This document shows positions 1-64,000 of a stretch of DNA of 64,000 nucleotides, in pieces (within the stretch, counting starts at the first letter, position 1; each line of letters starts with the position of its first letter). The notes below the pieces were generated by a model. That model was not told where the DNA came from. It searched no databases and saw only the letters and a program-made list of their open reading frames with translations. The DNA is from Candidatus Aminicenantes bacterium (GTDB taxonomy: Bacteria; Acidobacteriota; Aminicenantia; Aminicenantales; Saccharicenantaceae). The translations under genes and the position numbers were made by a program. The stretch covers positions 4,170 through 68,169 of the forward strand of contig CAWEYF010000012.1 in the NCBI GenBank assembly GCA_963813235.1, in the 5' to 3' direction.

Positions 1-278
1 CGGCCCTCTCACTCCCCGAGAAGAACGCGTTCAAGCGGGCGGTCCTCGTCGAGCATTTCAAGCCGGGGGTCCTGTCCATCGCCTTCGTGACAGGGGATGT
101 CATCGACGGGAAGAGCGGGGAGCGCCTCCTCAAGCTCTTCATCCCGACGGCGCCGAACCCGACGACGGGCTTCATGGTCATGGTCGCTGCGGACAAGGTC
201 CGCGACCTGCCTTGGACGGTCCAGGACGCGATGAACGCCGTCATCTCGGGCGGGATCATCGGGCCGGGCACGATCTGA
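1..278 (+). CDS. DUF502-family membrane protein, C-terminal fragment (gene starts upstream of window)
   Basis: Frame 3 is open from the window edge to the TGA at 276-278. The translation (...AVLVEHFKPGVLSIAFVTGD...KLFIPTAPNPTTGFMVMV...VISGGIIGPG) carries the PTxPNPTxGF and SGG motifs I associate with DUF502/COG2928. Confidence 0.7.
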   Translation, partial: ALSLPEKNAFKRAVLVEHFKPGVLSIAFVTGDVIDGKSGERLLKLFIPTAPNPTTGFMVMVAADKVRDLPWTVQDAMNAVISGGIIGPGTI

Positions 279-340
279 CGACCGGGCTTGGGCCGCCTCT
301 TGCGCGTCTTCCTCGTCTCGCGGATCTTGCCCTCCCCGAT

Positions 341-371
341 TAGACTCGGTGCTCGCGATTGTGCTATAAAT
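341..371 (+). promoter_or_regulatory. Candidate sigma70 promoter with extended -10
   Basis: TAGACT (341-346), 18-nt spacer, TGC-TATAAA (362-370; TGnTATAAA form), 60 nt upstream of the ATG at 431. Confidence 0.3.
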
Positions 372-430
372 TGGGCCTCGAAGGCGGGCGGTGCCTTCGG
401 GAAGATGATGTGTAAAAGGATGCGGAGATC

Positions 431-1390
431 ATGAAGAAAGCGTTGGTGTGCGGTGCCGGAGGCTTCATCGGGAGCCACCTGGTCAAGAAACTGAAGGGCG
501 AAGGCGGCTGGGTGCGGGGCGTCGACCTGAAGCGGCCGGAGTTCGGGCCGACGGCGGCGGACGACTTCCGGCTTCTCGACCTCCGCGAGGAGGCGAACTG
601 CCGGGAGGCCGTGAAGGCGCCCGGCGGGGAATTCGATGAGGTCTATCAGCTGGCCGCGGACATGGGCGGGATGGGCTTCATCCACTCCGCAGAGTGCGAG
701 ATCATGCGGAACAGCGCGCTCATCAACATCCACATGGTCCATTCGAGCGCGAACGCGGGGGTCAAGCGCTATTTCTTTTCCTCCTCGGCCTGCGTCTACC
801 GGGACATGACGGCCGACGAGCCCGAACTCGGCGAGGACGACGCCTACCCGGCCCTGCCCGACAATGAATACGGTTGGGAAAAGCTCTATGCCGAGCGCAT
901 GGCCATGGCTTACGGGCGCCGCTTCGGGATGGCCGTCCGCCTGGCCCGGTTCCAGAACACCTACGGCCCCGAGGGGACCTGGCGCGGCGGGCGGGAGAAG
1001 GCGCCCGCGGCCCTGTGCCGCAAGGTCGCCGAGGCCGAGGACGGAGGCGTCATCGAGCTCTGGGGGGACGGCACGGCCATGCGGGCCTACACGTTCGTCG
1101 ACGACCTGGTCAAGGGGATCGTCATGCTCATGAGGTCGGACCTGGAGAACGGGGTCAACATCGGCCGCCGCGAATACGTCAGCGTGGACGAACTGGCCCT
1201 CACGGTCGCTTCCGTCGCCGGCAAGACGATCCGCCTCGAGCACGTCGAGGGTCCCGTCGGGGTCAAGGCCAGGAATTTCCGGAACGACCGCATCGCGTCC
1301 ATCGGCTGGACGTCGGAGTTCTCGCTCAGGGACGGGTTGTCCCGGACATATCCCTGGATCAAGTCCCAGGTCGAGGCCGCCCGGAAATAA
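431..1390 (+). CDS. NAD-dependent sugar-nucleotide epimerase, GDP-mannose 3,5-epimerase-like (extended SDR)
   Basis: 319-aa ORF with Rossmann motif GAGGFIGSH. LAADMGGMGFI and SSSACVY segments resemble GDP-mannose 3,5-epimerase-type enzymes. The stop is 3 nt before the next gene. Confidence 0.85.
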   Translation: MKKALVCGAGGFIGSHLVKKLKGEGGWVRGVDLKRPEFGPTAADDFRLLDLREEANCREAVKAPGGEFDEVYQLAADMGGMGFIHSAECEIMRNSALINIHMVHSSANAGVKRYFFSSSACVYRDMTADEPELGEDDAYPALPDNEYGWEKLYAERMAMAYGRRFGMAVRLARFQNTYGPEGTWRGGREKAPAALCRKVAEAEDGGVIELWGDGTAMRAYTFVDDLVKGIVMLMRSDLENGVNIGRREYVSVDELALTVASVAGKTIRLEHVEGPVGVKARNFRNDRIASIGWTSEFSLRDGLSRTYPWIKSQVEAARK

Positions 1391-1393
1391 TCG

Positions 1394-4300
1394 ATGGGCC
1401 CCCCGTCCTGGGACTATCTCGTCGTCACCGCCTCGAACGAGCGGCAGGCGGCCGCATACGACGATCAGCTCGCGCTCAGGATGGGGCTGGGATTCATCTC
1501 CGGCGTCCGGAAGGCCATGGCCGTTCCCGACCCGGGCGGGTCCCGGATCGGGAGCGGCGGGAGCACGGTCTGGTCCCTGCTCAAGGTCCTGGAGCGTGAG
1601 CTCGGGAACGCCGGGGCGCGGGCCCTCGACTCCCGGGCCTGGATCAAGGCGCTCTCGAAGCTCAGGATCCTCATTATCCACGCCGGAGGGGATTCGCGTC
1701 GGCTTCCGGCCTACGGCCCCTGCGGGAAGATCTTCATCCCCGTTCCCGGGGCATCCGACCGGGCCCCGGGCCCGACCATCCTCGACCGGCTCCTTCCCGT
1801 CTATCTCGGCCTGCCGCCGGTCCGGGAGGGCCGCGGCCAGGTCGTCGTGACCACCGGCGACGTGCTCCTGTCCTTCGATCCCGGGGTCGTGCGGTTCGCC
1901 GACGAAGGGATCACGGGCCTGGGTGCGCTCGAACCCCCAGAGCTCGCGGCGAACCATGGGGTCTTCTGTCCGGGCGACGGCGGATTCGTCCGGCGCTTCC
2001 TTCAGAAGCCGTCCCCGGCCGAGCAGGGCGCGAACGGCGCGGTCGGGATCCGCGGCCTCTCCGTTCTCGACATCGGCGTCATGAATCTCGATGCCCGGTC
2101 GGCCGTCGCGCTCATCCGGCTCTTCCGCGTCGGGAGGGCCGCGTCGGGCGGCCTTTCCTGGGAAGGGGAGATGGCGGAGGCGGTCGAGCGCTCGGGGCTC
2201 GATTTCTATCGGGAGATCTGCTGCGCCATGGGCACGGAGGCCTCGTTCGAGGACTATCCAGCCGCCGTCCGGCGGGCGGGCTCGACCCTCGGAACCGGGC
2301 TCCTGAAGCGGATCTTCGGCCGGGTCTCGCGAATCCCCTTCCGCCTGTCGCAGCTTCCCGACTGCGGGTTCCTTCATTTCGGAACCCCGCGCCAGCTCAT
2401 CCGGAGCGGGAAGACCCTCCGAAACGGGCCGAGCGCCGTCTCGAAGGAAGGGGCCCTTCTTGCGATGAACAACGAGGTCTCCGGCGACGGCCGCATCCGG
2501 GGCCGGAATTCCTGGGTCGAAGGGTGCCGCGTCCGGTCGGCCCTCGACCTCGGCGGAGAGAACGCGGTCACCGGGGCCGACATCGTGTCTCCTCTCTCCC
2601 TCCCCCCCAAGGCCGTCCTGGACGTCCTCGAAGGCCGCGACAGGAAGGGGCGAAAGGTCCATTTCGTCCGATGCTATGCCGTGGACGACATCCTCAATAA
2701 GCCCGCGAACACCGGCGCTCTCCTGGCCGGCCTGGCTCCGGGCGAATGGCTCAAGGCCCTCGGGGCGTCGGCAGAAGACGTCTGGGATCGCCGGACGCCT
2801 CGCGATGAGAAGCATGTCTGGAACGGACGTTTTTTCCCCGCGACGAACGGTCCGGAAGGTTTCCTGGACTGGCTATGGATGCTCCGGCCGAAGACCGCGA
2901 CCCCCGAACAGAAAAGGGCGTGGAAGGCCGCGGACCGCTACAGCTTTTCAGAGATGATCGGGCTCGCCTCCCACGACGCCTTTCATTCCCGGCGGCACAG
3001 GAACAGGGCGATGGAGATCGCGGAAACGGCGGGACGCGTCTTCCGGCCGGACAGCGGGCTCTCGGCCTCCGAGCTGTCCTTTGTCCTGGGGAACCTGGGC
3101 CGCGATGAGCGGTCGGTGTGGTTGTCGCGGGTCCTGGGCGACGTTTTCCGTCGCTTTGGGAACGATGGAGCCCTGCCCGGACTGGACCGCCTCGGGCTGG
3201 CGCGAACCCTTCATACCCTCGGCTCCGCCGCCTCGAAGCGAATGGCCGGCGGGGACCGCGGCTGGACACGGACGCTCGCCATCGTTCATGCAAAACTGCC
3301 CGCCGCCCTGAGGGCATGGCTTGCCTGCCTCGGCCTGGGCAAGCGGGAGTTCGGGAGCGCGGCCGCCTGGGCGGAAGCGGCCCGAAACGCGGCGTTCGAG
3401 ACCGTAGGCCGGACCATCGTCCGGAGCCGGGAAAGGCACCCGGAGCATCCCCGGAACGCCCTGCGGAGCGACGAGATCGTATGGGGCCGCGCACCGGTCC
3501 GGCTCGACCTCGGGGGCGGCTGGACGGATACGCCTCCGTATTCCCTCGAGCGGGGGGGCTGTGTCATCAACGCCGCCGTGAACCTCAACGGTCAGCCGCC
3601 CATCCACGTCTACGCCCGAGTGATCCGCGAGCCGGAGATCCGCATCGAGTCCATCGACCACGGGGCCCGCATCGTCGTCCGCGACCTTGCCGGGCTCCTC
3701 GACTACAGGCGGCCGGAGAGCATGTTCGGCCTGGCCAAGGCGGCCCTTGCCCTTTCGGGGTTCTCTCCAGAAGCCGCCGTCTGGCCGAAGGGCGTTCGGA
3801 CCCTCCGGGGCATGCTCGGCCTATTTGGCGGGGGGATCGAGCTGACGACGCTGGCCGCAATCCCGAGCGGCAGCGGCCTGGGAACTTCGAGTATCATGGG
3901 CGCCGCGCTCTTGGCCGTCATCCACAGGATGACCGGCCGCAGGCTGTCGTCCCGGGAACTGTTCCACAACGTCCTCCGCCTCGAGCAGGAGCTGACGACG
4001 GGCGGCGGGTGGCAGGACCAGATCGGCGGAGTCGTCGGAGGGGTCAAGATGATCGAGGCGGAGGCAGGCCTTGTCCCCGACCCGCGCGTCCGGCCCGTTC
4101 CGCCCGACATCCTCGATCCCGCGCGGAACGGGGGTGCGACGCTTCTCTATTATACGGGGATCCGGCGGTTGGCCAAGAACATCCTGCGCACCGTGGTCGG
4201 GAATGTTCTCGACCGAGACCGGGAGGCGATGGCGACCTTGGCCGAGCTCCGTGCGTTCCCGCCGAAGATGGCGGAGGCGATGTCCGCGAAGGACGCGCGG

Positions 4301-4582
4301 GCGTTCGGAGAGCTCATCGACCTCGCCTGGACCCTCAACAAGAGGATCGACCCCGATTCGACGACGCGGGTCATCGAGGGGATCCTGTCCCGGGTCCGGC
4401 CGCATATCCGCGGGGCCAAACTGTTGGGGGCGGGCGGGGGAGGGTTCCTCCTCATGGCCTGCCGGTCGGTCGCGGACGCCGGAGCCGCGCGCCGCATCCT
4501 TACGGCCGAACCGCCCAACGGCCTCGCCCGGTTCTTCGATTATTCCGTCAGCGAAGAGGGCCTGGCCGTCACGGTCAGCTAA
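1394..4582 (+). CDS. L-fucokinase / sugar-1-phosphate guanylyltransferase family protein (Fkp/FCSK architecture)
   Basis: Intact 1062-aa ORF. The N-terminus (WDYLVVTASNERQAAAY...GSGGST) is fucokinase-type. The C-terminus is a GHMP kinase (PSGSGLGTSS, TTGGGWQDQ, LLGAGGGGF). It is in the same length class as eukaryotic FCSK and Bacteroides Fkp. Confidence 0.85.
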   Translation: MGPPSWDYLVVTASNERQAAAYDDQLALRMGLGFISGVRKAMAVPDPGGSRIGSGGSTVWSLLKVLERELGNAGARALDSRAWIKALSKLRILIIHAGGDSRRLPAYGPCGKIFIPVPGASDRAPGPTILDRLLPVYLGLPPVREGRGQVVVTTGDVLLSFDPGVVRFADEGITGLGALEPPELAANHGVFCPGDGGFVRRFLQKPSPAEQGANGAVGIRGLSVLDIGVMNLDARSAVALIRLFRVGRAASGGLSWEGEMAEAVERSGLDFYREICCAMGTEASFEDYPAAVRRAGSTLGTGLLKRIFGRVSRIPFRLSQLPDCGFLHFGTPRQLIRSGKTLRNGPSAVSKEGALLAMNNEVSGDGRIRGRNSWVEGCRVRSALDLGGENAVTGADIVSPLSLPPKAVLDVLEGRDRKGRKVHFVRCYAVDDILNKPANTGALLAGLAPGEWLKALGASAEDVWDRRTPRDEKHVWNGRFFPATNGPEGFLDWLWMLRPKTATPEQKRAWKAADRYSFSEMIGLASHDAFHSRRHRNRAMEIAETAGRVFRPDSGLSASELSFVLGNLGRDERSVWLSRVLGDVFRRFGNDGALPGLDRLGLARTLHTLGSAASKRMAGGDRGWTRTLAIVHAKLPAALRAWLACLGLGKREFGSAAAWAEAARNAAFETVGRTIVRSRERHPEHPRNALRSDEIVWGRAPVRLDLGGGWTDTPPYSLERGGCVINAAVNLNGQPPIHVYARVIREPEIRIESIDHGARIVVRDLAGLLDYRRPESMFGLAKAALALSGFSPEAAVWPKGVRTLRGMLGLFGGGIELTTLAAIPSGSGLGTSSIMGAALLAVIHRMTGRRLSSRELFHNVLRLEQELTTGGGWQDQIGGVVGGVKMIEAEAGLVPDPRVRPVPPDILDPARNGGATLLYYTGIRRLAKNILRTVVGNVLDRDREAMATLAELRAFPPKMAEAMSAKDARAFGELIDLAWTLNKRIDPDSTTRVIEGILSRVRPHIRGAKLLGAGGGGFLLMACRSVADAGAARRILTAEPPNGLARFFDYSVSEEGLAVTVS

Positions 4583-4588
4583 TTGAGA

Positions 4589-4624
4589 GCGAGACTGGCG
4601 AGACGCGCGAGACAAGCGAGGCGG
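4589..4624. repeat. Four tandem 9-bp units (GCGAGACNN)
   Basis: GCGAGACTG GCGAGACGC GCGAGACAA GCGAGGCGG, read directly in the 47-bp convergent spacer between the fucokinase and the Ntn hydrolase. Confidence 0.6.
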
Positions 4625-4629
4625 AATCC

Positions 4630-5844
4630 CTAACGGATCTCAGGGAACGCCGCCTCGAGCGACTCGAAGACCCAGGCCGCCAGCTTCTCCTGGAAGTCGG
4701 CGATGGCGGCCGGAGCGGGCCGCGTCTCCTCCCACTCCTCGAGCCGATCCGAGGCGCGGGCAAGGGCTTCGTTCTCGATGCGGAAGAGCTTCGGCAGGAC
4801 GCCTTCGTCGCCGCAGGTCCTCAACCGGTCGACATCGAGGTACTGTTTCATCCGGCCGCGCTGGTCCGGATAAAGATAAGAGACGAGCTTTTTCGACCAG
4901 TCGTTGAGCGGGGCCGTCTCGGGACCGGTCGTGACCGAGGGGACATCTCCGGCCGCGACCCACATCGGCACGGCCGCGCAGGAGACCGGCTGGCCGAGGT
5001 TGACCCACATCGTCGCGAGGCGGGCCTTGTCACGGGAAGGCGCCCCGTGGAAGAGGATGACCGATACGCTGGTGTTGCGGTTGATGGTGTCGTTGGTGTT
5101 GATGTAGAGCGGCTCGGCCGGATCGTCCGGGAGTTCCCGGGTCAGGGGATAGGAATGGAGCTTCTCGTGGACGAGGTCGCGCGAGGCCTGCTGGAGGATG
5201 AAGGCCGGGTCGATCTCCCCCCGGCCGAATCCGGCCTCGAGGATGTGCGAGATCCGCTCGAATCGGATGTAGCCTCCTCCCTTGAGATTGTCGGGCGACG
5301 TGAAGCCGTAGTTCGTCCGGGCGATGAACCCGAACGGCGCCACGCGGGCGTCCTGCGCGTCGAACTTGACGAACGACGTCGGCGAGGCCTCGAAGAAACA
5401 GGCGTTCCCCTCGGCGTCGATGACGCCGAAGTTCGCCGTCAGGTCGAGCGTCCCCTTGACCGCTTCCATGAGGGCCTCAAATTCGGGAACGTTCGCGCAT
5501 TCCCCGAGGGCCCGCCTCATGAACCGTCCGTTGTCAGCCCCGTCCTTCCCGGGCGCTCCCTGATCGTCTGTCTGGGAGTTCATGACGGCGAAGCCTTCCG
5601 AGTTCAGCCCTCCCCAGGCCTCCTCGCCTTTCGCGTCGCCGGCGTCGACCAGGGCGATGAAGGCGTATTTGGGGCCGGTGAGATAGAGGGTCTTGTTGTC
5701 GACCTTGTCCGTGTCCCGGTTCTTCCACATCAGGGCCCGGCCGTCGCGGGTGGCCTTGCCCGAGATTACGGCCAGCGTGCAGGGGTAGACGCTCGTGGCC
5801 GCGAGGCCGGCCAGCATGAAAGCGGCGATCCGTTTCGTTCGCAT
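4630..5844 (-). CDS. Exported N-terminal-nucleophile (Cys) hydrolase, choloylglycine hydrolase / peptidase C45-C69-like
   Basis: 404-aa ORF. A signal peptide (MRTKRIAAFMLAGLAATSVYP) is followed directly by Cys (CTLAVISGKATRDGRALMWKNRD), the layout of Ntn cysteine hydrolases. This is a family-level call only. Confidence 0.55.
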   Translation of the reverse strand: MRTKRIAAFMLAGLAATSVYPCTLAVISGKATRDGRALMWKNRDTDKVDNKTLYLTGPKYAFIALVDAGDAKGEEAWGGLNSEGFAVMNSQTDDQGAPGKDGADNGRFMRRALGECANVPEFEALMEAVKGTLDLTANFGVIDAEGNACFFEASPTSFVKFDAQDARVAPFGFIARTNYGFTSPDNLKGGGYIRFERISHILEAGFGRGEIDPAFILQQASRDLVHEKLHSYPLTRELPDDPAEPLYINTNDTINRNTSVSVILFHGAPSRDKARLATMWVNLGQPVSCAAVPMWVAAGDVPSVTTGPETAPLNDWSKKLVSYLYPDQRGRMKQYLDVDRLRTCGDEGVLPKLFRIENEALARASDRLEEWEETRPAPAAIADFQEKLAAWVFESLEAAFPEIR

Positions 5845-5861
5845 ATCCGTCCTCCCGGTCC

Positions 5862-6887
5862 CTACCGGATCTTGAGGAGGGTCGCCAGGTTGGCGCCGCG
5901 GTCCTCGACGAGCTCGATGTTCCCGTCCTTCGAGGTGAAGAGGGCCGTCACGCCCGGTCCGTGGCCGGCCACCCAGCTCCGGCTATGGGAGATGCTCCCG
6001 ACCGTGATCGCGCCCTGCCTGTAGATCCTTCCGTACGTGGCGTCCGCGTCCACGATCCCGACGAGGTCGCCGAACCGCAGGCGATCTAAACCATATTCCT
6101 TGACGGTCTTCTCATCGAACATCTGGATGTCGTAGTCGCCCCGGTATGCGTTGTCCGCCCCCAGGCCGGAGCCCATGATCTTCGCCGGGACCACGACCGC
6201 AACCGGGACGCGGAGCTTTCCCCCGGGCGTGACGCCCATGCCGAGCCCGGTCAGGGCGTCGATGAGCTCGGGCCCGATGTTCAGGGCCTTGACTCCGGGG
6301 GCGTTCTTGAGCTCCATTCCGAAGCCGACCGCGGATATCTGCATCTTGTCGCCGACCGAGAGCTTGTCGAAGACCGAGGCGTCCGGGAAGTCGACCATGA
6401 CGTGCTCGGCGCCGCCGTGCTTCCCGATGACGTACCCGATCGCCCCCTTGCCGTCGCCCGTCCATATCCTGACCTTGTTCCCGATGCAGGCCAGGGTGTT
6501 GAGGCCGCGGCTTTCGCGGCCGGAGCGGGAGTTCTCGGCGCCCGGGTTGAACAGGGTGACCGCGGGCTCGACGTGGTCGCCGGCCAGGTTGATCGCCGAA
6601 TCGCCCGAACGGAAGTTGTAGGTGATGCTTCCCGTGCCCGGGTTGAGCCGGATCTTCCCGTCGGGGTCGATGTCGTACGGCGAGTCGCCGAGCCCTGCCG
6701 GAGCGATGAAGCCCACGACCGCCTGGACGACGAGCATATCCTTGTTGTATTCGAGGGGCTTGAGGTCCCTCGACGGAGCGGCCTTTTGCCCCGCCGGGAT
6801 GGTCCCGGCCGCGAAGAGAAAGGCGATCGGGAGGACGACAAGCGAAAGAATGGCCTTGCGCGAACGATCCGGAGTGAACATGATCAT
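5862..6887 (-). CDS. Exported/anchored hypothetical protein
   Basis: 341-aa ORF with an N-terminal hydrophobic segment (AILSLVVLPIAFLFAAG) and protein-like composition. There is a 17-nt gap to the downstream Ntn hydrolase gene. I cannot name a motif in it. Confidence 0.55.
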   Translation of the reverse strand: MIMFTPDRSRKAILSLVVLPIAFLFAAGTIPAGQKAAPSRDLKPLEYNKDMLVVQAVVGFIAPAGLGDSPYDIDPDGKIRLNPGTGSITYNFRSGDSAINLAGDHVEPAVTLFNPGAENSRSGRESRGLNTLACIGNKVRIWTGDGKGAIGYVIGKHGGAEHVMVDFPDASVFDKLSVGDKMQISAVGFGMELKNAPGVKALNIGPELIDALTGLGMGVTPGGKLRVPVAVVVPAKIMGSGLGADNAYRGDYDIQMFDEKTVKEYGLDRLRFGDLVGIVDADATYGRIYRQGAITVGSISHSRSWVAGHGPGVTALFTSKDGNIELVEDRGANLATLLKIR

Positions 6888-6969
6888 GCCCTCCTTGTCA
6901 CGGGAATCCGATATAGCACAGCGCCGGGAACGGCGTCAATCGGGTCGCGGACGGATCGGCGCCCGGCGC

Positions 6970-8052
6970 TCAGCCGCAGACGTCCTTGAAGACCCGCAGG
7001 AAATTGGTCCAGCAGACCTTCTCGAGGGTCTTTCGGGGCATCTCGGCCTCCGAAAGCCGCTCCTGGGCGGTCCGCAGGCCGCGGCAGCCCGTGACGCCGG
7101 CGGGAAGGTCGGGGACGCCGTCGAAGTCCGAGCCGAAGGCGACATGGTCCTCGCCGGCGATGTTGATCAAGTGGTAGATATGTTCGAGATAACGGTCCAG
7201 GGGGACGCGGTACCCCTCCATGGCCTTGCCGAATTGGCCCGCGAGGTCCCTGAGGAGGGCGAATTGCGCCGCCGGGTTCGCCCCCGCCTTTTCCTCTTCC
7301 CGGTCGAGCCTCTCGAAGAGGTCCCCCGCCCGTTCCGATTCCTTCCGGTAGCGCGCGTCGAGAAAGCCGGGGTAGATGTTCACCCCGACGAGGCCCCCCC
7401 CGGCCGCGATGCCCTTGGCCAGGTCGTCGCTGAGGTTGCGAAGGATGGGGCAGAGGGTCCGGGAGCAGGAATGCGACGCGACGACAGGCCGACAGGTCAG
7501 CGATAGGACCTTCCGTACGGTCGTGTCGTGGGCGTGCGAGACGTCGACGATCATCCCCATCTTGTTCATGGCGGCGACGACCTCCTCGCCGAAACGGGTC
7601 AGGCCGTCGAAGGCGGGCTCCCGGTCGGCCGAGGAGATGACCCAGGCGCTGCTGCGGGAGTGGACCAGGGTCATCAGCCGCACGCCGCGGGCGTACAGCC
7701 GCTCGAGATTCGCCAGGTCGTTCTCGAGGGCGTCACCGTTCTCGACGGCCAGGACGGCCGCGAACCGGCCCTCCGCCCGGGCGTCCAGGACCTCCTGGGA
7801 GGTCCGGCAGACGGAGATGTCGCCGGAGAACGTGTCCAGCTCCCTGTCCAGGCCGTCCAGGAGCCGCGACGCGAACTCGAATCTGCGGCCTTCCGGGACG
7901 GCGGGGGGGACATAACAAGCGAAGACCTGGAGCCCGATGCCGGCGTCCGCCATCGCGGGCAGGTTGACCTGGAGGTCCGGGTCGTCGAGCCGCCTGCCGG
8001 CCGCGAGGCCGATGGCGGTATCGCAGTGCAGGTCGGCGATCGGGATGGCCAT
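6970..8052 (-). CDS. Membrane dipeptidase (peptidase M19 family)
   Basis: The track ORF extends to 8598, but homology begins at [12 protein letters not shown] (ATG at 8052, preceded by GGAGGAAATTC). M19-type motifs are present: [24 protein letters not shown]...[16 protein letters not shown]. Confidence 0.85.
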
Positions 8053-8182
8053 GAATTTCCTCCGGATGTCTGAACTGAGACTATACAATCGGGTCTTCCG
8101 GCTGTCAAACGAAAACAGCCTCCTTGCCGCGCCAGCCGCCCGGGTGTATCCTTTGCGCGTCGCGTTCAACGGAGGAAGACCC

Positions 8183-8665
8183 ATGAAAAAGACCGTGCTT
8201 CCCATCGGGAAGAGAAAGCGGATCGCCCTCGTCGCCCACGACAACATGAAGAGGGACCTCCTCGAATGGGCGGAGTTCAACAAGGGATCGCTCTCGGGGC
8301 ACGAGCTCTTCGCCACGGGCACTACGGGCGCCCTCCTCGAGAAGGAGCTCGGCCTCGATGTCCACAGGCTCCAGAGCGGCCCCCTTGGCGGCGACCAGCA
8401 GATCGGGGCCCGGATCGCGGACGGCGAGATCGATTTCCTCATCTTCTTCTGGGACCCGCTCCAGCCCATGCCCCACGACACCGACGTCAAGGCCCTCCTC
8501 CGGATCGCCGTCGTCTGGAACATCCCCGTCGCCTGCGACCGGGCCACGGCGGATTTCATCATCTCCTCCCCGCTGATGTCCGAGAAGTACGACCGCATCC
8601 TTCCGGACTACGAGGGGTACAGGCGGCGGCTTGAGGAGAGCGCTGACACCGCCCGGAAAGGATGA
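8183..8665 (+). CDS. mgsA: Methylglyoxal synthase
   Basis: The start [23 protein letters not shown] is preceded by GGAGGAAGACCC. Motifs: [37 protein letters not shown]. Confidence 0.9.
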
Positions 8666-8702
8666 GAGCTGAAGCCCGAATTCTGCGGGGCGGAAGTTCC
8701 CT

Positions 8703-11423
8703 CTACAGGCAATCCCGGAGGTATTTCGCCGTGATCGATCGCCTGGACCTAGCGATCTTTTCCGGCGTGCCCTGGGCGACGATCCGGCCTCCGGCCGCCC
8801 CGCCTTCGGGCCCCAGGTCGATGACGTGGTCGGCGCACTTGATGACGTCGAGGTTGTGCTCGATGACGACGACGCCGTGCCCGGCGTCGACGAGCTTCTG
8901 GAAACAGCGCAGAAGGACCGAGACGTCGTTCTGGTGGAGGCCGATCGTCGGCTCGTCGAACAGGTAGAGAGCCTTTTCCCCCTTGTCGTGGACGAGGTGG
9001 TGGGCCAGCTTGATCCGCTGGAGCTCGCCCCCGGAGAGGGAGGTCGTCGGCTGGCCGAGCTTGAGGTAGCCGAGCCCGACCTCGATCAGAGGGTAGAGCC
9101 TCTTCGTGATGTCCGGCCTTCCGGCGAAGAACAGGCTGGCCTCGGTGACGCTCATTCCCAGGACCTCGTGGATGTTCCGGCCTTCGTAACGGACCTCGAG
9201 GACCTCGTTCTTGAACCGCTTCCCGTTGCAGGCCTCGCAGGTCAGGACGACGTCCGAGAGGAACTGCATCTCGACGATCTTCTGGCCGGCGCCCTGGCAT
9301 TCCTCGCACCGCCCGCCGGGCGTGTTGAAGGAGAAGGTCCCGGGCTTCATCCCCATGATCCTGGCCTCACGGGTCTGGCTGAAGAGCTCCCGGATGCCGT
9401 CCATGGCCTTCGTGTAGGTGGCGGGGATGGATCGGGGCGAGACGCTGAGGGGCGACTGATCCACCAGGACGACCTTGCCGACATCTTCAGCGCCCCGGAT
9501 CTCGCGGAATCCGTTCGACGCCGTACCCTCGAGGCCGCGGTAGAGGAGGTCGGCGACGAGGGTGCTCTTGCCCGACCCCGAAACCCCGGTGACACAGCAG
9601 AGGACATCGAGCGGGATACGGACGTCGATGTGGTCGAGGTTGTGCAGGTGCGCGTCCAGTACCTCGAGGCGCCTCCGGGACGTCCGCCGCGTTTTGGGGA
9701 CGGGGATGGCCCTGTCGCCCCGCATGTACTGGGCGGTCAAAGACGTCCGGCTCTCGAGGAACGCGTCCATCGGCCCGGCGAAGACGATCTCGCCGCCCGC
9801 CTCGCCCGCCCTCGGTCCGAGATCGACGACGGCGTCCGCGGCCCGGATGATTTCGGGGTCATGCTCGACCACCACGACGGTATTTCCGATCTCCTGGAGC
9901 GACTTGAGGATGCGGATGAGCCGTTGGTTGTCCCGGGGGTGGAGGCCGACACTGGGCTCGTCGAGGACGAAGAGGGTCCCGACGAGGGCCGAGCTCAGGG
10001 CGGCGGCCAGGTTGATCCGCTGAGCCTCGCCCCCGGACAGCGTGAACGTCATCCGGTCGAGGGTGATATAGTCAAGGCCGACTTCGAGCAGGAACCGAAG
10101 GCGGTTCCTTATCTCGGCGACGAGCTTCTCGGCCACTTGGCGCTCGAACGGACCGAGGTCGAGGGTCCCGAGGAAATCTGAGGCCTCGCGGACGGTCATC
10201 CGGACGAACTCGCCGATCCCGATGCCTCCGACACGCACGCCCAGGGCCTGGGGATTGAGCCGCGTCTTTCCGCAGGAGGGGCAGGCGACGTACTTGCGGT
10301 AGCGGGCGAGGAGCACCCGGACTTGGACCTTGTACTTCTTGGATTGGAGCCACTCGAAGAATCCCTTGACCCCGTGGTATCCGTCGCCTCCGTCCAGGAT
10401 GAACCTCCGGGCCTCCGGAGCGAGGTCGCGGAAGGGCACATTCGTAGGGATGCCCCTTTTCCGGGCCTCGGCGAGCATCTCGCGCTGGAGGCCGCGCGAG
10501 AGGGGCTTGGTCCACGGCTCGACGGCCCCCCTCTCCAGCGACAGTCCCGGGTCGGGGACGATCTTGTCCTCGTCGACGACGGCCATATCGCCGAACCCGT
10601 GGCACTCGGGGCAGGCGCCCTGGGGGCTGTTGAACGAGAACAGGTTCGGGAAGGAGTCCTCGTAGGCGATGCCGCATTCCTTGCACTCAAGCTTGTCGGA
10701 GACGGGGAACTCCCGGCCGTTCTCGGCCCGGACCATGGCCCGGCCGCCGCCCTTTTTGAGGGCCAGTTCAAGGGAATCCGCCAGACGCTCCCGCTCCTCG
10801 GGGTCCGGGGTCAGCCGGTCGACGAGAACGTCGAATGGTCCCTTTTTCGCGGGCCCCGCCTGCTCCAGGTCGACCACCGTGCCGCCTTCGAGGATGCGGA
10901 AAAAGCCCTCCTTCTTCAGCTCGGCAATCCCCTTGCCGGCCGGCCAGGCGAAACTTATCGAGAGCTTGGTCCCGGCGGGGAGGGCGAGGAGGGTGTCGAC
11001 GACCCCGTCGACCGTGTCCCTCCGGACGGGCCGGCCGCACTTTCGGCAGTGGATGGTCCCGATCCGGGCGTAGAGGACGCGGAGGAAATCGTAGATCTCG
11101 GTGACGGTGGCGACGGTGGACCGGGGATTTTTGCCCGAGCTCTTCTGCTGGATGGCGAGGGCCGGCGGGATCCCTTCGATGAGCTCGGCGTCCGGCTTAT
11201 CCATCCGTTCCAGGAACTGGCGCGCGTAGGCGGAGAGGGATTCGATATAGCGGCGCTGGCCCTCGGCGTATAGGGTGTCGAAGGCCAGGGAGGATTTCCC
11301 CGAGCCGCTGACGCCGGTCACGACGACGAACTTGTCCAGCGGGATGTCCACGTCCACGTTCTTCAGGTTGTGGACGCGCACGCCGCGGAGTTTGATGACG
11401 TTTTCGCTCATTTCGCTTTGCAC
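8703..11423 (-). CDS. uvrA: Excinuclease ABC subunit A
   Basis: Intact 906-aa ORF. Motifs: [44 protein letters not shown], two ABC ATPase modules ([21 protein letters not shown]) and zinc-finger Cys pairs. Confidence 0.9.
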
Positions 11424-11434
11424 CGATCCCTATG

Positions 11435-11580
11435 GGATCGCGTTCGAAGGACTCGGGGTGCGGCGATGAAAGTCGCCCCTCTCCCCCCGATCCCCTGGAA
11501 CCAGTCCCGGCGGTTCCCCCCGCCCTGAAGGGCGGGTCCCCCCTCCGCTACGGGGGGCGTCAGGGCGACCTTCGTCGCCG
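11435..11580 (+). repeat. Structured dispersed repeat, copy A (outer 18-bp stem enclosing three GC hairpins)
   Basis: GGATCGCGTTCGAAGGACTC leads into GTGCGGCGATGAAAGTCGCCC (11461-11478), which pairs with GGGCGACCTTCGTCGCCG (11563-11580). Internal hairpins are GGAACC..GGTTCC, CCGCCCtgaaGGGCGG and CCCCCC..GGGGGG. It is near-identical in layout to 34732-34877. Confidence 0.7.
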
Positions 11581-11741
11581 GGTCCTCCGGGATATCTTCG
11601 CGGGGCGGTCCTGTTGTTGCTCATTTCGGGCCCTTGCAAAACATCTATTATATCAGAGCCAGGCGCGCTAGACGAGCGGGGGGTGCGGCGCGATATCACG
11701 TTATGTGGTTGCATCTCCTCTGTCGGCAATACGGCCTGCTT

Positions 11742-11762
11742 CCCCCCTTTTCCAAAGGGGGG
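11742..11762. repeat. Solo CCCCCCTTT-N3-AAAGGGGGG hairpin
   Basis: CCCCCCTTTtccAAAGGGGGG. It is the same hairpin unit that is arrayed at 61766-61910. Confidence 0.5.
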
Positions 11763-11830
11763 AACTCATGGGAAAGACGAGGGCTGGATTCCGCCGCTGC
11801 AGCCGCTCGCGCTTCGGGCCACGTGTGGCG

Positions 11831-11839
11831 TGATATAAT
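11831..11839 (+). promoter_or_regulatory. Extended -10 promoter element for mntP
   Basis: TGATATAAT (TGnTATAAT) ends 24 nt upstream of the mntP ATG at 11864. Confidence 0.4.
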
Positions 11840-11863
11840 AGCCTTTCTTGCCGAGACGCTGAC

Positions 11864-12424
11864 ATGAACCTGCTCGTCGTTCTGGGAATGGCCGTGGCTC
11901 TGGCCATGGACTGTTTCGCCGTGGCCATGGGCCTGTCCTGCGGAGCGACGCGACTGACGGGGCGGCAGACGCTCCGGGTGGCCTTGTTCTTCGGCCTCTT
12001 CCAGTTCGCCATGCCCGTTCTGGGATGGCTTGCCGGAGAGAACGTCCTCCGCTATATCGAGAGGCTCGACCACTGGGTGGCCCTGGCCCTCCTGTCCTTC
12101 GTCGGCCTGAAGATGATCCGCGAGTCGTTCGCCTCGTCACACGATCGGGACACGGGCCCGGTCGACCGGACCACAGGCGCCCCCCTCCTGGTCCTTTCCG
12201 TTGCCACGAGCATCGACGCCCTGGCCGTAGGGCTGAGCCTGGCCGTCCTGCGGACGAGCATCCTGCTTCCGGCGGCCCTCATCGGCGTCGTCTGCTTCGC
12301 GCTGACGGTCGTCGGGGCCAAGCTCGGGCCGCTTGTCGGGAGGGCGGTCGGCAGGCGGGCGGAACTTCTCGGTGGCCTCATCCTCATCGGCATCGGGATC
12401 AAGATCCTCGCCGGTCATCTTTGA
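11864..12424 (+). CDS. mntP: Manganese efflux pump MntP
   Basis: 186-aa polytopic membrane ORF. The N-terminus LGMAVALAMDCFAVAMG and the repeated half (SIDALAVGLSL) are typical of the MntP/YebN family. Confidence 0.85.
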   Translation: MNLLVVLGMAVALAMDCFAVAMGLSCGATRLTGRQTLRVALFFGLFQFAMPVLGWLAGENVLRYIERLDHWVALALLSFVGLKMIRESFASSHDRDTGPVDRTTGAPLLVLSVATSIDALAVGLSLAVLRTSILLPAALIGVVCFALTVVGAKLGPLVGRAVGRRAELLGGLILIGIGIKILAGHL

Positions 12425-12428
12425 ATAC

Positions 12429-12514
12429 GGGACACAATGCCAATTTTCGATTTCTTAAATTCTCTTCTGGGGAAATCACCGCTTTCAGTAATTCGGAATT
12501 TGGTATTGTGTCCC
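12429..12514. repeat. Long AT-rich inverted repeat (22-bp arms, 42-nt loop)
   Basis: GGGACACAATGCCAATTTTCGA (12429-12450) pairs with TCGGAATTTGGTATTGTGTCCC (12493-12514), with 1 mismatch and 2 G-T wobbles. It lies between the mntP stop and the SDR start. Confidence 0.6.
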
Positions 12515-12550
12515 CGATTCTGATATGCTTTGATCGCACGGGAGAAAACG

Positions 12551-13322
12551 ATGGTTCAACTAAAGGATAAAATCGTATTCATCACCGGAGCAAGCTCTGG
12601 GATCGGCCTGGCCTGCGCCCAGGCGTTCGCGGCACAGGGAGCGAAGCTCATCCTCGCCGCCCGGCGCCGGGACCGGCTTGCGGGGCTTGCCGCCGAGCTC
12701 AAGGCCGCGTTCGGGACGACATCCCATATCGTCGCCTTGGACGTCCGCGACAGGAAGGCCGTGGCGAAGACCGTCGCGGTGCTTCCCGGCAAAATGGAAG
12801 GACATCGAGGTCCTGGTCAACAACGCCGGCCTGAGCCGCGGGCTGGACAAGCTCCAGGAGGGGAAGCTCGCCGACTGGGAGGAGATGATCGACACGAACG
12901 TCAAGGGCCTCCTCTATGTCAGCCGGGCAGTCTTGCCCGGCATGGTCAAGCGCGGCCGCGGCCACGTCATCAACATCGGCTCCATCGCCGGCCGGGAGGT
13001 CTATCCCGGCGGGAACGTCTATTGCGCGACCAAGTCCGCCGTCAACGCCCTCACTAAGGGCATGCGCCTCGACCTCAACGGGACCGGCGTCCGGGTTTCG
13101 ACCGTGGATCCCGGCCTGACGGAGACCGAGTTCAGCGTCGTCCGTTTTCATGGCGACGCCGAGAGGGCAGGGAAGACGTACCTAGGCTTTACCCCGCTCG
13201 CGCCCGAGGACATCGCCGATGCCGTGGTCTATTGCGCGACGCGCCCGGTGCACGTGGACGTCGCCGAGATGCTCGTCCTGCCGACCGACCAGGCCTCGAC
13301 GACGCTTGTGCACAGGAAATAA
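12551..13322 (+). pseudogene. Short-chain dehydrogenase/reductase (YdfG-like), reading frame interrupted once
   Basis: Motifs: TGASSGIG, NNAG, YCATKSAV. The frame switches near 12786-12790 (...ALDVRDRKAVAKTVAVLP | AKWKDIEVLVNNAGLS...), consistent with one extra nucleotide in CTTCCCGGCAAAATGG. Confidence 0.8.
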
Positions 13323-13447
13323 ACCCGGCCTTTCATACTCGTGATGTCGTCGGGGAGTCCCGCGATGCCCGGGCAAAATTGATTTTCCGGCCTCAATCTT
13401 GTATGTTGAATCCATCCAACCTGAGGGGAGCATTGAAGATCGAACCC

Positions 13448-14791
13448 ATGACCGGCCCGCCGTTGAACATCCTCGTTGTCGATGACGAGGCCAACATCCG
13501 CCGAACCCTGTCCATTTGCCTCGAAACGGAGGGCCACAGGGTCATCAGCGTCGGCAGCCCCCGGGACGCCCTTTCCGAATCCGCCCGCCGGCCCTTCGAG
13601 CTTGCCTTCGTGGACCTGCGGCTCGGGACCGAGGACGGTCTCGATCTTATCCCAGCCCTTCTCGCCGCGGTCCCATGGCTTAAGATCATCGTCATCACCG
13701 CCTATGCGTCCATCGATACCGCCGTGGAGGCCATGCGGCGGGGGGCCAGCGATTACATCCCGAAGCCGTTCACGCCCGCCCAGATCCAGCTGGCGGTCCG
13801 GCGTGTCTTCGAGATGCGGACCCTCGAGCAGAGAGTCGCCGCCCTCCAAGAAGACCTGGGCCGGGGGCACCCCGAGATCGATCTCTCGAGCTCCAGCCTC
13901 CCGATGCGGAAGGCCGTGGACCTTGCTCGGCGCGTGGCCGTCTCCGAGGCCACGGTCCTCCTCCTCGGGGAGAGCGGCACGGGCAAGACCGTCCTGGCCA
14001 GGGCCATTCATGAGTGGAGCCCCCGGGCGTCAAAACCTCTCGGCATCATTTCCTGCCCTTCTTTTCCGGCCGAGCTCCTGGAGAGCGAGCTCTTCGGCCA
14101 CGAGAAGGGGGCGTTCACCGGGGCGGTCCGGGACAACCCCGGCCGCATAGCAGCCTGCGAGGGAGGGACGCTCTTCCTTGATGAAGTCGGCGACCTGCCC
14201 CCGGTCCTCCAACCAAAGCTCCTTCGGTTCCTCCAGGAGAAGGAGTACGAACGCGTCGGGGGCGGAGTGACGCGAAAAGCGGATGTTCGGCTCATCGCCG
14301 CCACGAACCTGGACCTCGAGAAGGCGGTCAGGGACGGGGCGTTCCGCGAGGACCTCTATTACCGGCTCAACGTCTTCCGGATCGAGATCCCTCCCTTGCG
14401 CAGCCGGCCCGACGACATCATGCCGCTCGCGGAAAGGCTCCTGGTCTTTCATGGACGGAACAACCACCGGTCCTTTTCCGGCTTTACGGAAGAGGCCGTC
14501 CGGGTGTTATCCTCCTATCCCTGGCCCGGCAACGTCCGGGAGCTGAGCAACGTCATCGAAAGGGCCGCTATCCTCTCCGGCACCGATCGCATCGGGATCG
14601 AAAACCTTCCCGGGACCATCTCCCCCGAAGATGCGTCTCCCCGCGTCGGGGACCCCATGACCCTTGAGAGAATCGAGGAACAACACATCCGCAGGGTCCT
14701 CGCCGGGTCCGCGTCCCTGCAGGAGGCCGCAAACATCCTCGGCATCGATCAGGCCACCCTCTGGCGGCGACGCAAGAAATACGGGATATAG
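13448..14791 (+). CDS. Sigma54-dependent response regulator (REC + AAA+ + Fis-type HTH; NtrC family)
   Basis: REC domain (ILVVDDE...DLRLG...ITAY...KPF). AAA+ domain with GESGTGKT, GHEKGAFTGA (GAFTGA loop) and FLDEVGDL. C-terminal HTH (AANILGIDQATLWRRRKKYGI). An alternative start lies at 13403. Confidence 0.9.
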   Translation: MTGPPLNILVVDDEANIRRTLSICLETEGHRVISVGSPRDALSESARRPFELAFVDLRLGTEDGLDLIPALLAAVPWLKIIVITAYASIDTAVEAMRRGASDYIPKPFTPAQIQLAVRRVFEMRTLEQRVAALQEDLGRGHPEIDLSSSSLPMRKAVDLARRVAVSEATVLLLGESGTGKTVLARAIHEWSPRASKPLGIISCPSFPAELLESELFGHEKGAFTGAVRDNPGRIAACEGGTLFLDEVGDLPPVLQPKLLRFLQEKEYERVGGGVTRKADVRLIAATNLDLEKAVRDGAFREDLYYRLNVFRIEIPPLRSRPDDIMPLAERLLVFHGRNNHRSFSGFTEEAVRVLSSYPWPGNVRELSNVIERAAILSGTDRIGIENLPGTISPEDASPRVGDPMTLERIEEQHIRRVLAGSASLQEAANILGIDQATLWRRRKKYGI

Positions 14792-14829
14792 AAGGGGAGG
14801 GCCCTTCCCCTCCGCACCCCTGCCGAATT

Positions 14830-15609
14830 CTACGCTAGAGCATCCTTATCGTCTTTCACGCCCAGCTTATTCTCCAGCAGGTTGATGCCCTGCAAAATAA
14901 TAAAGCTCTCGTCGTTCGTTTTGATATCGAGGACAATGTCAGAGTTCTTCAGGAGCGCCTTCATCCTGACCGAGAGATAGGCTATCGAGTTGGAGATGTA
15001 GATCGGGAAGTACCAAAAATAAAAGAACGCCAGGATCAAACAAAACACCCCAATACCGGCCATGAGGTTGATGATCCTGGCCGAATCGTGTTTCGCCATC
15101 TGGCTTTTCCGCTCGACCGCCTGCAGGTTGATGTCGTTGATGTTGTTGATGGCGTTTCTGAGAGTTCCTAGGGCCGGCTGGTATTCGTTAAAGTAAACGG
15201 CGCGACTGCCCTCGCCCTTGACGATCCGAAGGCAGAGGTTTGCGTACAGAACATAACCCTGGTTGACCGTATCCACATATTCCCTTTCATGGATCTCGGT
15301 GATGTTGCCGTTTTCGGACTTGAGGTTGTTTTCGAATTCGGTCCTCCCGGCTTCAAAGAGCTTCAAGTCGTAGTCGGAAGTCCCTTGGTCATCGGCCGGG
15401 TTGAAGACGATGCTGCTGATGGCCGTCCGCATATCTTCGAGGGCTGAGATCATGTTCTTGCAAAAGACGAGGGATTTGTAGTTATCCTTCAGAATGTTCT
15501 CGGCGTCACGCGAAAGCGTGCCGATATAAAGGGAATAGAAGACCATTAAAACAAAGATGATGAGGAACAAGAACCCCAAGCCTAACGTCAGTTTCTTTTT
15601 GAGTGTCAT
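14830..15609 (-). CDS. Stand-alone two-TM four-helix-bundle sensor + HAMP-like protein, no transmitter domain
   Basis: 259-aa ORF in a visibly AT-richer segment. The N-terminus MTLKKKLTLGLGFLFLIIFV...ILKDNYKSLVFCKNMISALEDM aligns with the kinase N-terminus LRQKLSLGFGGMLAILVII...ILRENYRSVIACQQMKEALERI. After a second TM segment (GIGVFCLILAFFYFWYF) there are only about 60 residues. Confidence 0.7.
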   Translation of the reverse strand: MTLKKKLTLGLGFLFLIIFVLMVFYSLYIGTLSRDAENILKDNYKSLVFCKNMISALEDMRTAISSIVFNPADDQGTSDYDLKLFEAGRTEFENNLKSENGNITEIHEREYVDTVNQGYVLYANLCLRIVKGEGSRAVYFNEYQPALGTLRNAINNINDINLQAVERKSQMAKHDSARIINLMAGIGVFCLILAFFYFWYFPIYISNSIAYLSVRMKALLKNSDIVLDIKTNDESFIILQGINLLENKLGVKDDKDALA

Positions 15610-15940
15610 GATGCCTCCAGAGAGGAACCCGTTTCTTTCAAGATAGTATCTTCATTGTAGTCCGATTCGCAGCAAATGGGAATCTTCCGGGGCCTGCTCA
15701 TGGACCTCCTCCGTTCCGTCAAGGCGCAATACATGGTTGTGGCGGAAAAGCCGCCGTCTTCTCAGTCGTGCTGGATAAGGTCGTGCTCTGGCCCGATGAT
15801 AGATACATTGCATGGCGAGAGCCAGGTGGAATGCTTTTCGGGCAACCTTCATCGTCGCAAGAAATACGGCATCTTAAAGCGGTTCGCCGAAGCCCGAGCG
15901 TACCCATATTGCCGAATTCAACGCCATTTACCGGACCGCC

Positions 15941-15953
15941 TTGCATAATGCAA
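15941..15953. promoter_or_regulatory. Palindrome TTGCAT-A-ATGCAA, candidate enhancer (UAS) site
   Basis: A perfect 6+1+6 palindrome 64 bp upstream of the -24 element at 16017. The functional assignment is inference only. Confidence 0.3.
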
Positions 15954-16016
15954 TGACGCCTGGAAGCGGATAGCACGCAACTCAATTAATCGCAATAACA
16001 TGACCGCTGACCGATC

Positions 16017-16033
16017 TGGCACGGCTCGTGCAT
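16017..16033 (+). promoter_or_regulatory. Sigma54 (-24/-12) promoter
   Basis: TGGCACG-GCTC-GTGCAT against the consensus TGGCACG-N4-TTGCW, with one mismatch. The GG and GC dinucleotides have correct spacing. The kinase start codon is at 16052 or 16058. Confidence 0.6.
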
Positions 16034-16051
16034 CCCCTTCAATCAAAGGAA

Positions 16052-17901
16052 ATGAACATGCTCGGACTTCGACAGAAGTTATCCCTCGGTTTCGGCGGGA
16101 TGCTGGCCATCCTCGTCATCATCGGCGTCCAGAGCGTCCGTCACTTTTCGAGCCTGGGCGCGTCCATCGACGTTATCCTCCGGGAGAATTATCGAAGCGT
16201 CATCGCCTGCCAACAGATGAAAGAGGCGCTCGAGCGCATTGACAGCGGGCTCCTCTTCATTCTGTTGGGCGAGAGCGTGAAGGGCGAGGCCCTGGTCGCC
16301 GCGAACGAGACATTTTTCCGGGCGGCGCTCCAAGTCGAGCTGGATACGATCACCCTTCCCGGGGAAGGGGAGAAAGCCGCGCTTATCCGCGATTCCTTCG
16401 GCCGGTTCGAATCGGCCCTCGCCGGCGTCGTGGATCCCGCCCTGTCCGCCGCCGCCCGGAAAAGCGCCTATTTCGACCGCGTGCTTCCCCTGTTCGAGCG
16501 CATCAAGAACGGTGCGGACGAGATCCTGCAGATGAACCAGCAGAACATGAGCGACGCCAACGACCTGGCCCGGCGCAGCGCCGCCGCCGCGCGCAGACAG
16601 ATGTTCGCCCTCCTCTTGGCGGGCACGGTCCTCGCCTCCGCTTTCCTCCTTCTAACGGGGAGGTGGATCCTCCGTCCCATCCAGCGCCTTATCGGGTCCG
16701 CCGAGGAGATCCGGCGGGGGAACCTCGACCTGGTCGTCGCGACCGGCTCCCGGGACGAGATCGGCCGGCTTTCCGAAGCCTTCAATGCGATGGCGGCGAG
16801 CCTGCGCGAATTCCGGCGGACCGACGAGGCCCGACTCATTCGGATCCGACGGGCCACCCAGGAAGCGTTCGACAGCCTCCCTGACGCGGTCGCGGTCATC
16901 GATCCGGAGGGGAAGGTCGAGGTCGCCACGGAATCGGCCAGGACCGTCTTCGGGCTGAAGCCGGGGATTCGAGTCTCCGATTCGCCGTTCGAGGCGTTGG
17001 CCGACCTGTTTCGAACGGCGCTCAAGGAAGGCCGCATCGCCACTCCCGGAAACCGGGGAGAGATCCAGGTGTTCGTTGGCGGAGAGGAGAGGTACTTCCG
17101 TCCGAAAGCCGTGCCCATCCTCGACCGCGAACGCCTTGCCGACGGAGTGGTTCTGTTCCTCAGCGACGTCACCCAGCTCCGCCAGCAGGACGAGATCAAG
17201 AAGGGCGTGATCCGGATGGTGTCGCACCAGCTCAGGACGCCATTGACATCCATCCGCATGGCGATCCATCTTCTCCTCGAGGAAAAGGTCGGCCCCTTGA
17301 CCGAGAAGCAGGCGGAGCTCCTGGTGACCGCCAGGGAGGACAGCGATCGCCTGCACGGCATCCTGAGCGACCTCCTCGATATCAGCCGCATTGAATCCGG
17401 GAACGCCACGCTGGAATTCCGGACGGCTCCCCCCCGGACCGTGGTCTTGGACTCGATCGAGCCCTATCGGAGGGCAGCCCAGGACCAGGGCGTCGAGCTC
17501 GTCCCGGAGCTCAAGGACGACCTTCCCGACGTTTGGGTGGACTTGACCCGGATCGGTCACGTGTTCGGCAACTTGATCTCGAACGCCTTGAAGTACACGC
17601 CCGCCGGGGGCCGGATCGCGGTCGGGGCCGCCGCGGAGGAGGCCTTCGTCCGCTTTTCGGTCTCGGATACGGGAGCGGGGATCCCCGAGGAGTTCCTTTC
17701 GAGGGTCTTCGAACCGTTCTTTCGGGTTCCGGGCCACGGGAAAGAGATCGGAGCACGGGCTCGGATTGGCCATCGTCAAGGAGATCGTGGAGGCCCACGG
17801 CGGAACGGTCGGCGCCGAGAGCCGGTCCGGGGACCGGGTCCACATTCACGTTCACCCTCCGAAGGGCCGACCGGCGACTCGGCGGGGAGATCCGGGCATG
17901 A
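16052..17901 (+). pseudogene. Sensor histidine kinase (4HB sensor, HAMP, PAS, HisKA, HATPase_c), frame interrupted twice near the 3' end
   Basis: TM-flanked sensor, HAMP (RPIQRLIGSAEEIRRGNLD...DEIGRLSEAFNAM), PAS (FDSLPDAVAVIDPEG), H-box (MVSHQLRTPLTSI), N-box (NLISNALKYTP). The G-boxes are only readable after frame switches at about 17750 (HGLGLAIVKEIVEAHGG) and about 17830 (GTGSTFTFTLRRAD). Confidence 0.8.
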
Positions 17902-17981
17902 CCGACCTCCTCTACCTCGTCCTCGCCGGGCTCTTCTTTGCCGCCTGCGGGCTTTACGTCCGGGCATGTAAAAGGCTGTGA
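17898..17981 (+). CDS. 27-codon hydrophobic peptide upstream of kdpF (hypothetical)
   Basis: MTDLLYLVLAGLFFAACGLYVRACKRL. Its ATG overlaps the kinase stop (ATGA), and its stop is 2 nt before kdpF. There is no independent support. Confidence 0.3.
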   Translation: MTDLLYLVLAGLFFAACGLYVRACKRL

Positions 17982-17983
17982 CC

Positions 17984-18067
17984 ATGGCCGACATCCTTGG
18001 GCTCATCATCGGCCTCCTGCTCATCGGCTACCTCTTGATGAGCATCCTCCGGCCCGAAAAATTCTAA
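17984..18067 (+). CDS. kdpF: K+-transporting ATPase subunit F
   Basis: MADILGLIIGLLLIGYLLMSILRPEKF: 27 aa, a single TM segment, with the C-terminal LL.PEKF ending typical of KdpF. It lies immediately upstream of kdpA. Confidence 0.6.
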   Translation: MADILGLIIGLLLIGYLLMSILRPEKF

Positions 18068-18071
18068 TGGC

Positions 18072-19859
18072 GTGATCACGATGGACGTCTTCGGCTGGCT
18101 TCAACTGACGCTCTTTCTGGGGATTCTATTCCTCGTCACGAAACCGGTCGGCCTATATCTTGTTCGGGTCCTGGAGCCCGAAGGGAAAACCTGGCTGGAC
18201 CGGTCCCGTCAAGCCCGTCGAACGCCTGCTTTACCGCGTGCTCGGCATCGATCCGGGGAAGGAGCAGAATTGGAGGGAGTATGCCCGGTCCCTGATCGTC
18301 TTCAGCCTGGTCGGGCTGCTCTTCACCTACGCCGTCCTCCGGCTCCAGCATTTCCTCCCGTTGAATCCGCAGGGATTCGGGCCCGTTCGGCCCGACCTCG
18401 CCTTCAACACGGCGGCCAGCTTCACCACCAACACGAACTGGCAGAATTACGCGGGAGAAACGACGCTGTCCTATTTTTCGCAGATGGTCGGGCTCGTCTT
18501 CCACAATTTCGTCTCGGCGGCCGCCGGCATCGCCGTCGCCGCGGCCCTGGTCCGCGGCATCGCCCGGCATTCGGCCAGGACCATCGGGAACTTCTGGGTC
18601 GACCTCGTCCGGGTCAATCTCTACCTGCTGCTTCCGATCTGCGTCGTCTTCGCCCTCTTCCTGGTCTCCCAGGGCATCATCCAGAACTTCAAGCCCTACG
18701 TCAGGGCGGCGTCCCGTGCGAGAGCGCGCCTCGGCGGCCACCGGACAAGGCCGGGGATCCGCCAGACCATCGCCCAGGGCCCGGTGGCCTCCCAGGTCGC
18801 CATCAAGATGCTGGGGACGAACGGCGGCGGCTTCTTCAACGCCAATGCCGCCCATCCCTACGAGAACCCGACGCCGCTCTCGAACTTCATCCAGATGCTC
18901 TCGATCTTCCTCATCCCGAGCGGCCTCACCTATTACCTCGGGCGCACGGTCAGGAACCAGAAGCACGGCTGGGCGGTGTGGGGCGCCATGGCGATCCTCT
19001 TCCTGGCCGCCGTGCTCGTCTGCTGGCGGGCCGAAAGCGCCGGCAATCCGCGCCTGCACGCCCTCGGGGTGGACCCGGCCGGCAGGCAACATGGAAGGCA
19101 AGGAGGTCCGGTTCGGCATCTTCAATTCCAGCCTGTTCGCCACCGTCACGACCGACGCCTCCTGCGGGGCGGTCAACTCCATGCACGACTCCTTCACGCC
19201 CCTGGGCGGGCTGGTCCCGCTGTTCAACATCCAGCTCGGCGAGGTGGTCTTCGGCGGCGTCGGCGCCGGCCTCTACGGGATGCTCGTCTTCGTGGTCCTG
19301 GCCGTCTTCCTCACCGGCCTGATGGTCGGGCGGACGCCGGAATACCTGGGCAAGAAGATCGAAGCCTACGACGTGAAGGTCTCGCGTCCTGGCGGTCCTG
19401 ATCCTCGATCTTCGCGATCCTCGGGTTCTCGGCCTGGGCCGCCGCCAGCCGGTGGGGCTTGGCCGGCTTGAACAACGCCGGACCCCACGGCTTCAGCGAG
19501 ATCCTCTATGCCTTCTCGTCCGGCGCGGGCAACAACGGCAGCGCCTTCGCCGGCCTGAACGGCAACACGCCCTGGTACAACACCACCCTGGGGCTGGCCA
19601 TGCTCTTCGGCCGATTCTTCATGATCGTGCCCGGTCCTGGCCCTGGCCGGGAGCCTGGCCCAAGAAGAAGCTCGTCCCGTCCGGCGAAGCGAGCTTTCCC
19701 GGCAGCGGCCCGACGTTCACCGTCATCCTCATCGGGACGGTCCTCATCGTCGGCGCGCTGACCTTCCTGCCCGCCCTGGCCCTCGGCCCCATCGTCGAGC
19801 ATTTCCTGATGACCGGGACGGGTCTCTGTATTAAGGGAGGACGAACGATGCCAGCATGA
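18072..19859 (+). pseudogene. kdpA: K+-transporting ATPase subunit A, frame interrupted at least 5 times
   Basis: KdpA segments are readable in alternating frames: [124 protein letters not shown]. Frame switches are near 18205, 19085, 19383, 19408 and 19640. Confidence 0.85.
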
Positions 19860-21873
19860 ACCATCCGCTGTTCGACCGGGCCATCGTCGGCCAGGCGGCG
19901 ATCGACTCCTTCAGGAAGCTCAATCCGGTCTCCCTGCTGAAGAATCCGGTCATCTTCGTCACCGAGGTCGGGGCCGCTGCTGACCACCCTCGGCCTGTTT
20001 CTGGGATCGAAGAACGAGCCGGCGGGCTTCGTCGCTCCAGGTCTCCCTCTGGCTCTGGTTCACGGTGCTCTTCGCCAACTTCGCCGAGGCGATGGCCGAG
20101 GGCCGGGGCAAGGCCCAGGCCGACGCGCTCCGCAAGACCCGGACCCGGACCATGGCCAACGCTCGTCGGGCCGGACGGCTCGATCGCGAACGGTCCCGGC
20201 CGAACGGCTGCGGAAAGGCGACCTCGTCGTCGTCTCCGCCCGCGAGATGATCCCGGCCGACGGCGAGATCGTCGAGGGCGCGGCAACGGTGGACGAATCG
20301 GCCATCACCGGGGAGTCCGCCCCGGTCATCCGCGAAGCGGGCGGCGACCGGAGCGCGGTCACCGGCGGGACGCGCGTCCTCTCCGACCGGATCAAGGTCC
20401 GCGTCACGGCCGACCCCGGCGAAGAGCTTCCTGGACCGGATGATCGGCCTCGTCGAAGGGGCGAAGCGGCAGAAGACGCCGAACGAGATCGCCCTGACCA
20501 TTCTGCTCTCGGCCCTGACGATCATCTTCCTCGTCGTCGTCATCACCCTGAAGCCGTTCGGCCGCTACTCCGGCGTCGACCTGACGATGACCGTGCTCGT
20601 GGCCCTGCTCGTCTGCCTGATCCCGACGACGATCGGCGGCCTGCTGAACGCCATCGGGATCGCCGGGATCGACCGCATGGTCCAGAAGAACGTCCTGGCC
20701 ATGAGCGGCCGGGCGGTCGAGGCGGCCGGGGACGTGGACGTCCTCCTGCTGGACAAGACGGGGACCATCACCCTGGGCGACCGTCAGGCGACGGCGTTCC
20801 TGCCGGCGCCGGGCGTGACGGTCGAGGAGCTGGCCGACGCCGCCCAGCTCGCCTCCCTGGCCGATGAGACGCCCGAGGGGCGGAGCATCGTCGTCCTGGC
20901 CAAGAACTACGGATTGAGGGGGCGCTCCCTCTCGGAGATGCCGGGCGCGACGTTCATCGCCTTTTCCGCGCAGACGCGGATGAGCGGGGTCGATCTCGAC
21001 GGCCGACGCATCCGGAAGGGCGCCCCGGACGCCGTTCAGGCCGTTCATCGGGACCGCCATTCCCGCGGAGGTCCGGGACGCCGTCGAGCGGATCGCGTTC
21101 CGGGCGGGACCCCGCTCGTCGTCGCCGAAGGAACGCGGGTCCTGGGCGTCATCCACCTCAAGGACATCGTCAAGGGCGGGCTCAGCGACCGCTTCGAACG
21201 GTTCCGGGCCATGGGGATCAGGACCGTGATGATCACCGGCGACAATCCGCTCACCGCGGCCGCCATCGCCGGGGAGGCCGGCGTCGACGACTTCGTCGCC
21301 GAGGCGAAGCCGGAGGACAAGCTGGCCCTGATTCGGAAGGAGCAGGCGGCGGGGCATCTCGTGGCCATGACCGGCGACGGGACCAACGATGCCCCGGCCC
21401 TGGCCCAGGCCGACGTCGGGGTCGCCATGAACACCGGGACGCAGGCGGCCAAGGAGGCCGGGAACATGGTCGATCTCGATTCGAATCCGACCAAGCTGAT
21501 CGAGGTCGTCGAGATCGGGAAGCAGATGCTCATCACCCGGGGCGCCCTGACGACCTTCAGCATCGCCAACGACGTGGCCAAGTACTTCGCCATCATCCCG
21601 GCCATGCTGGTCGGCGTCTTCCCCGTCATCGCTCCGCTCAACATCATGGGCCTCGGGTCGCCGGAGAGCGCGATCCTGAGCGCCGTCATCTTCAACGCGC
21701 TCATCATCGTCGCCCTGATCCCGCTGGCGCTCCGGGGGGTGCGCTTCCGCCCCTTGGGCGCGGCCGCGCTCCTCCGGCGCAATCTCCTGGTCTACGGCCT
21801 GGGCGGCCTTATCGCGCCGTTCCCGGGCATCAAGCTCATCGACATCGTTGTCAACGCCTTGCATCTCGTTTAA
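19856..21873 (+). pseudogene. kdpB: K+-transporting P-type ATPase subunit B, frame interrupted at least 7 times
   Basis: Motifs: [73 protein letters not shown]. Frame switches are near 19975, 20035, 20160, 20190 and 20425, plus a compensated pair near 21040 and 21105. The start overlaps the kdpA stop (ATGA). Confidence 0.85.
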
Positions 21874-21892
21874 CATGAGGGAGTGAACGGAA

Positions 21893-22486
21893 ATGAAGCC
21901 CTGGCTCGCGGAATTCCGGAGGTCGCTGATGGCCGTGTCGGCTCTGGCCGTCCTTCTGTGCGGCCTTTACCCCGTGGTCGTCTGGATCCTGGCCCACGGC
22001 CTTTTCCCCGCCCGGGCCGACGGTTCTCTCATCGTACGGGACGGGGAGATCAGGGGATCGAGCCTGATCGCGCAGGGATTCACCGGCCCCGGGTATTTCC
22101 ATCCCCGGCCCTCGGCGGCGGGAAACGGCTAGGACGCCGCCCGGTCCGGCGGGAGCAATCTCGGGCCGTTATCGAAGCGATCTGTTCGAGATCGTCGCCG
22201 ACGCGTCGCCGATTATCGGCCGAGAACGGCCTCCCCGCCGGGACGCTCGTTCCCGCCGACGCCGTGACGGCTTCGGCCAGCGGCCTCGATCCGCATATTT
22301 CGTTGAAGAACGCCCTCCTCCAGGCCCGCCGCGTGGCCAAGGCGCGCGGTCTCGCGGAGACGGACGTCCGCACGCTCGTCGAAGAGCGGACCGAAGGCAC
22401 GGTCCCTGGGCATTCTCGGCGAGCCGCGCGTCAACGTGCTGCCGCTGAATCTGGCCCTGGACGGGGTCCCCGATGGCGGAAGATAG
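21893..22486 (+). pseudogene. kdpC: K+-transporting ATPase subunit C, in-frame TAG plus several frame switches
   Basis: N-terminal TM segment. RSGGSNLGP and [14 protein letters not shown] are KdpC motifs. There is an in-frame TAG at 22130-22132 where Tyr is expected ([15 protein letters not shown]). At least 4 further frame changes lie between 22170 and 22410. Confidence 0.8.
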
Positions 22487-24143
22487 GGCCGATACCTTCC
22501 TCCGGATGATCCGCCGCTCGCGGCACGGGCGGCTGAAGGTCTATCTCGGCTACAGCGCCGGCGTCGGCAAGACCTACCAGATGCTCCAGGAAGGGCACCG
22601 GCTGAAGAGCCGCGGGATCGACGTCGTCATCGGGTCTGCTCGAGACGCACGGCCGGGCCGATATCGCCGATCTCGCCCGCGGGCTGGAAGTGGTCCCCAG
22701 GCGCCGGCAGGAGTACCACGGCATCGCCGTGGAAGAGATGGACGTGGACGCCGTCCTCGCCCGCAAGCCGCAGGTCGCGCTCATCGACGAGCTGGCCCAT
22801 ACCAATGTCCCCGGCAGCCTGAACGCGAAGAGGTACGAGGACGTTCAGGACATCCTGGCGGCGGGGATCCACGTCATCACGACCATGAACGTCCAGCACC
22901 TGGAAAGCCTCTACAACATCGTCGAGGGCTCGGTCGGCGTCAAGGTCCGGGAGCGGCTCCCGGATTCCGTCCTGGCCGAAGCCGACGAGATCGTCGACGT
23001 CGACCTGGCGACCGAGGACCTCCGGAAGCGGCTCGAAGAAGGCAAGATCTACCCCGCCGAGCGCGTCGGAACGGCCCTGGCGAATTTCTTCACCTCCTCG
23101 AACCTGGAAAAGCTCCGCGAGCTGACCCTCCGCGAGCTCGCTGTCGCAGATCGATCTGAGGAGGCGGGAGACCCCGCGAGGACGAGAGCGCCTCCGCGGC
23201 GGAACAGGTCATGGTCTGCCTCAGCTCGCGCGGGCCCGACAGCGAAAGGCTTTTGCGCTACGGCTCGCGGCTGGCGGGAAAGCTCAACCGGAACTGGTAC
23301 GCCGTCTATGTCCAGACGCCGTCCGAGGAGGCCCGGGCCATCGACGCCCGGACCCAGCGGCTCCTCTCGGACACGCTGACCCTGGCCAAGCAGCTCGGCG
23401 CCATGGTGTTCACCTATAAGGGAGAGGATGTCGTCGACACCCTGCTCCGTTTCGCCGGGGAGTACCGCGTGGGGCATATCGTCGTCGGGCGATCGTGCCC
23501 GAAGCCGTTCTGGAAACGCCTGAGCGGGAACAGAACCGTCGTCGGCGATCTTCTGAAAAAGGCCCGCGGCGTCGTCGTGACCGTCCTCGATACCCGGGGA
23601 GAGGCGATCTCCGCGATGCGACCCCCGCAGGGGAGCCCGCGGGAAGAGAGGCGTCCCCCGCAGGCCGGCGGGCCTTCGTTGAGCCGATGGCTGGCCGCCC
23701 GCCGGATCGTCATCTGGGACGAACCCGTCCCGAAGGAGACCGTCCTCCGGACGCTGGCGTCGACCTTCGGAAAGGAGGACGGGATCGGCGACGGGGAAGC
23801 CCTTTACTCGGCTATCCTGAAGCGGGAGGGACAGGGCTCGACATTCTTCAACGAGGGCGTGGCGTTCCCCCATGTCCGCGTCCGGGGCCTGCCCGCCCCG
23901 GCCATCGCCCTGGGGCTGACGAGGGAGGGGGTCCCGGACGTCGTCACCGAGAAACAGATGGAGATCGTTTTTCTCATCCTGTCGCCCGAAGAGGAACCGA
24001 ACACGCAGGTGGAGCTCTTGGCTCTGGCCGGCCGGGCCGCGAGGAACAGGTCCCTGCTCCGAGACCTCGCGTCCTGCGCGACGGGAGAGGATGTCCTCGC
24101 CGCGATCCGGGATTCGGAAGCGGCCCGCGACCCCCGGCTTTGA
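22473..24143 (+). pseudogene. KdpD N-terminal sensor domain + Usp domain fused to a PTS EIIA(Ntr)-type domain; no TM or kinase domain; frame interrupted at least 3 times
   Basis: KdpD-N: LKVYLGYSAGVGKTYQML, LETHGR, IDELAHTN, TTMNVQHLESL. Usp-like: VMVCLSS...NWYAVYVQTP...HIVVG. C-terminus: AILKREGQGSTFFNEGVAFPHVRV...EIVFLILSPEEE...LLALAGRAARN, which aligns to E. coli PtsN (AILTREKMGSTGIGNGIAIPHGKL...DLLFALLVPADQ). Frame switches are near 22640, 23140 and 23170. The frame is intact from 23211 to the stop. Confidence 0.75.
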
Positions 24144-24300
24144 TACGTTCGCGGCGCCAAGCTCGATCTTCAAATCGGGGTAAAAAAGCGCCGCTCAGTA
24201 TCAACCCTGAGCATACCCGGGCTTCAGGCCGTGGGAGTCGAATGGGTTGATTTTTCTGAGTCCCTTATAATGAGGCGCGGCTTCCGGCGAGGAGTGAACG

Positions 24301-25502
24301 ATGTACGGGCGTTTCCAAGAATATCTTCAGGGCGAGCTGGAGCAGGATCAAGGCCGAGGGCCTCTACAAGCTCGAGCGGGTCCTGACGACCTCGCAGGGC
24401 GTCGAGATCCGGACCGAGGACGGGCCGAAGGTCCTCAACTTCTGCGCCAACAACTATTTAGGGCTCTGCAACGAGCCGCGGGTCATGGCCGCCGCCAATT
24501 ACACGTTCTTCCGGCTGGGCTACGGCATGGCATCGGTGCGCTTCATCTGCGGCACCTCCGAGGTCCATAAGGAGCTCGAGCGGAGGATGAGCGAGTTCCT
24601 GGGCACGGACGACACCCTGCTCTATTCCTCGGCCTTCGACGCCAACGGCGGCGTCTTCGAGCCTCTGCTCGGCGAGGACTCGGCCATCATCTCGGACGAG
24701 CTCAACCACGCCTCCATCATCGACGGCGTCCGCCTCTGCCGGGCCCGCCGCTACGTCTACAAGAACAACGACATGGCCGACCTCGAGGCGAAGCTCAAGG
24801 ACGCCGCGGACGCCCGGTTCCGGCTCATCGTCACCGACGGCGTCTTCTCGATGGACGGCATCATCGCCCAGGTGGACAAGATCTGCGAGCTGGCCCGCCG
24901 CTACGACGCCCTGGTCATGGTGGACGACTCGCACGCCACGGGCTTCATCGGAAAGACGGGGCGGGGGACCCATGAGCATTGCGGCGTCATGGGCGATGTG
25001 GACATCATCGTCACGACCTTCGGCAAGGCCCTCGGCGGGGCCTCCGGCGGCTGTATCTCCGGGCGGAAGGAGATCGTCGAGTTCCTGCGGCAGAGGTCGC
25101 GGCCGTACCTGTTCTCCAATTCGCTGACGCCCGGCATCGCCGGGGCCACGATCGAGGTCCTGAAGATCCTCGGGGAATCGACGGAGCTCAAGGACCGGCT
25201 CGAACGGAACACGGCCCGCTTCCGGAAGGGGATCGAGGCCGCCGGGTTCCGCATCGTCCCGGGCATCCATCCCATCGTCCCCATCCTCCTCGGCCACCTG
25301 CCGAACGACGCCAAGCTCTCCCAGGACTTCGCCGAACGCCCTCCTCGAGGAGGGCATCTACGTCATCGGCTTCTATTTCCCGGTCGTCCCGCGCGGCAAG
25401 TCCCGCATCCGGGTCCAGATCAGCGCCGCCCACACCCCCGAGCAGATCGACTTCGCCGTCGAGAAATTCGCCAAGGTCGGAAGAGCCCTCGGCGCGATCT
25501 GA
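24301..25502 (+). pseudogene. kbl: Glycine C-acetyltransferase-type alpha-oxoamine synthase (Kbl-like), frame interrupted twice
   Basis: Motifs: [72 protein letters not shown]. Frame switches are near 24345 and 25335. The corrected C-terminus is [30 protein letters not shown]. Confidence 0.8.
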
Positions 25503-25518
25503 GGCCGCCGCCCTGTCT

Positions 25519-25546
25519 TTGACAATTCCGGCCCGTCCCTTATAAT
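25519..25546 (+). promoter_or_regulatory. Sigma70 promoter (TTGACA-16-TATAAT) for acpS
   Basis: TTGACA at 25519-25524, 16-nt spacer, TATAAT at 25541-25546. The acpS ATG at 25554 is 7 nt after the -10 element, implying a leaderless or near-leaderless mRNA. Confidence 0.6.
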
Positions 25547-25553
25547 GATTCCC

Positions 25554-25958
25554 ATGATCTTTGGCATCGGCACCGACATCATCGAGGTCGGCCGGGTCGA
25601 ACAGAAGCTCGCCCGGACGGAGGGGCTCAAGAAGAAGCTCTTCACGGGAACCGAGACCGCTTACTGCGAATCCAAGCACCGCCCCGCCCTTCACTACGCC
25701 GCCCGGTTTGCCGCAAAAGAGGCGTTCCTCAAGGCCATGGGGACCGGCTGGAGCGGCGGGCACCGGTTCGACGAGATCGAGATCGTCAACGACCCCCTGG
25801 GAAAGCCCGAGCTCTTTGTCCACGGCAAGGTCCGCGAGTTCTGCGGGACCCGGGGCGTCACCCGCATGTCGGTTTCACTGTCCCACGTCAAGGAAATAGC
25901 GGCGGCCTTCGTCGTCCTTGAAACGGCGCCCGAAAAAATCAGCGGTTCCCGCGAATGA
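25554..25958 (+). CDS. acpS: Holo-[acyl-carrier-protein] synthase (4'-phosphopantetheinyl transferase)
   Basis: MIFGIGTDIIEV...AARFAAKEAFLKA...SLSH are AcpS motifs. The track start at 25545 lies inside the -10 hexamer, so the ATG at 25554 is preferred. Confidence 0.85.
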   Translation: MIFGIGTDIIEVGRVEQKLARTEGLKKKLFTGTETAYCESKHRPALHYAARFAAKEAFLKAMGTGWSGGHRFDEIEIVNDPLGKPELFVHGKVREFCGTRGVTRMSVSLSHVKEIAAAFVVLETAPEKISGSRE

Positions 25959-25980
25959 TCCGCCACGGGAGGAGAAGCGC

Positions 25981-27686
25981 ATGTCCAACATCGGCTCGTT
26001 AGACGACCGGGTGAAAGGCTCCACCTGGGCCGTCTCGGCCGAAGAGCTCGGCTACAAGGACGGCGACGTCATCAATATCGGCTGGTATTGCTCCGACAGG
26101 ATTTGCGCGACAGGGGAAGGCCGGCAAGCTCGCCCTCATTTGGGAAGGGCACTACCGGCGTCGAGAAACGCTTCACGTATAACGACGTCCGTCTGGCCTC
26201 GAACACCGTCGGCGCCTTCCTCCGCGGCCTGGGCATCAAGCCCGGAGAGCGGGTTTGCCTGTTCATGGACAAGGTTCCCGAGCTCTACCTCGGGTTCCTC
26301 GGCGTCCTGAAGATCGGGGCCATCGCCCAGCCGCTGTTCTCGGCCTTCGGCGACGAGTCCCTGTTCGTCCGCCTGTCGGACGCCGGGACCTCGGCGGTCA
26401 TCACCCAGAAGAAGCACGCCCCGAAGGTCCGGAAGATCCTCGACCGCCTGCCCCACATCCGGCACATCATCGTCGTGGACCACGACGGCATCGCGCCCCT
26501 CAAGGACCGCGAGGTTGCCTTCTCCCTCGAGAAGGCCGCGCCCGTCGAGCACCTCGAAATCCACCCGACCACGGCCGAGTCGCCTTCGGTCATCCACTAC
26601 ACTTCGGGGACGACGGGGATGCCCAAGGGCGTCAAGCACGTCCATTCCTCCCTCATCGCCCAGTACATCACGGCGAAGTGGGCCCTCGATCTCCGTGACG
26701 ACGACATCTACTGGTGCACGGCCGACCCGGGCTGGGTCACCGGGACTTCCTACGGCATCATCGCCCCCTTCGCCCTGGGCGTCACCCAGTGCGTCATGGA
26801 CGCCGGGTTCTCGGCCGAGGCCTGGTACCGGTTCGTCGAAAAGCGCCGGGTGACCATGTGGTATTCCGCCCCGACGGCCATCCGCTCCCTGATGAAGGCC
26901 GGCGACGAGCTCGTGAAGAAGTTCGACCTGTCCTCGCTCCGCCACCTGGCCAGCGTCGGCGAGCCCCTGAACTCCGAAGCCGTCGTCTGGTCCCAGAAGG
27001 TCTTCGGCAAGCCCTTCTACGACACCTACTGGCAGACCGAAACGGGCTGCATCGTGATCGGCAATTACCCCGGCATGGAGGTCAGGCCCGGCTCTATGGG
27101 GAAGCCGTTCCCCGGCATCACGGGCACCATCCTCGACCCGGTTCGGAACGAGCCCTATCCCGTTCACGGGAAGATCGGCCTCGTCGCCCTGAAGTTCGAC
27201 TGGCCGTCGCGGATGCGGACCTACTGGAACAACGAGGAGGCCTTCGCCAGGAAATTCCGTAACGGCTGGTATATCACGGGCGACCGGGCCCGGATCGACA
27301 AGGACGGCTACTACTGGTTCGCCGGGCGCGACGACGACATCATCAACACGGCCGGCCATCTGGTCAGCCCGTTCGAGGTCGAGTCGGCCCTGCTCGAGCA
27401 CCCGGCGGTCGCCGAGTCGGCCGTCGTCAGCAAGCCGGACCCCATCAACCTCGAGGTCGTCAAGGCCTTCGTGGCCCTGAAGCCGGGATTCGCGGCGGGC
27501 AAGGACCTGGACCTCGACATCATGAACTTCGTCCGGAAGAAGCTCTCGCCGCTGGCCATGCCCCAGGAGATCGAGTTCGTCGACAGCCTGCCCAAGACGC
27601 GGAGCGGGAAGATCATGCGCCGCATCCTCCACGCCCGCGAGTGGGGCGAGGAGATCGGCGACACCTCGACGCTCGAGAACGATTGA
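25981..27686 (+). pseudogene. AMP-forming acyl-CoA/acyl-carrier synthetase (acetyl-CoA synthetase-like), frame interrupted twice near the 5' end
   Basis: GGGAGGAG RBS before the ATG at 25981. Motifs: YTSGTTGMPKG, YWCTADPGWVTG, GYYWFAGRDDDIIN, PKTRSGKIMRR. The N-terminus reads ...DRICATGEG | AGKLALIWEG | TTGVEKRFTYND, with frame switches near 26118 and 26148. Confidence 0.8.
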
Positions 27687-27714
27687 AGTACAATAGACCT
27701 TCAGGAGAATCAAC

Positions 27715-27963
27715 ATGGACGATCTCAAAGACGTCGTATTGAAGTACGTGACCGAGGAATACCTCGAGACCGACAGCGATCCGATCACCTTCGAGACCCC
27801 GCTCATCTCGGGGGGCATCGTGGACTCCTTCTCGATGGTCTCGCTGAAGCGGTTCCTCGAGAACAGATACAACATCCAGATCCCCGACGACAAGGCGACG
27901 CCCGAGGCGTTCGATTCCGTCAACCGCATCGCCGATCTCGTCCGGGAATTCGTCAAGGCCTAG
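27715..27963 (+). CDS. Acyl/peptidyl carrier protein
   Basis: 82-aa ORF with the phosphopantetheine attachment context GGIVDSFSMVSL. It lies between the AMP-ligase and the oxoamine synthase. Confidence 0.8.
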   Translation: MDDLKDVVLKYVTEEYLETDSDPITFETPLISGGIVDSFSMVSLKRFLENRYNIQIPDDKATPEAFDSVNRIADLVREFVKA

Positions 27964-28010
27964 CCCTCCGGCGGCCGGGCGACGGAAGACCGTTCTCAGG
28001 AGGTTCCCTC

Positions 28011-29258
28011 ATGGCATACAGCGACAAGGTCCGCGGCATCTACGAAGCCCAGCTCCAGGGCATCCGGGACGCGGGCATCTTCAAGCAGGAAAGGTACATC
28101 CACTCGCCGCAGGCGGCCGACATCGAGGTGGAGTTCCCCTCCGGCGCGGCCTTGAAGAAGGTCATCAACATGTGCGCGAACAACTACCTCGGCCTCTCGA
28201 GCCATCCGGACGTCGTCCGGGCGGCCCATGAGGGGCTCGACGCGCGCGGCTACGGCATGTCTTCGGTCCGTTTCATCTGCGGCACCCAGGACATCCACCG
28301 CGAGCTCGAGCGCCGGGTGACGGAGTTCCTGGGGACAGAGGACACCCTCCTCTTCCCCTCGTGCATGGACGCCAACGCCGGTGTCTTCGAGGCCATCCTG
28401 ACCAAGGACGACGTCATGATCTCGGACCGGCTTGTCCACGCCTCGCTCGTCGACGGCATCCGCCTCTGCTCCGCCATGCACGACACCTACAAGCATTCGG
28501 ATATGGCCCACCTCGAGAGCAAGCTTCTGCTCTACGCCGACAAGCGGCTCAAGGTCGTCATCACCGACGGCGTCTTCTCGATGGACGGCGACGCGGCGAA
28601 GCTCGACGCAATGGTCGCCCTCTGCGATAAGCACGACGCCATGCTCCTCGTCGACGAATCCCACGCTTCGGGCTTCATCGGGAAGACCGGCCGCGGGACG
28701 CACGAGCGGTGCGGCGTCATGGGCAGGATCGACGTCATCACGACGACGTTCGGCAAGGCCCTCGGCGGGGCGTCCGGCGGCTGCGTCTCCGGCCGCCGCG
28801 AGCTCGTCGAGATGTGCCGCCAGAAGGCCCGGCCGTATCTTTTCTCGAACACCATCGCCCCGGTCGTCGTGGCCGGCGTCCTCAAGGTCATGGAGATCCT
28901 GTCCGGGAGCACGGAGAGACGCGACAAGCTCGAGGCGAACTCCGCCTACTGGCGGAAGGGCCTGGCCGAGGCCGGCTTCGTCCTCAGGGAAGGCGACACG
29001 CCCATCGTTCCCGTCATGCTGTTCAACGCCAAGCTCGCCCAGGACTTTTCCAAGGCCCTCTACGATGAAGGGGTTTACGCCATGGGCTTCTTCTTCCCGG
29101 TCGTCCCCCAGGGCCAGGCCCGCATCCGGACCCAGCTCTCGGCCGGCCACGAGACGCACCACCTCGACAAGGCCCTCGACGCGTTCGTCAAGGTCGGGAG
29201 GAAGTACGACATCCTGGGCAAGAGCAAGCAGGAGATCATCGAGAAATACGGGATGTAG
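28011..29258 (+). CDS. Glycine C-acetyltransferase-type alpha-oxoamine synthase (Kbl-like), intact
   Basis: 415-aa ORF. Motifs: [61 protein letters not shown]. It is paralogous to 24301-25502 and has an extra C-terminal tail (KYDILGKSKQEIIEKYGM). Confidence 0.85.
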   Translation: MAYSDKVRGIYEAQLQGIRDAGIFKQERYIHSPQAADIEVEFPSGAALKKVINMCANNYLGLSSHPDVVRAAHEGLDARGYGMSSVRFICGTQDIHRELERRVTEFLGTEDTLLFPSCMDANAGVFEAILTKDDVMISDRLVHASLVDGIRLCSAMHDTYKHSDMAHLESKLLLYADKRLKVVITDGVFSMDGDAAKLDAMVALCDKHDAMLLVDESHASGFIGKTGRGTHERCGVMGRIDVITTTFGKALGGASGGCVSGRRELVEMCRQKARPYLFSNTIAPVVVAGVLKVMEILSGSTERRDKLEANSAYWRKGLAEAGFVLREGDTPIVPVMLFNAKLAQDFSKALYDEGVYAMGFFFPVVPQGQARIRTQLSAGHETHHLDKALDAFVKVGRKYDILGKSKQEIIEKYGM

Positions 29259-29291
29259 GCGCCGAGCTCCCCGAGCCCTTCGAGGCGATCC

Positions 29292-30524
29292 CTAGAAGTT
29301 GTACTGGATCCCGATGACGGCGCCGGCCTGGGAGAGGCCGAGCTTATTCGACAGGTCGGCAATCTCGGGGCTGACGTAAGCCATCTTGAGGTCCAGGATG
29401 AACGAGATCTTAGTTGACAGCGCGTACTCGAACCCGGCCCGGACTCCCGCCAGGATGCTCGAGGCCGTCTTATCCGCAAAGGTGACCTCGCGGATGCTGG
29501 CGTCGGCCTCGGTGTAGGGAGAGCGGTCCTCGATGTCGATCACGTCGAGGAACCTGGACTTCCCGAAAACATAGCCGAGCTCCGGGCCCGCCAGGACCGT
29601 CAAGGCCCCGTTCGTGAAGACGCGGACGAGCCCGAACGCCGATACGGCGGTGAAGTAGCTGCGGAACGAGTCCGTTTGGGTGAGGGTCCGAGCGCCATCG
29701 GTCACGACCGGATTGGGGACCGTGAACACGTAGGTCCCGTCGCTCTTGAAGTTCCAGTACTCGAGGTCGAGCCCCAGCTTGATGTTCATGTCCTGGAGAT
29801 GCACATATTTTCCGAAGGTCAATACGGCCGGGGTGTTCAACTTCGGCTTAAGGGTCGATTCCGCCGTCCCTTCCTCCTGAGTCCCGTTGACGACGAAGGT
29901 TTGGGTGAAGACGGATCCGGAGCTCAGGAACGTCCCGACCCCTCCGCCGAGGAGGACGAAGAACCCTTTATCGGCTCCGCCGCCGGGCGGGACCGGCGCG
30001 GGGATCGCTGCGGGCTGAGCGCGGGGCGCGGCGACGGACGCGGGCGGGGCTTCCGTGGGCTTCCGCGGCGCGGCCTTCGCCGGGGCGATCGGCGCCCTTT
30101 CATCGTCCCTCAGGGCGCTCGTCCCTTCCTTCCAAAAGGTGACCTTCAGTCCGTCGGCCGCCCTGTCGATCCGGTACATGACGCCCGGGCCGTCGAGGTC
30201 GAAGACGATGCGGGCGACGTCGGCCTTGAACCGGCCCGTTCTGACCCGGAGAACACCTCCCGCGGCGACCTCGATCTGGGGGGAAGCCGAGATCGCATCG
30301 ACGGGGGACACGTCGATGACGAGCCGTTCGGGCTCCTTGAGCGTAAAGGCCTCGTTCCCGAATTCGCCGCGGATGCGTAGGGTGACCGCGACGGCTGGCC
30401 CTTCCTTCGTGAACGAGATCGATTCCAGGTCGGCCGCCTGGAGCGCGGAAGGCCGAAGGCCGGGGGCGGCCCAGAGCACGAATCCCGCCATGAGGGAAAC
30501 CGCGAGAAGCCTTTTTCGTGTCAT
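29292..30524 (-). CDS. Outer-membrane protein: AMIN domain + Pro/Ala linker + C-terminal beta-barrel
   Basis: Signal peptide, then an AMIN-like segment (ISFTKEGPAVAVTLRIRG...PERLVIDVSPV...RVRTGRF...VARIVFDL). This is followed by a PAPAKAAPRKPTEAPPASVAAP linker and alternating beta-strand sequence ending in GIQYNF (terminal Phe). Confidence 0.65.
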   Translation of the reverse strand: MTRKRLLAVSLMAGFVLWAAPGLRPSALQAADLESISFTKEGPAVAVTLRIRGEFGNEAFTLKEPERLVIDVSPVDAISASPQIEVAAGGVLRVRTGRFKADVARIVFDLDGPGVMYRIDRAADGLKVTFWKEGTSALRDDERAPIAPAKAAPRKPTEAPPASVAAPRAQPAAIPAPVPPGGGADKGFFVLLGGGVGTFLSSGSVFTQTFVVNGTQEEGTAESTLKPKLNTPAVLTFGKYVHLQDMNIKLGLDLEYWNFKSDGTYVFTVPNPVVTDGARTLTQTDSFRSYFTAVSAFGLVRVFTNGALTVLAGPELGYVFGKSRFLDVIDIEDRSPYTEADASIREVTFADKTASSILAGVRAGFEYALSTKISFILDLKMAYVSPEIADLSNKLGLSQAGAVIGIQYNF

Positions 30525-30588
30525 GTCTTCCTCCTTGCCGGGCCGCCGGCTGAAAAAAGTATATGCGAGCGGCGGCCCGAACGCAACC

Positions 30589-32531
30589 TCAATCGAGCCG
30601 GAAGCCGATGTACGCCCCGAAACCGGGGGCCCCGTAGCCGTAGACCATCTCGTAGCGCCGGTCGAGGACGTTATCGATCCTGAGGAAGAGCTCGATGCCG
30701 CGGCCGGTGGTCCACGAGATCGTGGCGTCGAGGAGCGTATACGCGGGAAGCGAGACCGGCACCGACGGCCAGCTCGTGAAATCCGTGTCGGTGCGGCGGC
30801 CGACGATGTTCAGGCGGAGGCCCAGATCGAGCGCCTTCGCGAGCTTGACGTCGAGTCCGGCGGACAGCTTGTCTTTGGGGCGGCGGGGGAGGTCGAGGCC
30901 GGTGTCCAGATCCTTTGACGACATGCGAGTGTATGCGGCACGGCAGGCGAACCCGTCGAAGGGCAGGACCCCGGCGGTGAGCTCGAGTCCCTCCGTCCGG
31001 GCCCGGCCGACGTTGACGTAACCGCGGGCCGTTTCGAAGGTGATGAGGTTCCGGAAACGGTTCCGGAACCATGTCGCGCCGAGCCGCAGGCGGCCCCCGG
31101 CGAGGTCCTGCTCGACGCCGGCGTCGCAACCCGCGCTCTCCTCGGGCTCAAGGGCTTTGTTCCCGATCGGCCCCCAAGCGGTCGGCGGGGCGTAGAGCTG
31201 GTATAAAGACGGGGCCTTGAAGCCCGTCCCGAACGTGGCCTTCAGTTTCGTCCCCGTCCTCCCGATGACCCAGGCCGGGGCCAGCCTGTACGTGACGGCC
31301 GTCCCGGAAAGGCTATGGGCGTCGATCCGAATCCCGGCCGTCGCGAAGAACTGTCCCGCCAAGCCTCAGCTGGTCCTGGAGATAGAGCCCGAGAACGGAA
31401 GCCGATGCCCGCGGGAACGCGCTCACGTAGGGCCCGTAAAGGCTTACCGAAGTGTATTCGGAGCTCCCGTGTTCGCCCTCGTATTCGGCGCCGAAGGTCA
31501 CCGTATGGGAAGGCCGCAGGAAAAGGTTGTTCTGCCAATCCAGCTTGACGAGCCCGCTCCGGAACCGGCCCTTCTCCGAATCGAAAGGATGGGTCCCGTC
31601 GGCGGGATTGTCGTTGCGCCTGTCCGACCCGATGACCGCCGCGCCGAGGCGGGATTCCCACCGGCTGCCCAGAAAGAGCCCGCGGACGCCGGCCCTGGCG
31701 AACGACGAAGAGTACCGCTGAACGTTATTGGGATCGTCCCCGATAGGCCCCGCCGAAATTATCGATCTCCGAACGCGCCCGGACGGACCTGAACGAGAGG
31801 TCGAGGTCCAGGCCCCGTCCGAGCTTGATGCCGGCCCGGCCGGTCAGCGAGAGGTTCCGGTATCCGTCCCTTTCGCCGTTCCCGGGGAGGGACGCGTCGG
31901 CGGCCGAGATCCCCGCCGTCCGGAGGGCGGAGATTCCGAGAGAGTAGGCCATCCGTCCCGTAGAGCCGGAAATTCCCAGCCGTCCTTCCCCCGTCGCCAG
32001 CGCGCCGCCCGTTCCGTAGAGGGCGAGCTTCGGCCGGCCCGATCCCGTGACGGTGATGATGTTGATGATGCCGCCCATGGCGTCCGAGCCGTAAAGCGTG
32101 CTCTGGGGCCCGCGCAGGACCTCGATGCGCTCGACCTGGTCGAGTGAGACGTGGGCCAGGTCCGCCGAGCGGGAGGGGTTCATCGGGTCGTTGAGCTCGA
32201 CGCCGTCGAAGAGGACGAGGGTGTGCTCCGAATTGGCCCCCCGGAGCATGACCGCGGCCGCGGAGCCGGGCCCACCGCTCCGGACAATGGACGCCCCCGG
32301 GACGTCCTCGAGGACCTCGAGGACGGTCGATTTCTTCGAGCGGGCGAGGTCCTCCCGGGTGATGACGGTCAGAGAGCTGGCGACCTCCTTGCTCGGGGTC
32401 TCGACCCGCGTCGCCGTGATGACGAGGTCATGACGGAGGTCCGGCGGAGGGACCTTGTCTTTTGTCCCGTATCCGGGCGCCATGAAGGCCAATGATGCCG
32501 TTGCGAGGATGCCGAGGGCCGTGTTCAACAT
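30589..32531 (-). pseudogene. TonB-dependent receptor (BtuB-like), frame interrupted twice
   Basis: Plug domain: LVITATRVETP...VLEDVPG...MLRGANSEHTLVLFDGVELND...IEVLRGPQSTLYGSDAMGGIINIIT. C-terminal barrel ending in YIGFRLD. The middle section is readable in a third frame. Frame switches are near 31742 (TATCGGGGAC) and 31368. Confidence 0.8.
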
Positions 32532-32584
32532 CAGGACTCCTTATCGCGAGGCCCCCGCGTGAGACCGGGCTCTTCGCCCGGGAA

Positions 32585-32800
32585 CAAAAAAAAACGAGCC
32601 GGTCTTCCTCCCGAAGACAGGCCTTCGAAGGGCCTGATAAAGGTCTCCTGACTTCCGGATCTCCCTCATCCCGGGCCTTCCGGGCCGGCCCGCCGGCCCG
32701 TGGCGTCGTCCGGGAATCGTCCCCGGTCACAGTAGCGGGGGCTGTGTCCGCGTCCCACGGACTTCCCTTACTTCAGACCCTCGAACGGTCGATCAAAGAA
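32585..32800 (-). promoter_or_regulatory. Cobalamin (B12) riboswitch with terminator-like expression platform
   Basis: The minus strand reads GGGTCTGAAGTAAGGGAAGTCCGTGGGA...CAGCCCCCGCTACTGTGACCGGGGACGA...GCCACGGGCC...GGAAGGCCCGG...GAAGTCAGGAGACCT (B12-box-like, complement of 32641-32653). It is followed by the hairpin GTCTTCgggagGAAGAC and a U9 run (complement of 32586-32594). It lies directly upstream of the TonB receptor RBS (AAGGAG). Confidence 0.75.
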
Positions 32801-32832
32801 CGAACGGCCCCCCGCGAAGGGGCTTCCGATAT

Positions 32833-32862
32833 TATATAGAACATCGCGCCCGGGCTTGTCAA
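32833..32862 (-). promoter_or_regulatory. Sigma70 promoter for the riboswitch/TonB receptor transcript
   Basis: Minus strand: TTGACA (complement of 32857-32862), 18-nt spacer, TATATA (complement of 32833-32838). Confidence 0.5.
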
Positions 32863-33288
32863 ACGACGGAACGGGCGGGGGAATCTGCAGAAATCGGGCT
32901 GCCCCGTCCCTTATCAGGACGGGGCAACCCTTGGAAGGGATTTAAAAGAGGGGAAGGAGTTGTTGATTCACATCGGATAATACGACGGCGGGCGCCGAAG
33001 AGTTGCGTCGCGGCGTGCCGGGAAATACTTCTTATCGGGGGAAGGCGAGAATGCGAAGGGCCGATTTTTCAGGCCTTCTGATGTCAATAACTATTATACC
33101 ATGGATCCGGGAAAACAAGCAATATTTTTTTGCTTTTTTTCGGAAGATCGCTCTTGTTGGGGGGAAGCGGCATTTTAAAGAGATGAAATCGGCCTCGGGC
33201 AACGCTCCGGGGGCGGGAACGAAGCGGAAAGGTCCGGGATTTTGTGGTTTCGGCGGGAAAATTGTATATTGACCCCCTGGAGATGGAC

Positions 33289-34704
33289 ATGAACAAGGAA
33301 GAATTCCTCAAAAACGGGCACGAATTCGTGGAATGGGTGGCGGAATACATGGAAAACACCGAAAAATACCCCGTCAACCCCCAGATCAGGCCAGGAGAGA
33401 TCATGGGAAAGCTCCCCTCCGCACCTCCGGAAACGGGGGAATCCATGGAAGTGATCTTCAAGGATTTCCAGGACATCGTCATGCCCGGCATCACGCACTG
33501 GCAACACCCGGGCTGGTTCGCCTATTTTCCCGCCAATAACAGCCCGGCCTCGGTCCTGGCCGAATTGCTCACGGCCGGGCTCGGGGCCCAGTGCATGATC
33601 TGGAACACCTCCCCGGCCGCCGCCGAACTCGAGGAGGTCGTCCTCGGCTGGCTCCGGGGGATGCTCGGCCTGCCGGAAAGCTGGTCCGGGGTCATCCAGG
33701 ACACGGCCTCCACCTCGACCCTGGCCGCCCTCCTGACAGCCCGGGAGAAGGCCACCGGATACGAAAGCAACGCGAAGGGCCTGAAGAGGACCCTCACGGT
33801 CTATGTCTCGACCGAGACCCATTCGAGCGCCGAGAAGGGGGTCAAGATCGCCGGCTATGGCCGGGAGAACCTTCGCATCGTTTCCGTCGACGCGGACTTC
33901 GCCATGGACCCGGCGGCCCTGGAACGGGCCGTCGCCGCCGACGCCAAGGCCGGCCGCGTCCCGGCTTGCGTCGTGGCGACGGTGGGGACGACGTCATCGG
34001 GCGCCGTGGACCCGCTCGGCGCCATCGGCCGGATCGCCCGCGACCACGGGATGTGGTTCCACGTCGACGCCGCTTACGCCGGGACCGCGGCTCTGCTCCC
34101 CGAGAAACGTCATGTCCTCGACGGGGTCGAGCTTGCGGACTCCTTCGTCTTCAACCCCCATAAGTGGATGCTGACCAATTTCGACTGCTCGGCCTATTTC
34201 GTCCGGGACGCCGGCGCCCTCGTCCGGACGTTCGAGATCCACCCGGAGTACCTGAAGACGGGCGTGGACGCACGGGTGAACAACTACCGCGACTGGGGGA
34301 TCCCGCTCGGCCGCCGGTTCCGGGCCCTGAAGCTGTGGTTCGTCCTCCGGTCCTACGGGGTCGAAGGCATCCGGGCCATGGTCCGGGAGCACCTCCGTCT
34401 GGCCGGCATGTTCAAAGGCTGGGTCGAAGGCCATCCCCGGTTCGAGCTTCTGGCGCCCGTTCACTTCGGCCTCGTCTGCTTCCGCTTCAACGACGGCCGC
34501 CCGGAAGCCGGACTCGAGGCCCTGAACCGGCGCATCCTCGAGCGGATCAACGCCTCCGGACGGGTCTTCCTGACACACACGACGCTTCGGGGCAAGTATA
34601 CGATCCGGCTGGTCGTGGGCCAGCGGACGACCGCCGAGCGGCACGTGCGCGAAGCCTGGGACATAATCCGCTCCTCGGCCGAGGCCCTGTCCGCAGGCGC
34701 GTAG
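33289..34704 (+). CDS. Pyridoxal-dependent aromatic-L-amino-acid decarboxylase (group II)
   Basis: Motifs: THWQHPGWFAYFP, SSGAVDP, HVDAAYAG, NPHKWMLTNFDCSAYFVRD. GGAG lies 6 nt before the ATG at 33289. The upstream in-frame ATGs at 33244 and 33283 are less likely starts. Confidence 0.85.
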   Translation: MNKEEFLKNGHEFVEWVAEYMENTEKYPVNPQIRPGEIMGKLPSAPPETGESMEVIFKDFQDIVMPGITHWQHPGWFAYFPANNSPASVLAELLTAGLGAQCMIWNTSPAAAELEEVVLGWLRGMLGLPESWSGVIQDTASTSTLAALLTAREKATGYESNAKGLKRTLTVYVSTETHSSAEKGVKIAGYGRENLRIVSVDADFAMDPAALERAVAADAKAGRVPACVVATVGTTSSGAVDPLGAIGRIARDHGMWFHVDAAYAGTAALLPEKRHVLDGVELADSFVFNPHKWMLTNFDCSAYFVRDAGALVRTFEIHPEYLKTGVDARVNNYRDWGIPLGRRFRALKLWFVLRSYGVEGIRAMVREHLRLAGMFKGWVEGHPRFELLAPVHFGLVCFRFNDGRPEAGLEALNRRILERINASGRVFLTHTTLRGKYTIRLVVGQRTTAERHVREAWDIIRSSAEALSAGA

Positions 34705-34731
34705 GCATCATCCGGGCCCTCAGCCCGAATG

Positions 34732-34877
34732 GGATCGTCTTCGAAGGACTCTGCGTGCGGCGATAAGGGCCGCCCCCTTCCCCCCGACCCCCTGGAACCA
34801 GTCCCAGCGGTTCCCCCCGCCGGGAACGGCGGGTCCCCCCTCCGCTACGGGGGGCTTCAGGGCGGCCCTCATCGCCG
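34732..34877 (+). repeat. Structured dispersed repeat, copy B
   Basis: Same layout as 11435-11580. CGGCGATAAGGGCCGCCC (34758-34775) pairs with GGGCGGCCCTCATCGCCG (34860-34877). The inner hairpin is CCGCCGggaaCGGCGG. Base-pair swaps relative to copy A preserve the pairing. Confidence 0.7.
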
Positions 34878-35249
34878 TGTCTCCGGAACGCCTTTCCGTC
34901 CTCCGTGCAGCGATCCCATCTTGTCCCTGGCACTGAGCAAGAATCCGTGGGCTAGAGGCACGGGCGGGACGGACCGAGCGGGCGTGGAGGGTTTAGCCCG
35001 CACGAAGCCGATTTCGAGGAAATTCGGACTCGTATGTCTGAGCGTACGGTGTTCTTGAGCTAACGCCACCCAGGGCGTGACCATGAGGTCGTAGCCAAGA
35101 GCAAGTTCGCGATTACGAGACCGCCGATGAAATTGGTGAGGGCGCGGCGTTAAAAACCCGACCGGGAGCGAGGCCGTTCTATCCGGGCCTTTTAGCCAGC
35201 CCACGCACGGCAAGTCTGAAAAGGCCCTCGAGTCCTTCGAAGGCGATCC
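34732..35249. mobile_element. MITE-like 518-bp segment bounded by 20-bp terminal inverted repeats
   Basis: The left end GGATCGTCTTCGAAGGACTC (34732-34751) matches the reverse complement of the right end GAGTCCTTCGAAGGCGATCC (35230-35249) at 19 of 20 positions. There is no transposase ORF inside and no clear target-site duplication. Confidence 0.45.
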
Positions 35250-35310
35250 TTATGCTGATACGCCAAGGACTTTTATGAAATCATGACCATGGCGTTCAAG
35301 CTCAACTGGA

Positions 35311-35928
35311 TCACCGGGCCTTGTAGATCCCGGAGGGCTTAGCGCCGAGGAAGACGGACCTGTAAAGCCAAGCGTCCGCCGGGCTGAGCTCGCGGACCAT
35401 CCGGGGCGTGATCATCCGGAAGTGACGGGCGGCATTGAGGGCGTCGCCGATGTAGCCGATGTCCTCCTCCGTCGTGACCCAGTCACGGCGGTCGAACCGG
35501 GCGAGGCTGAAGGGAGAGGAATAGGATCGGAGAGATTTCCGGCGCTTGGTGTTGAAGCAGACGTCGAAGTAGGACATCGCAAGTTCCCGGACCGTCCGGT
35601 AGACGGGCTCGCGGTACCGGAGGACGGCGAAGTTGGACTTGGCCACCGCTCCCCAATGCCCCCGCCTCTTGAAAACGGCGATGACGTGGTCATCGTCGTT
35701 GGCGCCGACGAGGTCCACGATGAGCGGCCGATGTCCCAAAGCGCGCAGGGCCGCCGCGGCGAATAGGGCGCCCTCGAAGCAGTTGGCGGCCCCCTCCCGT
35801 GCCGTCCAGAGGGGAGAACGCGTCCCCGGGCGGTCGTCGTAATCGAGCCGGTCGAGGAACCTCTGGACGCGAAACGGGGAGTCGAGTCCCCGGAAGAGGG
35901 TCCGCGGAGCGTCCCGAATATATTTCAT
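35311..35928 (-). CDS. Transglutaminase-like (Cys-His fold) hypothetical protein
   Basis: 205-aa ORF. GAANCFEGALFAAAALRALGHRP...DDDHVIAV...HWGAVAKS fits a transglutaminase-like Cys/His arrangement. This is a family-level guess. Confidence 0.55.
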   Translation of the reverse strand: MKYIRDAPRTLFRGLDSPFRVQRFLDRLDYDDRPGTRSPLWTAREGAANCFEGALFAAAALRALGHRPLIVDLVGANDDDHVIAVFKRRGHWGAVAKSNFAVLRYREPVYRTVRELAMSYFDVCFNTKRRKSLRSYSSPFSLARFDRRDWVTTEEDIGYIGDALNAARHFRMITPRMVRELSPADAWLYRSVFLGAKPSGIYKAR

Positions 35929-35937
35929 CGCCCTTTC

Positions 35938-36351
35938 CTAATCCGGCTTAATGTCGAGTATCGGCGTGCCTTCGACCATATCCAGGCCCGCGACCTTCAG
36001 GACGTTCCCCTCCCGAGCCACGAGCCTGACCACGGTCATGCCGATGGGGTTGGGCCGGTGAGGGGAGCGGGAAGCGAAGACTCCTCTGGGCTCGGTCTCG
36101 CCCGGCGGCGTCACCTTGAGGTGGGAAAACCCCGCCTTATGGAAGGCGAACAGGACGATCAGGGGCGCGCCGGGTTTGAGGCCGTCCAGGCCTTCCGCGT
36201 GCTCCGGGAAGATCTCGAGCTCACCGGCGACGGCGTCGAAAGCGCCCTTCCGGCAGTTCCATTCCCGCGGGATGTCCGTGGGCTCCGCGAATGGGGAATG
36301 GACGACGCCGATCGGCCGAAGCTCGTATGTCACCCGCCCGTCATCGGACAT
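35938..36351 (-). CDS. trmO: tRNA (t6A37) methyltransferase TrmO/TsaA family
   Basis: YELRPIGVVHSPF...FPEHAEGLDGL...VFASRSPHRPNPIGMTVVRL...LDMVEGTPILDIKP are YaeB/TsaA-type motifs. Confidence 0.8.
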   Translation of the reverse strand: MSDDGRVTYELRPIGVVHSPFAEPTDIPREWNCRKGAFDAVAGELEIFPEHAEGLDGLKPGAPLIVLFAFHKAGFSHLKVTPPGETEPRGVFASRSPHRPNPIGMTVVRLVAREGNVLKVAGLDMVEGTPILDIKPD

Positions 36352-37303
36352 AGGTCAACCATTTTTCATACTTCGGGTCCCCGCCCCTGACGATGTTCCC
36401 GTAGGCTTCCATGAGCCGGAGCGTGAACGGGCCCGGTTTTCCGGAGCCGATGACGTGCTCGGTCCTCGGAGCCTTCGGGTCCGAGCCGTCGGCGACAAGG
36501 ATGACCGGCGTAATCTCGACCGCCGTTCCGGAGAAGAAGGCCTCGTCGGCTCCAAAGAGGTCCGCCTTCGTGATCGGACCGACTCCGGTCGAGTACCCGA
36601 GATCGCGGGCGATCTCGAGGAGGCTCGTCCGGGTGATCCCTTCGAGGATCGACTCCGTACGGTCGTTTGTCCGGACGACACCGCCCTTGACGATCAAGAG
36701 GTTCTCCCCGGGGCCTTCGGCGACGTTTCCCTCGAGGTTGAGGAACAGGGCCTCGTCATAGCCCTCGGCCCTCGCCTCCAGCCCGTAGATCGTCGATTGG
36801 ACATAGACCCCTCCGAGCTTGGCTTTCATGTCCAGCTGGCTGTGGTGGAGGCGCCTTTTAGGAAGGATGCAGGTGGAGACGCCCTTTTCGGCCTTTTCCC
36901 CGAGATACGCGCCCCACTCCCAGGCCCCGACGAGGAGTTCGACGGGGCAGGCCTTGGGGACCAGGCCCAGGTTGCCGTAGGCATAGAACATCAACGGGCG
37001 GATGTAGGCGCTGTCGAGGCCGTTCTCCCGGACGACGAGGAGGACCGTTTCGATGGTCTCGTCCCGCGTGTAGGGGGGCTTCATCTTGAGGACCGAGGCG
37101 GAGTGGAAGAACCGGTCGATGTGCTCCGGAAGGCGGAAGACGGCCGGCCCCCGGGGTGTCTTGTAAGCCCGGATGCCTTCGAACGTCGATGTGCCGTAGT
37201 GGAGGGCGTGGCTCATCGGGTGGAAAACGGCTTCCGACCAGTCGTGGAAGACCCCCATGTGCCAGTATTTCTTCGCGCCGGGAAAGTTCGTGTTAGGGAA
37301 CAT
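36341..37303 (-). CDS. ilvE: Branched-chain amino acid aminotransferase (class IV)
   Basis: 320-aa ORF. Motifs: HALHYGTSTFEGIRAY, AYIRP, KAKLGGVYVQS, EGPGENLLIVKGG, TPVILVADG. It overlaps trmO by 11 nt. Confidence 0.9.
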   Translation of the reverse strand: MFPNTNFPGAKKYWHMGVFHDWSEAVFHPMSHALHYGTSTFEGIRAYKTPRGPAVFRLPEHIDRFFHSASVLKMKPPYTRDETIETVLLVVRENGLDSAYIRPLMFYAYGNLGLVPKACPVELLVGAWEWGAYLGEKAEKGVSTCILPKRRLHHSQLDMKAKLGGVYVQSTIYGLEARAEGYDEALFLNLEGNVAEGPGENLLIVKGGVVRTNDRTESILEGITRTSLLEIARDLGYSTGVGPITKADLFGADEAFFSGTAVEITPVILVADGSDPKAPRTEHVIGSGKPGPFTLRLMEAYGNIVRGGDPKYEKWLTYVR

Positions 37304-37484
37304 GCCGGACTCCTTGGACCGAAAAGTTTCTGGGACCTTGACTGCGCGATCCCCCCTTGGGAGTCGTCGGTTGCGTCGCGGTTAAAAAGAAGGCACTCTC
37401 TCCGTGAAGGCCCATGTTAGCACATATTGGGTCCGGAAAGCGAGAGGCGTGGGGACGCTAGGGGGCGCCTCCACACGACCCTGA

Positions 37485-37530
37485 GTGCGGCGACGAAGGC
37501 CGCCCTTGCTGATCTCTTCGGCGGCCTCGG
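37485..37530 (+). repeat. Short member of the GTGCGGCGA..GGCCGCCC repeat family
   Basis: GTGCGGCGACGAAGGCCGCCCttgctgatctcttcGGCGGCCTCGG. It shares the core with copies at 11458, 34755 and 57287 and forms its own AGGCCGCC/GGCGGCCT hairpin. Confidence 0.4.
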
Positions 37531-37817
37531 AACTCGCGAATTTGTACGACGCATGACTTCCGCTCATGCCCAAAAGCGACTGCGTCCCCAGATCTCCGTA
37601 CCGGGGGGCTCAGACCGCCTACGAGCCCGAATCTCCTTCACCTCCGATAATGAAACCTGGGCTTAACCTCCACGTTCGCTCAGTCCGCCCCATCCGGCCC
37701 CCCAGCCTGCAGGCGGAGAATTAGGCCGGAATGCGTTATCGGGCTCGTAGTAGGCTTTTCCCGGCATGGCTCACGCTCATGATGCGCCCGGCCGAGACAA
37801 GGCAGGACAGCGCTTCA

Positions 37818-38681
37818 TCAACCCGAAGGCGGATCGCGACCGAGGGAGGCGGCGATATCCGGCGCGGTGACGGGTCGGCGGCGGACCATGGCCAGGATGG
37901 CCCTCTCGAGCCCCGCGCGGGATGGGGCCCCGGTCTTCTTCGCGAAGGCGACCGCTATCTCGCACGTCGGGCCGAAGGCCTTGCATATCGCCGTCATCCG
38001 GGCCTCGGTCAGCGGGCGGGCCGCCCTTTCGGCCGGCGGGCGGACGACCGTATTGAGCTGGACCTTGTCGGCGCCGATCGCGTCGGTGATCTTCCTGAGC
38101 TTCCGGACGTGGGCCGGCGAATCGTTGACGCCCGCGACAAGCATGACCTCGAGCCATATCTCCCCTTTGAACTCCCGACGCAACGCCGACAGCCCTTCGA
38201 GCATCCGGTCCAGCCGAAGGGCCTTGTCGGGCCGGTTGACCCGGGAAAAGAGGCCGGGCGTCGCGGCGTCGAGGTTCGGGACGACGACATCGGCCTCCCG
38301 CAGGTCGCGGCGGACATCCCTCCGGTGGAGGAGGGTCCCGTTGGTGAGCACCACGACGGGAATATCCGTCATCTTCTTGATGCCCCGGATGATTTCCCCG
38401 AGCGACCTGTTGAGCGTCGGTTCTCCTGATCCGGAGAACGTGATGTGGTCGATGCGCGCTCCCGACGCGACGGCCCTCCGGACCTGTCCGAGGACGGCCA
38501 TCGGGTCGAAAAAGACCCGCCTCCGGACCGTCGTCCGGGAGGACCGCCCGAGCTGGCAATAGACGCAGTCGAGGGTGCAGGTCTTGAAGGGAAGGATGTC
38601 CACGCCGAGGGAGAACCCGAGCCTGCGCGAGGGGACGGGGCCGTAGACGAAGCCCGGTTCCGCCTTCCCGTCCGGGGACAT
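37818..38681 (-). CDS. Radical SAM protein
   Basis: The start [28 protein letters not shown] overlaps the upstream stop by 1 nt (TGATG). CTLDCVYCQ is a CxxxCxxC cluster motif. SGSGEPTL is present. The longer track ORF (to 38876) is an out-of-context extension. Confidence 0.8.
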   Translation of the reverse strand: MSPDGKAEPGFVYGPVPSRRLGFSLGVDILPFKTCTLDCVYCQLGRSSRTTVRRRVFFDPMAVLGQVRRAVASGARIDHITFSGSGEPTLNRSLGEIIRGIKKMTDIPVVVLTNGTLLHRRDVRRDLREADVVVPNLDAATPGLFSRVNRPDKALRLDRMLEGLSALRREFKGEIWLEVMLVAGVNDSPAHVRKLRKITDAIGADKVQLNTVVRPPAERAARPLTEARMTAICKAFGPTCEIAVAFAKKTGAPSRAGLERAILAMVRRRPVTAPDIAASLGRDPPSG

Positions 38682-38884
38682 CAGGCCTTGTCCTTGTAGA
38701 TCTGAATGAAGGCCCGCAGGGAGCGGTCGTAGGTCTTCTCGGCGGCGTCGGGGAACAGGCAGGCGGGGAGCTCCTTGTGGCCCCAGTGATAGGCGATGCA
38801 CTCGCAACAGACGCCCTTGCGACCGCACGGTTCCCAGCTGCAGTTGCACTTCACGGCGTTCCGTTCGCTCCGGCACTCGCTCAT
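38681..38884 (-). CDS. Small Cys-rich protein (DUF6485-like)
   Basis: 67 aa: [43 protein letters not shown]. This matches my recollection of DUF6485 proteins. It is translationally coupled to the radical SAM gene. Confidence 0.55.
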
Positions 38885-38960
38885 CGTATCCTCCGCGGGG
38901 TGTTTGTCTTGCGCCGGCGTTTACGGTATCATAATCCGGCGCGACGCGAAAGAGGTTCCC

Positions 38961-39371
38961 ATGTCAGGATACACCGACAAAGAGGCGAAGGCCGGGCTGA
39001 AGGCCAAATTGCCGCGGATCGAAACCTTCGCCAACCAGTTCCCCGGCTACGAGATCCGGATCGAGATCCCCGAGTTCACTTCTGTTTGCCCCAAGACCGG
39101 CCTGCCGGATTTCGGGACGCTGACGATCGTTTACGAGCCAAAGGCCCGCGTCCTGGAGCTCAAGTCCCTGAAGGAGTACGCCCTGGCCTACCGCAACCTG
39201 GGCATCTTCTACGAGAACGTCGTCAACCGCGTCCTCGAGGATGTCGTCGCGGCGTGCCGGCCCGTCCGGGCGACCGTGAAGGGCGAGTTCAATCCGAGGG
39301 GAGGGCTCCGGTCCACGGTCGAGGCCCGCCACCCGCGCCCGGAGAAGCGTCGCCGCCGCACCCGCGGCTGA
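38961..39371 (+). CDS. queF: NADPH-dependent 7-cyano-7-deazaguanine reductase (type I QueF)
   Basis: EFTSVCPKTGLPDFGTLTIVY with the catalytic Cys, plus the QueF motif ELKSLKEYALAY. The ATG is at 38961. Confidence 0.9.
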   Translation: MSGYTDKEAKAGLKAKLPRIETFANQFPGYEIRIEIPEFTSVCPKTGLPDFGTLTIVYEPKARVLELKSLKEYALAYRNLGIFYENVVNRVLEDVVAACRPVRATVKGEFNPRGGLRSTVEARHPRPEKRRRRTRG

Positions 39372-39382
39372 GAACGCCCGAG

Positions 39383-40336
39383 ATGGATTTGTCCGAAGGG
39401 CGGAACGCCGTCGCCCCGACCGATGCGAACGGCGGCCGGTTCGGGACGACCGACGCCGCCATGCTTCTGGCGACCCTGATTTGGGCCGTCAATTTCTCGG
39501 TGGTCAAGTACGGCATCCGCGTCCTCCCCCCGCACGGATTCAACGGCGTCCGGATGACGTTCGCCTCGCTCGTTTACCTGTGCGTCTGGGCGCTCTTACG
39601 GGACGGGTTCTCCCTCCGCAGGGGCGACCTCTGGAAGGCCGCCGGGCTGGGCCTCCTGGGGACGACGGGCTACCAGTTCCTCTTCATCCAAGGGCTCCGG
39701 GCGACGACGGCCTCGACGACCTCGATGATCGCCCCGATGACGCCCGTGTTCATCGCCATGCTCAGCCATTTCCTCGGCTCCGAGCGCATCCATTGGGCCG
39801 CGTGGGTCGGTATCGCCGTCTCCTTCACGGGCTTTTACCTCCTCCTGACCGGGCAGGCCGGCCCCTTGACCCTGAACTCGGCCACGGTCCGGGCCAATCT
39901 GCTCGTGCTGGGGGCCAATCTGATGTGGGCCCTGTACACGGTGTTCTCCAGGCCCCTCCTGGCCCGGATCCCGCCGCTGAGGCTGGCCGTCCTGACGACG
40001 TCGTTCGGCACGCTGTTCTATCTGCCCTTCGCGGCCGGCGGGATCGCCGACATCCGCATCGACGATATCCCGGCCCCGGCCTGGGGAGCGATCGTTTATG
40101 CCGGCGTCTTTGCGATCGTCGTCGGTTACGCCATCTATTACAGCTCGGTCCGCAAGGTCGGCAACACGAAGACCGGCATCTACAGCAACCTCAACCCGGT
40201 CTTCGCCACGGTCTTCGCCGTCCTCGCATTCGGGGAGAGGGTCACGCCCCTGCAGGTGGGCGGCGGCCTCGTGATCTTCCTGGGCGTGTACCTGACCCGG
40301 TCGGGGTACCGGTACTTCAAGAAGGTCCGAGGTTAA
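39383..40336 (+). CDS. EamA/DMT-family transporter
   Basis: About 317-aa polytopic ORF with two EamA-like halves (LLATLIWAVNFSVVK...; LGANLMWALYTVFSRPL...). The ATG at 39383 is 11 nt after the queF stop. Confidence 0.8.
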   Translation: MDLSEGRNAVAPTDANGGRFGTTDAAMLLATLIWAVNFSVVKYGIRVLPPHGFNGVRMTFASLVYLCVWALLRDGFSLRRGDLWKAAGLGLLGTTGYQFLFIQGLRATTASTTSMIAPMTPVFIAMLSHFLGSERIHWAAWVGIAVSFTGFYLLLTGQAGPLTLNSATVRANLLVLGANLMWALYTVFSRPLLARIPPLRLAVLTTSFGTLFYLPFAAGGIADIRIDDIPAPAWGAIVYAGVFAIVVGYAIYYSSVRKVGNTKTGIYSNLNPVFATVFAVLAFGERVTPLQVGGGLVIFLGVYLTRSGYRYFKKVRG

Positions 40337-40395
40337 GGCATGGGCCGCATTGAATTTTCCGGTCAATGCATATATAAGATGACATAGAGGGATCG

Positions 40396-41271
40396 ATGGT
40401 TTTCCTGGAGATCTTCAAGTCGCTCCGGCCCCAGCAGTGGATCAAGAACTTCTTCATCTTCGCCCCCATCCTCTTTTCCCGGCACTTCCTCGACCGGCCG
40501 CTCGTCCTGCGGACGGTAGCGGCGTTCGGCGCCTTCTGCCTCGTCTCGAGCGCCCACTACATCTTCAACGATATCCGCGACCTCGAGGAGGACCGGCTCC
40601 ATCCTGTCAAGTCGAAGCGTCCCCTGGCCTCCGGACGGCTTAAGAAGGGACCGGCCGTTGCGGCGATGATCGTCCTGGCCGCCGTCGGGCTCGGCTTGGC
40701 GGCCGCCCTGAACATGCCCTTCTTCTACGTTTCCCTCGGCTACCTCGTCCTGCAGGTCCTGTATTCCCTCCGGCTCAAGCACGTCGTCATCCTGGATATC
40801 TTCGTGGTCGCGGCCGGGTTCGTCATCCGGGTCGTGGCAGGCGGCCTGGTCATCGGCGTCTCGATCTCCTCGTGGCTCCTCATCTGCACGATGCTTCTGG
40901 CCCTGTTCCTGTCCATGAGCAAGCGCCGCCACGAGCTCGTCCTCCTCGAGGGCGACGCCGGGAGCCACCGGCCCATCCTTCGGGAATACTCGACCTACCT
41001 CCTCGACCAGATGATCTCCGTCGTGACGGCCTCGACCCTCGTCGCCTACTGCCTGTACACGATCTCCGAGGAGACCGTGACCAAGTTCGGGACGAAGAAC
41101 CTCATCCTGACCGTGCCCTTCGTCCTCTACGGCATCTTCCGCTACCTTTACCTCATCCATCAGAAGGACGAAGGCGGTTCTCCCGAGCACATCATCCTCA
41201 AGGACAAGCCCCTCCTCATCGACATCTTCCTCTGGATCGTCGCGGCGCTCCTGATCCTGGGCCTGAGGTGA
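40396..41271 (+). CDS. UbiA-family prenyl/phosphoribosyl transferase (decaprenyl-phosphate phosphoribosyltransferase-like)
   Basis: 291-aa polytopic ORF. LRPQQWIKNFFIFAPILFS and YIFNDIRDLEEDRLHP (NDxxDxxxD) resemble DPPR synthase-type UbiA members. Confidence 0.8.
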   Translation: MVFLEIFKSLRPQQWIKNFFIFAPILFSRHFLDRPLVLRTVAAFGAFCLVSSAHYIFNDIRDLEEDRLHPVKSKRPLASGRLKKGPAVAAMIVLAAVGLGLAAALNMPFFYVSLGYLVLQVLYSLRLKHVVILDIFVVAAGFVIRVVAGGLVIGVSISSWLLICTMLLALFLSMSKRRHELVLLEGDAGSHRPILREYSTYLLDQMISVVTASTLVAYCLYTISEETVTKFGTKNLILTVPFVLYGIFRYLYLIHQKDEGGSPEHIILKDKPLLIDIFLWIVAALLILGLR

Positions 41272-41276
41272 GCGGA

Positions 41277-42354
41277 ATGAGCCGGTCCCGCGTCGCCGTC
41301 CTGAGGACCTCCCCGGCGACCGTCCTCGACGATTACGGGAAGCTCATGCGCTTGGCCGACTACGCAAGCTTCCTTCCCAAGGACAACGCGACGCTCCTCA
41401 AGCTCAACCTGTCCTGGACCAAGTACTTCCCGGCCTGTTCGAGCGAGCCCTGGCAGGTCGACGGCGTCATCAAGACCCTGCTCGAGGACGGCTACGCCCG
41501 CGAGCGGCTCCTCCCCGTCGAGAATAAAACCGTGGTCACCAACCCGCAAAAAGGCGCCCGGAACAATCGCTGGCTCCCGGTCCTCGAGAGATACGGCCTG
41601 AAGTTCACGCCGCTCCCCGAGGTCGAATGGGAGGTCCGCGAGTTCCGGAGCCCGCTCCTCAAGCTCAACGAGATCTTCCCCGAGGGCATCCTCGTCCCGA
41701 AGATATACGCCGGGAAGAACATCCTCCACCTGCCCACGGTCAAGACGCACGGCCATTCGGTCACGACGGGCGCGGTCAAGAACGCCTTCGGCGGGTTGCT
41801 CAAGGAGGTCCGTCACTACGCGCATAAATACATTCACGAGGTCCTCGTCGACCTCCTCTATATGCAGAAGGAGCTTCACCCCGGCCTCTTCTGCGTCGAT
41901 GGACGGCACCGTCTGCGGCGACGGCGCGGGGCCCCGGACCATGCATCCCGTGACCGGGAACATCATCCTCGCGAGCGGGGATTCCGTGGCCGTCGACGCC
42001 GTTGCGGCGAAGATCATGGGCTTCAAGCCGCTGGACATCCCCTACATCCGGATGGCCCACGAGAGGGGGTTGGGTGTCGGCGACCTCCGCGAGATCGAGA
42101 TCGCGGGCGACGATGTCGCGGACCTGAACCTCGGCTTCAAGACGCGCCGCAGCCTGGTCATCTGGGGCGACCAGATGATCCGCAAGGGCTTCCTGCGCCC
42201 CTTCGAAAGGGTCCTCCTTCATTCGCCCCTCGTGTTTTGGGCCCCGTTCGCCTCGAACGTCTATCACGACGTGATGTGGTACCCCACCATCGGTAAGCAT
42301 CGGGTCCGGAAATTCATGAAGACCGAGTGGGGCCGGCTTTTCAGGAAGTCCTAG
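41277..42354 (+). pseudogene. DUF362 domain protein, frame interrupted once
   Basis: The frame switches near 41890-41900 (...ELHPGLF | VMDGTVCGDGAGPR...). KTHGHSVTTGAVKNAFG and DSVAVDAVAAKIMGF are DUF362-type segments. Confidence 0.7.
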
Positions 42355-43496
42355 CCCCTCACCGACATGGGCCGCGGGGCACCTTGCTTTTTCGCATCCC
42401 CGAGCGCGCGCGAAATGTTCTCGAGCCCGGCGCGCAGTTCCTCGGGGGATGGCCAGCCGAAGCCGATCCGCATGAAACGGCGGTCCATCTCGAACCAATG
42501 GCCGGGGCCCACGAACGTCCCGTATCTTTCGTTCAGCGTTCTATAGAACAGGTCCACGTCGACGCCCGAATCCTCTTTGATGCGCGGAAAGCAGACGACG
42601 CCGCCCCGCGGCTCCACCCACTCGAGCTCTGGCTGTCGGGAGATCCATTCCTTGAGGGTCCCGAACGCCGTTCCGATCTTCCGCCTCATCGCCGGGAGGA
42701 ACTGCTCCCTGCGCCGCATGAGACGATCCGCAAGTCCCTCGTCAACGACCGACCCGCAGAGGAAGATCTGCTCTTTGGCGGCCAGGAACAGCTCCTGCAG
42801 GTCCTTGTCCGTCGTGATGACCCAGCCGATGCGAACGCCGGGCATGCCGTAGGATTTCGAGAGGGAGGCGACGCTGATCGCGCACGGGCTCAGCGAGGCC
42901 GCGAGAGGCAACGGCTCGCCGAACGTCATCTCGCGATAAGTCTCGTCCAGGAGGAGCCGGCAACCCGCCTTTTCGGCGACGGCAATGAGGCGGCGCAGCT
43001 CTTCGGGACCGAGCACGGTGCCAGTGGGATTGTGCGGGCAGGTGAAGCTGATGAGCTTCGTTTCGCCCGGGCGGACGAGCTCTTCGAGCCGGTCCATATT
43101 CACGCGGAATCCTTCCTCGAAGCGCAGGTCGAGGAGGTCCACCTCGCAGCCGATGGCCCGCGGGGTCTCGACGTTCGTCGAATAGTTGGGATGCGCCACG
43201 ATCATGTGGCTGCCCTTTTCGAGCAGGGAGGTCGCGACGATGAACAGGGCCGCCGCCGCGCCCGGGGTGACGAGGACGTCGCCCGCGCCCAGGCCTTCGC
43301 CGTCCGCCGCCAGCGCCTCGCGCAGCTCGGGCCGGCCCGCGTGATCTCCGTAGGCGAGCACGAGCCCGTTCAGGTCCGCGCCGAGGTCCCTCACCGGCAT
43401 ATCGCTCATCGAGCTCTCCGTGAGGTTGAACCTGATATTGCCGGTGCCCACCTGCTCCGGCGATTCGATCTCGATCGGCATCCTTCGGTATTTCAT
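42351..43496 (-). CDS. PLP-dependent aminotransferase, class I/II
   Basis: 381-aa ORF. Motifs: HPNYSTN, CPHNPTG, SLSKSYGMPGVRIGW (PLP lysine context). There is an 18-nt gap downstream of queE. Confidence 0.85.
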   Translation of the reverse strand: MKYRRMPIEIESPEQVGTGNIRFNLTESSMSDMPVRDLGADLNGLVLAYGDHAGRPELREALAADGEGLGAGDVLVTPGAAAALFIVATSLLEKGSHMIVAHPNYSTNVETPRAIGCEVDLLDLRFEEGFRVNMDRLEELVRPGETKLISFTCPHNPTGTVLGPEELRRLIAVAEKAGCRLLLDETYREMTFGEPLPLAASLSPCAISVASLSKSYGMPGVRIGWVITTDKDLQELFLAAKEQIFLCGSVVDEGLADRLMRRREQFLPAMRRKIGTAFGTLKEWISRQPELEWVEPRGGVVCFPRIKEDSGVDVDLFYRTLNERYGTFVGPGHWFEMDRRFMRIGFGWPSPEELRAGLENISRALGDAKKQGAPRPMSVRG

Positions 43497-43514
43497 CGCG
43501 TTCGTGTCTCTTCC

Positions 43515-44144
43515 TTACCTTATCTGGAGAACCTTGTGAAGCTGAACGGACAGGCGGATGTTCGCAAGGCCGTCCTTGAGGCATCGCTCGAGGATGCCCA
43601 TGGCCCTTTTGGCGCTGGCCTGACGGTTCGACTCGGGTTGAAGGATGACGGGCGTCTCTTTCGGGAATTCTTTCCGCAGCCGCTGGACGACCTCGTAGGT
43701 CAGCTCCCGGCTGGCGACGAGCTTGACCTCTTTTGCCGCCTTCCGAAAGCGCATCTGATAGAAATAGTCCTCGGGCTTGGGCGAGACCGTATACCAATCC
43801 ACCGGGAGCAGGCGATCGACTGTCCCGTTGGTTTCGACCTGGACCTTAAGGCCCTCCTTCCTCAGGTCGCGGACGAGCCCGGAGATATCCTGGAGGAGGG
43901 GTTCGCCGCCGGTCAGGCAGACCCAGGCGGCGGGGAAGTCGAGGCGGATCTTCCTAACCTCGGCTCCTACGGAATCGCGCGTCCGCATCTCGCCGCCCGT
44001 CCGGGCGTACTTCGTGTCGCAGAACGAACAACGGAGGTTACAGCCCGCGAGGCGTACGAATATGGTCGGTTCGCCCTGGCGGAGGCCCTCGCCCTGGACG
44101 GACGGAAAGACCTCAGTGATCCTCAGTGTAGGTCGCGGAAGCAT
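43515..44144 (-). CDS. queE: 7-carboxy-7-deazaguanine synthase (radical SAM)
   Basis: EVFPSVQGEGLRQGEPTIFVRLAGCNLRCSFCDTKY are QueE N-terminal motifs. Confidence 0.9.
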   Translation of the reverse strand: MLPRPTLRITEVFPSVQGEGLRQGEPTIFVRLAGCNLRCSFCDTKYARTGGEMRTRDSVGAEVRKIRLDFPAAWVCLTGGEPLLQDISGLVRDLRKEGLKVQVETNGTVDRLLPVDWYTVSPKPEDYFYQMRFRKAAKEVKLVASRELTYEVVQRLRKEFPKETPVILQPESNRQASAKRAMGILERCLKDGLANIRLSVQLHKVLQIR

Positions 44145-44460
44145 CCTCGGATTCCCAAACGGTCACGGCCTTGACCGGGAAGAGTTTCTTGAGCTCGTCG
44201 TAGAAGTGGCGGGAGAGGTTCTCGGCCGTCGGGTTGAAGGCGTAGACCTCGTTGAGGTGCGTGTGGTCGGGGAGGACCTCGGCCAATGCCCGTTTGATCT
44301 CGGTGAAGTCGACGGCGATCCCGGTCCGGTCGAGCTCCGCCGCCTCGATGACGACCTCGACCTGGAACGTATGGCCGTGGACCTTCTCGCATTTGCCCTT
44401 GTATTCGCGTAGGAAGTGCGCGGCCTGAAACTTGTCCCTGACCTTCAGCGTCCAGCCCAT
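44113..44460 (-). CDS. queD: 6-carboxy-5,6,7,8-tetrahydropterin synthase
   Basis: Start MGWTLKVRDKFQAAHFL (ATG at 44460). CEKVHGHTFQVEV is the His triad context. The track ORF extends further upstream out of context. Confidence 0.9.
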   Translation of the reverse strand: MGWTLKVRDKFQAAHFLREYKGKCEKVHGHTFQVEVVIEAAELDRTGIAVDFTEIKRALAEVLPDHTHLNEVYAFNPTAENLSRHFYDELKKLFPVKAVTVWESEDASATYTEDH

Positions 44461-45152
44461 GGCTTTCCTCCCTTTCGAAGCCTCGCGACAAGCGGGTCCT
44501 CGCGGCCCGCTTCCTTCCAGGCCCGCGCCCGGAGCAGGCAGGACGAGCACGCGCCGCACGGCGCCTCGCCGCCCGAATAGCAGGACACGGAGTGGGCGTA
44601 ATCCGCGCCGAGGGCGAGCCCCTTCCGGATGATCTCCGATTTGCGGAGGCCCACGAACGGCGCGAGAATGCGCATCCGGGGCGCCCCGAAGGCGGCCCGT
44701 GTCCCCGCGTTGACGGCCTTGGCCATCGCCCGGACGAATTCGCGCCGCGTGTCCGGGTAGTTCGGCGAATCGAGGACGTTGAAGCCGCAGATCAGGTCTG
44801 TGATGCCCCGGGCTTCGGCCCAAGCCGCGGCGATCGCCAGCAGGATACCATTGCGGAACGGGACATAGGTCGGAGGCGTGCCCGCCTTGAACCTGCCAAG
44901 GCCCTTGTGTTTGGGAACGGCGATGGCGGCATCCGTTAGCGCCGAGCCCCCCACCTGACCCAGGTCGAGCCTGAGCACGACGGGCGCCAGGCCGAGCTTG
45001 CGTGCAGCCCGCTTCGCCATCCGGATCTCGACCCGATGCCTTTGTCCGTAATCGAACGTCAGCGGGTGGACCCGATCATATCGTTTCCTTGCCCAATACA
45101 GGGCGCTCGTAGAATCGATGCCTCCGGAGAACAGAACGACGCAGGATCTCAT
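44445..45152 (-). CDS. queC: 7-cyano-7-deazaguanine synthase
   Basis: VVLFSGGIDST (PP-loop), TFDYGQRH, and the C-terminal Cys cluster CGACSSC. Confidence 0.9.
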   Translation of the reverse strand: MRSCVVLFSGGIDSTSALYWARKRYDRVHPLTFDYGQRHRVEIRMAKRAARKLGLAPVVLRLDLGQVGGSALTDAAIAVPKHKGLGRFKAGTPPTYVPFRNGILLAIAAAWAEARGITDLICGFNVLDSPNYPDTRREFVRAMAKAVNAGTRAAFGAPRMRILAPFVGLRKSEIIRKGLALGADYAHSVSCYSGGEAPCGACSSCLLRARAWKEAGREDPLVARLRKGGKPWAGR

Positions 45153-45219
45153 GATCTCTGTATCCCATGATAGGACAGTGAATGGGCATTTACAATAACC
45201 TCTATCCCCTCCCGCGGAA

Positions 45220-45254
45220 GGATCGCCGCGCCCCTAGTCCTTCGAAGGCGAACC
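45220..45254. repeat. Collapsed/solo terminal-repeat remnant of the TIR family
   Basis: GGATCGCC-gcgcccct-AGTCCTTCGAAGGCGAACC. The right part matches the right TIR at 35231-35249 at 18 of 19 positions, and the left 8 nt match the left TIR start. Confidence 0.4.
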
Positions 45255-45267
45255 TGGGGCGGTTCTG

Positions 45268-45296
45268 TTGACAGCCCTCCCCCCGGATGCTATGGT
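45268..45296 (+). promoter_or_regulatory. Sigma70 promoter (TTGACA-17-TATGGT)
   Basis: TTGACA at 45268-45273, 17-nt spacer, TATGGT at 45291-45296, 20 nt upstream of the ATG at 45317. Confidence 0.5.
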
Positions 45297-45316
45297 TTTG
45301 ATTCCGGAACACGATC

Positions 45317-46084
45317 ATGACAGGCGCCTACGAGCTCATCGACAAAGTCGGCCGTGGCCGCGAGCTCGTCGTCCGGGACGATCAGAACACGTTCGAGGAG
45401 CTCCTGGATGCCGCCCGGGCGGCCCGGCCGCGGAAGGCGCGATTCGGCCTCCTGGACACCGGGAAACTCGGGGCCGCGGAGCTCGAATGGCTCGGCGAGG
45501 CGGGAGCGCGTGTCTTCACGTCCGACGAGGCCCGGCCCGACGCCTCCGAGATCGTCCGCGCCGCCAAGGCCTGCGCCCGCGGCGGGGGAGCGGTCGCCCT
45601 CCTCGTGAACGGGCCTCTCGGAGACCGGCACGGCGACCTGGCTCGGGACGGAGTCATCCTCCACGTCTCCAACCGGGAGCGGGTCGCGGATCTTCCCGCG
45701 CTGGCGGATCTGGCCGGAGCGGCCGCGGCCGGGAGCGGGTTCCTGGTCTATTATCATCACGGCTCTCCCGTCCCCGAGCTCGCCCGGCTTGCCGCTGCCG
45801 GCGCACGCATCCACCTCTCCGACAGGGCCCTCGAGGAAAAGGACCTCGACATCATGACCGCCCTTCTCGAGGCGTCGCGCGCGGGCAGGGGCGAGATCAT
45901 CGTTTATATAGAAAAGGGGATGCCCGTGCCCTTCCTCGGAAAGCTCTTCGACGCCGGCGCCGTCCTGTTCTTCAAGACCCCTCCGAGCGACCGCCGGTCG
46001 CTCATGCGCGGACTCGAGCGGAAGGCCCGGAAGAGACGGCCCGCACCGGGCTCTTTCTACCTGCAGGATGCGTTCCTGCTCTGA
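45317..46084 (+). CDS. Hypothetical protein with four ~45-aa internal repeats
   Basis: 255-aa ORF. Repeats include LLDAARAA..RFGLLDTGKLGAAELEWLGEAGARVFTS, IVRAAKACARGGGAVALLVNGPL...LARDGVILHVS, LADLAGAAAAGSGFLVYYHHGSPVPELARLAAAGARIHLS and MTALLEASRAGRGEIIVYIEKGMPVPFLGKLFDAGAVLFF. I do not recognise the family. Confidence 0.6.
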   Translation: MTGAYELIDKVGRGRELVVRDDQNTFEELLDAARAARPRKARFGLLDTGKLGAAELEWLGEAGARVFTSDEARPDASEIVRAAKACARGGGAVALLVNGPLGDRHGDLARDGVILHVSNRERVADLPALADLAGAAAAGSGFLVYYHHGSPVPELARLAAAGARIHLSDRALEEKDLDIMTALLEASRAGRGEIIVYIEKGMPVPFLGKLFDAGAVLFFKTPPSDRRSLMRGLERKARKRRPAPGSFYLQDAFLL

Positions 46085-46128
46085 AAGCCCTTCCCCGCGC
46101 GGGGCCGATGGGTTATAATTCTCTGCTC

Positions 46129-46503
46129 ATGCCAGGAATGAAAATGAACGAACCGAGAGCGACCGTCGACGCCCAGGCGGCTCTGGAGAGGATCCGCAAG
46201 GCCGAGGAAGAGGCCGCCGCCATCGTCAGGGACGCTCGGGAGAAGGAAGGCCCGAACCTCATCCAGACCGCGCGGGACTCCGCCCGGAAGCTCCGGGACG
46301 AACTTCTAGACCGGGCCCGGAAGGACGCCGATGCTCTGAAGCGCTCCGCCGTCGCCGAGGCCGTGAAGCAGGCCGAAGGGATCCGGGCGGAAACGGAGCG
46401 GGAAAAAGCCCGGATGCGAGACCAGGCCGCTCCCCGGATGGCCGCCGCCTCCGAAGAGGCGGAGCGCCGCCTGGCCGCGGTCCTCGAGGGAGGCTCGGTT
46501 TAG
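46129..46503 (+). CDS. A/V-type ATPase small coiled-coil stator subunit (H/G-like)
   Basis: About 124-aa Ala/Glu/Arg-rich helical ORF (ALERIRKAEEEAAAIVRDAREKE...) immediately before subunit I. The start is ambiguous (46129, 46138 or 46144). Confidence 0.6.
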   Translation: MPGMKMNEPRATVDAQAALERIRKAEEEAAAIVRDAREKEGPNLIQTARDSARKLRDELLDRARKDADALKRSAVAEAVKQAEGIRAETEREKARMRDQAAPRMAAASEEAERRLAAVLEGGSV

Positions 46504-46506
46504 CCC

Positions 46507-48417
46507 GTGTCCGTCGCTTCCGTTTCGAAAGTCCACATTTTCGTCCACTCCGGGCGGAAAGCCGAGCTCTTGTCGGCCCTCCAGGAGGCCGGGCTCGTTC
46601 ACCTCGAAGAGGCGAAATTCGAAGGCGTGGACCTGCGCCGGACCGAGGTCGACGCCTCGGGGGTCGACCGGACTCTCGCCCGGCTCAAGCATGCTCTCGA
46701 CGTATTCGCCGCCCTGGACGAAACCTCCGGCCTGAAACGCCTCCTCCGCCCGAAGCCCGAACTCTCCCTCAAACTGAAGGCCGAGGCCCTCGGCTTCGGC
46801 CACGGCCGCGTTCTCGACGAACTCGAAAGACTCGAATCCGAAGGGAACGCCCTGACGGCCGGGATGAAGGCCCTGGACCGGGAGGCGGATTTCCTCGAGC
46901 CGCTCCGCGATCTTGCCCTGCCCCTCGAGGCCTTCCGCGGCACGCGGACGGCCGAGGTCAGGCTCGTCCTCGTCCCCGCCGCCGAAGCGGAGAGGCTCGA
47001 GGAGATGGCGGCGAAGAGCCCCATCTGGTTCGAGGTTGTTTTTGGGGACAAGCGTTCCTGCCGTGTCGTCGCGATCTTCCCGCGTGAATCCGTCGACGAG
47101 GCCGATGCGGCGCTCGCGGAGCTCGGCGCAATCCCGGTCGACCTCGAGTCCCGAGTCGCTTCCGCCGGCCCCGGAGAAAGGATCGAGGACCTGCTCGCGG
47201 CGAACAGGCTCGAGCGCGGCCGGAAGGCGTCCGCCGAGGCCGCGCATGAGGCCGATATCAAAGCCATGACCGTCCATGCCCCGGCCCTGATGTCGGTCTA
47301 CGATCTTCTGATGAACGATCGGGAGAAGGCCCTAGCCGTCCGGCTCATGGGCGAGACCGAGGCCGTGAGCTGTATCGAAGGGTGGGTGCTGGGCGCGGAC
47401 AAAGGGCGCCTGGAGAAAAAGGTCGCCGCGGTTTCGGACGTTGCCCAAGTCTGCTTCCGCGAGCCGCTCCCCGAAGAGGAACCTCCGGTTTTCCTGGAGA
47501 ACCCGAGGGCCGCCCGGCCGTTCGAGATCATCACGAAGCTCTACGGGCTTCCCGAGAAGGGCTATCTCGATCCCACGATCCCGCTCGCGCCGTTCTTCTT
47601 CATCTCTGTCGGGCTTTGCGTCAGCGAAGCGGGCTACGGCTTCCTGGTCGCGCTTCTGAGTCTCCTCTACATAAAGTTTGCCCGCCCACGCGGCGGCGCG
47701 AAACAGTTTGCCGTCCTTGCCCTGTACCTTGGGATCTCCAATATCATCCTCGGCACGCTGTTCGGCGGCTGGTTCGGGTTCCCCATCCGCTCGCTCCTCC
47801 TCATCGATGCCCTGAAGGACCCCATCCCGTTCCTCGGGCTATCGCTGGCCTTGGGCTTCCTCCAGGTGTGGTTCGGGACGCTCCTGAGCATGATCAGCGG
47901 TCTCAAGAACAAAACGTACATGGAGGCCATCTTCGTCAAGGGGGGCTGGCTTATCCTCCTCCCGTCGCTCATTCTCTACTTTGTGACGAAGCACCCGGCC
48001 GCGGGCATCGCTGCGATCGTCGGGGCCTCGGGCGTCATCTTCTTTGCGGCGCCCAGCCGGAACCCGTTCTCCCGTTTCTTCGGCGGGCTCTACAGCCTTT
48101 ATGGTATCTCGGGCTACGTCTCCGACACGCTTTCGTATTCCCGCATCCTGGCCCTCGGCCTGTCCACGGGTGTCATCGGCATGGTCATTAATAATCTGGC
48201 GCAGACGGCGTTCCGCATCCCTGTCGCTGGATGGGTCCTGGCGCCGCTCATCTTCGTCGGCGGCCACCTGTTCAACCTGGGCATCGGCTTCCTGGGCGGC
48301 TTTGTCCATTCGATGCGCCTCCAGTTCGTCGAGTTCTTCACGAAATTCTACAAAGGCGGCGGCCGGCCGTTCACGCCCCTCCGCCTCGAGAACAAATACG
48401 TCGAGTTCGTCGAATGA
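46507..48417 (+). CDS. atpI: A/V-type ATPase subunit I
   Basis: Intact 636-aa ORF (GTG start). It has a cytoplasmic N-terminal half and a polytopic C-terminal half with the conserved Arg context LSYSRILALGLSTGV. Confidence 0.85.
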   Translation: MSVASVSKVHIFVHSGRKAELLSALQEAGLVHLEEAKFEGVDLRRTEVDASGVDRTLARLKHALDVFAALDETSGLKRLLRPKPELSLKLKAEALGFGHGRVLDELERLESEGNALTAGMKALDREADFLEPLRDLALPLEAFRGTRTAEVRLVLVPAAEAERLEEMAAKSPIWFEVVFGDKRSCRVVAIFPRESVDEADAALAELGAIPVDLESRVASAGPGERIEDLLAANRLERGRKASAEAAHEADIKAMTVHAPALMSVYDLLMNDREKALAVRLMGETEAVSCIEGWVLGADKGRLEKKVAAVSDVAQVCFREPLPEEEPPVFLENPRAARPFEIITKLYGLPEKGYLDPTIPLAPFFFISVGLCVSEAGYGFLVALLSLLYIKFARPRGGAKQFAVLALYLGISNIILGTLFGGWFGFPIRSLLLIDALKDPIPFLGLSLALGFLQVWFGTLLSMISGLKNKTYMEAIFVKGGWLILLPSLILYFVTKHPAAGIAAIVGASGVIFFAAPSRNPFSRFFGGLYSLYGISGYVSDTLSYSRILALGLSTGVIGMVINNLAQTAFRIPVAGWVLAPLIFVGGHLFNLGIGFLGGFVHSMRLQFVEFFTKFYKGGGRPFTPLRLENKYVEFVE

Positions 48418-48439
48418 CGGAGCGCGAAAATAGAGATAA

Positions 48440-48931
<492 letters not shown>

Positions 48932-48939
48932 GCCGGAAC

Positions 48940-49356
48940 ATGAGCCTGGACATCATCATCGCCAAGGTCCTGGACGACGCCCGGGCCGAGGCCGGCCGGA
49001 TCCTGGCGGACGACCGTCGGAGGGCCGATGAGCTGCGGGCCGAGGAGGCGCGCCGGGCCGAAGACCAGGCCGAGGCCGTGCGGCGCGAGGCAGGGAACGA
49101 GGCCGCGCTCGAGGCCGGCCGGATCGTCACCCAGGCCCGCCTGGCAAGGCGCATCGAGCTCCTCGCCGCCCGCAAGGCCCTGGTCAACGAAGCCATCGAA
49201 CGCGCTCTCGCTAAGAACTCCTTGCGGGACCGCGCCCTGTCGAAGACCGTCGTCTCACGGGACGGGGAGACCGAGGAACCGTTCGACCGGGCAAAGCTCC
49301 TCGAGGAGATCCGGTCCGGCCTGGAGAATGCGATCGCCGAGATCCTGAAGATATGA
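48940..49356 (+). CDS. atpE: A/V-type ATPase subunit E (short form)
   Basis: 138-aa helical ORF (IIAKVLDDARAEAGRILADDRRRADELRAEE...) in the E position of the operon. Confidence 0.7.
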   Translation: MSLDIIIAKVLDDARAEAGRILADDRRRADELRAEEARRAEDQAEAVRREAGNEAALEAGRIVTQARLARRIELLAARKALVNEAIERALAKNSLRDRALSKTVVSRDGETEEPFDRAKLLEEIRSGLENAIAEILKI

Positions 49357-50138
49357 AACGACGCTCTCCGCTCGACTACGCCTATGCCATCGGCCGCGTC
49401 CGCGCCTTGGAGACCCGGCTCGTCGGGAAGGCCGTTTTTCGCGAGGCCGCGGGTGCCCCCGACCTCTCCGCGGCGCTGAAGATGATCTGCGAGGCCGGCC
49501 GCTTCCTCGACGGTTTCGCGGACGTCCGGACGGCGCCCGGGCTGGACGCGGCGCTCGAGGGGGAGAGGGCCGGCCTCGAAGCCCTGCTCGCCGAGCTCCT
49601 AGCCGATACGGGAATCCCGGAGATCATCGACCTGGACTTCCGCCCCCATGAGGCGCTCGCTTTGGCCGAAAGCCTCGGCAGTCCGTTCATCACGGACCAC
49701 CTCCGGCGCGCGGTCGACCTGGGGAACATCAAGATCTTCTTGCGCGCCCGGCGTCTCGGGCTCGCGGGGGAGAAGTTTGAAGCCATGGTTCTCCGCGGCG
49801 GCTTCCTCGACGAAGGACTCTTCGTCCGAGGCTACGCCGCGCCGGATGCCGAGATCGGAGCGCAACTCGCGCCGACGCCGTACGCCGCACTCTGGGAGAA
49901 CGCCGTAAGGGCGCTCGCCGAGCGGAACACGTTCGTCGACCTGGAACGCGGCATCGAAGACCTCCTGATGGCAGGCCTGCGCCCGGCGCTCACGATGGTC
50001 TTCGGCCCGGAGCCGGTCTATGCCTACGGGCTGGCGAAGCGGCGCGAATTCCGCCTCGTCCGCGTCGTGGCCTCCGGCAAGATCAACGGGCTCCCGGCCG
50101 CGCTCATCGGGGAAAGGATCAGCGACACGTATGTCTGA
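49353..50138 (+). CDS. atpC: A/V-type ATPase subunit C (V0 d-like)
   Basis: 261-aa ORF with N-terminal LDYAYAIGRVRALETRL, typical of AtpC/NtpC. It overlaps atpE by 4 nt. Confidence 0.75.
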   Translation: MKRRSPLDYAYAIGRVRALETRLVGKAVFREAAGAPDLSAALKMICEAGRFLDGFADVRTAPGLDAALEGERAGLEALLAELLADTGIPEIIDLDFRPHEALALAESLGSPFITDHLRRAVDLGNIKIFLRARRLGLAGEKFEAMVLRGGFLDEGLFVRGYAAPDAEIGAQLAPTPYAALWENAVRALAERNTFVDLERGIEDLLMAGLRPALTMVFGPEPVYAYGLAKRREFRLVRVVASGKINGLPAALIGERISDTYV

Positions 50139-50466
50139 CATGATGAAGGTCGCGATCGTCGGGGACGCCGCACTCCTTGTCGGGTTCCGGGCCCTCGGGA
50201 TCAAGGTGTTTTCGCCCGCGAACCCGGACGAGGCGCGGGCTGTGCTGGCGCTGCTCGAAAAGGAGGACATTACGGCCTCTGCCTCCTCCACGAGAGGTTC
50301 TTCGGGCCCCTCAAGGAGGAGAGGGAGGCGCTCGGTCGGAAATTCAGCCCCGTCGTCGTGGGCTTTTCGGACTACCAGGACGGCCTCGGACCATCTTGAG
50401 GTCATGTTGAGGGAAATGGCCGTGCGGGCCACGGGCTCGGATGCGCTGGTGAAACGGAAGGGATGA
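50131..50466 (+). pseudogene. atpF: A/V-type ATPase subunit F with a compensated pair of frame switches
   Basis: MSDMMKVAIVGDAALLVGFRALGIKVF... and the C-terminus ...[19 protein letters not shown] lie in one frame. The middle part is only protein-like in another frame (YGLCLLHERFFGPLKEEREALGRKFSPVVVGFSDYQDGLG). Frame switches are near 50270 and 50390. Confidence 0.7.
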
Positions 50467-52249
50467 ACATGCAAGAAGGAAAGATCGTTCGCGTGGCCGG
50501 GCCGCTCGTCGTCGCCTCCGACTGCTTCGGCGCCAAGATGTACGACATGGTCAGGATCGGGAGCCTCGGGCTTGATCGGCGAGATCATCGAGCTCAAGGA
50601 GGACCGGGCGTACATCCAGGTCTACGAGGATACGACGGGCCTCGGGCCCGGCGAGCCCGTCTCGCTGACCGGCCGCCCGCTGAGCGTCGAGCTCGGGCCG
50701 GGCCTCCTCGGCTCGATCTACGACGGCATCCAGCGGCCGCTCGACGGGATCCGGGCCAAAACGGGCGACTTCATCGCGCGCGGCGTCGAGCTGCCTTCGC
50801 TCGACCGTGCCAGGAGATGGGAGTTCAAGCCCGCCGTGCAAGGCCGGCGAGACGGTCGGGCAGGGGGACGTCCTCGGCGAGGTCCAGGAGACGCCGCTCA
50901 TCCTGCATCGCGTCCTGGTGCCCGAAGGCTGCGCCGGCAAGATCGTCGCGATCAAGGCGGGCAGCTTCGGCGTCGCCGAGGTCGTGGCCCGATCGCGACC
51001 GCCGACGGGACGAAAGACCTCCCGATGATCCAGACGTGGCCCGTCCGGCGCCGCGGCCCATGGCCGAGCGGCTCATGCCCGACGAGCCGCTCGTCACCGG
51101 GCAGCGGGTCATCGACATGCTCTTCCCGATGGCCAAGGGCGGCACGGCCTGCGTGCCCGGGCCCTTCGGCAGCGGCAAGACCGTCGTCCAGCACCAGCTC
51201 GCCAAATGGTCCGACGCGCAGATCATCGTCTACGTCGGCTGCGGCGAGCGCGGCAACGAGATGACGGACGTGCTCAGGAGTTCCCCGAGCTCAAGGACCC
51301 GCGGACGGGGCGGCCGCTCATGGAGCGGACCGTGCTCATCGCCAACACCTCGAACATGCCGGTCGCGGCCCGCGAGGCGTCCGTCTACACGGGCATCACG
51401 ATCGCCGAATATTTCCGCGACATGGGCTACTACGTGGCCCTGATGGCCGATTCGACCTCCCGCTGGGCCGAGGCGATGCGCGAGATCTCGGGCCGGCTCG
51501 AGGAGATGCCGGGCGAGGAAGGCTATCCGGCCTACCTGCCGTCGCCGCATCGCCGAGTTCTACGAGCGGGCCGGCCGCGTCGATCTGCCTCGGCCGCGAC
51601 CGCAGGGCCGGCACGCCTCAGCGTCATCGGCGCGGTCAGCCCCGCCCGGCGGCGACCTGTCCGACCCGGTCGTCCAGGCGACGCTCAAGGTCGTCAAGGT
51701 GTTCTGGGGCCTCGAGGACACACCTCGCCTACGCCCGGCACTTCCCGGCGATCAACTGGCTCACGAGCTATTCGCTCTACCAGGACGACGTCTGCAGATT
51801 ATCTGGCCGCGACAACGTCGCCGAGGACTTCGTGGACGCTCAGCCGGTCGAGGCGATGCAGCTTCTCGAGAGAGAGGCCGAGCTCGAGGAGATCGTGCGC
51901 CTCGTCGGCGTCGATTCGCTCTCGCCGAAGGACCGGCTCGTCCTCGAGACGGCGCGGACGATCCGCGAGGACTTCCTGCACCAGAACGCCTTCGACGCCG
52001 AGGACACCTACACGTCGCCTGCCGCAAGCAGTACCGGATGCTCAAGGCGATCCTCGGTCTCCACCACGCGTGCCCTCAGCGGCGGTCGCCGAGCGGCGTC
52101 GCGCTCGAGAAGGTCCTCGAGCTGCCGGTGCGCGAGCGAGATCGCCAAGATGAAGTACCTCCCCGAGGACGAGCGCGCGGCTCGACGAAGTCCCGGCCGC
52201 GCTCGACGAGCAGCTCGCGAAGCGTGCCTGCCGGAGCTGCACGGATTGA
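50463..52249 (+). pseudogene. atpA: A/V-type ATPase catalytic subunit A, frame interrupted at least 6 times
   Basis: Segments in alternating frames: [91 protein letters not shown] (Walker A), [65 protein letters not shown]. Frame switches are near 50572, 50845, 50985, 51058, 51275 and 51540, with more downstream. Confidence 0.85.
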
Positions 52250-52259
52250 GGAGGTCACC

Positions 52260-53659
52260 ATGCGCAAGGAGTATCAGACCGTATCGCAACATCGCCGGCC
52301 CGCTCATCATCGTCGAGCGGGTCGATGACGCAAGCTACGGGGAGCTCGTCGAGATCGAGCTGCCCGGCGGCGACCTCCGCCGCGGCCAGGTCCTCGAGGT
52401 CGACCGGGACAGGGCGCTCGTCCAGGTCTTCGAGGGCACGGTCGGCCTCGACGTCCGCGGGAACGCGCGTGCGGTTCCTCGGCCGCGGCCTCAGCAGCTC
52501 GCCGTGTCGCCGGACATCCTCGGCCGGATCTTCGACGGGTCCGGGAAGCCGATCGACGACGGGCCGCAGATCATCCCGAAGAAGACGCTCGACATCAACG
52601 GCAGTCCCATCAACCCGTACGCGCGCGACTATCCCGACGGAGTTCATCCAGACCGGCATCTCGGCGATCGACGGCCTGAACACGCTCGTGCGCGGCCAGA
52701 AGCTCCCGATCTTCTCCGGGTGCGGGCCTGCCCGCACCCGGACTCGCCGCCCAGATCGCCCGGCAGGCGACGGTGCTCGGCAAGGGAGGAGAAGTTCGCC
52801 GTCGTCTTCGCCGCGATGGGCATCACCTTCGAGGAGGCGAGCTTCTTCATCGAGGACTTCCGGCAACACGGGCGCCATCGAGCGCGTCGGTGCTCTTCAT
52901 CAACCTCGCCAACGACCCGACGATCGAGCGCATCGCCACGCCGCGGGCTGGCGCTGACCGCCGCCGAGTACCTCGCCTTCGACCTGGGACATGCACGTGC
53001 TCGTCATCCTCACCGACATGACGAACTACTGCGAGGCGCTGCGCGAGGTGTCGGCCGCCCGCAAGGAGATCCCGGGCCGGCGCGGCTACCCCGGCTACCT
53101 CTACACCGACCTCGCGACGATCTACGAGCGCGCCGGGCCGCATCAAGGGCGCGGAAGGGCTCGATCACGCAGATCCCCATCCTGACGATGCCCGAGGACG
53201 ACAAGACGCACCCGATCCCCGACCTCACCGGCTACATCACCGAGGGGCAGATCATCCTCGAGCCGGGAGCTCCACCGCAAGGGGATCTATCCGCCGATCA
53301 ACGTGCTGCCGAGCCTCTCGCGGCTGAAGGACAAGGGCATCGGCGCGGGCAAGACGCGCGAGGACCACGCCGACGTCTCGAACCAGCTCTTCGCGTGCTA
53401 CGCCCGCGGCAAGGAGGCCCAGGAGCTGGCCGTCATCCTCGGCGAGGCGGCCCTGACGGACCTCGACAGGCTCTACCTGAGGTTCGCCGAACGGTTCGAG
53501 GACGAGTTCGTGCGGCAGGGCGAGTTCACGGCCCGGACGATCGGCGACACCATTGCCTTGGGCTGGGCCCTGCTCCGCGACCTGCCCGCGGCCGAGCTGA
53601 AACGGATCCGCCCGGAATATATAGAGAAGTACTATAAGGAGGCTCACGCTAAAGTTTGA
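52260..53659 (+). pseudogene. atpB: A/V-type ATPase subunit B, frame interrupted at least 10 times
   Basis: GGAGG RBS before the ATG at 52260. Segments in alternating frames: [182 protein letters not shown]. Confidence 0.85.
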
Positions 53660-53717
53660 GGCTGCAGGTGATGAAAGAACGGCGGGATATTATGGCCGCG
53701 GGCTCGGGTTGGCGCGA

Positions 53718-53858
53718 TGTAGCCGCAGGCTTTAGCCTGCGTGAAGCGCGCAACCTAAAGGTTGCGACCACAGCAAGCGCGGCCGATGATCCCCGTGATA
53801 TCACCGCAAGCTTCAGCTTGCGTCTTGACAAGCGCAGCCTAAAGGCTGCGGTTACAGA
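53718..53858 (+). repeat. Two tandem units, each of two short palindromic hairpins (REP-like), inside the ATPase operon
   Basis: The four hairpins are CGCAGGCTttAGCCTGCG (53724-53741), GCAACCTaaAGGTTGC (53750-53765), CGCAAGCTtcAGCTTGCG (about 53805-53822) and CGCAGCCTaaAGGCTGCG (about 53832-53849). The units are about 82 bp apart. Stem differences between units are compensatory. Confidence 0.7.
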
Positions 53859-53882
53859 AGACGCCTGTCCAGCGGAAACGCC

Positions 53883-54494
53883 ATGAAGCTCAACGTCAAC
53901 CCGAACCGAATGGAACTCCTGAGGCTGAGGCGGCGGCTCGCCCTGGCCGAGCGCGGCCACAAGCTGCTCAAGGACAAGCTCGAGGAGATCATGCGCCGGT
54001 TCATCGAAACCATCCGGCGGCTCTCGACGCTTCAGGCCGAAGTGAGCTCCGGCCTCGACAAGATCTTCGTTGCCTTCGCCCGCGCGTCCGGAAGGAACTC
54101 CGCCGCAGAGCTGGCCCGGCTCGTCCCGGACGGCGTGCTCGACCTCGCCTCCGGGAGGACGCACGTGCTCAGCCTCGCCATCCCATCCTTCACCGTCGAG
54201 AATCTCCGCGTTTCCGGTTACGACCTCCTCGAAACGGAGGCCGAAATGGACATCGGCGTGAGGCGGGCCGAGTCCCTGCTTCCAGCCCTCCTGGAGATGG
54301 CACGGCTGTGGAAGACCGCCGATCTCCTGTCGTGGGAGATCGAAGTTACCCGCCGCCGCGTCAACGCATTGGAGCACATCCTCATCCCCGGCATCCGTGA
54401 CGCCATCCATTCCATTTCCGCGCGGCTGGAGGAAATGGAACGGTCGACCCAGGTCCAGCTCATGCGCGTCAAGGAGATCATCCGACACCACTAA
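53883..54494 (+). CDS. atpD: A/V-type ATPase subunit D
   Basis: Intact 203-aa ORF. MKLNVNPNRMELLRLRRRLALAERGHKLLKDK and the C-terminus TRRRVNALEHILIP are AtpD/NtpD motifs. Confidence 0.85.
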   Translation: MKLNVNPNRMELLRLRRRLALAERGHKLLKDKLEEIMRRFIETIRRLSTLQAEVSSGLDKIFVAFARASGRNSAAELARLVPDGVLDLASGRTHVLSLAIPSFTVENLRVSGYDLLETEAEMDIGVRRAESLLPALLEMARLWKTADLLSWEIEVTRRRVNALEHILIPGIRDAIHSISARLEEMERSTQVQLMRVKEIIRHH

Positions 54495-54549
54495 TGGTGG
54501 CTCCGGCGGGCCGTTCTACAGAAAAAAGTGGTCATCCCGTAAAAAATCA

Positions 54550-54578
54550 TTGACAATTCGGAAAATTAGTATATAAAT
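54550..54578 (+). promoter_or_regulatory. Sigma70 promoter (TTGACA-17-ATAAAT) in an AT-rich spacer
   Basis: TTGACA at 54550-54555, 17-nt spacer, ATAAAT at 54573-54578 (or TATAAA with a 16-nt spacer). It lies about 97 nt upstream of the ATP-grasp start. Confidence 0.5.
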
Positions 54579-54674
54579 AAAACTGGATGAGATGAAAATA
54601 AGAGCGAAGAGAGCATAAAATGATCACTCCCCTCGGTACGTACGTTCACTTGAGTTGCACGCAGAGCTAGGGCG

Positions 54675-55781
54675 ATGAAGATAGCGCTGCTCTATAGCTC
54701 GAAGACGGGAATGGAAGCATCGCTCGGCAAGCGTCCCGGGAACGAAAAGCGGGACGAGGAGGACGAACCTCCACCCGACCTGCTTGCTGAATGCGACTCC
54801 GACGAGACCATCCAAGCCATTCAGCAAGTTCTCCAGGAGAGATACCAGGTCTTCCCGATCGAGGCCGACGACAAGGCCTACGCGCGTCTCAAGCGGCTGA
54901 GGCCGCACCTCGTCTTCAACTTCGCCGAGCGGGTCTTCGGCCCGAACCGGGAGTCCCACATCCCGACGATCTGCGAGATGCTGGAGATCCCCTACACGGG
55001 CTCCGACCCGCTGACGCTCGGCATCTGCCTCGACAAGTCACGGACCAAGGAGATCCTCTCCTACTACAGGATCCCGAACCCCGGGTTCTGGGTCGTGGGG
55101 TCCGCTGAGAGCCTGCCGCGGGACATCCGCCTCCCGGCCATCGTCAAGCCGATGTTCGAGGGGTCAAGCAAGGGCATCAAGGACAACGCTGTCGTCCGGA
55201 CGCCGGTCGAGCTCACCGAGCGCGTCGCCGAGGTCGTCCGGCTCTACGACGAGCCGGCCATCGTCGAGCGGTTCCTCGGCGGGCGCGAGTTCACGGTCGG
55301 CGTCCTGGGAAATCATCCGGACATCGAGGTCCTGCCGATCGTCGAGATCGACCACTCCCAGCTCCCGCCGGGGGCGACGCCGATCTATTCCTACGAGGCC
55401 AAGTGGATCTGGGACACGCCGGCCAAGCCGCTCGAGATCTTTCACTGCCCGGCCGACATCCCGGGGGAGCTCCGGCGCCGCATCGAGCACCTCGTGACGC
55501 GGACGGTTACGGTCCTCCGCATCCGCGACTGGTGTCGCATCGACGTCCGCTGCGACGACGCGGGCGTGCCCAACATCCTCGAGGTGAACCCGATCCCCGG
55601 CGCCCTCCCGAATCCCGAAGACAACTCCTGCCTGCCCAAGGCGGCCCGGACCGCCGGCTACACATATTCCGGCCTGATCCACCGCGTGGTGGACGAAGCC
55701 TGCGGTCGGTACGGACTGAAGCGGACGGCCGCGCGTCCGGCCGCCGCGGAGGCTTACGCCCAGGCCGAAATGAAACCATGA
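54675..55781 (+). CDS. ATP-grasp ligase, D-alanine--D-alanine ligase family
   Basis: 368-aa ORF. Motifs: LDKSRTKEIL, LPAIVKPMFEGSSKGI, ERFLGGREFTVGVLG, ILEVNPIPG. It has an acidic N-terminal insertion (NEKRDEEDEPPPD). Confidence 0.8.
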   Translation: MKIALLYSSKTGMEASLGKRPGNEKRDEEDEPPPDLLAECDSDETIQAIQQVLQERYQVFPIEADDKAYARLKRLRPHLVFNFAERVFGPNRESHIPTICEMLEIPYTGSDPLTLGICLDKSRTKEILSYYRIPNPGFWVVGSAESLPRDIRLPAIVKPMFEGSSKGIKDNAVVRTPVELTERVAEVVRLYDEPAIVERFLGGREFTVGVLGNHPDIEVLPIVEIDHSQLPPGATPIYSYEAKWIWDTPAKPLEIFHCPADIPGELRRRIEHLVTRTVTVLRIRDWCRIDVRCDDAGVPNILEVNPIPGALPNPEDNSCLPKAARTAGYTYSGLIHRVVDEACGRYGLKRTAARPAAAEAYAQAEMKP

Positions 55782-56815
55782 ACCGTCCCCTCCCGCGGGT
55801 GGGCATCGTCTTCAACGCTTACGAACCCCGGCCCGTCAATACCGGTGAGCGGCTGTCGGAAGAGTCCGTCGCGGAGATGGCCAACCAGGTCCATGCGGCC
55901 GTCAAATCGCTGGGCTACGATGTGACGCTCATCCCCCTCCAGCGGAGCCTCCTGAACTTCCTGGGCCGGATCAAGGAACTCGACCTGGACGTGCTCGTCA
56001 ACCTCTGCGAGGGGTTCTACGGGCGCCCGCAGTGGGAGTCCAACGTCGCGGGCGTTTTCGAGCTCCTCGGGATGGGCTTCACCGGCAGCGACTCCAAAAC
56101 CCTCGCCCTTTGCCAGGACAAGTTCAAGGCCAAGGCCATCCTATCCGCCCGCGGCCTGCCGACGGCTCCGAGCCAGCTCGTGACGGAACCCGGCCAAGCG
56201 CTGGCGATTCGCCTGCCGGTCATCGTCAAGCCGAACTCCGAGGACGCCAGCCTCGGCATCTATCCCGAGTCCGTCGTCCGCGACGCCGCGAGCTTCGCCG
56301 TCCAGACCCGCCGGGTCCTGGAAAGATACAATCAGCCGGCCCTCGCCGAGGCGTTCATCGACGGGCGCGAGTTCAACGTTTCGGTCTACGAGAACATGGT
56401 CCCCGAGGCCCTGCCGGTTTCGGAGCTCGATTATTCGGCGATGCCCGAGTCGACGCCGCGCATCTGCAGTTACGAGGCCAAGTGGTTCGAGGACCATGTC
56501 CTCTACAATGCCACGCCGCCGATCTGCCCGGCGCGGATCGACGACGTGCTTAGCACGAACCTCCAGGCCGCGGCCGTGGGCGCCTTCCAGGCCCTGGGCT
56601 GCCGGGATTACGCCCGCGTCGATTTCCGGATGGACGGGAAGGGCCGGCTCTTCATTCTCGAGATCAATCCCAACCCCGACATCAGCCTGAACGCCGGGTT
56701 CGCCCGGGCCCTCAAGGCCGCGAACGTGCCCTACGAAGCCTTCTGGAAAACGATGATCGGAAACGCCCTGAAACGTAAAGAGGCCCATGATACGCCCGAT
56801 GTCGCCGCCCGATAA
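55778..56815 (+). CDS. ATP-grasp ligase, D-alanine--D-alanine ligase family (second copy)
   Basis: 345-aa ORF. The ATG overlaps the upstream stop (ATGA). Motifs: CQDKFKAKAIL, LPVIVKPNSEDASLGI, EAFIDGREFNVSVY, FILEINPNPD. Confidence 0.8.
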   Translation: MNRPLPRVGIVFNAYEPRPVNTGERLSEESVAEMANQVHAAVKSLGYDVTLIPLQRSLLNFLGRIKELDLDVLVNLCEGFYGRPQWESNVAGVFELLGMGFTGSDSKTLALCQDKFKAKAILSARGLPTAPSQLVTEPGQALAIRLPVIVKPNSEDASLGIYPESVVRDAASFAVQTRRVLERYNQPALAEAFIDGREFNVSVYENMVPEALPVSELDYSAMPESTPRICSYEAKWFEDHVLYNATPPICPARIDDVLSTNLQAAAVGAFQALGCRDYARVDFRMDGKGRLFILEINPNPDISLNAGFARALKAANVPYEAFWKTMIGNALKRKEAHDTPDVAAR

Positions 56816-57260
56816 GCCGGCCGTGATGGCGATCATCCGGGAAACGGACATGTTTACCCCCGCCGAGGTCGTCGTGGCCGAGGAGCTCATCGACGCCTAT
56901 CTCGAAACGTCCGACCAGAAGGACTACGACGTCGTCGTGTCCGAAAACGCGGGGGGCGGCGTCGTTGGATACATGACGTGGGGCCCGACCCCGCTCGCCG
57001 AGAACGTTTACGACCTCTACTGGATGGCCGTGTCTCCCCACGAGCAGGGCCGGGGCCGCGGCAAGGAGCTCGTCGCGTGGCTCGAAGACAAGGTCCGCGC
57101 CCTGGGCGGCCGGATGATCATCATCGAGACGGCCAGCCAGCCCAAGTACCATCCGACGCGGGAGTTCTACCTGCGGCTGGGATATAAGGAAGTCGCCCGC
57201 GTCCCCGATTACTACAAGCCCGGCGACGACCGTATCATCTATACCAAGCGCGTCGGATAA
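56787..57260 (+). CDS. GNAT-family N-acetyltransferase
   Basis: 157-aa ORF. WMAVSPHEQGRGRGKELV is the Q/RxxGxG acetyl-CoA motif. It overlaps the upstream gene by 29 nt. Confidence 0.8.
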   Translation: MIRPMSPPDKPAVMAIIRETDMFTPAEVVVAEELIDAYLETSDQKDYDVVVSENAGGGVVGYMTWGPTPLAENVYDLYWMAVSPHEQGRGRGKELVAWLEDKVRALGGRMIIIETASQPKYHPTREFYLRLGYKEVARVPDYYKPGDDRIIYTKRVG

Positions 57261-57265
57261 GAATA

Positions 57266-57321
57266 CCTCCTTTGAAGGAACTTGTGTGCGGCGATGAGGG
57301 CCGCCCTTCTCCCCCCCCCGG
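57266..57321 (+). repeat. Truncated 5' part of the structured repeat family
   Basis: CCTCCTTTGAAGGAACTTGTGTGCGGCGATGAGGGCCGCCCTTCTCCCCCCCCC. This parallels CGTCTTCGAAGGACTCTGCGTGCGGCGATAAGGGCCGCCCCCTTCCCCCC at 34737-34785 and lacks the 3' half. Confidence 0.45.
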
Positions 57322-57341
57322 CCCACATCAATGATTTAAGC

Positions 57342-59552
57342 TCAAATTGCCGAAAGGTATTCGCTGAGGCCGGTCTTCTTAAGGAGGCCCAAGGCCTCGT
57401 CGTTCGCGAGGCCGCGCTTTTGTTTGAACGACTCGAGGATCCTGACGATGGACAGGCCCACCTCGGCGGTCTGCCCGGCCATGTTCGGGCGGCTCTTGAC
57501 GTAAGCGATGGAATCGTAGAGGACGGCGTTGGCCTCGCCGTAGGTGATCGGGTTCCGCCGCCCGTTGGCGCGGACCCAGCCGGGCCGGCTCAGGGCATCG
57601 TTGACATGCGACTGGATGAGGAAGGTCGCCCGGCCGATGAGCTTGAGGTTGCTCGGGCTGACATTGGTCATCGTATTGCCGACGACCTTGCCCAGTTTGG
57701 CCATGATCGCCGTCGAATGGGCGTTGAGGAGCATCTTGACCCCGACCTGCGCTTTCAGCCCGAACGGATCGTTCGCGGCGCTGATTCTCAGGGGGACGAC
57801 GCGCGGGGCGGGGGTGTTCCCTGCCGCTGTCTTGCGAAGCGACCCCTCGATCGCGGCGACTTGATTTTCGGAGAGGTCCGTTGCCAGCACCAGGAACGTC
57901 GCGGCGCCGCTCGAGGCTGAAAGATCCACAAAACGCCTGAGATAGGAATCGGGCGTGTCGAGCCCGGCCGCTTCCCCTCCGAGGGCGACCGCGACGCCAA
58001 CGTCCCCGGCGGCGGGGCCCCGGTCCTTCAGGTTCCGGCTCGAGAACGAAAGGTCGTAGAGGTCCGCCTGGTCGTTCCCGGCCTTCTTCAAGCTTTCCAG
58101 GGCCGCCGTCCGCAGGTAGGGATCGCCGATCTTCTCCTCGAAAGGCTTGCGGTAGAATTCCGGGTCGAGCCCGCGGAACGGGCGTCCGAGGAAGGCGAGC
58201 CAAGCGGACCGCGGGTCGGACGCTTCCGCCCAGACCTGGATCCAACATTTCCGCTTCGGCTCCCGGACCGTGTCCAGCGGGAGGAGGCGGAACGTCGGGC
58301 TCCGCTCCGTGGCGTCGGTGAAGACCGTCACGAGCCCTTCCCCGGCGAAGTAGGTCGAGAAGCGGCCGGCCGTATAGGCGGCGGACTCGGCGTCCGTGAA
58401 CGGAACGATCGCCGGGACGGCGTCCTTGACCGAGTCGAGGACGCGCCGGAAGCTCCGGAGGACGGTCGCGAGGTCCCATGCGCCTTCGAACCCGATACGG
58501 CCGAGCTCTTTCGCCGACAGGGTGCGCCCGAGCGCCCTCCGGACCGCGGTCTCGAGCACGGCCCCGACGACGTATGTCTCGCTCGTCGTGGCCTGCATCC
58601 GGGTCGAGCCGGTGATCGACTGCGGCCCCGTGGTCAGGTTGATGCGGGTGATCCCCGGCTCCTCGATGACCCGGCGACTGCGGGTGAACGGGAGGAGCTT
58701 CTCGTCGGGGTTGTTATAGACGAAGTAGAGGCTCTTGCGGCTCTCGGCGGGGTCGTAGCCGGGGGCGGCCTTCCACTGGTCGAGGGCCGCGAGAACGGTA
58801 CCGATGACCGACGACGTTTCGCCGCCCTCGGTGACGCAGATGACGACGTCGCTCTTGCGGACGCCCCGGTCTTCGAGCTGGAGCCGGCCGATGAGCAGGA
58901 GATCCTCGAATCCCTCGAGCGAGGAGATGAGGGCCCGGTCGGCGCCGGTCATCTCGCCGATGAGACGATCCTCGATGTCCGCGCCGACCGACGGCGCGAG
59001 CTTCTTCCAGAGCTTGTCGTCGGTCTTGACCTTCCGCCAGAAGGGCCGCCAGAAGGCGCTCTCCATTTGCTTGGCAAGGCGTCCGGTGGCCCCACAGCCG
59101 TAGACGTAGACCTTCCGGCCCGAGAGGACGGCTGCCTCGACCGCCGCCGCGGCCGCCTCGAGCGCCCGCGTGTCCCCGGCCAGGGCGTCGAGCCGCGCGG
59201 CGACGTCCTCGTCCACCGAGAAGAGCATCCGGAGGCCGGCGGCCGTGTCCTTCCGGACTCGCTCGCCGAGGTTCCAGGTCTTGGGATGCCGCTGTTCGGT
59301 AAGCAGGGTGTGCAGCTGGAACTGCGTCTTGTTCTGGACATAATCGATGGACTCCGGCGAAGCCTGGAGGCCCAGGAGCTTCAGGAGCCCCATCTCGCCT
59401 TCCTGCGGCGCCGGGCCGACTTCCTGGCGGGCGTCCTGGGACGTGGGCGCCGAAAGAAGCGGAGACGTCGAGAGCAGGACGGCGGAGGCCGTGATCAGCG
59501 CGAACAATGCCGCAAGCGCCCGATCGGATTTTGCGTAGGCCATGAGCTTCAC
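57342..59552 (-). CDS. Exported double-SIS protein (MurQ etherase / GCKR-like family)
   Basis: 736-aa ORF with an N-terminal signal-like segment (ALAALFALITASAVLLSTSPLLSA). LLTEQRHPKTWNL...MLFSVDEDVAARL...GRKVYVYGCGATGRLAKQMES parallels MurQ motifs (L.TE.RN..T..LD, ED..V, GGR.IY.GAGTSGRLG). Confidence 0.6.
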   Translation of the reverse strand: MKLMAYAKSDRALAALFALITASAVLLSTSPLLSAPTSQDARQEVGPAPQEGEMGLLKLLGLQASPESIDYVQNKTQFQLHTLLTEQRHPKTWNLGERVRKDTAAGLRMLFSVDEDVAARLDALAGDTRALEAAAAAVEAAVLSGRKVYVYGCGATGRLAKQMESAFWRPFWRKVKTDDKLWKKLAPSVGADIEDRLIGEMTGADRALISSLEGFEDLLLIGRLQLEDRGVRKSDVVICVTEGGETSSVIGTVLAALDQWKAAPGYDPAESRKSLYFVYNNPDEKLLPFTRSRRVIEEPGITRINLTTGPQSITGSTRMQATTSETYVVGAVLETAVRRALGRTLSAKELGRIGFEGAWDLATVLRSFRRVLDSVKDAVPAIVPFTDAESAAYTAGRFSTYFAGEGLVTVFTDATERSPTFRLLPLDTVREPKRKCWIQVWAEASDPRSAWLAFLGRPFRGLDPEFYRKPFEEKIGDPYLRTAALESLKKAGNDQADLYDLSFSSRNLKDRGPAAGDVGVAVALGGEAAGLDTPDSYLRRFVDLSASSGAATFLVLATDLSENQVAAIEGSLRKTAAGNTPAPRVVPLRISAANDPFGLKAQVGVKMLLNAHSTAIMAKLGKVVGNTMTNVSPSNLKLIGRATFLIQSHVNDALSRPGWVRANGRRNPITYGEANAVLYDSIAYVKSRPNMAGQTAEVGLSIVRILESFKQKRGLANDEALGLLKKTGLSEYLSAI

Positions 59553-59577
59553 CTCAAGCCTCAGCCGGCGGCCGAGG

Positions 59578-60102
59578 TCAAATCCCGTTCTTCTTCCCGT
59601 ACTGGTGCGTGTCGTCGACGATGTCCGACTCCTTCCAATCCTTGATCCACCCCTCGATGGGGAAGACCTTCGGCGTCCCGGACTCGGTCGAACAGACGAC
59701 GCGGCGGAGGCCCGCGTTGATGATCATCTTCTTGCAGATGAAGCAGGGGAAGGCGTCGATGGGCTTGGCCGACATGGGGTCGCTCCCGAAGAGATACATG
59801 TCGCCGTTGAGGAGGCTGACGCCCGCGCGGGCGGCGTTGATGATGGCGTTCTGCTCGGCGTGGACGCTCCGGCAGAGCTCATAGCGCTGGCCGTGGGGGA
59901 TGCCGAGCCGGTCCCGGAGGCAGAAGCCGTGGGTCAGGCTGTCCTTGGTCTTCCGGGGGGCGCCGGCGTAGCCCGTCGAGACGATCTGGTCGTCGCGGAC
60001 GATAATGGCCCCGAAGGCGCGCCGGAAGCAGGTGCTCCTCTTCGAAACCTCGCCGGCGATGCCGAGATAGTAATCGTCCTTGGACACGCGCGCGCTGGTC
60101 AT
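59578..60102 (-). CDS. dCMP deaminase (cytidine/deoxycytidylate deaminase family)
   Basis: Start MTSARVSKDDYYL at 60102. Motifs: HAEQNAI and PCFICKKMI (zinc ligands). Confidence 0.85.
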   Translation of the reverse strand: MTSARVSKDDYYLGIAGEVSKRSTCFRRAFGAIIVRDDQIVSTGYAGAPRKTKDSLTHGFCLRDRLGIPHGQRYELCRSVHAEQNAIINAARAGVSLLNGDMYLFGSDPMSAKPIDAFPCFICKKMIINAGLRRVVCSTESGTPKVFPIEGWIKDWKESDIVDDTHQYGKKNGI

Positions 60103-60644
60103 AGGCACTCCTCCACTTTCCGCCGGAGATCTTCGAGCGTTCCGTCGTTCACGACGCGCCGGTCGGCGACGGCCATGCACAGGGCGAGCCGCTGGCCGGT
60201 CTCGTTCCCGGCCATTTCGCTCTCTTCCTTCACCCGGAATTCCTCGAGGGTGTCCGCGGACTCGTCCCGGCCCCGGGCCTTCGCCCGGGCGAACCGGATC
60301 TCGATCGGGGCATCGATGGAGATGAGGACGAATCCCTCCTGCCGCCTCAGGAATTCCAATTCGCCGGGGTTCCGGATGCTGTCGATGACGGACGGCCCCC
60401 GGACCTTGTCCATCGTCCGGCGGGCGAGGACGTCCGAGCCGAAGCGGCCGCGGAGCTCGTTGCCGACCGCGATGAGATTGTCCCGGCTCGCCGGGAGGCC
60501 CCGGGCGGCGAGTTCCTCCCGGAGGACGTCCGAAAGGGAAAGGTACGCGTAACCCCGCGTCCCGAGGAAGGCCGCGGCCTCGCCTTTGCCGGCGCTGTTG
60601 GTTCCCGTCAGCCCGATGAGGGCCGGTTTGGCGCGATGTCCCAT
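60099..60644 (-). CDS. P-loop nucleotide kinase-like protein (dephospho-CoA kinase / dNMP kinase-like)
   Basis: 181-aa ORF with GLTGTNSAGKGEAAAFL (Walker A). Its stop overlaps the dCMP deaminase start (ATGA). Substrate is not inferable. Confidence 0.55.
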   Translation of the reverse strand: MGHRAKPALIGLTGTNSAGKGEAAAFLGTRGYAYLSLSDVLREELAARGLPASRDNLIAVGNELRGRFGSDVLARRTMDKVRGPSVIDSIRNPGELEFLRRQEGFVLISIDAPIEIRFARAKARGRDESADTLEEFRVKEESEMAGNETGQRLALCMAVADRRVVNDGTLEDLRRKVEECL

Positions 60645-60648
60645 GGTT

Positions 60649-61428
60649 CTAGCCCGCCGGGGTTTCCGCGTCCTTCTTCCGCCGCCGCTCCTTGTTCCGG
60701 CGCACGACGAGGGCGATCAGGATGCTGATCCCGTAGAGCCCGATCATCGGGACGGCTACGATGCTCTGGGTGATCGCGTCCGGCGTCGGCGTGATGACCG
60801 CGGCGATGATGAAGATGACGAGGACGGCGTACTTGAAGTTGCGGACCATCCAGCCGGCCGTGACGACGCCGATCTTGGACAGGAAATAGATGAGGGTCGG
60901 GAGCTCGAAGACGAGCCCGATGCCCAGCAGGACGCGGATGGCGAATGTGAAGTACTGGTCCACCGTGATGACAGGCTGGAAGTCGGAGCCGAGCTGGAGG
61001 AAAAAGCGGCAGGCCCAGGGAAAGACCATGAAATAGGCGAAGAGAATGCCGAGGACGAAGAAGACCGTCGTGAAAAAGACAAACGGGAAAACGTAACGCT
61101 TCTCCTTTTGGTAGAGGCCCGGGGCGACGAAGTACCAGATCTGGAGGAAGACGAACGGGGAGGTGAAAATGAGGGCGGCCAGGAAGGCGATCTTCATGTA
61201 AAGCATGAAGGGGGCGGTCAGATGGGTGAAGGCGAGCTTCGTCCCCGCGGGCAGGTATTGGGTCACCGGACGGGCGATGATCTTATAGAGGTCCTTGGCG
61301 AAGATCCAGCAGGGGATGACGGCGATGAACACTCCGATGAAGATGTTGAACAGTCTTTTCCTGAGATCTTCGAGATGCTCGAGGAAGGTCATCTCGTCAG
61401 GAGACTTTTTTTCCTTCCTCGGCGCCAT
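60649..61428 (-). CDS. tatC: Twin-arginine translocase subunit TatC
   Basis: Start MAPRKEKKSPDEMTFLEHLEDLRKRL at 61428. It has six TM segments and FLQIWYFVAPGLY and TPTPD motifs. The track ORF extension to 61725 is out of context. Confidence 0.9.
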   Translation of the reverse strand: MAPRKEKKSPDEMTFLEHLEDLRKRLFNIFIGVFIAVIPCWIFAKDLYKIIARPVTQYLPAGTKLAFTHLTAPFMLYMKIAFLAALIFTSPFVFLQIWYFVAPGLYQKEKRYVFPFVFFTTVFFVLGILFAYFMVFPWACRFFLQLGSDFQPVITVDQYFTFAIRVLLGIGLVFELPTLIYFLSKIGVVTAGWMVRNFKYAVLVIFIIAAVITPTPDAITQSIVAVPMIGLYGISILIALVVRRNKERRRKKDAETPAG

Positions 61429-61717
61429 CTTTGGGGGGGTCCTTTTTCTCTGGGTCCTTGAGAATTTCGTTCTTGAAGCCCGTGACCTCGTCCTTGATGC
61501 CGGAGAGGCCGTCCCGGAGGTCCTGGGCGGCGTCCTTGATCTCGGAGGCCTGGATCTCGTCCTCGATCCGGCCCTTGATCTCCTCGGAGGTCCGCTTGAA
61601 CTCGCGGATGGCCTTGCCGACGGACTTTCCGATCTCGGGGAGTTTCTTCGGCCCGAAGACCAGGAGGGCGACGATGAAGATGAGAACGAGCTCCGCGGGC
61701 CCAATGCTTCCGAACAT
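61397..61717 (-). CDS. tatA: Twin-arginine translocase subunit TatA/E
   Basis: MFGSIGPAELVLIFIVALLVFGPKKLPEIGKSVGKAIREFK is the canonical TatA N-terminus. It overlaps tatC by 32 nt. Confidence 0.85.
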   Translation of the reverse strand: MFGSIGPAELVLIFIVALLVFGPKKLPEIGKSVGKAIREFKRTSEEIKGRIEDEIQASEIKDAAQDLRDGLSGIKDEVTGFKNEILKDPEKKDPPKDGAEEGKKVS

Positions 61718-61754
61718 ACGCTCAATATAGACGGTCGAGCGGGCTAAGTCAATA

Positions 61755-61960
61755 AATCCCCCCGGCCCCCCCTTTAGCAAAGGGGGGAAGACCAAATCCC
61801 CCCAACCCCCCTTTAGGAAAGGGGGGAATCTATAGAGCCGGGCCTCGCATAGTTACCCCCCCCCATAGACCCGGGCCCGGCTTGGGTTACCCCCCTTTGA
61901 AAAAGGGGGGCGAGGGGGGATTTGCCGAGTCTCCACAGATCCTCCTTCAGGAAAGGGGGG
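61755..61960. repeat. Array of C6/G6-tract hairpins (CCCCCCTTT-N1-3-AAAGGGGGG) with AAATCCCCCC flanks
   Basis: Hairpins lie at 61766-61787, 61806-61826 and 61890-61910, with a degenerate one at 61941-61960. There is a C9 run at 61856-61864. AAATCCCCCC occurs at 61755 and 61794, and its complement GGGGGGATTT at 61914. The array occupies the divergent spacer between tatA and the S41 protease. Confidence 0.7.
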
Positions 61961-62054
61961 CATTATTGCTTTGCTATCACACAGTAAATTCCCGTCCGTT
62001 TACAACCTTTCCGCCTTTTGATAAGATGACATGTGGTATCGAAAGCCTAAAGCC

Positions 62055-63611
62055 ATGAAAAAGAAGGCCTTGGTCCTTGCCGTCGCCCTCCTGGCGCTCG
62101 TCCGCCTCCCGGCCCGGGACGAGGACCTCTGGGCGGCTTCGCTCAACAAGGTCCGGTCCATCGTCACCATCCTCGAGAACGGCTATTACAAGGCCTTGGA
62201 CCACGAAAAGCTGGCCTACGCCTCCGTCCGGGGCCTCCTCGAGACCCTGGACCCCCACTCCTACTTCCTCGAGCCCGAGAACTTCGCGCGGATGCGCGAG
62301 GACTACGTCGGGAAGTACTTCGGGGTCGGGATGCAGATCCAGAAGCAGGAGGACCGGCTGGTCGTCATCGCCCCGATCGAGGGGGCCCCGGCTTGGCGGC
62401 TGGGCGTCCAGCCCGGCGACGTCATCTCCGAGATCGACGGCGAGAGCACGAAGCCCATCTCGAGCTTCGACGCCATGCAAAAGCTCCGGGGGGAGAAGGG
62501 GACCAAGGTCCGGATCATCCTCGTCCGGGATTCCCTGGACAAGCCCATCGAGCTGACCATCATCCGGGAGGAGATCCCGCTCTACAGCGTGCCCTACGCG
62601 TTCATGCTGGACGCCGACACCGGCTACATCTTCATCCGGACGTTTGCCGAGGCCACCGACACCGAGCTCGGGGAGAAGCTCCGGAAGCTCACGGGCCTCG
62701 GGATGAAGAACCTGGTCCTCGACCTGCGGGGCAACACCGGCGGCCCGCTCGTCTCGTCGATCGAGGTTTCCGACGAGTTCCTCCCCAAGGGCGCCTCGGT
62801 CGTCTCGATCCGCGGGCGGAACAGCTCCTACAACAAGGACTTCTGGGCCCTGCGCGACGGCCAGTACGAGAAACTGCCCCTCGTCATCCTTATCGACCAG
62901 GGGACAGCCAGCGCTTCGGAGATCGTCAGCGGCGCCGTCATGGACAATGACCGGGGCCTCATCGTGGGCCACGACTCCTGGGGCAAAGGTCTCGTCCAGA
63001 CGGTCTTCCCGCTTTCGACGAACATGGCCGTGGCCATCACGACGGCCAAATACCTGACCCCAAGCGGCCGGGCCATCCAGAGGGACTACAGTCATATCGA
63101 GGATTACCTCATGGGCAAGCAGGCCCCGACCGAGAGCCGCGAGATCAAGTACACCCTCAAGGGGCGCAAGGTCCTCGGCCAGGGCGGCATCTCGCCGGAC
63201 TATGCGGTCGCGTCCTCGCTCAAGCCGCTGACGTTCGAGCTCATGGTCCGCGGCGCCTACTTCGGCTACGCCCGCAAGTTCACCCAGCACCGGACGCCGC
63301 TCTCCGCAAAGTTCGTCTTCCCCGCGGACAAGCGGGAGGCCGGCGCGGCCGGCAAGGTCGTCATCGGCGACACGTTCGTCGCGGGTCCCGAGGTCCTGGA
63401 GGATTTCAAGGCCCACGCCCGCGCGGCCGGGATCACCTTCGAGGACGACAAGTTCAAGGAGGCGGAGGGGGAGATCCGGCGGGAGCTCGAGAGGGAGATC
63501 TCGTCGGCCCTCTGGGGCGTCGAAGAGGGGATCCGGGCCTACCGCGGGTCCGACCCCGTCGTGGCCAAGGCCCTGGAAGTCATGCCCGAAGCGGCGAAAT
63601 TCGTCGAATAA
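62055..63611 (+). CDS. Carboxyl-terminal processing protease (peptidase S41, PDZ-containing)
   Basis: Signal peptide MKKKALVLAVALLALV. PDZ domain (GVQPGDVISEIDGES). S41 core (LDLRGNTGGP, IDQGTASASEIVSGA, GKGLVQT). An alternative start lies at 62031. Confidence 0.85.
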   Translation: MKKKALVLAVALLALVRLPARDEDLWAASLNKVRSIVTILENGYYKALDHEKLAYASVRGLLETLDPHSYFLEPENFARMREDYVGKYFGVGMQIQKQEDRLVVIAPIEGAPAWRLGVQPGDVISEIDGESTKPISSFDAMQKLRGEKGTKVRIILVRDSLDKPIELTIIREEIPLYSVPYAFMLDADTGYIFIRTFAEATDTELGEKLRKLTGLGMKNLVLDLRGNTGGPLVSSIEVSDEFLPKGASVVSIRGRNSSYNKDFWALRDGQYEKLPLVILIDQGTASASEIVSGAVMDNDRGLIVGHDSWGKGLVQTVFPLSTNMAVAITTAKYLTPSGRAIQRDYSHIEDYLMGKQAPTESREIKYTLKGRKVLGQGGISPDYAVASSLKPLTFELMVRGAYFGYARKFTQHRTPLSAKFVFPADKREAGAAGKVVIGDTFVAGPEVLEDFKAHARAAGITFEDDKFKEAEGEIRRELEREISSALWGVEEGIRAYRGSDPVVAKALEVMPEAAKFVE

Positions 63612-63631
63612 CTTTGGGAGAGGGGGTCGTT

Positions 63632-64000
63632 ATGAAGATCGCGCTTGCCTCGGACCACGCCGGATACGAGCTCAAGAAGGCCGTTGCCGACCACCTCGCC
63701 GGCCGGGGGATCGATCACGTCGACTTCGGCTGCGGCCCGGGGGAGAAGGTCGATTACATCGATTTCGGGGCCCGGGCGGCGGGGGCCGTCGCCGCGGGGG
63801 AATGCGACCGCGCCGTCCTCGTCTGCGGGACCGGCATCGGCATGGGCATGGTGGCCAACAAGTTCAAGGGCGTCCGCGCCACCCCGTGCTGGAACGAATT
63901 CACGGCGGAGATGACCCGCCTCCATAACGATTCGAATTGCCTCACGCTGGGCGGGCGCGTCCTCACGGCCGAGGAGGGAGTCCGCTTCGTCGATATCTGG
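63632..64000 (+). CDS. rpiB: Ribose-5-phosphate isomerase B, N-terminal part (runs off window)
   Basis: The ATG at 63632 follows GGGAGAGGGGG. MKIALASDHAGYELKK...LVCGTGIGMGMVANKFKGVRA...HNDSNCLTLGGR are RpiB/LacAB motifs. There is no stop before the window end, so it is absent from the ORF track. Confidence 0.85.
   Translation, partial: MKIALASDHAGYELKKAVADHLAGRGIDHVDFGCGPGEKVDYIDFGARAAGAVAAGECDRAVLVCGTGIGMGMVANKFKGVRATPCWNEFTAEMTRLHNDSNCLTLGGRVLTAEEGVRFVDIW

Follow-up and report, generated by a model that had tools for sequence, protein, structure and literature searches.

Long-palindrome MITEs are known from several bacterial groups, among them Neisseria (Correia/NEMIS), the enterobacteria (ERIC/IRU), pneumococcus (RUP and BOX) and the cyanobacteria (Nezha), and in these families the termini are conserved and the centre is free. 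The element described here, of which two copies lie in a 64,000-nt stretch of an Aminicenantes contig (the whole of which we call "the window"), resembles these MITEs in being small, non-coding, dispersed between genes in both orientations and able to form one long hairpin over its entire length, and in having terminal inverted repeats, apparent short flank duplications and insertion polymorphism between relatives. It differs from these MITEs (compared here by description) in that its centre is conserved and its arms and termini vary by subfamily. It differs further in having no sequence match in a plasmid collection (searched by blastn) or among viral contigs, and no parent insertion sequence was found.

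Three other kinds of described system share part of this anatomy. REP/REPIN sequences (RAYT, IS200/IS605-like Y1) are likewise extragenic, GC-rich and present in many copies, and the likeness would extend to folded single-strand hairpins read by an enzyme in trans, with structure weighing more than terminal repeats. However, a REP is a hairpin of 20-40 nt and a REPIN is two of these in inverted arrangement, whereas the present element has an asymmetric three-hairpin core of ~85 nt on arms of 18 to >50 bp; no RAYT-like gene was seen near its copies among 570 flanking ORFs. With integron attC sites the element has in common a one-strand fold, covarying stems and a central part of highly variable length, but attC keeps its outer R''/R' boxes and varies at the centre, whereas here it is the centre that is conserved. 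The attC boxes (RYYYAAC ... GTTRRRY) are absent from the window copies, in which GTTCGAA and GGTTCC lack the three purines after GTT. Moreover, attC sites form same-orientation cassette arrays beside an integrase, while the copies in the window are solitary, stand 23 kb apart and, like the other copies, have no integrase among their neighbours. Finally, HEARO, the omega RNA of IscB and the IS605-orfB motifs also occur in many copies per genome with strong covariation, variable stems and conserved junctions. Those motifs adjoin or overlap a nuclease or transposase gene—the element, in contrast, comes without an accompanying gene and has no Rfam match.

Anatomy of the two copies and extent of the family

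Copies A (11432-11600) and B (34729-34920), both on the + strand, are 87% identical. A repeat search of the window joins them as an ungapped 153-nt repeat (11432-11584 versus 34729-34881, 87% identity), with copy B in register with copy A at an offset of +23297, which confirms a preliminary description that had placed two copies of shared architecture at 11435-11580 and 34732-34877. The position of the 146-nt unit proposed there stands, but its length does not: the unit is longer and includes an outer shell and terminal inverted repeats. In both copies an 18-bp outer stem surrounds three GC hairpins. The 18 positions of this stem had been correctly identified, though in copy A only 16 of them are Watson-Crick pairs, the other two being a G.T (T11467.G11574) and an A.C (A11471.C11570). 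Also correct were the paired differences reported between the copies, i.e., T11473-A11568 in copy A versus C34770-G34865 in copy B within the outer stem, and C-G (A) versus G-C (B) at the closing pair of the middle hairpin. The features of the two copies, and of the fragments related to them in the window, are as follows.

11434-11452, + strand: copy A, left terminal inverted repeat in the outer shell, GGGATCGCGTTCGAAGGAC (fuzzy match to the subfamily terminal repeat, 1 mismatch)
11461-11478, + strand: copy A, 5' arm of the outer stem P1, pairing with 11563-11580
11479-11496, + strand: copy A, C-rich junction J12, CTCTCCCCCCGATCCCCT, two C-runs with a variable linker of 2-3 nt between them
11497-11517, + strand: copy A, hairpin P2, GGAACC-AGTCCCGGC-GGTTCC (RNAalifold consensus)
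11519-11536, + strand: copy A, the variable hairpin P3, CCCGCCC-TGAA-GGGCGGG (all 7 pairs covary)
11538-11557, + strand: copy A, hairpin P4, CCCCCC-TCCGCTAC-GGGGGG, with an 8-nt loop (97% family identity)
11563-11580, + strand: copy A, 3' arm of P1, pairing with 11461-11478 (RNAalifold and family covariation)
11581-11600, + strand: copy A, remnant of the 3' shell, GGTCCTCCGGGATATCTTCG, common to the 3' shells of L036, L075 and L157
34731-34749, + strand: copy B, left terminal inverted repeat (terminal-repeat matching)
34758-34877, + strand: copy B, P1 enclosing J12, P2, P3 and P4 (in register with copy A)
34794-34814, 34816-34833 and 34835-34854, + strand: copy B, hairpins P2, P3 and P4, respectively (in register with copy A)
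34899-34920, + strand: copy B, degenerate right terminal repeat, GTCCTCCGTGCAGCGATCCCAT (read from the sequence)
35230-35250, + strand: solo right terminal repeat, GAGTCCTTCGAAGGCGATCC, 95% complementary to 34732-34751
37452-37545, + strand: decayed copy that keeps the shell and both P1 arms, its core reduced to ~10 nt (sequence comparison)
45222-45255, - strand: solo terminal repeat module upstream of queC (inverted-repeat search and fuzzy match)
57266-57317, + strand: 5' fragment of a third copy, with shell, 5' arm of P1 and first C-run but no core (repeat search)

The sequence GGGATCGnnTTCGAAGGAC is the terminal inverted repeat at both 11434-11452 and 34731-34749. The left terminal module of copy A recurs, inverted, at the 3' ends of L010, L032 and L157, and the right end of copy A itself carries no recognisable terminal repeat (missing or decayed). 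Copy B has exact inverted 9-mers at its ends (ATGGGATCG at 34729 and CGATCCCAT at 34912). The element contains no convincing ORF; as had been judged from the outset, the ORFs across the window copies look non-coding, being Pro/Gly/Arg-rich read-throughs on both strands.

Searches with a covariance model and with sequence patterns extend the family to at least 120 metagenome contigs and several MAGs. A metagenome scan anchored on the first hairpin (P2, which is thus fixed by the search pattern) found the same core in all of these contigs, and at least 120 distinct copies were recovered. The covariance model (R1), built from 65 metagenome copies, gives copy A 129 bits and copy B 122.9 bits (E about 1e-35 each), detects nothing beyond these two above 15 bits over the whole window, and found, on the same contigs, second copies in which the anchor sequence is missing. 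A pattern scan of GTDB MAGs, taken as one genome per species, yielded nine complete examples of the element and two partial ones, with several of the MAGs labelled Aminicenantes; the other 40 loci in that scan are chance matches. Homologs of the window's decarboxylase that have a source name are mostly labelled Aminicenantes at 72-74% identity (nearer homologs have no label), and for a host contig of 48% GC the nearest homolog among the named ones is likewise labelled Aminicenantes. The window's own UvrA protein has no exact counterpart on record. Host contigs span 46% to 66% GC and, as far as tested, the element is specific to Aminicenantes.

No Rfam 15 family reaches its gathering threshold at the elements of the window or of five further loci, and even at E<=10 nothing relevant comes up for copy A, the best sub-threshold hit having <=16 bits and covering the P3 hairpin only; the earlier statement that the repeat fits no known RNA family is thus upheld. 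A literature search on the core sequence and on Aminicenantes MITEs or structured RNAs retrieved no matching paper. This is a real, previously undescribed, lineage-wide family of small non-coding elements.

Compensatory change around a conserved centre

Folded as single sequences, the + strands of the two copies do only modestly better than shuffled ones (z = -1.4 for A and -3.6 for B), so the structural case rests on the relatives. Their RNAalifold consensus consists of the outer stem P1 and the three hairpins P2-P4. In a model-based alignment of 122 distinct sequences, tested against 500 shuffles, standard pairs occupy 94% of cells, versus 77% in the shuffles and at most 56% when the pairing partner is slid by 1-3 columns. 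Double-sided changes were counted in 658 cells versus 184 in the shuffles, and none of the 500 shuffles reached any of the observed covariation measures. Such changes affect every modelled pair of P1 (13 of 13), and all seven pairs of P3 covary in a hairpin that ranges in length from 0 to about 150 nt and exists in 70 distinct versions. The fold is clearly preserved by compensatory change. Selection on secondary structure, which the preliminary description had proposed from the differences between A and B, is therefore borne out by strong covariation across more than 100 relatives, and those differences prove to be a small sample of a family-wide pattern.

The centre of the element behaves differently from its arms. 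Specifically, mean pairwise identity falls from 97% in P4 and its loop and 72% in J12 to 57% along the P1 arms, 42% within P3 and 32% in the flanks, and the figure for P4 was not imposed by the search, since P4 lay outside the metagenome search pattern. P2 is unchanged in 10 of 11 copies compared, 9 of those 11 having been found by a pattern that fixes only its 3' arm, and a compensatory variant (GGGACC/GGTCCC) is present in L100. Some 60 nt in the middle of the element hardly vary at all, while arms and termini vary among subfamilies and covary. Taken together, the regional identities and the covariation indicate that the centre is conserved and that the arms can take on new sequence provided that pairing is kept.

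A palindromic module, GCTCGAAGGGGATTCGC ... GCGGATTCCCCCTTCGAGC, recurs within core hairpins: it occupies P3 in L150 (478-640), L061 and L140, and in L029 its place is upstream of GGTTCC, inside P2 or adjoining it. The module represents a second element nested in the first or else an expanded subfamily.

Ends, empty sites and decay

Units measure 137-297 bp between their terminal repeats (~170-190 bp in the window) and are non-coding. The outer shells differ by subfamily and the terminal inverted repeats are subfamily-specific. In the window subfamily the termini are GGGATCGCCTTCGAAGGAC and its inverse; terminal repeats of the form GGTTCTTCTCCCG...CGGGAGAAGAACC bound 17 copies, and the members of that subfamily are located in A/T runs, which in many cases are the T-tract of an intrinsic terminator. 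In this, the GGTTCTTC subfamily, the two flanks match at 4.94 of 8 positions, versus 3.62 +/- 0.37 when shuffled (a value reached by 0 of 2000 shuffles). No single duplication is perfect, and the likeness of the flanks fits a decayed duplication of ~8 bp. At copies A and B no clean target duplication is visible.

Sites that hold the element in the window are empty in relatives. At the copy B site, the 606 nt of the window (34705-35310) compare with 16 nt between convergent genes in L172, a relative whose decarboxylase is 90% identical, whose downstream genes are the same and from which the whole 34705-35310 spacer is absent; a second relative has 17 nt at this site. At the copy A site (the uvrA-mntP spacer), L067 lacks the element and its spacer measures 48 nt, and L100 holds an element of another subfamily there. 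Model R1 finds no match on L172-L174. As these empty-site comparisons are between related species and not strains, deletion instead of insertion could conceivably account for them.

Between copy B and the solo terminal repeat downstream of it lie ~300 nt of lower-GC non-coding DNA (34921-35229), also absent from L172. A 59-nt piece of this DNA resembles, in inverted form, the corresponding spacer of the distant relatives L173 and L174, and an Rfam search at E<=10 on 34880-35330 gave nothing relevant.

Old copies without a core occur as well. For the decayed copy at 37452-37545, the orthologous site in L172 (about 7630-7690) has two terminal repeats only, and the central deletions at the two sites differ. 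Such decay, in the window and in L172, indicates that single copies are not maintained by the host.

Copies are enriched at gene ends and show no strand preference (n=102). Specifically, the 102 copies with genes on both sides comprise 35 in convergent, 26 in co-directional, 24 in anti-directional and 17 in divergent settings, and copy A is found between the divergent starts of uvrA and mntP. No gene family recurs among the neighbours (570 flanking ORFs, in which the largest cluster comprises 6 loci). In L019 and L055 the 3' flanks of the element are identical and the 5' flanks unrelated, a pattern explained either by copies having recombined with each other or by chimeric assembly at the repeat.

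Several further features of the window were recorded. A second small hairpin repeat, CCCCCCTTT-N3-4-AAAGGGGGG, is found at 11741-11763, 61766-61788, 61805-61827 and 61889-61911, and more weakly at 61944, always on the + strand (8 pattern matches versus 0.01 expected); one copy stands beside copy A in the uvrA-mntP spacer, three or four share a single intergenic region, and the repeat may represent a REP-like family within this genome. The region upstream of mntP (Pfam Mntp) extends over 450 nt, including a stretch at 11600-11863, compared with 48-167 nt in relatives, and Rfam has no yybP-ykoY riboswitch match there. The sole gathering-level Rfam match in the window is a full-length cobalamin riboswitch (RF00174, 32628-32803, - strand, 92 bits). 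Two gene-sized segments, 24427-25483 and 28157-29200, lie 3730 nt apart with 71-74% identity and, from their sequences, are likely tandem paralogous genes.

The conserved core and what it may mean

We consider that the element is probably a non-autonomous, MITE-like palindromic selfish element whose folded core serves as a cis-acting site. In common with MITEs, in particular the palindromic Correia or ERIC type, it is small and non-coding, has terminal inverted repeats and many dispersed copies, and is found at orthologous sites that are filled in some genomes and empty in others. The mobile DNA repeat that the preliminary description had offered as an alternative is likewise backed by the terminal inverted repeats, the apparent flank duplications and the empty orthologous sites. 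A copy spans about 150-300 bp and consists of terminal inverted repeats, long complementary arms and, at the apex, an asymmetric core of two C-runs, GGAACC-AGTCCCGGC-GGTTCC, a hairpin of free sequence and CCCCC-TCCGCTAC-GGGGG. If only copies with an intact core propagate, as we infer, then the folded single strand that presents the core would be the cis-acting site, to be read by machinery supplied in trans (a transposase, an HUH- or recombinase-type enzyme, or a reverse transcriptase). The arms would need only to pair, and individual copies would be selfish and without function for the host. Insertion takes place in either orientation, for the most part beside the ends of genes. A/T runs are a frequent target, apparently with a short duplication of the flank. 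An autonomous partner with the same ends and an enzyme gene was not found in ~1.2 Mb of loci around elements; pairs of terminal repeats 0.35-5 kb apart proved to be chance matches inside ordinary genes, and the candidates from pairs 2 kb apart lay in genes such as uvrA, infB-like and sulfatase-like ones.

Conservation of the core and not of the termini is the reverse of what a DDE-transposase MITE has, and the classical MITE model thus leaves the core unexplained. It is possible, and we put this forward tentatively, that the core is the cis-acting heart of an undescribed mobile system, be it an apex-read single-strand DNA element or a new functional RNA on palindromic carriers; in its RNA form, the core may be a ribozyme or a switch between two helices. 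The idea that the core arose as a separate insertion into pre-existing hairpins was rejected: there is no core-less P1 hairpin in the loci, and all GGTTCTTC shells carry the core.

The main rival, that the core is a functional structured RNA spreading on a palindromic carrier, with its + strand transcript as the active form, we regard as rather doubtful, though several observations speak for it. Candidate identities for such an RNA are a ribozyme that cleaves itself, a small RNA that binds a protein or has a regulatory role, and the RNA component of a mobile system; tertiary or intermolecular contacts would be the task of its conserved loops and C-runs. The combination of invariant junctions and loops, covarying stems and a free hairpin of 0-150 nt is ribozyme- or riboswitch-like. 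The terminal loops of P3 are A-rich on the + strand (109 A versus 41 T, p = 3e-8), which points to a strand-specific constraint, and A-rich hairpin loops are typical of functional RNA. Furthermore, the single G-run of P4 can pair alternatively with the first C-run of J12 in a long-range helix, as single-sequence folding predicts, and run lengths correlate at r = 0.46 for this long-range helix versus 0.06 for the local P4. Compensatory variants exist for each of the two pairings: the long-range helix is compensated in L129 (GCCGC/GCGGC), L091, L092 and L146, while L066, L078 and L087 are compatible with the local P4 helix only; L094 holds the long-range helix solely via G.U pairs on the + strand. 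These two competing helices look like a switch.

Against a functional RNA, G.U pairs show no clear excess over A.C on either strand. The G.U/A.C counts are 32/63 in P1, 10/14 in P3, 10/6 in P4 and 54/54 for the extension of P1, and most of the A.C surplus in P1 is due to a single position within an expanded subfamily. Nor are GNRA or UNCG loops enriched in P3 on either strand. The window copies have no promoter-like (sigma-70-like) or terminator-like site, orientation relative to flanking genes is unbiased, no associated protein gene emerges from the 570 flanking ORFs, copies decay by loss of the core, and a search of Rfam, ribozymes included, gives no matching family even at E<=10. More specific candidates, namely HDV-like, twister and group II domain V folds, were rejected, as their strand order or consensus (taken from general knowledge) does not fit and Rfam gives no match.

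The preference of copies for gene 3' ends, with the convergent class the biggest (35 of 102), and the many copies within the T-tracts of intrinsic terminators would suit a cis-acting element of the flanking genes, i.e., a terminator, a 3'-end mRNA stabiliser or a 5'-UTR regulator, and a long GC hairpin would stop 3' exonucleases whichever way round it lay. We nevertheless find this very unlikely, and the terminator or 3'-UTR stabiliser suggested in the preliminary description finds no support. No T-run follows the stem in copies A and B (the sequences 3' of P1 are GGTCCTCC and TGTCTCCG, respectively) and a terminator scan was empty at the elements. Copy A lies in a divergent promoter region, between two gene starts; orientation shows no bias, the two directions being equally frequent in tandem contexts (26 versus 24); the copies have no common neighbour gene; and close relatives are without the element at the same sites. 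In addition, a simple barrier hairpin needs no asymmetric invariant core.

Scarcely credible, by comparison with all of the above, is a set of duplex DNA operators for a dimeric protein, with no single-stranded fold. GGAACC-N9-GGTTCC and CCCCCC-N8-GGGGGG do resemble operator-type inverted repeats, but P3 stays paired despite unrelated sequences and lengths of 0-150 nt, the arms stay paired over 18 to >50 bp of changing sequence, and the elements are dispersed rather than placed at the promoters of a regulon; with P3 so free in both sequence and length, simple binding to a duplex operator is ruled out. A G-quadruplex or i-motif was also dismissed, the runs overlapping the base of P3.

For a probable MITE-like selfish element, this family inverts the usual MITE logic—a conserved centre with free ends—and so points to a propagation mechanism that reads the folded core. 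Earlier multi-copy structured motifs, e.g., HEARO, proved to be parts of RNA-guided systems, and the covariance model offers a direct handle for tracing the partner enzyme through its co-occurrence with the element. Aminicenantes abound in sediments and are uncultured, and, to our knowledge, almost no mobile or non-coding elements have been described in them. In these bacteria the element seems to be present many times per genome, and it changes intergenic DNA, for instance the promoter region between uvrA and mntP; as it also gives rise to spurious ORFs and breaks metagenome assemblies, recognising the family would improve the annotation of Aminicenantes genomes.

Follow-up and report, generated by a model that had tools for sequence, protein, structure and literature searches.

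A kdp operon that is very probably under sigma-54 and NtrC-type two-component control, in a frameshift-ridden metagenome assembly

The closest described counterpart of the locus presented here is the kdp system of Desulfovibrio vulgaris Hildenborough. Its response regulator DVU3334, a sigma-54-dependent protein with a GAFTGA motif, binds upstream of kdpF in DAP-chip and EMSA experiments and is listed as the regulator of DVU3339.1-DVU3337 'potassium uptake' (Rajeev et al., 2011; Kazakov et al., 2015; PMC3333781, PMC4641369). KdpD is split in this species, its KdpD-N/Usp part and its histidine kinase being encoded as two proteins, and three regulators target the kdp promoter. For Syntrophobacter fumaroxidans a DVU3334 orthologue has been noted, whose site precedes the gene of a multi-sensor kinase (PMC3333781, PMC4641369). 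An earlier note on the present DNA knew of no described Kdp architecture of this sort, a claim that fails since the binding of DVU3334 and its control of kdpFABC were shown experimentally. Regarding KdpD itself, the N-terminal domain acts as a serine kinase that inhibits KdpB, and KdpD proteins devoid of a histidine kinase part are mostly found in species without KdpE (Silberberg et al., 2024; PMC11018627).

In this study, we compared a locus within a 64-kb stretch of DNA (the window) with these systems and with related loci. Its kdp operon very probably depends on sigma-54 and is governed by an NtrC-type two-component system, and the surrounding metagenome assembly is ridden with frameshifts. 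Such sigma-54/NtrC wiring of kdp is already known and occurs in hundreds of genomes. A relative of the sensor kinase is encoded at 365 loci in species-representative genomes, 80 of which were fetched for comparison. The complete order of response regulator, histidine kinase, a small open reading frame (orfX), kdpFABC and kdpD' is present in 48 of these 80 loci, and 14 further loci are compatible with it but broken by contig ends. The survey of kdpA neighbours thus bears out the order read from the window. The relatives' records are labelled Aminicenantes, Thermodesulfobacteriota, Krumholzibacteriaceae and Hydrogenedentota, among others, the closest being labelled Candidatus Aminicenantes. All genes and sites below lie on the forward strand unless indicated otherwise.

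The promoter element TGGCACGGCTCGTGCAT (16017-16033) precedes by 24 nt the ATG at 16058, which is most likely the start of the kinase gene because homologues open with MLGLRQK and AGGA is found at 16046-49. The element has GG-N10-GC spacing (GG at 16018-19, GC at 16030-31) and a single mismatch to TGGCAC-N5-TTGC(W), a G for T at -14/-15 that makes the -12 element GTGC; a transcription start is predicted near 16042. With at most one mismatch, TGGCAC-N5-TTGC occurs twice in the 64-kb window against 2.04 occurrences expected. As this is the chance level, the motif is significant only through its conservation across loci. A -24/-12 element located 15-60 nt 5' of the kinase start is indeed found in 62 of 78 related loci, which represent several phyla, at a threshold (score of at least 17.9 of 20.4) for which the background amounts to 0.0012 for each 46-nt interval, or about 0.001 per locus. 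The sigma-54 promoter proposed before therefore stands. In three loci where the kinase gene does not adjoin kdpABC (L026, L028, L077), a separate sigma-54 element is present upstream of kdpA. Neither an RpoN-box match, as sought for rpoN, nor a riboswitch or other Rfam match was detected in the window.

Upstream of this promoter lie two enhancer-like sites. The proximal one, TTGCATAATGCAA (15941-15953), is a perfect palindrome that lies 64 bp upstream of the promoter element, with its centre 71 bp upstream of the -24 GG. Its reading as an enhancer at a plausible distance is borne out by the conservation of its position. The distal site TTGCCGAATTCAA (15909-15921), overlooked in the earlier note, is centred 103 bp upstream of the same GG. 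In 55 of 67 loci, TTGCA-N3-TGCAA sites occur as a pair with centres at -71 and -103 relative to the GG, mostly 32 bp apart; the background for such palindromes is 0.34 per kb. Between enhancers and promoter, orthologues carry an IHF-like position (WATCAA-N4-TTR) that corresponds to 15990-16002 in the window; the window copy, ATCGCAATAACAT, is degenerate and does not match the IHF consensus. The exact consensus is found 26-28 nt upstream of the TGG in nine of 67 loci (0.002 expected), and near matches are numerous.

The candidate activator is encoded upstream of the sigma-54 transcription unit and outside it. This response regulator (13448-14791) comprises a receiver domain (PF00072), a Sigma54_activat domain (PF00158, 2.9e-64) with its GAFTGA motif at 14108, PF25601 and an HTH_8 (PF02954), in agreement with the REC, AAA+ and Fis-type HTH composition proposed from the sequence. 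It is 91% identical to its orthologue in the clean related locus L001 and represents the sole REC or AAA+ match in the window. It does not qualify as a named orthologue, as it scores under all NCBIfam equivalog cutoffs (AtoC, 393 bits versus 714; NtrC, 362 versus 559). Between the regulator gene and the enhancers, a 1.1-kb insertion (14792-15905) stands out by its low GC content (50% versus 65% for the window) and is bordered by the repeat TGCCGAATTC(N)ACGC. On the reverse strand it encodes a 259-aa, two-TM, 4HB-like sensor paralogue (14830-15609) with 23% identity to kinase residues 1-249 (E 5e-14). The insertion is absent from L001-L003, where about 190 bp separate the regulator stop from the kinase start. 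Such a foreign insertion between the regulator gene and the enhancers could affect expression of the regulator.

The most serious alternative, though an unlikely one, is a real promoter whose TTGCA-N3-TGCAA sites are bound by another enhancer-binding protein, e.g., a general-stress regulator similar to DVU3305. The 5-3-5 palindrome layout of TTGCATAATGCAA is that of the EMSA-validated DVU3334 and DVU3305 sites of D. vulgaris alike, and the half-site TTGCA is at least as close to the DVU3305 motif as to the DVU3334 motif: the DVU3305 sites GTTGCGATATGCAAC and GCTGCATAATGCAAC fit the window half-sites better than the DVU3334 site GTTACATTTTGTAAC. The multiplicity of regulators at the D. vulgaris kdp promoter points in the same direction. 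However, across phyla, the regulator gene is found directly upstream of the enhancer sites in about 65 of the 80 loci, and gene and sites vary together. No sigma-54 activator other than the adjacent regulator is encoded in the window, and the site assigned to the DVU3334 orthologue of S. fumaroxidans lies upstream of a kinase gene in a comparable layout.

Downstream of the promoter, the first operon gene (16058-17901) encodes a sensor histidine kinase with a TM segment, a periplasmic 4HB-like region, a second TM segment, HAMP, PAS, HisKA and HATPase_c; the 4HB_MCP match is weak. More than 3000 homologues exist, with a typical length of 613 aa. Like the regulator, the kinase attains no NCBIfam equivalog cutoff; its present database label is 'KinB'. 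The kinase stop overlaps the ATG of orfX (ATGA, 17898-17901), and an overlap of the kinase stop with the next ORF is the rule, with a median of 4 nt over 64 loci. The orfX gene (17898-17981) encodes a 27-aa hydrophobic peptide, MTDLLYLVLAGLFFAACGLYVRACKRL, which matches no Pfam or NCBIfam family and is conserved in at least 46 loci (consensus ...FFGLC.LY.RACERL). It is followed after 2 nt by kdpF (17984-18067; Potass_KdpF, 3.2e-09) and, after another 4 nt, by kdpA, which runs from a GTG at 18072 to an uncertain 3' end at 19859 and aligns by tblastn in pieces of alternating frames with 81-93% identity to KdpA of L001. The P-type ATPase gene kdpB (19848-21873) starts at ATG 19848 or 19856, and 19 nt after its end kdpC begins at ATG 21893 and extends to 22486, frameshifted and 56% identical to its L001 counterpart. 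The window pieces of KdpA and KdpB are mostly about 80% identical to those of L001, whose orthologues give clear matches (KdpA, 1.9e-235; KdpB, E1-E2_ATPase; KdpC, 9.7e-62). KdpF, KdpA, KdpB (E1-E2 ATPase) and KdpC are thus encoded together in one cluster, as is proper to a KdpFABC P-type ATPase.

That every junction of this string is tight, as the earlier note put it, applies from the kinase gene to kdpA and between kdpB and kdpC. The supposed ATGA overlap of kdpA and kdpB at 19856 is doubtful, since ATG 19848 (MPA...) fits the orthologue start VPAS... and is followed by an apparent indel; the clean L001 locus has a 12-nt gap here. A 14-nt overlap of kdpC, ending at 22486, with the kdpD' ATG at 22473 is plausible, given that the kdpD' ORF opens there and that L001 has an overlap of the same kind, but the kdpC stop itself is less sure as the gene is frameshifted.

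This compactness bears on a second, very unlikely alternative, in which the sigma-54 promoter autoregulates the kinase gene only and kdpFABC is transcribed from an internal promoter of its own or controlled by a KdpDE pair elsewhere. Four loci (L025, L033, L051, L075) do have 300-470 nt between the kinase gene and kdpA, leaving room for a promoter. The window offers no such intergenic space, and its 4-nt overlap is the norm in the 64 loci. No strong sigma-70-like site was found inside the operon, including 16,000-18,100, and no terminator-like excess was seen within it. Moreover, KdpD proteins without histidine kinase domains belong mostly to species lacking KdpE (PMC11018627), and the D. vulgaris sigma-54 promoter is situated directly before kdpF (PMC3333781, PMC4641369). 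The comparative evidence supports well that the kinase and the sigma-54 activator drive an operon of the kinase gene, kdpFABC and kdpD'.

The last gene, kdpD' (22473-24143), encodes a KdpD N-terminal domain, a Usp-like region and PTS_EIIA_2. Over ORFs 22473 and 22690 it shows Walker A G-x5-GKT (GYSAGVGKT) and a Walker B DE (IDELAH), and its EIIA domain carries GVAFPH, with the His motif kept in 61 of 63 loci. Pfam detects no histidine kinase domain in it. The NCBIfam model KdpD_non_kinase (NF038185, 373 aa) scores 350.1 bits against the 560-aa KdpD' of L001, below its cutoff of 550, the alignment covering 11-373 of this 560-aa orthologue. The database labels 'PTS sugar transporter subunit IIA' and 'histidine kinase KdpD' are both misleading. 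The motifs of the atypical serine kinase of Silberberg et al. (2024) are all found, namely G-x5-GKT, DE and, in the kdpB translation, the TGES of ITGESAPV with the candidate target serine. By analogy with the KdpD N-terminal domains of E. coli and Deinococcus, KdpD' is most likely an atypical serine kinase that phosphorylates KdpB at TGES. The description 'instead of KdpD/KdpE' consequently needs amendment: tblastn detected no KdpE-like or second REC regulator within the 64 kb, but the KdpD N-terminal domain is retained. A canonical KdpDE system was rejected within the window, where KdpD' consists only of KdpD, Usp-like and EIIA regions and there is no second REC domain.

The reading frames of the locus are severely disrupted, with at least 14 frameshifts over the operon and its neighbouring genes: two in the kinase gene (near 17700-17830), at least four in kdpA, at least two in kdpB and three in kdpD', while kdpC is out of frame along part of its length. 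The earlier note had read through them silently. Genuine frameshifts would imply a dead operon, and a decaying cluster whose regulatory elements are relics is the reading that at least 11 frameshifts in four genes, together with that in kdpC, would suggest; a public protein record (P0001) contains the identical 637-aa read-through. We regard this as highly improbable. The flanking aminotransferase and AMP-binding genes are frameshifted at a similar density, as is an ORF pair further upstream (12530/12678) that resembles a dehydrogenase. Between the shifts, the amino-acid sequences share mostly about 80-97% identity with intact orthologues and no in-frame stops were noted, and many of the related records are long-read-style MAG contigs. 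The frameshifts look like assembly errors and not like gene decay. Finally, that the -24/-12 match and the palindrome are mere coincidence, as the chance-level count in the window would allow, is refuted to the point of negligible probability by positions kept in 62 of 78 and 55 of 67 loci against the low backgrounds given above.

For the operon driven by the adjacent two-component system, we propose the following mechanism. Under K+ limitation, a signal assigned by homology, the membrane kinase, with a periplasmic 4HB-like sensory region, HAMP and PAS, would phosphorylate the regulator, which would then assemble on the enhancer pair, whose sites are separated by three helical turns. By DNA looping, assisted by the IHF-like site in most relatives and with a degenerate site here, it would reach the sigma-54 polymerase and spend ATP to open the promoter. 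A single mRNA would specify the kinase, implying positive autoregulation, the 27-aa peptide, the KdpFABC pump and KdpD'. When K+ is sufficient, KdpD' would, by homology, phosphorylate KdpB at TGES and shut the pump, and its activity may be modulated via the fused EIIA(Ntr)-like domain.

More tentatively, as a possibility that we favor less than its negation, the locus may exemplify a KdpE-independent control module that is widespread, being seen in at least 365 species-representative genomes, yet largely undescribed, and in which three parts hold jointly. Transcription would be set by the 4HB-HAMP-PAS kinase and the sigma-54 activator at a promoter of stereotyped build, in which a -24/-12 element is accompanied by a pair of enhancer sites and an IHF-like site; the KdpD serine kinase domain that inhibits KdpB would be joined in one polypeptide to an EIIA(Ntr)-like domain whose phosphorylatable His is conserved; and the orfX peptide would be an extra pump subunit or a regulator. 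In the literature searched, neither such a fusion of the KdpD domain with EIIA nor such a part for the orfX peptide was found. If true, the fusion would build into a single protein the link between PtsN and KdpD that is known in E. coli and rhizobia. The KdpD-N/EIIA fusion also offers a way to test how the Kdp pump receives PTS(Ntr) signals. Control of kdp transcription is only patchily known in many bacteria without KdpE; in some Firmicutes it is exerted by a c-di-AMP riboswitch. As the window and its relatives show, sigma-54/NtrC control of kdp is not peculiar to Desulfovibrio but forms a conserved module over several phyla. Its promoter layout is well defined and could serve for annotating such loci. 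Current understanding is not overturned by the kdp locus of the window or by its relatives.

Among the known systems, the D. vulgaris DVU3334-DVU3339.1 cluster shares with the window an NtrC-type GAFTGA regulator linked to kdpFABC, a 5-3-5 palindromic enhancer about 100-170 bp upstream, a KdpD-N/Usp protein without kinase domains beside a separate PAS histidine kinase, and the lack of an adjacent KdpE. This likeness is one of domains, layout and sites. The D. vulgaris promoter stands before kdpF, with the genes for kinase and regulator in last place, whereas in the window the regulator gene lies outside and upstream and the kinase gene comes first, an arrangement comparable to Sfum_2622/Sfum_2621 of S. 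fumaroxidans, where the site is upstream of the kinase gene beside the regulator. The half-site is TTGCA in the window, TTACA in D. vulgaris and TTTCA in S. fumaroxidans, and two sites 32 bp apart, the EIIA domain on KdpD' and orfX set the window apart from D. vulgaris. With E. coli KdpD/KdpE-kdpFABC it shares KdpF, A, B and C, the G-x5-GKT and DE motifs of the KdpD N-terminus and the linkage of regulatory genes to the pump. It differs in lacking an OmpR-type KdpE within the 64 kb, in a KdpD domain unfused to TM/GAF/DHp-CA, and in a -24/-12 promoter with distant enhancers in place of a sigma-70 promoter with a KdpE box. The short non-kinase KdpD/Usp proteins, such as Deinococcus geothermalis DgKdpD and cyanobacterial KdpD (PMC11018627), have the same KdpD and Usp-like parts without histidine kinase domains; like them, KdpD' is encoded after kdpC in an apparently KdpE-less host, with KdpB serine phosphorylation as its likely role, but it has in addition a C-terminal PTS_EIIA_2 with a conserved His. 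The promoter region as a whole is in line with NtrC/NtrB-glnAp2, with tandem palindromic enhancers about 70-105 bp upstream of the -24 element, a REC-AAA+-HTH_8 activator and, in most relatives, an IHF-like site between enhancers and promoter, yet here the target is a K+ pump operon and the kinase is a membrane 4HB-HAMP-PAS protein.

We propose that the kdpFABC operon of this Candidatus Aminicenantes contig is controlled by a sigma-54 promoter and an NtrC-type two-component pair, a prediction for which comparative genomics and an experimentally studied precedent both give good support. Both partners carry the domains that the earlier note had read from the sequence. The response regulator (13448-14788) combines Response_reg, Sigma54_activat with the GAFTGA motif, AAA_lid_14 and HTH_8 Pfam domains, with an E-value of 2.9e-64 for the sigma-54 activator domain. 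The sensor histidine kinase has HAMP, PAS, HisKA and HATPase_c domains, with a weak 4HB_MCP_1 match ahead of them. Its reading frame most plausibly starts at ATG 16058, which gives the MLGLRQK N-terminus found in homologues and is preceded by AGGA 8 nt upstream. With REC, AAA+ and HK-catalytic domains as tblastn queries only this one regulator and this one kinase were found in the window, and six-frame translations of the window gave no RpoN-box, HPr or second-activator motif beyond the one regulator.

The predicted promoter, TGGCACGGCTCGTGCAT, lies at 16017-16033 (GG at 16018-19, GC at 16030-31), as the earlier note had described. Taken by itself such a match could be due to chance: the window contains two occurrences of TGGCAC-N5-TTGC at a tolerance of one mismatch, and 2.04 are expected. 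Since this single-window statistic is null, significance had to rest on comparative data. With more than 3000 database proteins matching at E <1e-20, most of them 613 aa long, the family of the kinase is both very large and well conserved. A scan of species-representative genomes gave 365 loci with a relative of the kinase, and 80 of these were retrieved together with their 10-kb flanks. Of 78 loci, 62 have a -24/-12 element with a score of 17.9 or higher (out of 20.4) at 15-60 nt 5' of the kinase start, and the distance is 22-29 nt in the majority. By the same scoring, 71 other matches occur on both strands of 2.78 Mb, corresponding to 0.0012 per 46-nt interval. This conservation of position rules out a chance match, and the comparative evidence, where the window alone was insufficient, is decisive for placing the predicted element above chance. 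In three loci (L026, L028 and L077) the kinase does not adjoin kdpABC, and a separate strong sigma-54 element is found upstream of kdpA.

When the upstream regions of the related loci are aligned on the TGG, a pair of 13-bp palindromes of the form TTGCA-N3-TGCAA appears, whose centres lie about 71 and 103 bp before the GG. At least one palindrome with no more than two mismatches is present in 65 of 67 loci and both are present in 55, against a background of 0.34 sites per kb; their commonest spacing is 32 bp, or about three helical turns. The palindrome TTGCATAATGCAA (15941-15953), already noticed in the earlier note, is the proximal of these predicted enhancer sites in the window, while the distal one, TTGCCGAATTCAA (15909-15921), had been overlooked. 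In many relatives an IHF-like WATCAA-N4-TTR begins 26-28 nt before the TGG, between enhancer and promoter. An exact match is present in 9 of 67 loci (0.002 expected) and near matches are many, but the site is degenerate in the window (15990-16002) and its closest relatives L001-L003. Together, the putative enhancer pair, the IHF-like site and the -24/-12 element are arranged as in a textbook NtrC-class promoter.

The gene order is equally conserved. A synteny survey, as the earlier note had suggested, found the complete succession of regulator, kinase, kdpA, kdpB, kdpC and kdpD' in 48 of the 80 loci, and another 14 are compatible with it, being interrupted by contig ends. The sampled loci are labelled, among others, as Candidatus Aminicenantes, Thermodesulfobacteriota, Syntrophorhabdus aromaticivorans UI, Desulfomonile tiedjei, Syntrophaceae, Candidatus Deferrimicrobium, Krumholzibacteriaceae and Candidatus Hydrogenedentota. 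The identities of KdpA, KdpB and KdpC were established on the intact orthologous locus L001, to which the KdpA and KdpB pieces of the window are mostly about 80% identical and KdpC 56%; kdpF (17984-18064) is recognized by its Pfam family.

The tight junctions reported in the earlier note hold for most of this operon. The stop codon of the kinase gene and the ATG of orfX, a 27-aa hydrophobic ORF, share the ATGA at 17898-17901; kdpF follows orfX after 2 nt, and kdpA comes after 4 nt more. In 64 loci, the next small hydrophobic ORF begins at a median of -4 nt relative to the kinase stop, which argues for translational coupling and co-transcription. The ATGA overlap of kdpA and kdpB (19856-19859) does not stand: kdpB probably starts at ATG 19848, which is preceded by AAGGGAGGA and encodes MPA..., matching the VPAS... 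start of the orthologue, with an indel immediately after it, so that the apparent overlap is likely an artefact. The corresponding junction in L001 is a 12-nt gap. The overlap of kdpC with kdpD' is checkable only at the kdpD' end (ATG 22473), where it holds, and in L001, which has a like overlap. Sigma-70-like sites and terminators occur in the operon at shuffle level, with none between kinase and kdpF. Riboswitch control of kdp was rejected, as an Rfam scan of 12-26 kb with E-values up to 1 gave only a sub-threshold P10 sRNA match inside kdpB.

At least 46 of the 80 loci share orfX (17898-17981 in the window), usually overlapped by the kinase stop through ATGA, with counterparts for instance at 8028-8111 of L004 and 11845-11928 of L065. 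Its consensus, M-I/T-D-L-...-FFGLC.LY.RACERL, ends in a CERL-like C-terminal motif, and neither Pfam nor NCBIfam has a family that the ORF matches. The peptide could be an additional subunit or a regulator of Kdp.

In the window a 1.1-kb insertion (14792-15905) separates the regulator stop from the distal enhancer site. Its GC content is 50% versus 65% for the window, and it is absent from the close relatives L001-L003. It is bounded by the repeat TGCCGAATTC(N)ACGC (14822 and 15910), a part of the distal site, and encodes on the minus strand (14830-15609) a 259-aa two-TM, 4HB-like protein that is 23% identical to the kinase sensor region (E 5e-14) and has no output domain. A similar protein is encoded at the same place in locus L075 (3333-4090). 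Two Aminicenantes loci, L019 (8086-9456) and L034 (3239-4709), instead have a BBP2-family beta-barrel porin gene between regulator and kinase. Ahead of this gene the sigma-54 promoter is found a second time, as TGGCACCC(C/A)TCTTGCTA, a duplication which suggests that the porin is an outer-membrane channel co-regulated with Kdp.

The reading of the operon genes in the earlier note passed silently over many frame changes, which we located by tblastn with intact orthologous proteins. The kinase contains two, kdpA at least four, kdpB at least two and kdpD' three, and a part of kdpC is also out of frame; the public protein record of the kinase (P0001) is a 637-aa read-through product versus 613 aa in relatives. 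Such damage could be taken as pseudogenisation of the operon. Beyond it, two genes unrelated to kdp are affected as well, namely an aminotransferase-family gene downstream of kdpD' (~24283-25499, two frameshifts) and the AMP-binding gene that follows (~25954-27683, one frameshift), and a dehydrogenase-like ORF upstream of the operon is split (12530/12678). Over 12500-27700 a frameshift occurs about every 700-1000 bp in all genes examined but the regulator, with a similar density inside and outside the operon and identities between the shifts of mostly 80-97%. Because the flanking genes carry frameshifts equally, pseudogenisation is rejected, and we conclude from these sequence comparisons that the frameshifts represent assembly indel errors, with a spacing that unpolished long-read assemblies typically show.

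The last gene, kdpD' (22473-24143), encodes the KdpD N-terminal domain (PF02702) and a Usp-like region, with no kinase domains, fused to a C-terminal PTS_EIIA_2 domain. An atypical serine kinase with Walker A (G-x5-GKT) and Walker B (D-E) motifs, the N-terminal domain of KdpD phosphorylates S162 in the TGES motif of KdpB and thereby inhibits the pump; KdpD proteins devoid of histidine-kinase domains occur mostly in species lacking KdpE, and a KdpD/Usp protein of Deinococcus is stimulated by c-di-AMP (Silberberg et al., 2024, PMC11018627). The corresponding sequences in the window are GYSAGVGKT and IDELAH for KdpD' and ITGESAPV for KdpB. Given that work, the most likely role of KdpD' would be post-translational pump inhibition, not signalling to the regulator. 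It scores 350 bits, below the cutoff of 550 of the NCBIfam family KdpD_non_kinase. The PtsN-like EIIA part (~23700-24125, His motif at 23856) also occurs in the intact orthologues of L001 and L065, and the G(V/A)AFPH motif holding the expected phospho-histidine is kept in 61 of 63 loci. Such fusions are abundant in databases under labels as 'PTS sugar transporter subunit IIA' or 'sensor histidine kinase KdpD', and are mentioned neither by Silberberg et al. (PMC11018627) or its supplements nor elsewhere in the literature searched. As an action of PtsN on KdpD is known from both E. coli and rhizobia (e.g., PMC9239096), a functional meaning of the fusion is a plausible, though unproven, lead. This fusion and orfX are side leads beyond the known sigma-54 control of kdp.

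The earlier note knew of no such Kdp architecture; the comparative data and the experimental precedent lend good support to the mechanism it proposed, but its novelty is not upheld. In a DAP-chip mapping of all Desulfovibrio vulgaris response regulators (Rajeev et al., 2011, PMC3333781), DVU3334 of strain Hildenborough has a site, CGTTACATTTTGTAACGG, at -149 of kdpF, and in strain Miyazaki a related site precedes the KdpF gene DvMF_2578. DVU3334 is a GAFTGA two-component regulator with the sigma-54 regulon DVU3339.1-DVU3337 'Potassium uptake' (Kazakov et al., 2015, PMC4641369). The kdp promoter of D. vulgaris is also bound, at overlapping positions, by the 'general stress' regulator DVU3305, which has the sites GTTGCGATATGCAAC and GCTGCATAATGCAAC (PMC3333781). 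The literature searched gave only this D. vulgaris work on sigma-54 kdp systems, and a 2025 sigma-54 regulon comparison (PMC12316311) leaves kdp unmentioned. In S. fumaroxidans, whose regulator Sfum_2622 is 46% identical to DVU3334, the site CGTTTCATTTTGAAATGT lies at -173 of the multi-sensor kinase gene Sfum_2621 (PMC3333781) and thus, like in the window, precedes a kinase gene adjoining the regulator. These precedents place the window system within a known kind. Compared to D. vulgaris, the window regulator stands outside the sigma-54 unit and the kinase is its first gene; the half-site is TTGCA instead of TTACA, and two sites are present; KdpD' has the extra EIIA domain and orfX is added. 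The window motif TTGCA-N3-TGCAA is closest to the published DVU3305 sites, which it matches better than the DVU3334 site. The window system adds a lineage, a variant gene order and a variant enhancer sequence to the known kind of sigma-54 kdp system.

Follow-up and report, generated by a model that had tools for sequence, protein, structure and literature searches.

A KdpD-N/Usp/EIIA Fusion Protein Encoded in the kdp Operon of an Aminicenantes Bacterium

The kdp Locus and the Reading Frame of Its Last Gene

The window (the whole stretch of 64,000 nucleotides analyzed here) derives from a Candidatus Aminicenantes bacterium and contains a kdp cluster preceded by genes for a response regulator (RR) and a histidine kinase (HK). 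The last gene of the cluster encodes a fusion of a KdpD N-terminal domain (KdpD-N), a Usp-like domain, and a PTS EIIA-type domain. The genes and the promoter of the locus are as follows.

13433 to 14791, plus strand: NtrC-type sigma-54-dependent response regulator (REC, Sigma54_activat, HTH_8; Pfam on the orthologue from the related locus L002)
16017 to 16032, plus strand: sigma-54-type -24/-12 promoter, TGGCACGGCTCGTGCA, 42 bp upstream of the HK start codon
16058 to 17900, plus strand: membrane histidine kinase (TM, 4HB-like sensor, TM, HAMP, PAS, HisKA, HATPase), 3' end frameshifted
17984 to 18067, plus strand: putative kdpF-like hydrophobic ORF of 27 aa, assigned from its sequence only
18081 to 19840 (approximate end), plus strand: kdpA, with several frameshifts; the orthologue has PF03814
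19856 to 21873, plus strand: kdpB, P-type ATPase subunit with TGES, frameshifted; the orthologue has PF00122 and PF00702
21893 to 22486 (approximate end), plus strand: kdpC, frameshifted; as in L002, it overlaps the 5' end of the fusion gene
22473 to 24143, plus strand: KdpD-N/Usp/EIIA fusion gene, about 556 aa once corrected for three single-base insertions in the assembly

The gene order kdpA, kdpB, kdpC, fusion bears out the position at the end of the cluster that a preliminary description of this DNA had assigned to the fusion gene. The order RR, HK, kdpABC, fusion is maintained across most of 80 loci. Of 62 related loci, 55 have a sigma-54 promoter ahead of the HK gene, in the majority of cases 40–52 bp from its start; the background is 0.025 per 280 bp. 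The conserved promoter together with the NtrC-type regulator indicates that kdp is transcribed by a route independent of KdpE that had not been described; nothing pertinent came up in a search of the literature for kdp control by sigma-54. As further features of these loci, a second hydrophobic ORF of 27 aa is found at 17898–17981, the TGES motif of kdpB contains the Ser that is phosphorylated in E. coli, and a canonical KdpD adjoins the cluster in some relatives.

In the assembly, the frame of the fusion gene shifts from mod 0 to mod 1, to mod 2, and back to mod 0. At least three corrections had been anticipated in the 5' third of the gene; alignment to the intact L002 orthologue (91% nucleotide identity) yields exactly three single-base insertions, at ~22632, ~23142, and ~23172. 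The ORF 23211–24143, covering the Usp and EIIA parts, is unbroken, as had also been stated. About 40 indels, nearly all of them single-base insertions, are confined to 17.7–26.2 kb of the window, where they also affect unrelated genes downstream (an aminotransferase, ACPS, and an acyl-CoA ligase); the aligned stretches at 10.8–14.8 kb contain no indels except three in an SDR gene.

Besides the three frameshifts in the fusion gene, many more occur in the 3' end of the HK gene, in kdpA, in kdpB, and in kdpC, which would suit an operon that is decaying in this genome as a pseudogene cluster, with real frameshifts. This explanation is very unlikely. The strong bias toward +1 changes, their reach into unrelated genes, and the abrupt limits of the affected region are more readily explained by read or assembly errors confined to this region than by mutational decay. 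In addition, the substitutions give a dN/dS of 0.15 and orthologues with 93–94% identity are intact, the best database matches to the fusion protein being unbroken at 556 aa and 94% identity. The pseudogene reading was set aside on these grounds, and the three frameshifts are most likely assembly errors.

Domain Composition and Conservation of the Fusion Protein

The corrected gene encodes a genuine single polypeptide, in which the following features were located.

22524 to 23142, plus strand: KdpD N-terminal domain (PF02702), putative atypical serine kinase (profile match and Foldseek)
22548 to 22574, plus strand: Walker A-like motif GYSAGVGKT (G-x5-GKT), read from the sequence
22786 to 22791, plus strand: Walker B Asp-Glu (IDELAH), equivalent of E. 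coli KdpD D109/E110, conserved in 74/74 members
23205 to 23588, plus strand: Usp-like domain, residues ~244–371 with approximate limits (secondary structure, pLDDT ~70, Foldseek, NF038185)
23589 to 23675, plus strand: variable Pro/Arg/Glu-rich linker, predicted to be disordered (pLDDT <50, residues 375–398)
23676 to 24134, plus strand: PTS EIIA type-2 domain, PtsN-like (PF00359, PtsN structures, pLDDT 80–94)
23871 to 23873, plus strand: putative phospho-acceptor His codon (GVAFPHVRV), aligned with E. coli PtsN His73

PF02702 and PF00359 are the only Pfam matches on the corrected protein. TM, GAF, HisKA, and HATPase_c domains were not found in it with Pfam, nor was any hydrophobic segment (maximum Kyte–Doolittle 19-residue mean 0.89), and the match to the canonical KdpD models PRK10490/NF007793 stops at model position 355 of 895, with 338.6 bits and thus below the cut-off of 1123. 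The motifs initially quoted for the protein (GYSAGVGKTYQML, LETHGR, IDELAHTN, NVQHLESL, GVAFPHVRV, and EIVFLILSP) were all recovered.

In the corrected translation, PF02702 matches residues 18–223 as expected for a KdpD-N (E 6.2e-89, 297 bits vs. a cut-off of 26.1; profile positions 2–207 of 210), and the best Foldseek match of the domain is the KdpD N-terminal region 2r8r, with 51% identity. KdpD-N has been described as an atypical serine kinase that phosphorylates Ser162 of KdpB and inhibits the pump, and the residue roles used here come from the same source (PMC11018627; Silberberg 2024). The equivalents of G30, G36, K37, T38, D109, E110, and R190 are kept in all 74 family members. Because the published catalytic residues are fully conserved, the N domain of the fusion would be expected to phosphorylate the Ser of TGES in KdpB and to inhibit KdpFABC. 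The co-operonic KdpB carries the sequence AITGESAPV; since TGES is universal in P-type ATPases, its presence is not discriminating. At the W39 position the window protein has Tyr, as do 68 of the 74 members (Trp in 3, Phe in 2, His in 1), a conservative aromatic change in the adenine-coordinating pair W39/R190.

The Usp-like domain proposed for the middle of the protein is supported by fold and by family coverage but not by its Pfam profile, as no PF00582 match was found on the window protein at E ≤ 0.1. A precomputed PF00582 match is present in some homologues, the NCBIfam model KdpD_non_kinase (NF038185) covers residues 7–368 with 349 bits, below its cut-off of 550, and the predicted fold of the region (model pLDDT ~70) agrees in Foldseek with that of the KdpD Usp domain 7ji4 (TM-score 0.84), as well as with other Usp structures. 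The linker that follows differs in sequence and length across the family alignment.

For the C-terminal domain, the preliminary description had proposed an alignment with PtsN that includes the phospho-His context, and had made the fusion depend on a significant PF00359 match in this region. PF00359 (PTS_EIIA_2) matches residues 420–547 (E 8.4e-15; 55.4–56.9 bits vs. a gathering cut-off of 27; profile positions 14–142 of 144) and the putative phospho-acceptor His aligns with His73 of PtsN, so that the assignment holds on both points. By sequence, the relatives with a solved structure are PtsN proteins only (1a6j, 2a0j, 3urr, 4gqx; E ~1e-8), and the best structural matches of the predicted model in Foldseek are likewise PtsN/EIIA(Ntr) structures (TM 0.80–0.85). 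Both PtsN equivalog models are missed (TIGR01419, 36.1 bits vs. 138.7; NF008145, 29.4 vs. 221), and the fructose-EIIA model (fruA EIIA domain) scores slightly higher than either, at 46.8 vs. a cut-off of 103.5; the domain is PtsN-like, not PtsN by curated models. Anion exchangers, in which the EIIA fold is a non-phosphorylated regulatory domain, also appear among the Foldseek matches. The His73 equivalent is kept in 73 of 74 members and that of Arg57 in 70 of 74, and both are invariant across a 14-sequence EIIA set reaching down to 22% identity; the His is lost in two divergent family members. At the position of PtsN His120, 72 of the 74 members of the clade have Gln.

An AlphaFold2 model of the fusion, computed from 35 homologues with at least 69% identity, has a pLDDT of 58 and a pTM of 0.38, with the N domain below a pLDDT of 50. 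The poor N domain leaves the model silent on domain packing, but the folds of Usp and EIIA can be taken from it.

Of 78 testable genomes, 75 encode an intact orthologue of 539–577 aa in one ORF. At these loci the ORF runs unbroken from KdpD-N to EIIA, with no hidden boundary between the Usp and EIIA parts, and the best 120 database homologues all measure 463–606 aa and all carry PF02702 and PF00359. An artefact in which adjacent short kdpD and ptsN-like genes were merged by sequencing error, conceivable in a region whose assembly is error-prone, is refuted by the continuity of ORF 23211–24143, by the single ORF in 75/78 independent genomes (isolate genome L060 included), and by the presence of both domains in all 120 homologues, and its probability is practically nil. 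The domains evolve with dN/dS values of 0.05 (N domain), 0.16 (Usp), and 0.20 (EIIA). Together with the overall value given above, the 75 unbroken loci show that the covalent architecture first read from this sequence exists, is conserved, and evolves under purifying selection.

The full-length proteins form at least 13 clusters at 50% identity, reaching down to 30% identity. A relative of the EIIA part is encoded in at least 330 GTDB species genomes, a count obtained from a 5-sequence EIIA alignment and tied to two peptide patterns, hence a lower bound. The hosts are mostly Aminicenantes and also include Syntrophorhabdus aromaticivorans UI, Desulfomonile, and Krumholzibacteria. The preliminary description knew of no account of this architecture, and it does appear undescribed in the literature, where no paper describing a KdpD/EIIA fusion was found; in the databases, hundreds of proteins share it under generic names. 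For Desulfomonile tiedjei I4C4T7, a probable member, published supplementary data give only "KdpD domain, Usp domain".

Proposed Mode of Action and Alternative Explanations

The reading that we favor, with a probability of about 0.55, is that of a cytoplasmic three-domain Kdp regulator, a post-translational brake on the pump that takes its input from an EIIA(Ntr)-like phospho-switch. The fusion would be co-transcribed with the Kdp pump from the sigma-54 promoter, and its N domain, like that of E. coli and Deinococcus KdpD, would use ATP to phosphorylate the TGES Ser of KdpB and so turn the pump off. More tentatively, the C-terminal PtsN-like EIIA may replace the K+-sensing TM/GAF module as the regulatory input. 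Its conserved His might receive phosphate from an EI/HPr (NPr)-type relay, and the phosphorylation state of this residue might gate the kinase, or the contact with the HK of the operon, in the manner of free PtsN acting on KdpD in Proteobacteria. Transcription would proceed via the adjacent HAMP-PAS histidine kinase and the NtrC-type regulator at the -24/-12 promoter, not via KdpD/KdpE.

It is possible, if rather doubtful, that the fusion places a PTS(Ntr)-type switch on the pump-stopping kinase, with metabolic state (PEP/pyruvate or nitrogen) gating K+ pumping, and that EIIA additionally cross-talks with the sigma-54/NtrC system that replaces KdpD/KdpE. If true, this would amount to a whole Kdp control circuit not described before, one found widely among Aminicenantes and Desulfobacterota-type anaerobes.

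Genes for EI, HPr/NPr, and HprK were found neither in the 64-kb window nor within 10 kb at 82 related loci (1.4 Mb). The search combined tblastn for HPr/NPr with regular expressions for the signature motifs of EI, HPr, and RpoN, and a single chance HPr-like motif was the only signal of a PTS partner in the window and the related flanks. As only flanks were covered, this result shows just that the PTS partners are not neighbors. An RpoN-box motif was not found in the 64-kb window. A P-II gene was considered as a nitrogen link and dropped, since it adjoins the cluster on one contig only (locus L001, whose contig is also that of L034). A putative mannose PTS has been reported in one Aminicenantes genome by a single paper.

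KdpD is both a binding partner and a regulatory target of PtsN in E. coli, P. putida, and rhizobia, the last of which encode ptsN2 inside the kdp cluster (PMC13104625, PMC9239096). The contact is made with the HisKA/transmitter domain of KdpD in E. coli and with the GAF domain in S. fredii (PMC9239096). The initial view of the gene as a Rosetta-stone fusion joining nitrogen-PTS signaling to K+ sensing is therefore upheld only in part: KdpD-N and EIIA are covalently linked, but the HisKA and GAF regions that PtsN binds are absent and the PtsN equivalog cut-offs are missed. The K+-sensing role that it gave to the retained part of KdpD does not match the activity reported for KdpD-N, that of a KdpB Ser162 kinase (PMC11018627).

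The same literature suggests an alternative in which EIIA is an unphosphorylated docking module for the DHp/transmitter of the HK, so that the fusion would tune sigma-54 transcription while KdpD-N/Usp senses ATP. In E. coli, HisKA is the target of unphosphorylated PtsN (PMC13104625, PMC9239096); the fusion gene is linked to the HK gene at most of the 80 loci, PTS genes are absent from the window and from the flanks searched, the EIIA fold is non-phosphorylated in anion exchangers, and the His120 equivalent is Gln in the clade. Against docking, the phospho-acceptor His and its partner Arg are near-invariant across phyla, which is hard to account for without phosphoryl chemistry, and the catalytic residues of the serine kinase are also invariant, with mostly Tyr at the W39 position. 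We regard this alternative as unlikely.

Less probable still is that the protein is a plain KdpD/Usp serine kinase like the short ones of Deinococcus, controlled via Usp (e.g., by c-di-AMP), with EIIA as an accessory or vestigial part. The short KdpD/Usp protein of D. geothermalis is stimulated by c-di-AMP (PMC11018627), the KdpD Usp structure 7ji4 matched by the fusion is c-di-AMP-bound, and the published annotation of the probable D. tiedjei member names the KdpD and Usp domains. A vestigial EIIA is at odds with the purifying selection acting on this domain and with its retention in 75/78 loci with intact active-site residues. The score of the fusion against NF038185 likewise falls short of the cut-off for kinase-less KdpD proteins. 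The c-di-AMP motif of S. aureus KdpD, SXS-X20-FTAXY (PMC4686210), was sought in 73 distinct members and found in none, which weakens regulation by this nucleotide.

Comparison with Known Systems and Significance

The short KdpD proteins (D. geothermalis Q1J2K3 and cyanobacterial KdpD-N; PMC11018627) are likewise soluble, consist of KdpD-N and Usp without TM, GAF, or DHp-CA parts, and are encoded with kdpABC. Their kinase residues are conserved in the fusion, which would be expected to act on KdpB as they do. The fusion differs from them in its additional C-terminal PTS EIIA type 2 domain of ~150 aa, in the lack of the SXS-X20-FTAXY motif and the NF038185 score below cut-off, and in its sigma-54/NtrC-type operon, the short-KdpD operon having no dedicated transcription factor. 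How short KdpD proteins are regulated without the K+-sensing TM/GAF module has been called a "conundrum", answered only for the c-di-AMP-responsive members (PMC11018627). A short KdpD/Usp protein acts on KdpB in a published assay that works across species (PMC11018627). As a single soluble protein, the fusion lends itself to direct biochemistry; the isolate Syntrophorhabdus aromaticivorans UI encodes a version of it, and Desulfomonile tiedjei probably does as well.

The fusion shares with the PtsN–KdpD systems an EIIA(Ntr)-like domain tied to Kdp, including the phospho-His and the Arg (PMC13104625, PMC9239096), and among solved structures PtsN is the closest relative of its EIIA by sequence and fold. 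PtsN is a free, standalone protein of ~150–160 aa whose gene usually lies in the rpoN operon and whose reported partners are the HisKA or GAF regions of KdpD; here, EIIA is the covalently attached C-terminal domain of a 556-aa protein encoded in the kdp operon, and its partner is KdpD-N/Usp. It also differs in falling below the equivalog cut-offs and in having Gln for His120, and the fusion occurs in Aminicenantes and Desulfobacterota-type anaerobes, not in Proteobacteria. Across Proteobacteria, K+ homeostasis is the most consistent target of the nitrogen-related PTS. A natural fusion in distant phyla provides independent genomic support that EIIA(Ntr)-type signaling and Kdp belong together, and it suggests that the link between EIIA and Kdp can act post-translationally, not solely via transcription. 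Two lines of research, on the regulation of short KdpD and on the role of the nitrogen-related PTS, meet in one protein.

With the canonical KdpD/KdpE system, the fusion has in common the KdpD-N and Usp domains and the target operon kdpFABC. It is devoid of the TM, GAF, HisKA, and HATPase parts of canonical KdpD; the linked regulator is NtrC-type (sigma-54), not the OmpR-type KdpE, and the linked kinase has a 4HB-HAMP-PAS input. Covalent, His-phosphorylated EIIA modules with a regulatory, non-transport role are also found in the PRD-containing activators MtlR, LicR, and ManR, to which EIIA(Mtl)-like domains are fused. Unlike these, the fusion has neither PRD nor EIIB domains, and its output would be a serine-kinase/Usp module on an ion pump in place of a DNA- or RNA-binding regulator.

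Reading frame and domain architecture

The fusion of a KdpD N-terminal domain, a Usp-like domain and a type 2 PTS EIIA domain, encoded by the last gene of the kdp cluster, is real, conserved and under selection. According to the ORF listing and the three-frame translation of 22400-24200, its KdpD-like frame opens at 22473, immediately 3′ of kdpC, and switches three times (mod0 to mod1 to mod2 to mod0); every motif cited in the preliminary description was found in this translation. Alignment with the intact orthologue on the syntenic contig L002 (GCA_964585685.1, 91% nucleotide identity) maps exactly three single-base insertions, at ~22632, ~23142 and ~23172, which agrees with the at least three corrections anticipated for the 5′ part; the Usp-EIIA part, described as an intact frame, indeed runs without interruption as an ORF from 23211 to 24143. 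The corrected protein has ~556 aa and is 93-94% identical to intact 555-556-aa proteins of public metagenomes.

When the whole syntenic stretch is compared with L002, ~40 frame-breaking indels, nearly all of them +1 insertions, are found at 17.7-26.2 kb, where they hit the 3′ end of the histidine kinase (HK) gene, kdpA, kdpB, kdpC and the fusion gene, as well as the unrelated downstream aminotransferase, ACPS and acyl-CoA-ligase genes. No such indel occurs in the aligned blocks at 10.8-12.4 and 13.4-14.8 kb, and hardly any are seen elsewhere in the neighbouring alignment. The dN/dS of the corrected gene against L002 is 0.15 (N domain 0.05, Usp 0.16, EIIA 0.20). This insertion-only, regionally confined pattern, together with the strong purifying selection, points to a locally error-rich assembly stretch at 17.7-26.2 kb and to assembly or read error, not gene decay, as the source of the frameshifts.

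Two of the three domains that had been proposed for verification by hmmscan were matched in the corrected protein: PF02702 (KdpD) at residues 18-223 (E 6.2e-89) and PF00359 (PTS_EIIA_2) at residues 420-547 (55.4 bits against a gathering cut-off of 27; 56.9 bits for the intact ORF alone). The NCBIfam model KdpD_non_kinase aligned to residues 7-368 with 349 bits, under its cut-off of 550. For the Usp-like domain, hmmscan gave no PF00582 (Usp) match in the corrected protein, but the AlphaFold2 model contains an alpha/beta domain at ~residues 244-371 (pLDDT ~70) that resembles the KdpD Usp domain 7ji4 (Foldseek, TM 0.84), which supports the assignment at the level of predicted fold. Since it has no hydrophobic segment, the fusion protein is predicted to be soluble.

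The EIIA part was modelled at pLDDT 80-94, and its best structural matches in Foldseek are the EIIA(Ntr) structures 1a6j, 2a0j, 3urr and 4gqx (TM 0.80-0.85), with the sugar-type EIIAs 3oxp and 2oq3 ranking behind. The same four PtsN proteins are the only solved structures matched by sequence at E ≤ 0.01, and GVAFPH of the fusion pairs with GIAIPH of PtsN, the segment holding His73. The suggested relationship to PtsN is supported to this extent, but the scores of the curated PtsN models fall far short of their cut-offs (TIGR01419, 36.1 vs 138.7; NF008145, 29.4 vs 221), and a fructose-EIIA domain model scores slightly above both (46.8). With scores this low, the domain can be called PtsN-like but not assigned as PtsN.

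Distribution and active-site conservation

Fusion proteins are already present in public databases under generic names: the best 120 database homologues, all of which contain both PF02702 and PF00359, are called "PTS sugar transporter subunit IIA" (NCBI) or "sensor histidine kinase KdpD" (JGI). The 50%-identity representatives were searched exhaustively with the Usp-EIIA half as query, which returned 78 clusters at E ≤ 1e-30, and at least 13 of them hold full-length fused proteins (521-594 aa), with identity down to 30%. When one genome of each GTDB species was scanned with two EIIA-domain peptide patterns, at least 330 genomes were found to encode a relative of the EIIA part. By record title, the carriers are mostly Aminicenantes, joined by Thermodesulfobacteriota or "delta proteobacterium" MAGs, Krumholzibacteria, one Planctomycetota MAG, one Desulfomonile tiedjei MAG and the isolate Syntrophorhabdus aromaticivorans UI (locus L060). 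Of the 78 fetched loci whose 5′ end is complete, 75 have all three domains in one ORF of 539-577 aa; together with the paired Pfam domains and the low dN/dS, this bears out the proposed fused architecture.

No description of a KdpD-EIIA fusion was found in the literature, consistent with the preliminary description, which knew of none; it is unmentioned in a 2026 review of PTS(Ntr) (PMC13104625) and in the 2024 KdpD paper and supplements to it (PMC11018627). In the supplementary table of the latter, Desulfomonile tiedjei I4C4T7 is entered as "KdpD domain, Usp domain" (PMC11018627). Over the 399 aa of sequence compared, this protein is 79-82% identical to fused family members and so probably belongs with them, its third domain having been left out of the entry.

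The N-terminal domain of KdpD is reported to be an atypical serine kinase that phosphorylates Ser162 of KdpB and so inhibits the pump; the kinase residues are G36/K37/T38 (Walker A), D109/E110 (Walker B) and W39/R190, and residues 1-230 suffice for activity (PMC11018627, Silberberg et al. 2024). When the window protein and 73 distinct family members are aligned (n=74), the equivalents of G30, G36, K37, T38, D109, E110 and R190 are kept in all 74, and the W39 position holds Tyr (68), Trp (3), Phe (2) or His (1). The EIIA His73 and Arg57 equivalents are kept in 73/74 and 70/74, respectively; that of His120 is Gln in 72/74 of the window-protein clade, whereas His stands there in several fused clades that are more distant. 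The S. aureus c-di-AMP motif SXS-X20-FTAXY (PMC4686210) is absent from every member aligned. Two divergent fused cluster representatives, P0176 and P0181, have lost the EIIA His, and the Walker B and NVQHLES motifs of P0176 are degenerate as well; both look like decayed or neofunctionalised copies.

Gene order and predicted control of the kdp operon

Features of the kdp module in the window
13379-13407: sigma-70-like promoter TTGATT-17 nt-TATGTT, just upstream of the response regulator (RR) start at 13433
Gene 1: sigma-54-dependent RR (Pfam, on the L002 orthologue: REC, Sigma54_activat, HTH_8)
16017-16032: sigma-54-type -24/-12 element TGGCACGGCTCGTGCA, upstream of the HK gene
Gene 2: membrane HK (Pfam: 4HB-like, HAMP, PAS, HisKA, HATPase)
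17898-17981 and 17984-18067: a tandem pair of 27-aa hydrophobic ORFs separating the HK gene from kdpA, of which the second resembles KdpF
Genes 3-6: kdpA, kdpB, kdpC, then the fusion gene

The gene order of L002 equals that of the window (UvrA, MntP, SDR, kdp module, aminotransferase, ACPS), and the RR-HK-kdpABC-fusion module was found by tblastn in the large majority of 82 loci. A minority order (HK, fusion, a conserved 248-aa protein without any Pfam match, kdpABC) occurs at L001 (10001-21704), L017, L020, L024, L033, L034 and L082. A canonical full-length KdpD follows downstream at these loci, so in these genomes one pump operon is accompanied by both a classical KdpD and a fused short one. 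A BBP2 porin is also encoded at L001/L034 (one contig) and L033.

An equivalent -24/-12 element (TGGCA[CT]-N5-TTGC[AT], ≤2 mismatches, GG and GC mandatory) precedes the HK start in 55 of 62 loci, mostly at 40-52 bp, against a background of 0.025 per 280 bp across all loci. This makes it very probable that the HK-kdpFABC-fusion operon depends on sigma-54 and is driven by the adjoining NtrC-type RR; nothing relevant on such control of kdpFABC was found in the literature. The RR gene starts with TTG, preceded by GAGGGGAG, and the sigma-70-like promoter just upstream suggests that it is transcribed apart from this operon.

Between the RR and HK genes, a segment of ~1.1 kb (14800-15900) with lower GC (~50% vs ~65%) is missing from L002. 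It carries, on the minus strand, a 259-aa ORF (14830-15609) encoding a truncated paralogue of the HK sensor region (23% identity, E 4e-14). An imperfect direct repeat of 30 nt, a duplicate of the 3′ end of the RR gene, lies on either side of the segment (14768-14797 and 15853-15882). The segment may have arisen by recombination with a related locus or through chimeric assembly. Downstream, 24300-29300 encodes two alpha-oxoamine-synthase-like class I/II aminotransferases, a phosphopantetheinyl transferase (ACPS), an AMP-dependent ligase and an 82-aa ACP-like ORF; this cluster, syntenic in L002, has no relation to kdp and may specify a pathway of amino-lipid or sphingolipid type.

Proposed mechanism and comparison with known KdpD systems

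KdpD is bound and modulated by PtsN in E. coli, P. putida and rhizobia, and ptsN2 is encoded inside the rhizobial kdp cluster (PMC13104625); PtsN contacts HisKA in E. coli and GAF in S. fredii (PMC9239096). Read as a Rosetta stone, the fusion supports a functional connection between EIIA and Kdp, but it cannot embody the same physical interface, because the fusion protein has neither HisKA nor GAF. Within the protein, the EIIA domain would probably act on the serine-kinase/Usp module; alternatively, it may dock onto the operon's own HK. A putative KdpD-N kinase governed by an EIIA phospho-switch is a plausible mechanism, to which a probability of roughly 0.55 is assigned. Genes for EI, HPr/NPr or HprK were found neither in the 64-kb window nor within 10 kb of any related locus; a putative mannose PTS mentioned for an Aminicenantes genome (PMC4897734) gives only a hint of general PTS proteins in the lineage.

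The fusion is classified as a short KdpD, putatively a serine kinase, that carries a PtsN-like domain as an additional input and is encoded in a predicted sigma-54-dependent kdp operon. The architecture is testable and apparently undescribed, yet no new kind of system. Where KdpE is missing, short KdpD/Usp proteins are reported to be common; that of Deinococcus geothermalis phosphorylates E. coli KdpB, and c-di-AMP stimulates it (PMC11018627). The present system differs from PtsN-KdpD of E. coli and S. fredii in the absence of both contacted regions, and from the KdpD/KdpE route in its predicted sigma-54/NtrC-type control.

Follow-up and report, generated by a model that had tools for sequence, protein, structure and literature searches.

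A unit of four genes, encoding a holo-ACP synthase (AcpS), an AMP-forming acetate ligase, a small carrier protein (ACP) and a paralogue of glycine C-acetyltransferase (Kbl2), is kept nearly unchanged over many uncultured anaerobe phyla. We hypothesize that the ligase loads the ACP with acetate and that Kbl2 interconverts acetyl-ACP and glycine with 2-amino-3-oxobutanoate; judged from gene order and residue patterns, this reading seems to us a reasonably good one, with the odds moderately in its favour. If it is true, the unit would be a variant of the Tdh/Kbl/Acs node (which connects threonine, glycine and acetate) that works on a carrier protein independently of CoA; it would not be a lipid pathway. 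Annotation pipelines would call its members housekeeping genes (acpS, acetyl-CoA synthetase, small carrier, glycine C-acetyltransferase), and we have found no publication that describes the system.

Organization of the locus

The window, a stretch of 64,000 nucleotides from Candidatus Aminicenantes bacterium, contains all five genes of the original prediction at the positions it gave. They lie on one (plus) strand, profile scores agree with the proposed families, and two of the reading frames are interrupted. The core unit (25554-29258) consists of acpS (25554-25958), the gene of an AcsA-type ligase of "GHL" type, which we regard as a candidate acetate:carrier-protein ligase (25981-27686), the gene of a dedicated 82-aa carrier protein with a PP-binding domain and the residues D37-S38-F39 (27715-27963), and diverged Kbl2 (28011-29258), whose gene always closes the cassette. 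It is adjoined by Kbl1, a canonical glycine C-acetyltransferase (24301-25502). A predicted sigma-70-like promoter on the same strand (TTGACA-16 nt-TATAAT, 25519-25546), with 12/12 consensus matches, is situated just 5' of acpS; two such perfect sites occur in the region versus 0.7 expected from shuffles. Split from the four-gene unit by this predicted promoter, Kbl1 is a putative transcription unit of its own.

The frame of Kbl1 shifts at ~24344 and ~25334 and that of the ligase at ~26110 and ~26154. Each shift corresponds to one base inserted in comparison with relatives L007, L099 and L095, and all four insertions fall inside an insertion-only error tract (18761-26154) that is absent from three close relatives. 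When the four bases are deleted in silico, Kbl1 and the ligase reach 399 and 567 aa, exactly the lengths of their orthologues. The insertions in both genes are probably assembly errors; if they are real, this copy of the ligase and of Kbl1 is inactive.

Conservation of the unit in relatives

The original prediction counted on a block of five genes conserved as a unit, and the four-gene core is clearly conserved. Among the 68 related loci with enough downstream flank, the ligase gene is followed by that of the ACP in 66 and by that of Kbl2 in 65, and acpS directly precedes the ligase gene in 53 of 75. Intergenic gaps within ligase-ACP-Kbl2 measure 30-100 bp, and no other neighbour recurs in more than 13 of the 80 loci. 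The loci carry about ten phylum labels: Aminicenantes, Bacteroidota, KSB1, Zixibacteria, Cloacimonadota, Elusimicrobiota, Gemmatimonadota, Marinimicrobia, Delongbacteria and Ignavibacteriota. Such an arrangement is far beyond chance.

This breadth bears directly on one alternative, namely that ordinary CoA enzymes have clustered by chance: a normal Acs, a CoA-dependent Kbl isozyme and a housekeeping PPTase, with an ACP that acts elsewhere or in regulation. We consider this unlikely. An ACP that in 65-66 of 68 loci, under some ten phylum labels, is fixed between ligase and Kbl2 speaks against it, as does a second context of the pair. In loci L082, L102 and L104, the same GHL ligase and ACP occur without Kbl2 and adjoin the genes of an SGNH-like protein and of a DltB-like MBOAT (174 bits on TIGR04091); the pair thus moves together.

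The ligase and its acyl group

On NF003313 (PRK04319), the equivalog of acetate-CoA ligases, the repaired ligase of the window scores 736.5 bits and the intact orthologue from locus L074 scores 742.9 bits (cut-off 729 in both cases). Its top solved structure is AcsA 9g79, with 548 bits. In the alignment to 2p2f, the pocket residues Val310, Thr311, Val386 and Trp414 of SeAcs are all matched. Two pocket motifs, GWVTGTSY and SVGEPLN, are present in 73/73 cassette orthologues, and a third, D[TS][YF]WQTETG, is present in 67/73 (DTYWQTETG in the window). As far as these residues tell, the pocket is of the full acetate type.

Another reading would have the carrier charged with a longer acid, whose condensation with an amino acid would yield a lipid headgroup or a long-chain aminoketone of sphingoid-like type, similarly to Spt/AcpR/AasR of Caulobacter. 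Its attraction lies in the layout, since an ANL ligase, a dedicated ACP and an alpha-oxoamine synthase are combined just as in AasR-AcpR-SPT (PMC9386255). The acyl pocket argues otherwise, for it is an acetate pocket that includes the Trp blocking longer chains. Given this and the synthase scores below, we hold the lipid reading to be very improbable, the least probable of all those weighed here.

The second question is which thiol accepts the acetyl group. Arg191, Arg526 and Arg584 are reported to be required for the CoA step of Acs (PMC10455477), and this conserved set is incomplete in the cassette ligase. Firstly, the position of SeAcs Arg526 is occupied by Leu (GHL) in 73/73 cassette ligases and in five further ligases; B. 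subtilis AcsA, 8rpk and the second Acs encoded by this genome (contig C17) all retain the arginine. A leucine in every cassette ligase speaks against a set of ordinary CoA enzymes. Secondly, the Arg191 loop is absent. Because bona fide B. subtilis AcsA lacks it as well, this absence is not diagnostic, and it sits equally comfortably with a CoA-dependent ligase. Finally, the equivalent of Arg584, which in SeAcs contacts the 3'-phosphate of CoA, is kept (motif FVRKKL). This retained arginine and the passed cut-off of the acetate-CoA ligase equivalog both run against our preferred reading and favour the CoA enzymes. On balance, we infer that the ligase acylates the ACP and not CoA, with acetyl as the acyl group.

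AcpS and the carrier protein

AcpS scores 59.7 bits on PF01648, 93.5 on TIGR00516 (cut-off 59.8) and 109.1 on NF000832 (cut-off 107). No second AcpS was found in the genome (a single tblastn match), and the enzyme may simply be the housekeeping one, as the CoA-enzyme alternative would have it. The carrier is acidic (pI 4.3), with its predicted phosphopantetheine site, Ser38, in the invariant motif VDSFSM, and it is distinct from housekeeping AcpP (contig C24). Its AlphaFold2 model has a mean pLDDT of 86.6. The folds nearest to this predicted structure are DltC (6bug, 4bph), PigG, PltL and the glycyl carrier 4h2u, each of which is charged by a stand-alone adenylating enzyme. On the strength of the model, the carrier appears to be DltC/PigG-like. 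An assignment to the OlsH/OlsI ornithine-lipid ACPs was rejected (60.9 bits on NF052616 versus a cut-off of 130); a GH3-like or OlsI-like gene is absent from the window and from the conserved flanks.

According to the original prediction, the adenylating enzyme loads a dedicated carrier activated by AcpS, which in turn supplies an alpha-oxoamine synthase. Inference from context supports this architecture: the ACP is locked between ligase and Kbl2 over phyla, its predicted fold is closest to carriers served by stand-alone adenylating enzymes, and the ligase-ACP pair recurs beside DltB-like MBOAT genes.

Two Kbl-type synthases

Kbl1 scores 515 bits on TIGR01822 in the unrepaired form (genome scan) and 615.7 bits when repaired (cut-off 493); repaired Kbl1 also scores 614.7 bits on NF005394 (cut-off 460). 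It groups with the canonical Kbl clade and is 94% identical to its L007 orthologue. Kbl2 reaches 563.0 and 561.0 bits on the same two profiles. Both synthases are thus above the Kbl equivalog cut-offs and far under those of SPT, BioF, ALAS and CqsA. On three SPT equivalogs, Kbl2 obtains 303.6 (NF047600, cut-off 640), 274.6 (NF047599, cut-off 500) and 233.4 bits (NF047603, cut-off 670), and against solved structures ~450 bits to Kbl (7bxp, 1fc4) and 225 to SPT. These values count against a long-chain aminoketone.

In a tree, Kbl2 forms a 59-row clade (support 100/99) on a stem of ~1 substitution per site, within the Kbl radiation. The clade has 18 fixed substitutions, including N135V, F112M, L264C, F309W and V352A (E. 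coli Kbl numbering, verified against 1FC4), and a conserved C-terminal tail of 15 aa. K244, H136, D210, H213, S185, T241, R368 and N50 are invariant in 91 aligned sequences of Kbl1 and Kbl2 type; the Kbl catalytic and glycine-carboxylate residues are therefore all in place, again contrary to a lipid product. By these sequence criteria, Kbl2 is a distinct paralogue of Kbl. It may still use acetyl-CoA, given that it passes the Kbl equivalog cut-off, and the pass of both synthases adds to the case for ordinary CoA enzymes. The long stem, the fixed substitutions and the conserved tail stand on the other side. With the ACP always directly upstream, the clade-specific substitutions and tail argue for the carrier protein as the thioester partner of Kbl2.

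The substitutions also touch on a further possibility, in which the unit makes a signal or another small molecule. Acetyl-ACP and glycine (or another small amino acid) would give 2-amino-3-oxobutanoate and then aminoacetone, leading to pyrazines or a diffusible aminoketone. Aminoacetone would arise here by decarboxylation, independently of threonine metabolism. Pyrazines derived from aminoacetone are known to arise from Kbl/Tdh chemistry, which lends this idea some appeal. Changes such as N135V, beside the PLP-stacking His, could alter the handling of substrate or product, and the genome of the window, 69.6% complete, shows no tdh. Against it stand the flanks of 80 loci, in which genes for tailoring, export or reception are not conserved, a Tdh that is near-universal in the order and often adjacent, and a conservation of 73-95% over phyla, which one would expect of core metabolism more than of signalling. 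We therefore regard a signal or small-molecule product as improbable.

Threonine dehydrogenase and genome background

Tdh of SDR or Zn type is encoded in 20 of 80 loci, often on the same strand and abutting acpS. The neighbouring SDR-type enzyme scores 410 bits to 7ol1 and the Zn-type one 531 bits (cut-off 380); the two types are unrelated to each other. Genes of the acetate channel SatP are found in 13 of 80 loci, in the nearest relatives directly 3' of Kbl2. Among the conserved flank clusters of the 80 loci, no reductase, ceramide synthase or N-acyltransferase family is represented. Neighbours of the tdh and satP kind, and the lack of the families just named, both disfavour the lipid reading.

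No tdh lies in the window, as had been noted beforehand, nor was one detected in the genome, which is 69.6% complete. Of 121 genomes of the order, 112 have SDR-type Tdh, including all 29 other genomes of the family. The picture is largely one of bona fide Kbl synthases in genomes with a tdh elsewhere, which the original prediction named as a refutation. Its lipid headgroup or sphingoid-like base is left unsupported: the ligase has an acetate pocket and an acetate-ligase score, both synthases behave as Kbl on the profiles, the conserved flanks lack a reductase or N-acyltransferase, and the neighbours are two types of Tdh and an acetate channel. In genus g4, all ten sampled genomes have Tdh and Kbl2, with only two synthase matches each (E <= 1e-60); in the three of them with the second synthase match listed, this is a BioF-like paralogue of 37-38%, and canonical Kbl was not seen.

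The genome of the window also contains a canonical Acs (C17, with Arg526 kept), housekeeping AcpP (C24) and a canonical Kbl. The cassette copies are therefore extra paralogues, which is a further argument against the chance clustering of ordinary CoA enzymes.

Proposed mechanism

In the mechanism we prefer, AcpS would put phosphopantetheine on Ser38 of the 82-aa carrier. The AcsA-derived ligase would then adenylate acetate and hand the acetyl group to the holo-carrier in place of CoA. Kbl2, with PLP, would catalyze the reversible reaction of acetyl-S-carrier and glycine to 2-amino-3-oxobutanoate and holo-carrier. Finally, 2-amino-3-oxobutanoate would be joined to L-threonine via the SDR-type threonine dehydrogenase that nearly all relatives encode. 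We infer that both enzymes employ the ACP rather than CoA as their thiol and that the acyl group is acetyl.

As for direction, we lean slightly towards acetate, ATP and glycine giving 2-amino-3-oxobutanoate and then threonine with NADH, because in the MBOAT context the pair has to supply acetyl groups. The opposite course is not much less probable; threonine would be cleaved to glycine and acetyl-ACP, and the ligase would run in reverse and make ATP. Neither task is indispensable. A threonine-making role is not required, since ThrC is present in most genomes (106/121), nor is an ATP-conserving reverse ligase, since AckA is found in the genome itself and in all 29 other sampled family genomes.

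Comparison with known systems

The closest relatives in terms of enzyme families are the threonine-cleaving pair Tdh/Kbl and AMP-forming Acs (E. coli Kbl 1FC4, Cupriavidus necator Kbl 7BXP, B. subtilis-type AcsA 9G79). The predicted chemistry is shared: acetyl thioester and glycine are interconverted with 2-amino-3-oxobutanoate, and acetate and ATP give acetyl-AMP. Equivalog-level scores, Kbl catalytic residues and the acetate pocket are common to both, and tdh is a frequent neighbour of the cassette. Unlike this system, the cassette operon includes a dedicated carrier protein and AcpS, its Kbl2 stands apart as a clade marked by fixed substitutions and a C-terminal tail, its ligase has Leu for Arg526, and the genome has, besides, canonical Kbl and Acs that use CoA.

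In D-alanylation (DltA/DltC/DltB/DltD), a stand-alone adenylating enzyme charges a carrier of ~80 aa, as we propose for the cassette. DltC, including that of the DltB-DltC complex 6bug, is closest to the predicted fold of the cassette ACP, and the likeness extends to L082, L102 and L104, where the ligase-ACP pair is found by a DltB-like MBOAT and an SGNH-like protein. The cassette ligase is, however, derived from Acs and has an acetate pocket, unlike the D-alanine ligase DltA, and the acceptor enzyme in the window is not a membrane acyltransferase but a soluble paralogue of Kbl that depends on PLP.

SaAcs1 of Syntrophus aciditrophicus is an AMP-forming Acs biased to ATP formation, a bias determined near its CoA-binding region; it sets a precedent for an AMP-forming acetate ligase that works in the acetate-plus-ATP direction in an anaerobe (PMC13404658). 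The cassette ligase might run in reverse as well, which is only a hypothesis. In contrast to the cassette as proposed, SaAcs1 works with CoA and without a carrier protein, and its determinants G196 and T197 belong to the CoA loop that AcsA-type enzymes, including the cassette ligase, lack.

The logic we propose is that of AasR/AcpR/SPT, experimentally proven in Caulobacter and other "Rhodobacteria": the specialised ANL ligase AasR charges only its own small ACP, and acyl-ACP is the preferred thioester substrate of SPT (PMC9386255). The genes are adjacent in both systems. The acyl group of the cassette, however, would be C2, as its acetate pocket suggests, and not a long-chain fatty acid, and the synthase is of Kbl type (glycine, non-decarboxylating) instead of SPT. 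Ceramide genes do not accompany the cassette, which is linked to central amino-acid and acetate metabolism rather than to lipids.

Gene content and frames of the block

All five co-oriented genes of the original prediction were recovered where it had placed them, on the forward strand. They are a Kbl-type alpha-oxoamine synthase, Kbl1 (24301-25502; 615.7 bits on TIGR01822 after frame repair, cut-off 493), AcpS (25554-25958; PF01648, and 93.5 bits on TIGR00516 against a cut-off of 59.8), an AMP-forming ligase with AMP-binding and AMP-binding_C domains (25981-27686), an 82-aa PP-binding protein, here called ACP (27715-27963), and a second Kbl-type synthase, Kbl2 (28011-29258; TIGR01822 563 bits, cut-off 493). 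The repaired ligase reaches 736.5 bits on NF003313, the equivalog of AcsA-type acetate-CoA ligases (cut-off 729), and its closest solved structure is the 572-aa AcsA 9g79 (548 bits). Among solved structures, Kbl2 matches Kbl best (7bxp, 7v58 and 1fc4, about 450 bits), serine palmitoyltransferase (SPT) following at 225 bits. Given these equivalog scores and structure matches, a pipeline annotation of the block would be expected to read kbl, acpS, acs, acp, kbl.

The window spans positions 4170-68169 of contig C12 in a 2.7-Mb MAG of 29 contigs. The AcpS of the block is the single one found in this 69.6%-complete assembly and, because no other was found, it could be the housekeeping enzyme as well. 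In the window, a perfect promoter match (TTGACA-16-TATAAT, 25519-25546) splits Kbl1 from the remaining four genes. The promoter ends 8 nt 5' of the ATG at 25554, from which AcpS begins canonically (MIFGIGTDI); with such short spacing, the mRNA of the four genes may be leaderless or nearly so.

The open frame is broken in two of the five genes, Kbl1 (at about 24344 and 25334) and the ligase (at about 26110 and 26154). DNA comparison with three relatives' loci, L007 (88-91% identity to the window), L099 (about 90%) and L095 (about 93%), shows each of the four frame changes to be one extra base in the window. They close a series of about 27 single-base insertions that the same three loci lack and that are spread over 18761-26154. 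The tract consists of insertions only, none of them in an obvious homopolymer. Besides Kbl1 and the 5' end of the ligase gene, it breaks kdpA, kdpB, kdpC and the gene for KdpD-EIIA. In the 3.1 kb that follow, the cassette is free of such insertions. When the four bases are removed, Kbl1 has 399 aa and the ligase 567 aa, the lengths called in relatives. Because the tract is insertion-only and sharply bounded and the codons are otherwise well conserved, it suggests a local artefact of assembly or polishing rather than gene decay.

Conservation and distribution of the cassette

Counting one genome per species, the ligase has at least 594 relatives, of which the best 80 loci were kept; the closest public relatives of the window carry the label Candidatus Aminicenantes. 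In loci with enough flank, ACP lies 3' of the ligase in 66 of 68 and Kbl2 in 65 of 68, and AcpS is immediately upstream of the ligase in 53 of 75. Clustering of flanking ORFs found no other family common to more than 13 of the 80 loci. From the fixed gene order and the lack of any more widely shared neighbor, it follows that the conserved unit is acpS, ligase, ACP and Kbl2. Identity to the window across loci is 70-94% for the ligase, 57-83% for ACP and 73-95% for Kbl2.

The loci bear the phylum labels Aminicenantes, Bacteroidota, KSB1, Zixibacteria, Cloacimonadota, Elusimicrobiota, Gemmatimonadota, Marinimicrobia, Delongbacteria and Ignavibacteriota, among others. The trees of Kbl1-type and Kbl2 sequences are at odds with these labels, and either horizontal movement of the cassette or a large number of unreliable MAG taxon labels may lie behind it. 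For instance, one KSB1 sequence is all but identical to a 'Cytophagia' one, and Aminicenantes Kbl1 nests with Bacteroidales; several of the MAGs are labelled 'Eubacteriales' or 'Alphaproteobacteria'.

There are three exceptions to the order of the unit. Two loci, L064 and L079, hold acpS and ligase only, and a third, L082, has the ligase with an 86-aa ACP and no Kbl2. In L064 (9569-13660), the cassette ends at the ligase. Its next neighbors are small ORFs (HipA-N-like and helix-turn-helix) together with a 1044-aa protein; this suggests that an insertion pushed ACP and Kbl2 away.

A ligase with an acetate pocket and a DltC-like carrier

In the alignment to Salmonella Acs (2p2f), the acetate-pocket residues Val310, Thr311, Val386 and Trp414 are all kept in the ligase, and the pocket motifs recur in 73/73, 73/73 and 67/73 of its orthologues. 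According to PMC10455477, three arginines of the Salmonella enzyme, Arg191, Arg526 and Arg584, matter for the second half-reaction and for the binding of CoA. The ligase keeps Arg584. At the position of Arg526, every one of the 73 cassette ligases has Leu, within the motif GHL; B. subtilis AcsA, 8rpk and the second Acs of this genome (contig C17) have Arg there. The missing Arg191/Arg194 CoA loop was considered as a sign against CoA use and discarded as non-diagnostic, since B. subtilis AcsA is also without it. Judging from its sequence, we regard the ligase as a presumed acetate enzyme with an altered residue of the thioester step.

ACP is acidic (pI 4.3), has an almost invariant core (TPLISGG-VDSFSM-SLKRFLE) and belongs to a family of at least 8000 clusters at 90% identity; the housekeeping AcpP is a separate protein on contig C24. 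The top matches of its AlphaFold2 model (mean pLDDT 86.6) are DltC in complex with DltB (6bug), PigG, PltL, the Bradyrhizobium glycyl carrier (4h2u) and DltC (4bph). Each of these carriers is loaded by a stand-alone adenylating enzyme, and fatty-acid ACPs rank below them. The best NCBIfam match, the OlsH/OlsI ornithine-lipid ACP, was rejected: its score is 61 bits (cut-off 130), and the GH3-like enzyme of that pathway is absent.

The ligase-ACP pair also occurs without Kbl2 in L082 (5165-9832), L102 (5246-11260) and L104 (136-7261), where an MBOAT protein and an SGNH-like protein (about 310 aa) are no more than about 3 kb away. Loci L102-L104 were fetched through the 86-aa ACP subfamily of L082; L103 is without the MBOAT/SGNH layout, which leaves three positive loci of four. 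The MBOAT of these loci is DltB-like (TIGR04091, 174 bits, below cut-off). Their ligases, about 70% identical to that of the window, have its GHL motif and acetate pocket. These loci may thus encode an acetyl-carrier-dependent, Dlt-like O-acetylation system. Because the Dlt-like layout makes the carrier an acyl donor, it supports our inference that acetate is what the ligase loads onto the carrier.

Kbl2 and its possible partners

In a maximum-likelihood tree of 96 synthases, the cassette-terminal ones form one clade (59 rows, 100/99 support) whose stem measures about one substitution per site and whose internal branches are short. The clade lies inside the Kbl radiation, together with E. coli Kbl and Kbl1 of the window. 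With residues numbered as in E. coli (checked against 1FC4), K244, H136, D210, H213, S185, T241, R368 and N50 are invariant in both the Kbl1-type and Kbl2 clades. At eighteen positions Kbl2 has fixed a different residue; examples are F112M, L264C, F309W, V352A and N135V, the last of which adjoins the PLP-stacking His. Kbl2 further has a conserved 15-residue C-terminal tail, YDILGKTKQEIIEMYGM, that canonical Kbl lacks. Kbl2 therefore appears to be a distinct paralogue with Kbl chemistry.

Four families recur in the flanks: an SDR/GalE-like protein matching solved L-threonine 3-dehydrogenases (7ol1, 410 bits), the classical Zn-dependent threonine dehydrogenase (531 bits, cut-off 380), the acetate channel SatP/AceTr (272-274 bits, cut-off 50) and canonical Kbl. 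Threonine dehydrogenase (Tdh) of either type is present in 20 of the 80 loci. It is often co-oriented with acpS or the ligase and directly adjoins it; in L046, for instance, the stop codon of tdh and the start codon of acpS overlap. SatP is found in 13/80 and, in the closest relatives of the window, lies 13 bp 3' of Kbl2 (L099:10558-11127, L100:2406-2975, L101:1690-2259). The window has no SatP after Kbl2, the next gene being a convergent AMIN-domain gene (29292-30524). An SSF transporter beside the cassette in L099 was considered as an ActP acetate permease and proved PanF/PutP-like instead. No reductase, N-acyltransferase or other lipid-tailoring gene is recurrent in the flanks of the 80 loci. 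Together with the ligase pocket and the HMM scores, this led us to reject the sphingoid or lipid product that had originally been proposed.

Among 121 sampled genomes of the order, Kbl2 (at least 69% identity) is present in about 77 and SDR-type Tdh in 112, including 83 of the 87 high-quality ones and all 29 others of the family. The Zn type, found in only 2 of the 121, was dismissed as a partner, the SDR type being the relevant one. In the 69.6%-complete assembly of the window's genome tdh is absent; since the SDR type is so general in the order and family, genome incompleteness is the simplest explanation. In genus g4, all ten sampled genomes have Tdh and Kbl2 and only two synthase matches each, the second of which, in the three genomes where listed, is a BioF-like paralogue of 37-38% identity. 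Canonical Kbl was not seen among the synthase matches of this genus, so Kbl2 would be the sole available partner of Tdh there.

In L095 (5827-6597), a YdfG-like SDR (265.7 bits; cut-off 411) takes the place of Kbl1 upstream of acpS. E. coli YdfG oxidises L-allo-threonine and serine, and the L095 protein might be another source of the keto acid.

A possible model of cassette function

We suggest a three-step scheme as the best-supported reading. AcpS would activate the carrier, the ligase would convert acetate and ATP to acetyl-S-carrier, and Kbl2 would reversibly interconvert acetyl-S-carrier plus glycine and 2-amino-3-oxobutanoate plus holo-carrier. Tdh would connect 2-amino-3-oxobutanoate with threonine. 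The carrier would then replace CoA, as gene order, paralogy, fold similarity and the one altered residue lead us to infer. A private carrier pool could have its acetyl-thioester/thiol ratio set apart from that of acetyl-CoA/CoA, which would be a rationale for either direction of the pathway.

As for the direction, we lean somewhat towards loading and condensing, given the MBOAT context and how ANL enzymes that load carriers generally behave. Absence of ThrC would have spoken for a threonine-making role, but ThrC is present in 106 of the 121 genomes, so threonine synthesis by the cassette is not required. Run in reverse, the ligase would conserve ATP, and Syntrophus SaAcs1 is a precedent for such recovery (PMC13404658). 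Absence of AckA was considered as support for this and rejected: AckA occurs in 72/121 genomes, including the window's own and 29/29 others sampled of the family, and in about 57 of the 77 Kbl2-positive genomes by hand count. ATP recovery via a reversed ligase is thus not required. A riboswitch (e.g. for glycine) as a clue to direction was found in none of 19 cassette loci. The sole Rfam match in the window is a cobalamin riboswitch (RF00174, 32628-32803, reverse strand, 92.1 bits) 5' of a TonB-dependent receptor gene.

More tentatively, and with the odds a little against us, we propose that the 'GHL' ligase and the DltC-like carrier constitute a general two-gene, CoA-free acetyl-donor module in many uncultured anaerobes, with acetyl-ACP as a second acetyl currency. 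Paired with Kbl2, the module would let the threonine/glycine/acetate node draw on its own pool of ATP-charged acetyl-carrier, shielded from the acetyl-CoA/CoA ratio. Paired with a DltB-like MBOAT and SGNH protein, it would drive extracytoplasmic O-acetylation.

If this is true, the current labels 'acetyl-CoA synthetase' and 'Kbl' hide an acetyl-ACP currency, and the cosubstrate is wrongly assigned for thousands of acetyl-CoA synthetase and glycine C-acetyltransferase genes. Carriers of the cassette (Aminicenantes, Bacteroidales, Cloacimonadota, Zixibacteria, KSB1 and others) are dominant in anoxic sediments and digesters, and models of their acetate, glycine and threonine flux would omit a CoA-independent branch. 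The ligase would also be a natural Arg526-to-Leu Acs variant for work on acceptor choice and directionality. For the window itself, the lipid hypothesis can go, and an assembly artefact is the most likely cause of the broken frames.

Comparison with known systems

Full-text literature searches turned up neither an ACP-dependent Kbl nor an Acs-type acetate:ACP ligase. The design of ANL ligase, private ACP and alpha-oxoamine synthase is, to our knowledge, previously represented only in long-chain sphingolipid synthesis, and the cassette would be its first C2 (acetyl) case. It is unlike SPT systems in that SPT scores are far under the cut-offs, ceramide genes are lacking and the ligase pocket is of the short-chain kind. 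In its chemistry the cassette is nearest to Tdh/Kbl plus Acs, and in its architecture to DltA-DltC and to the experimentally proven AasR-AcpR-SPT system (PMC9386255).
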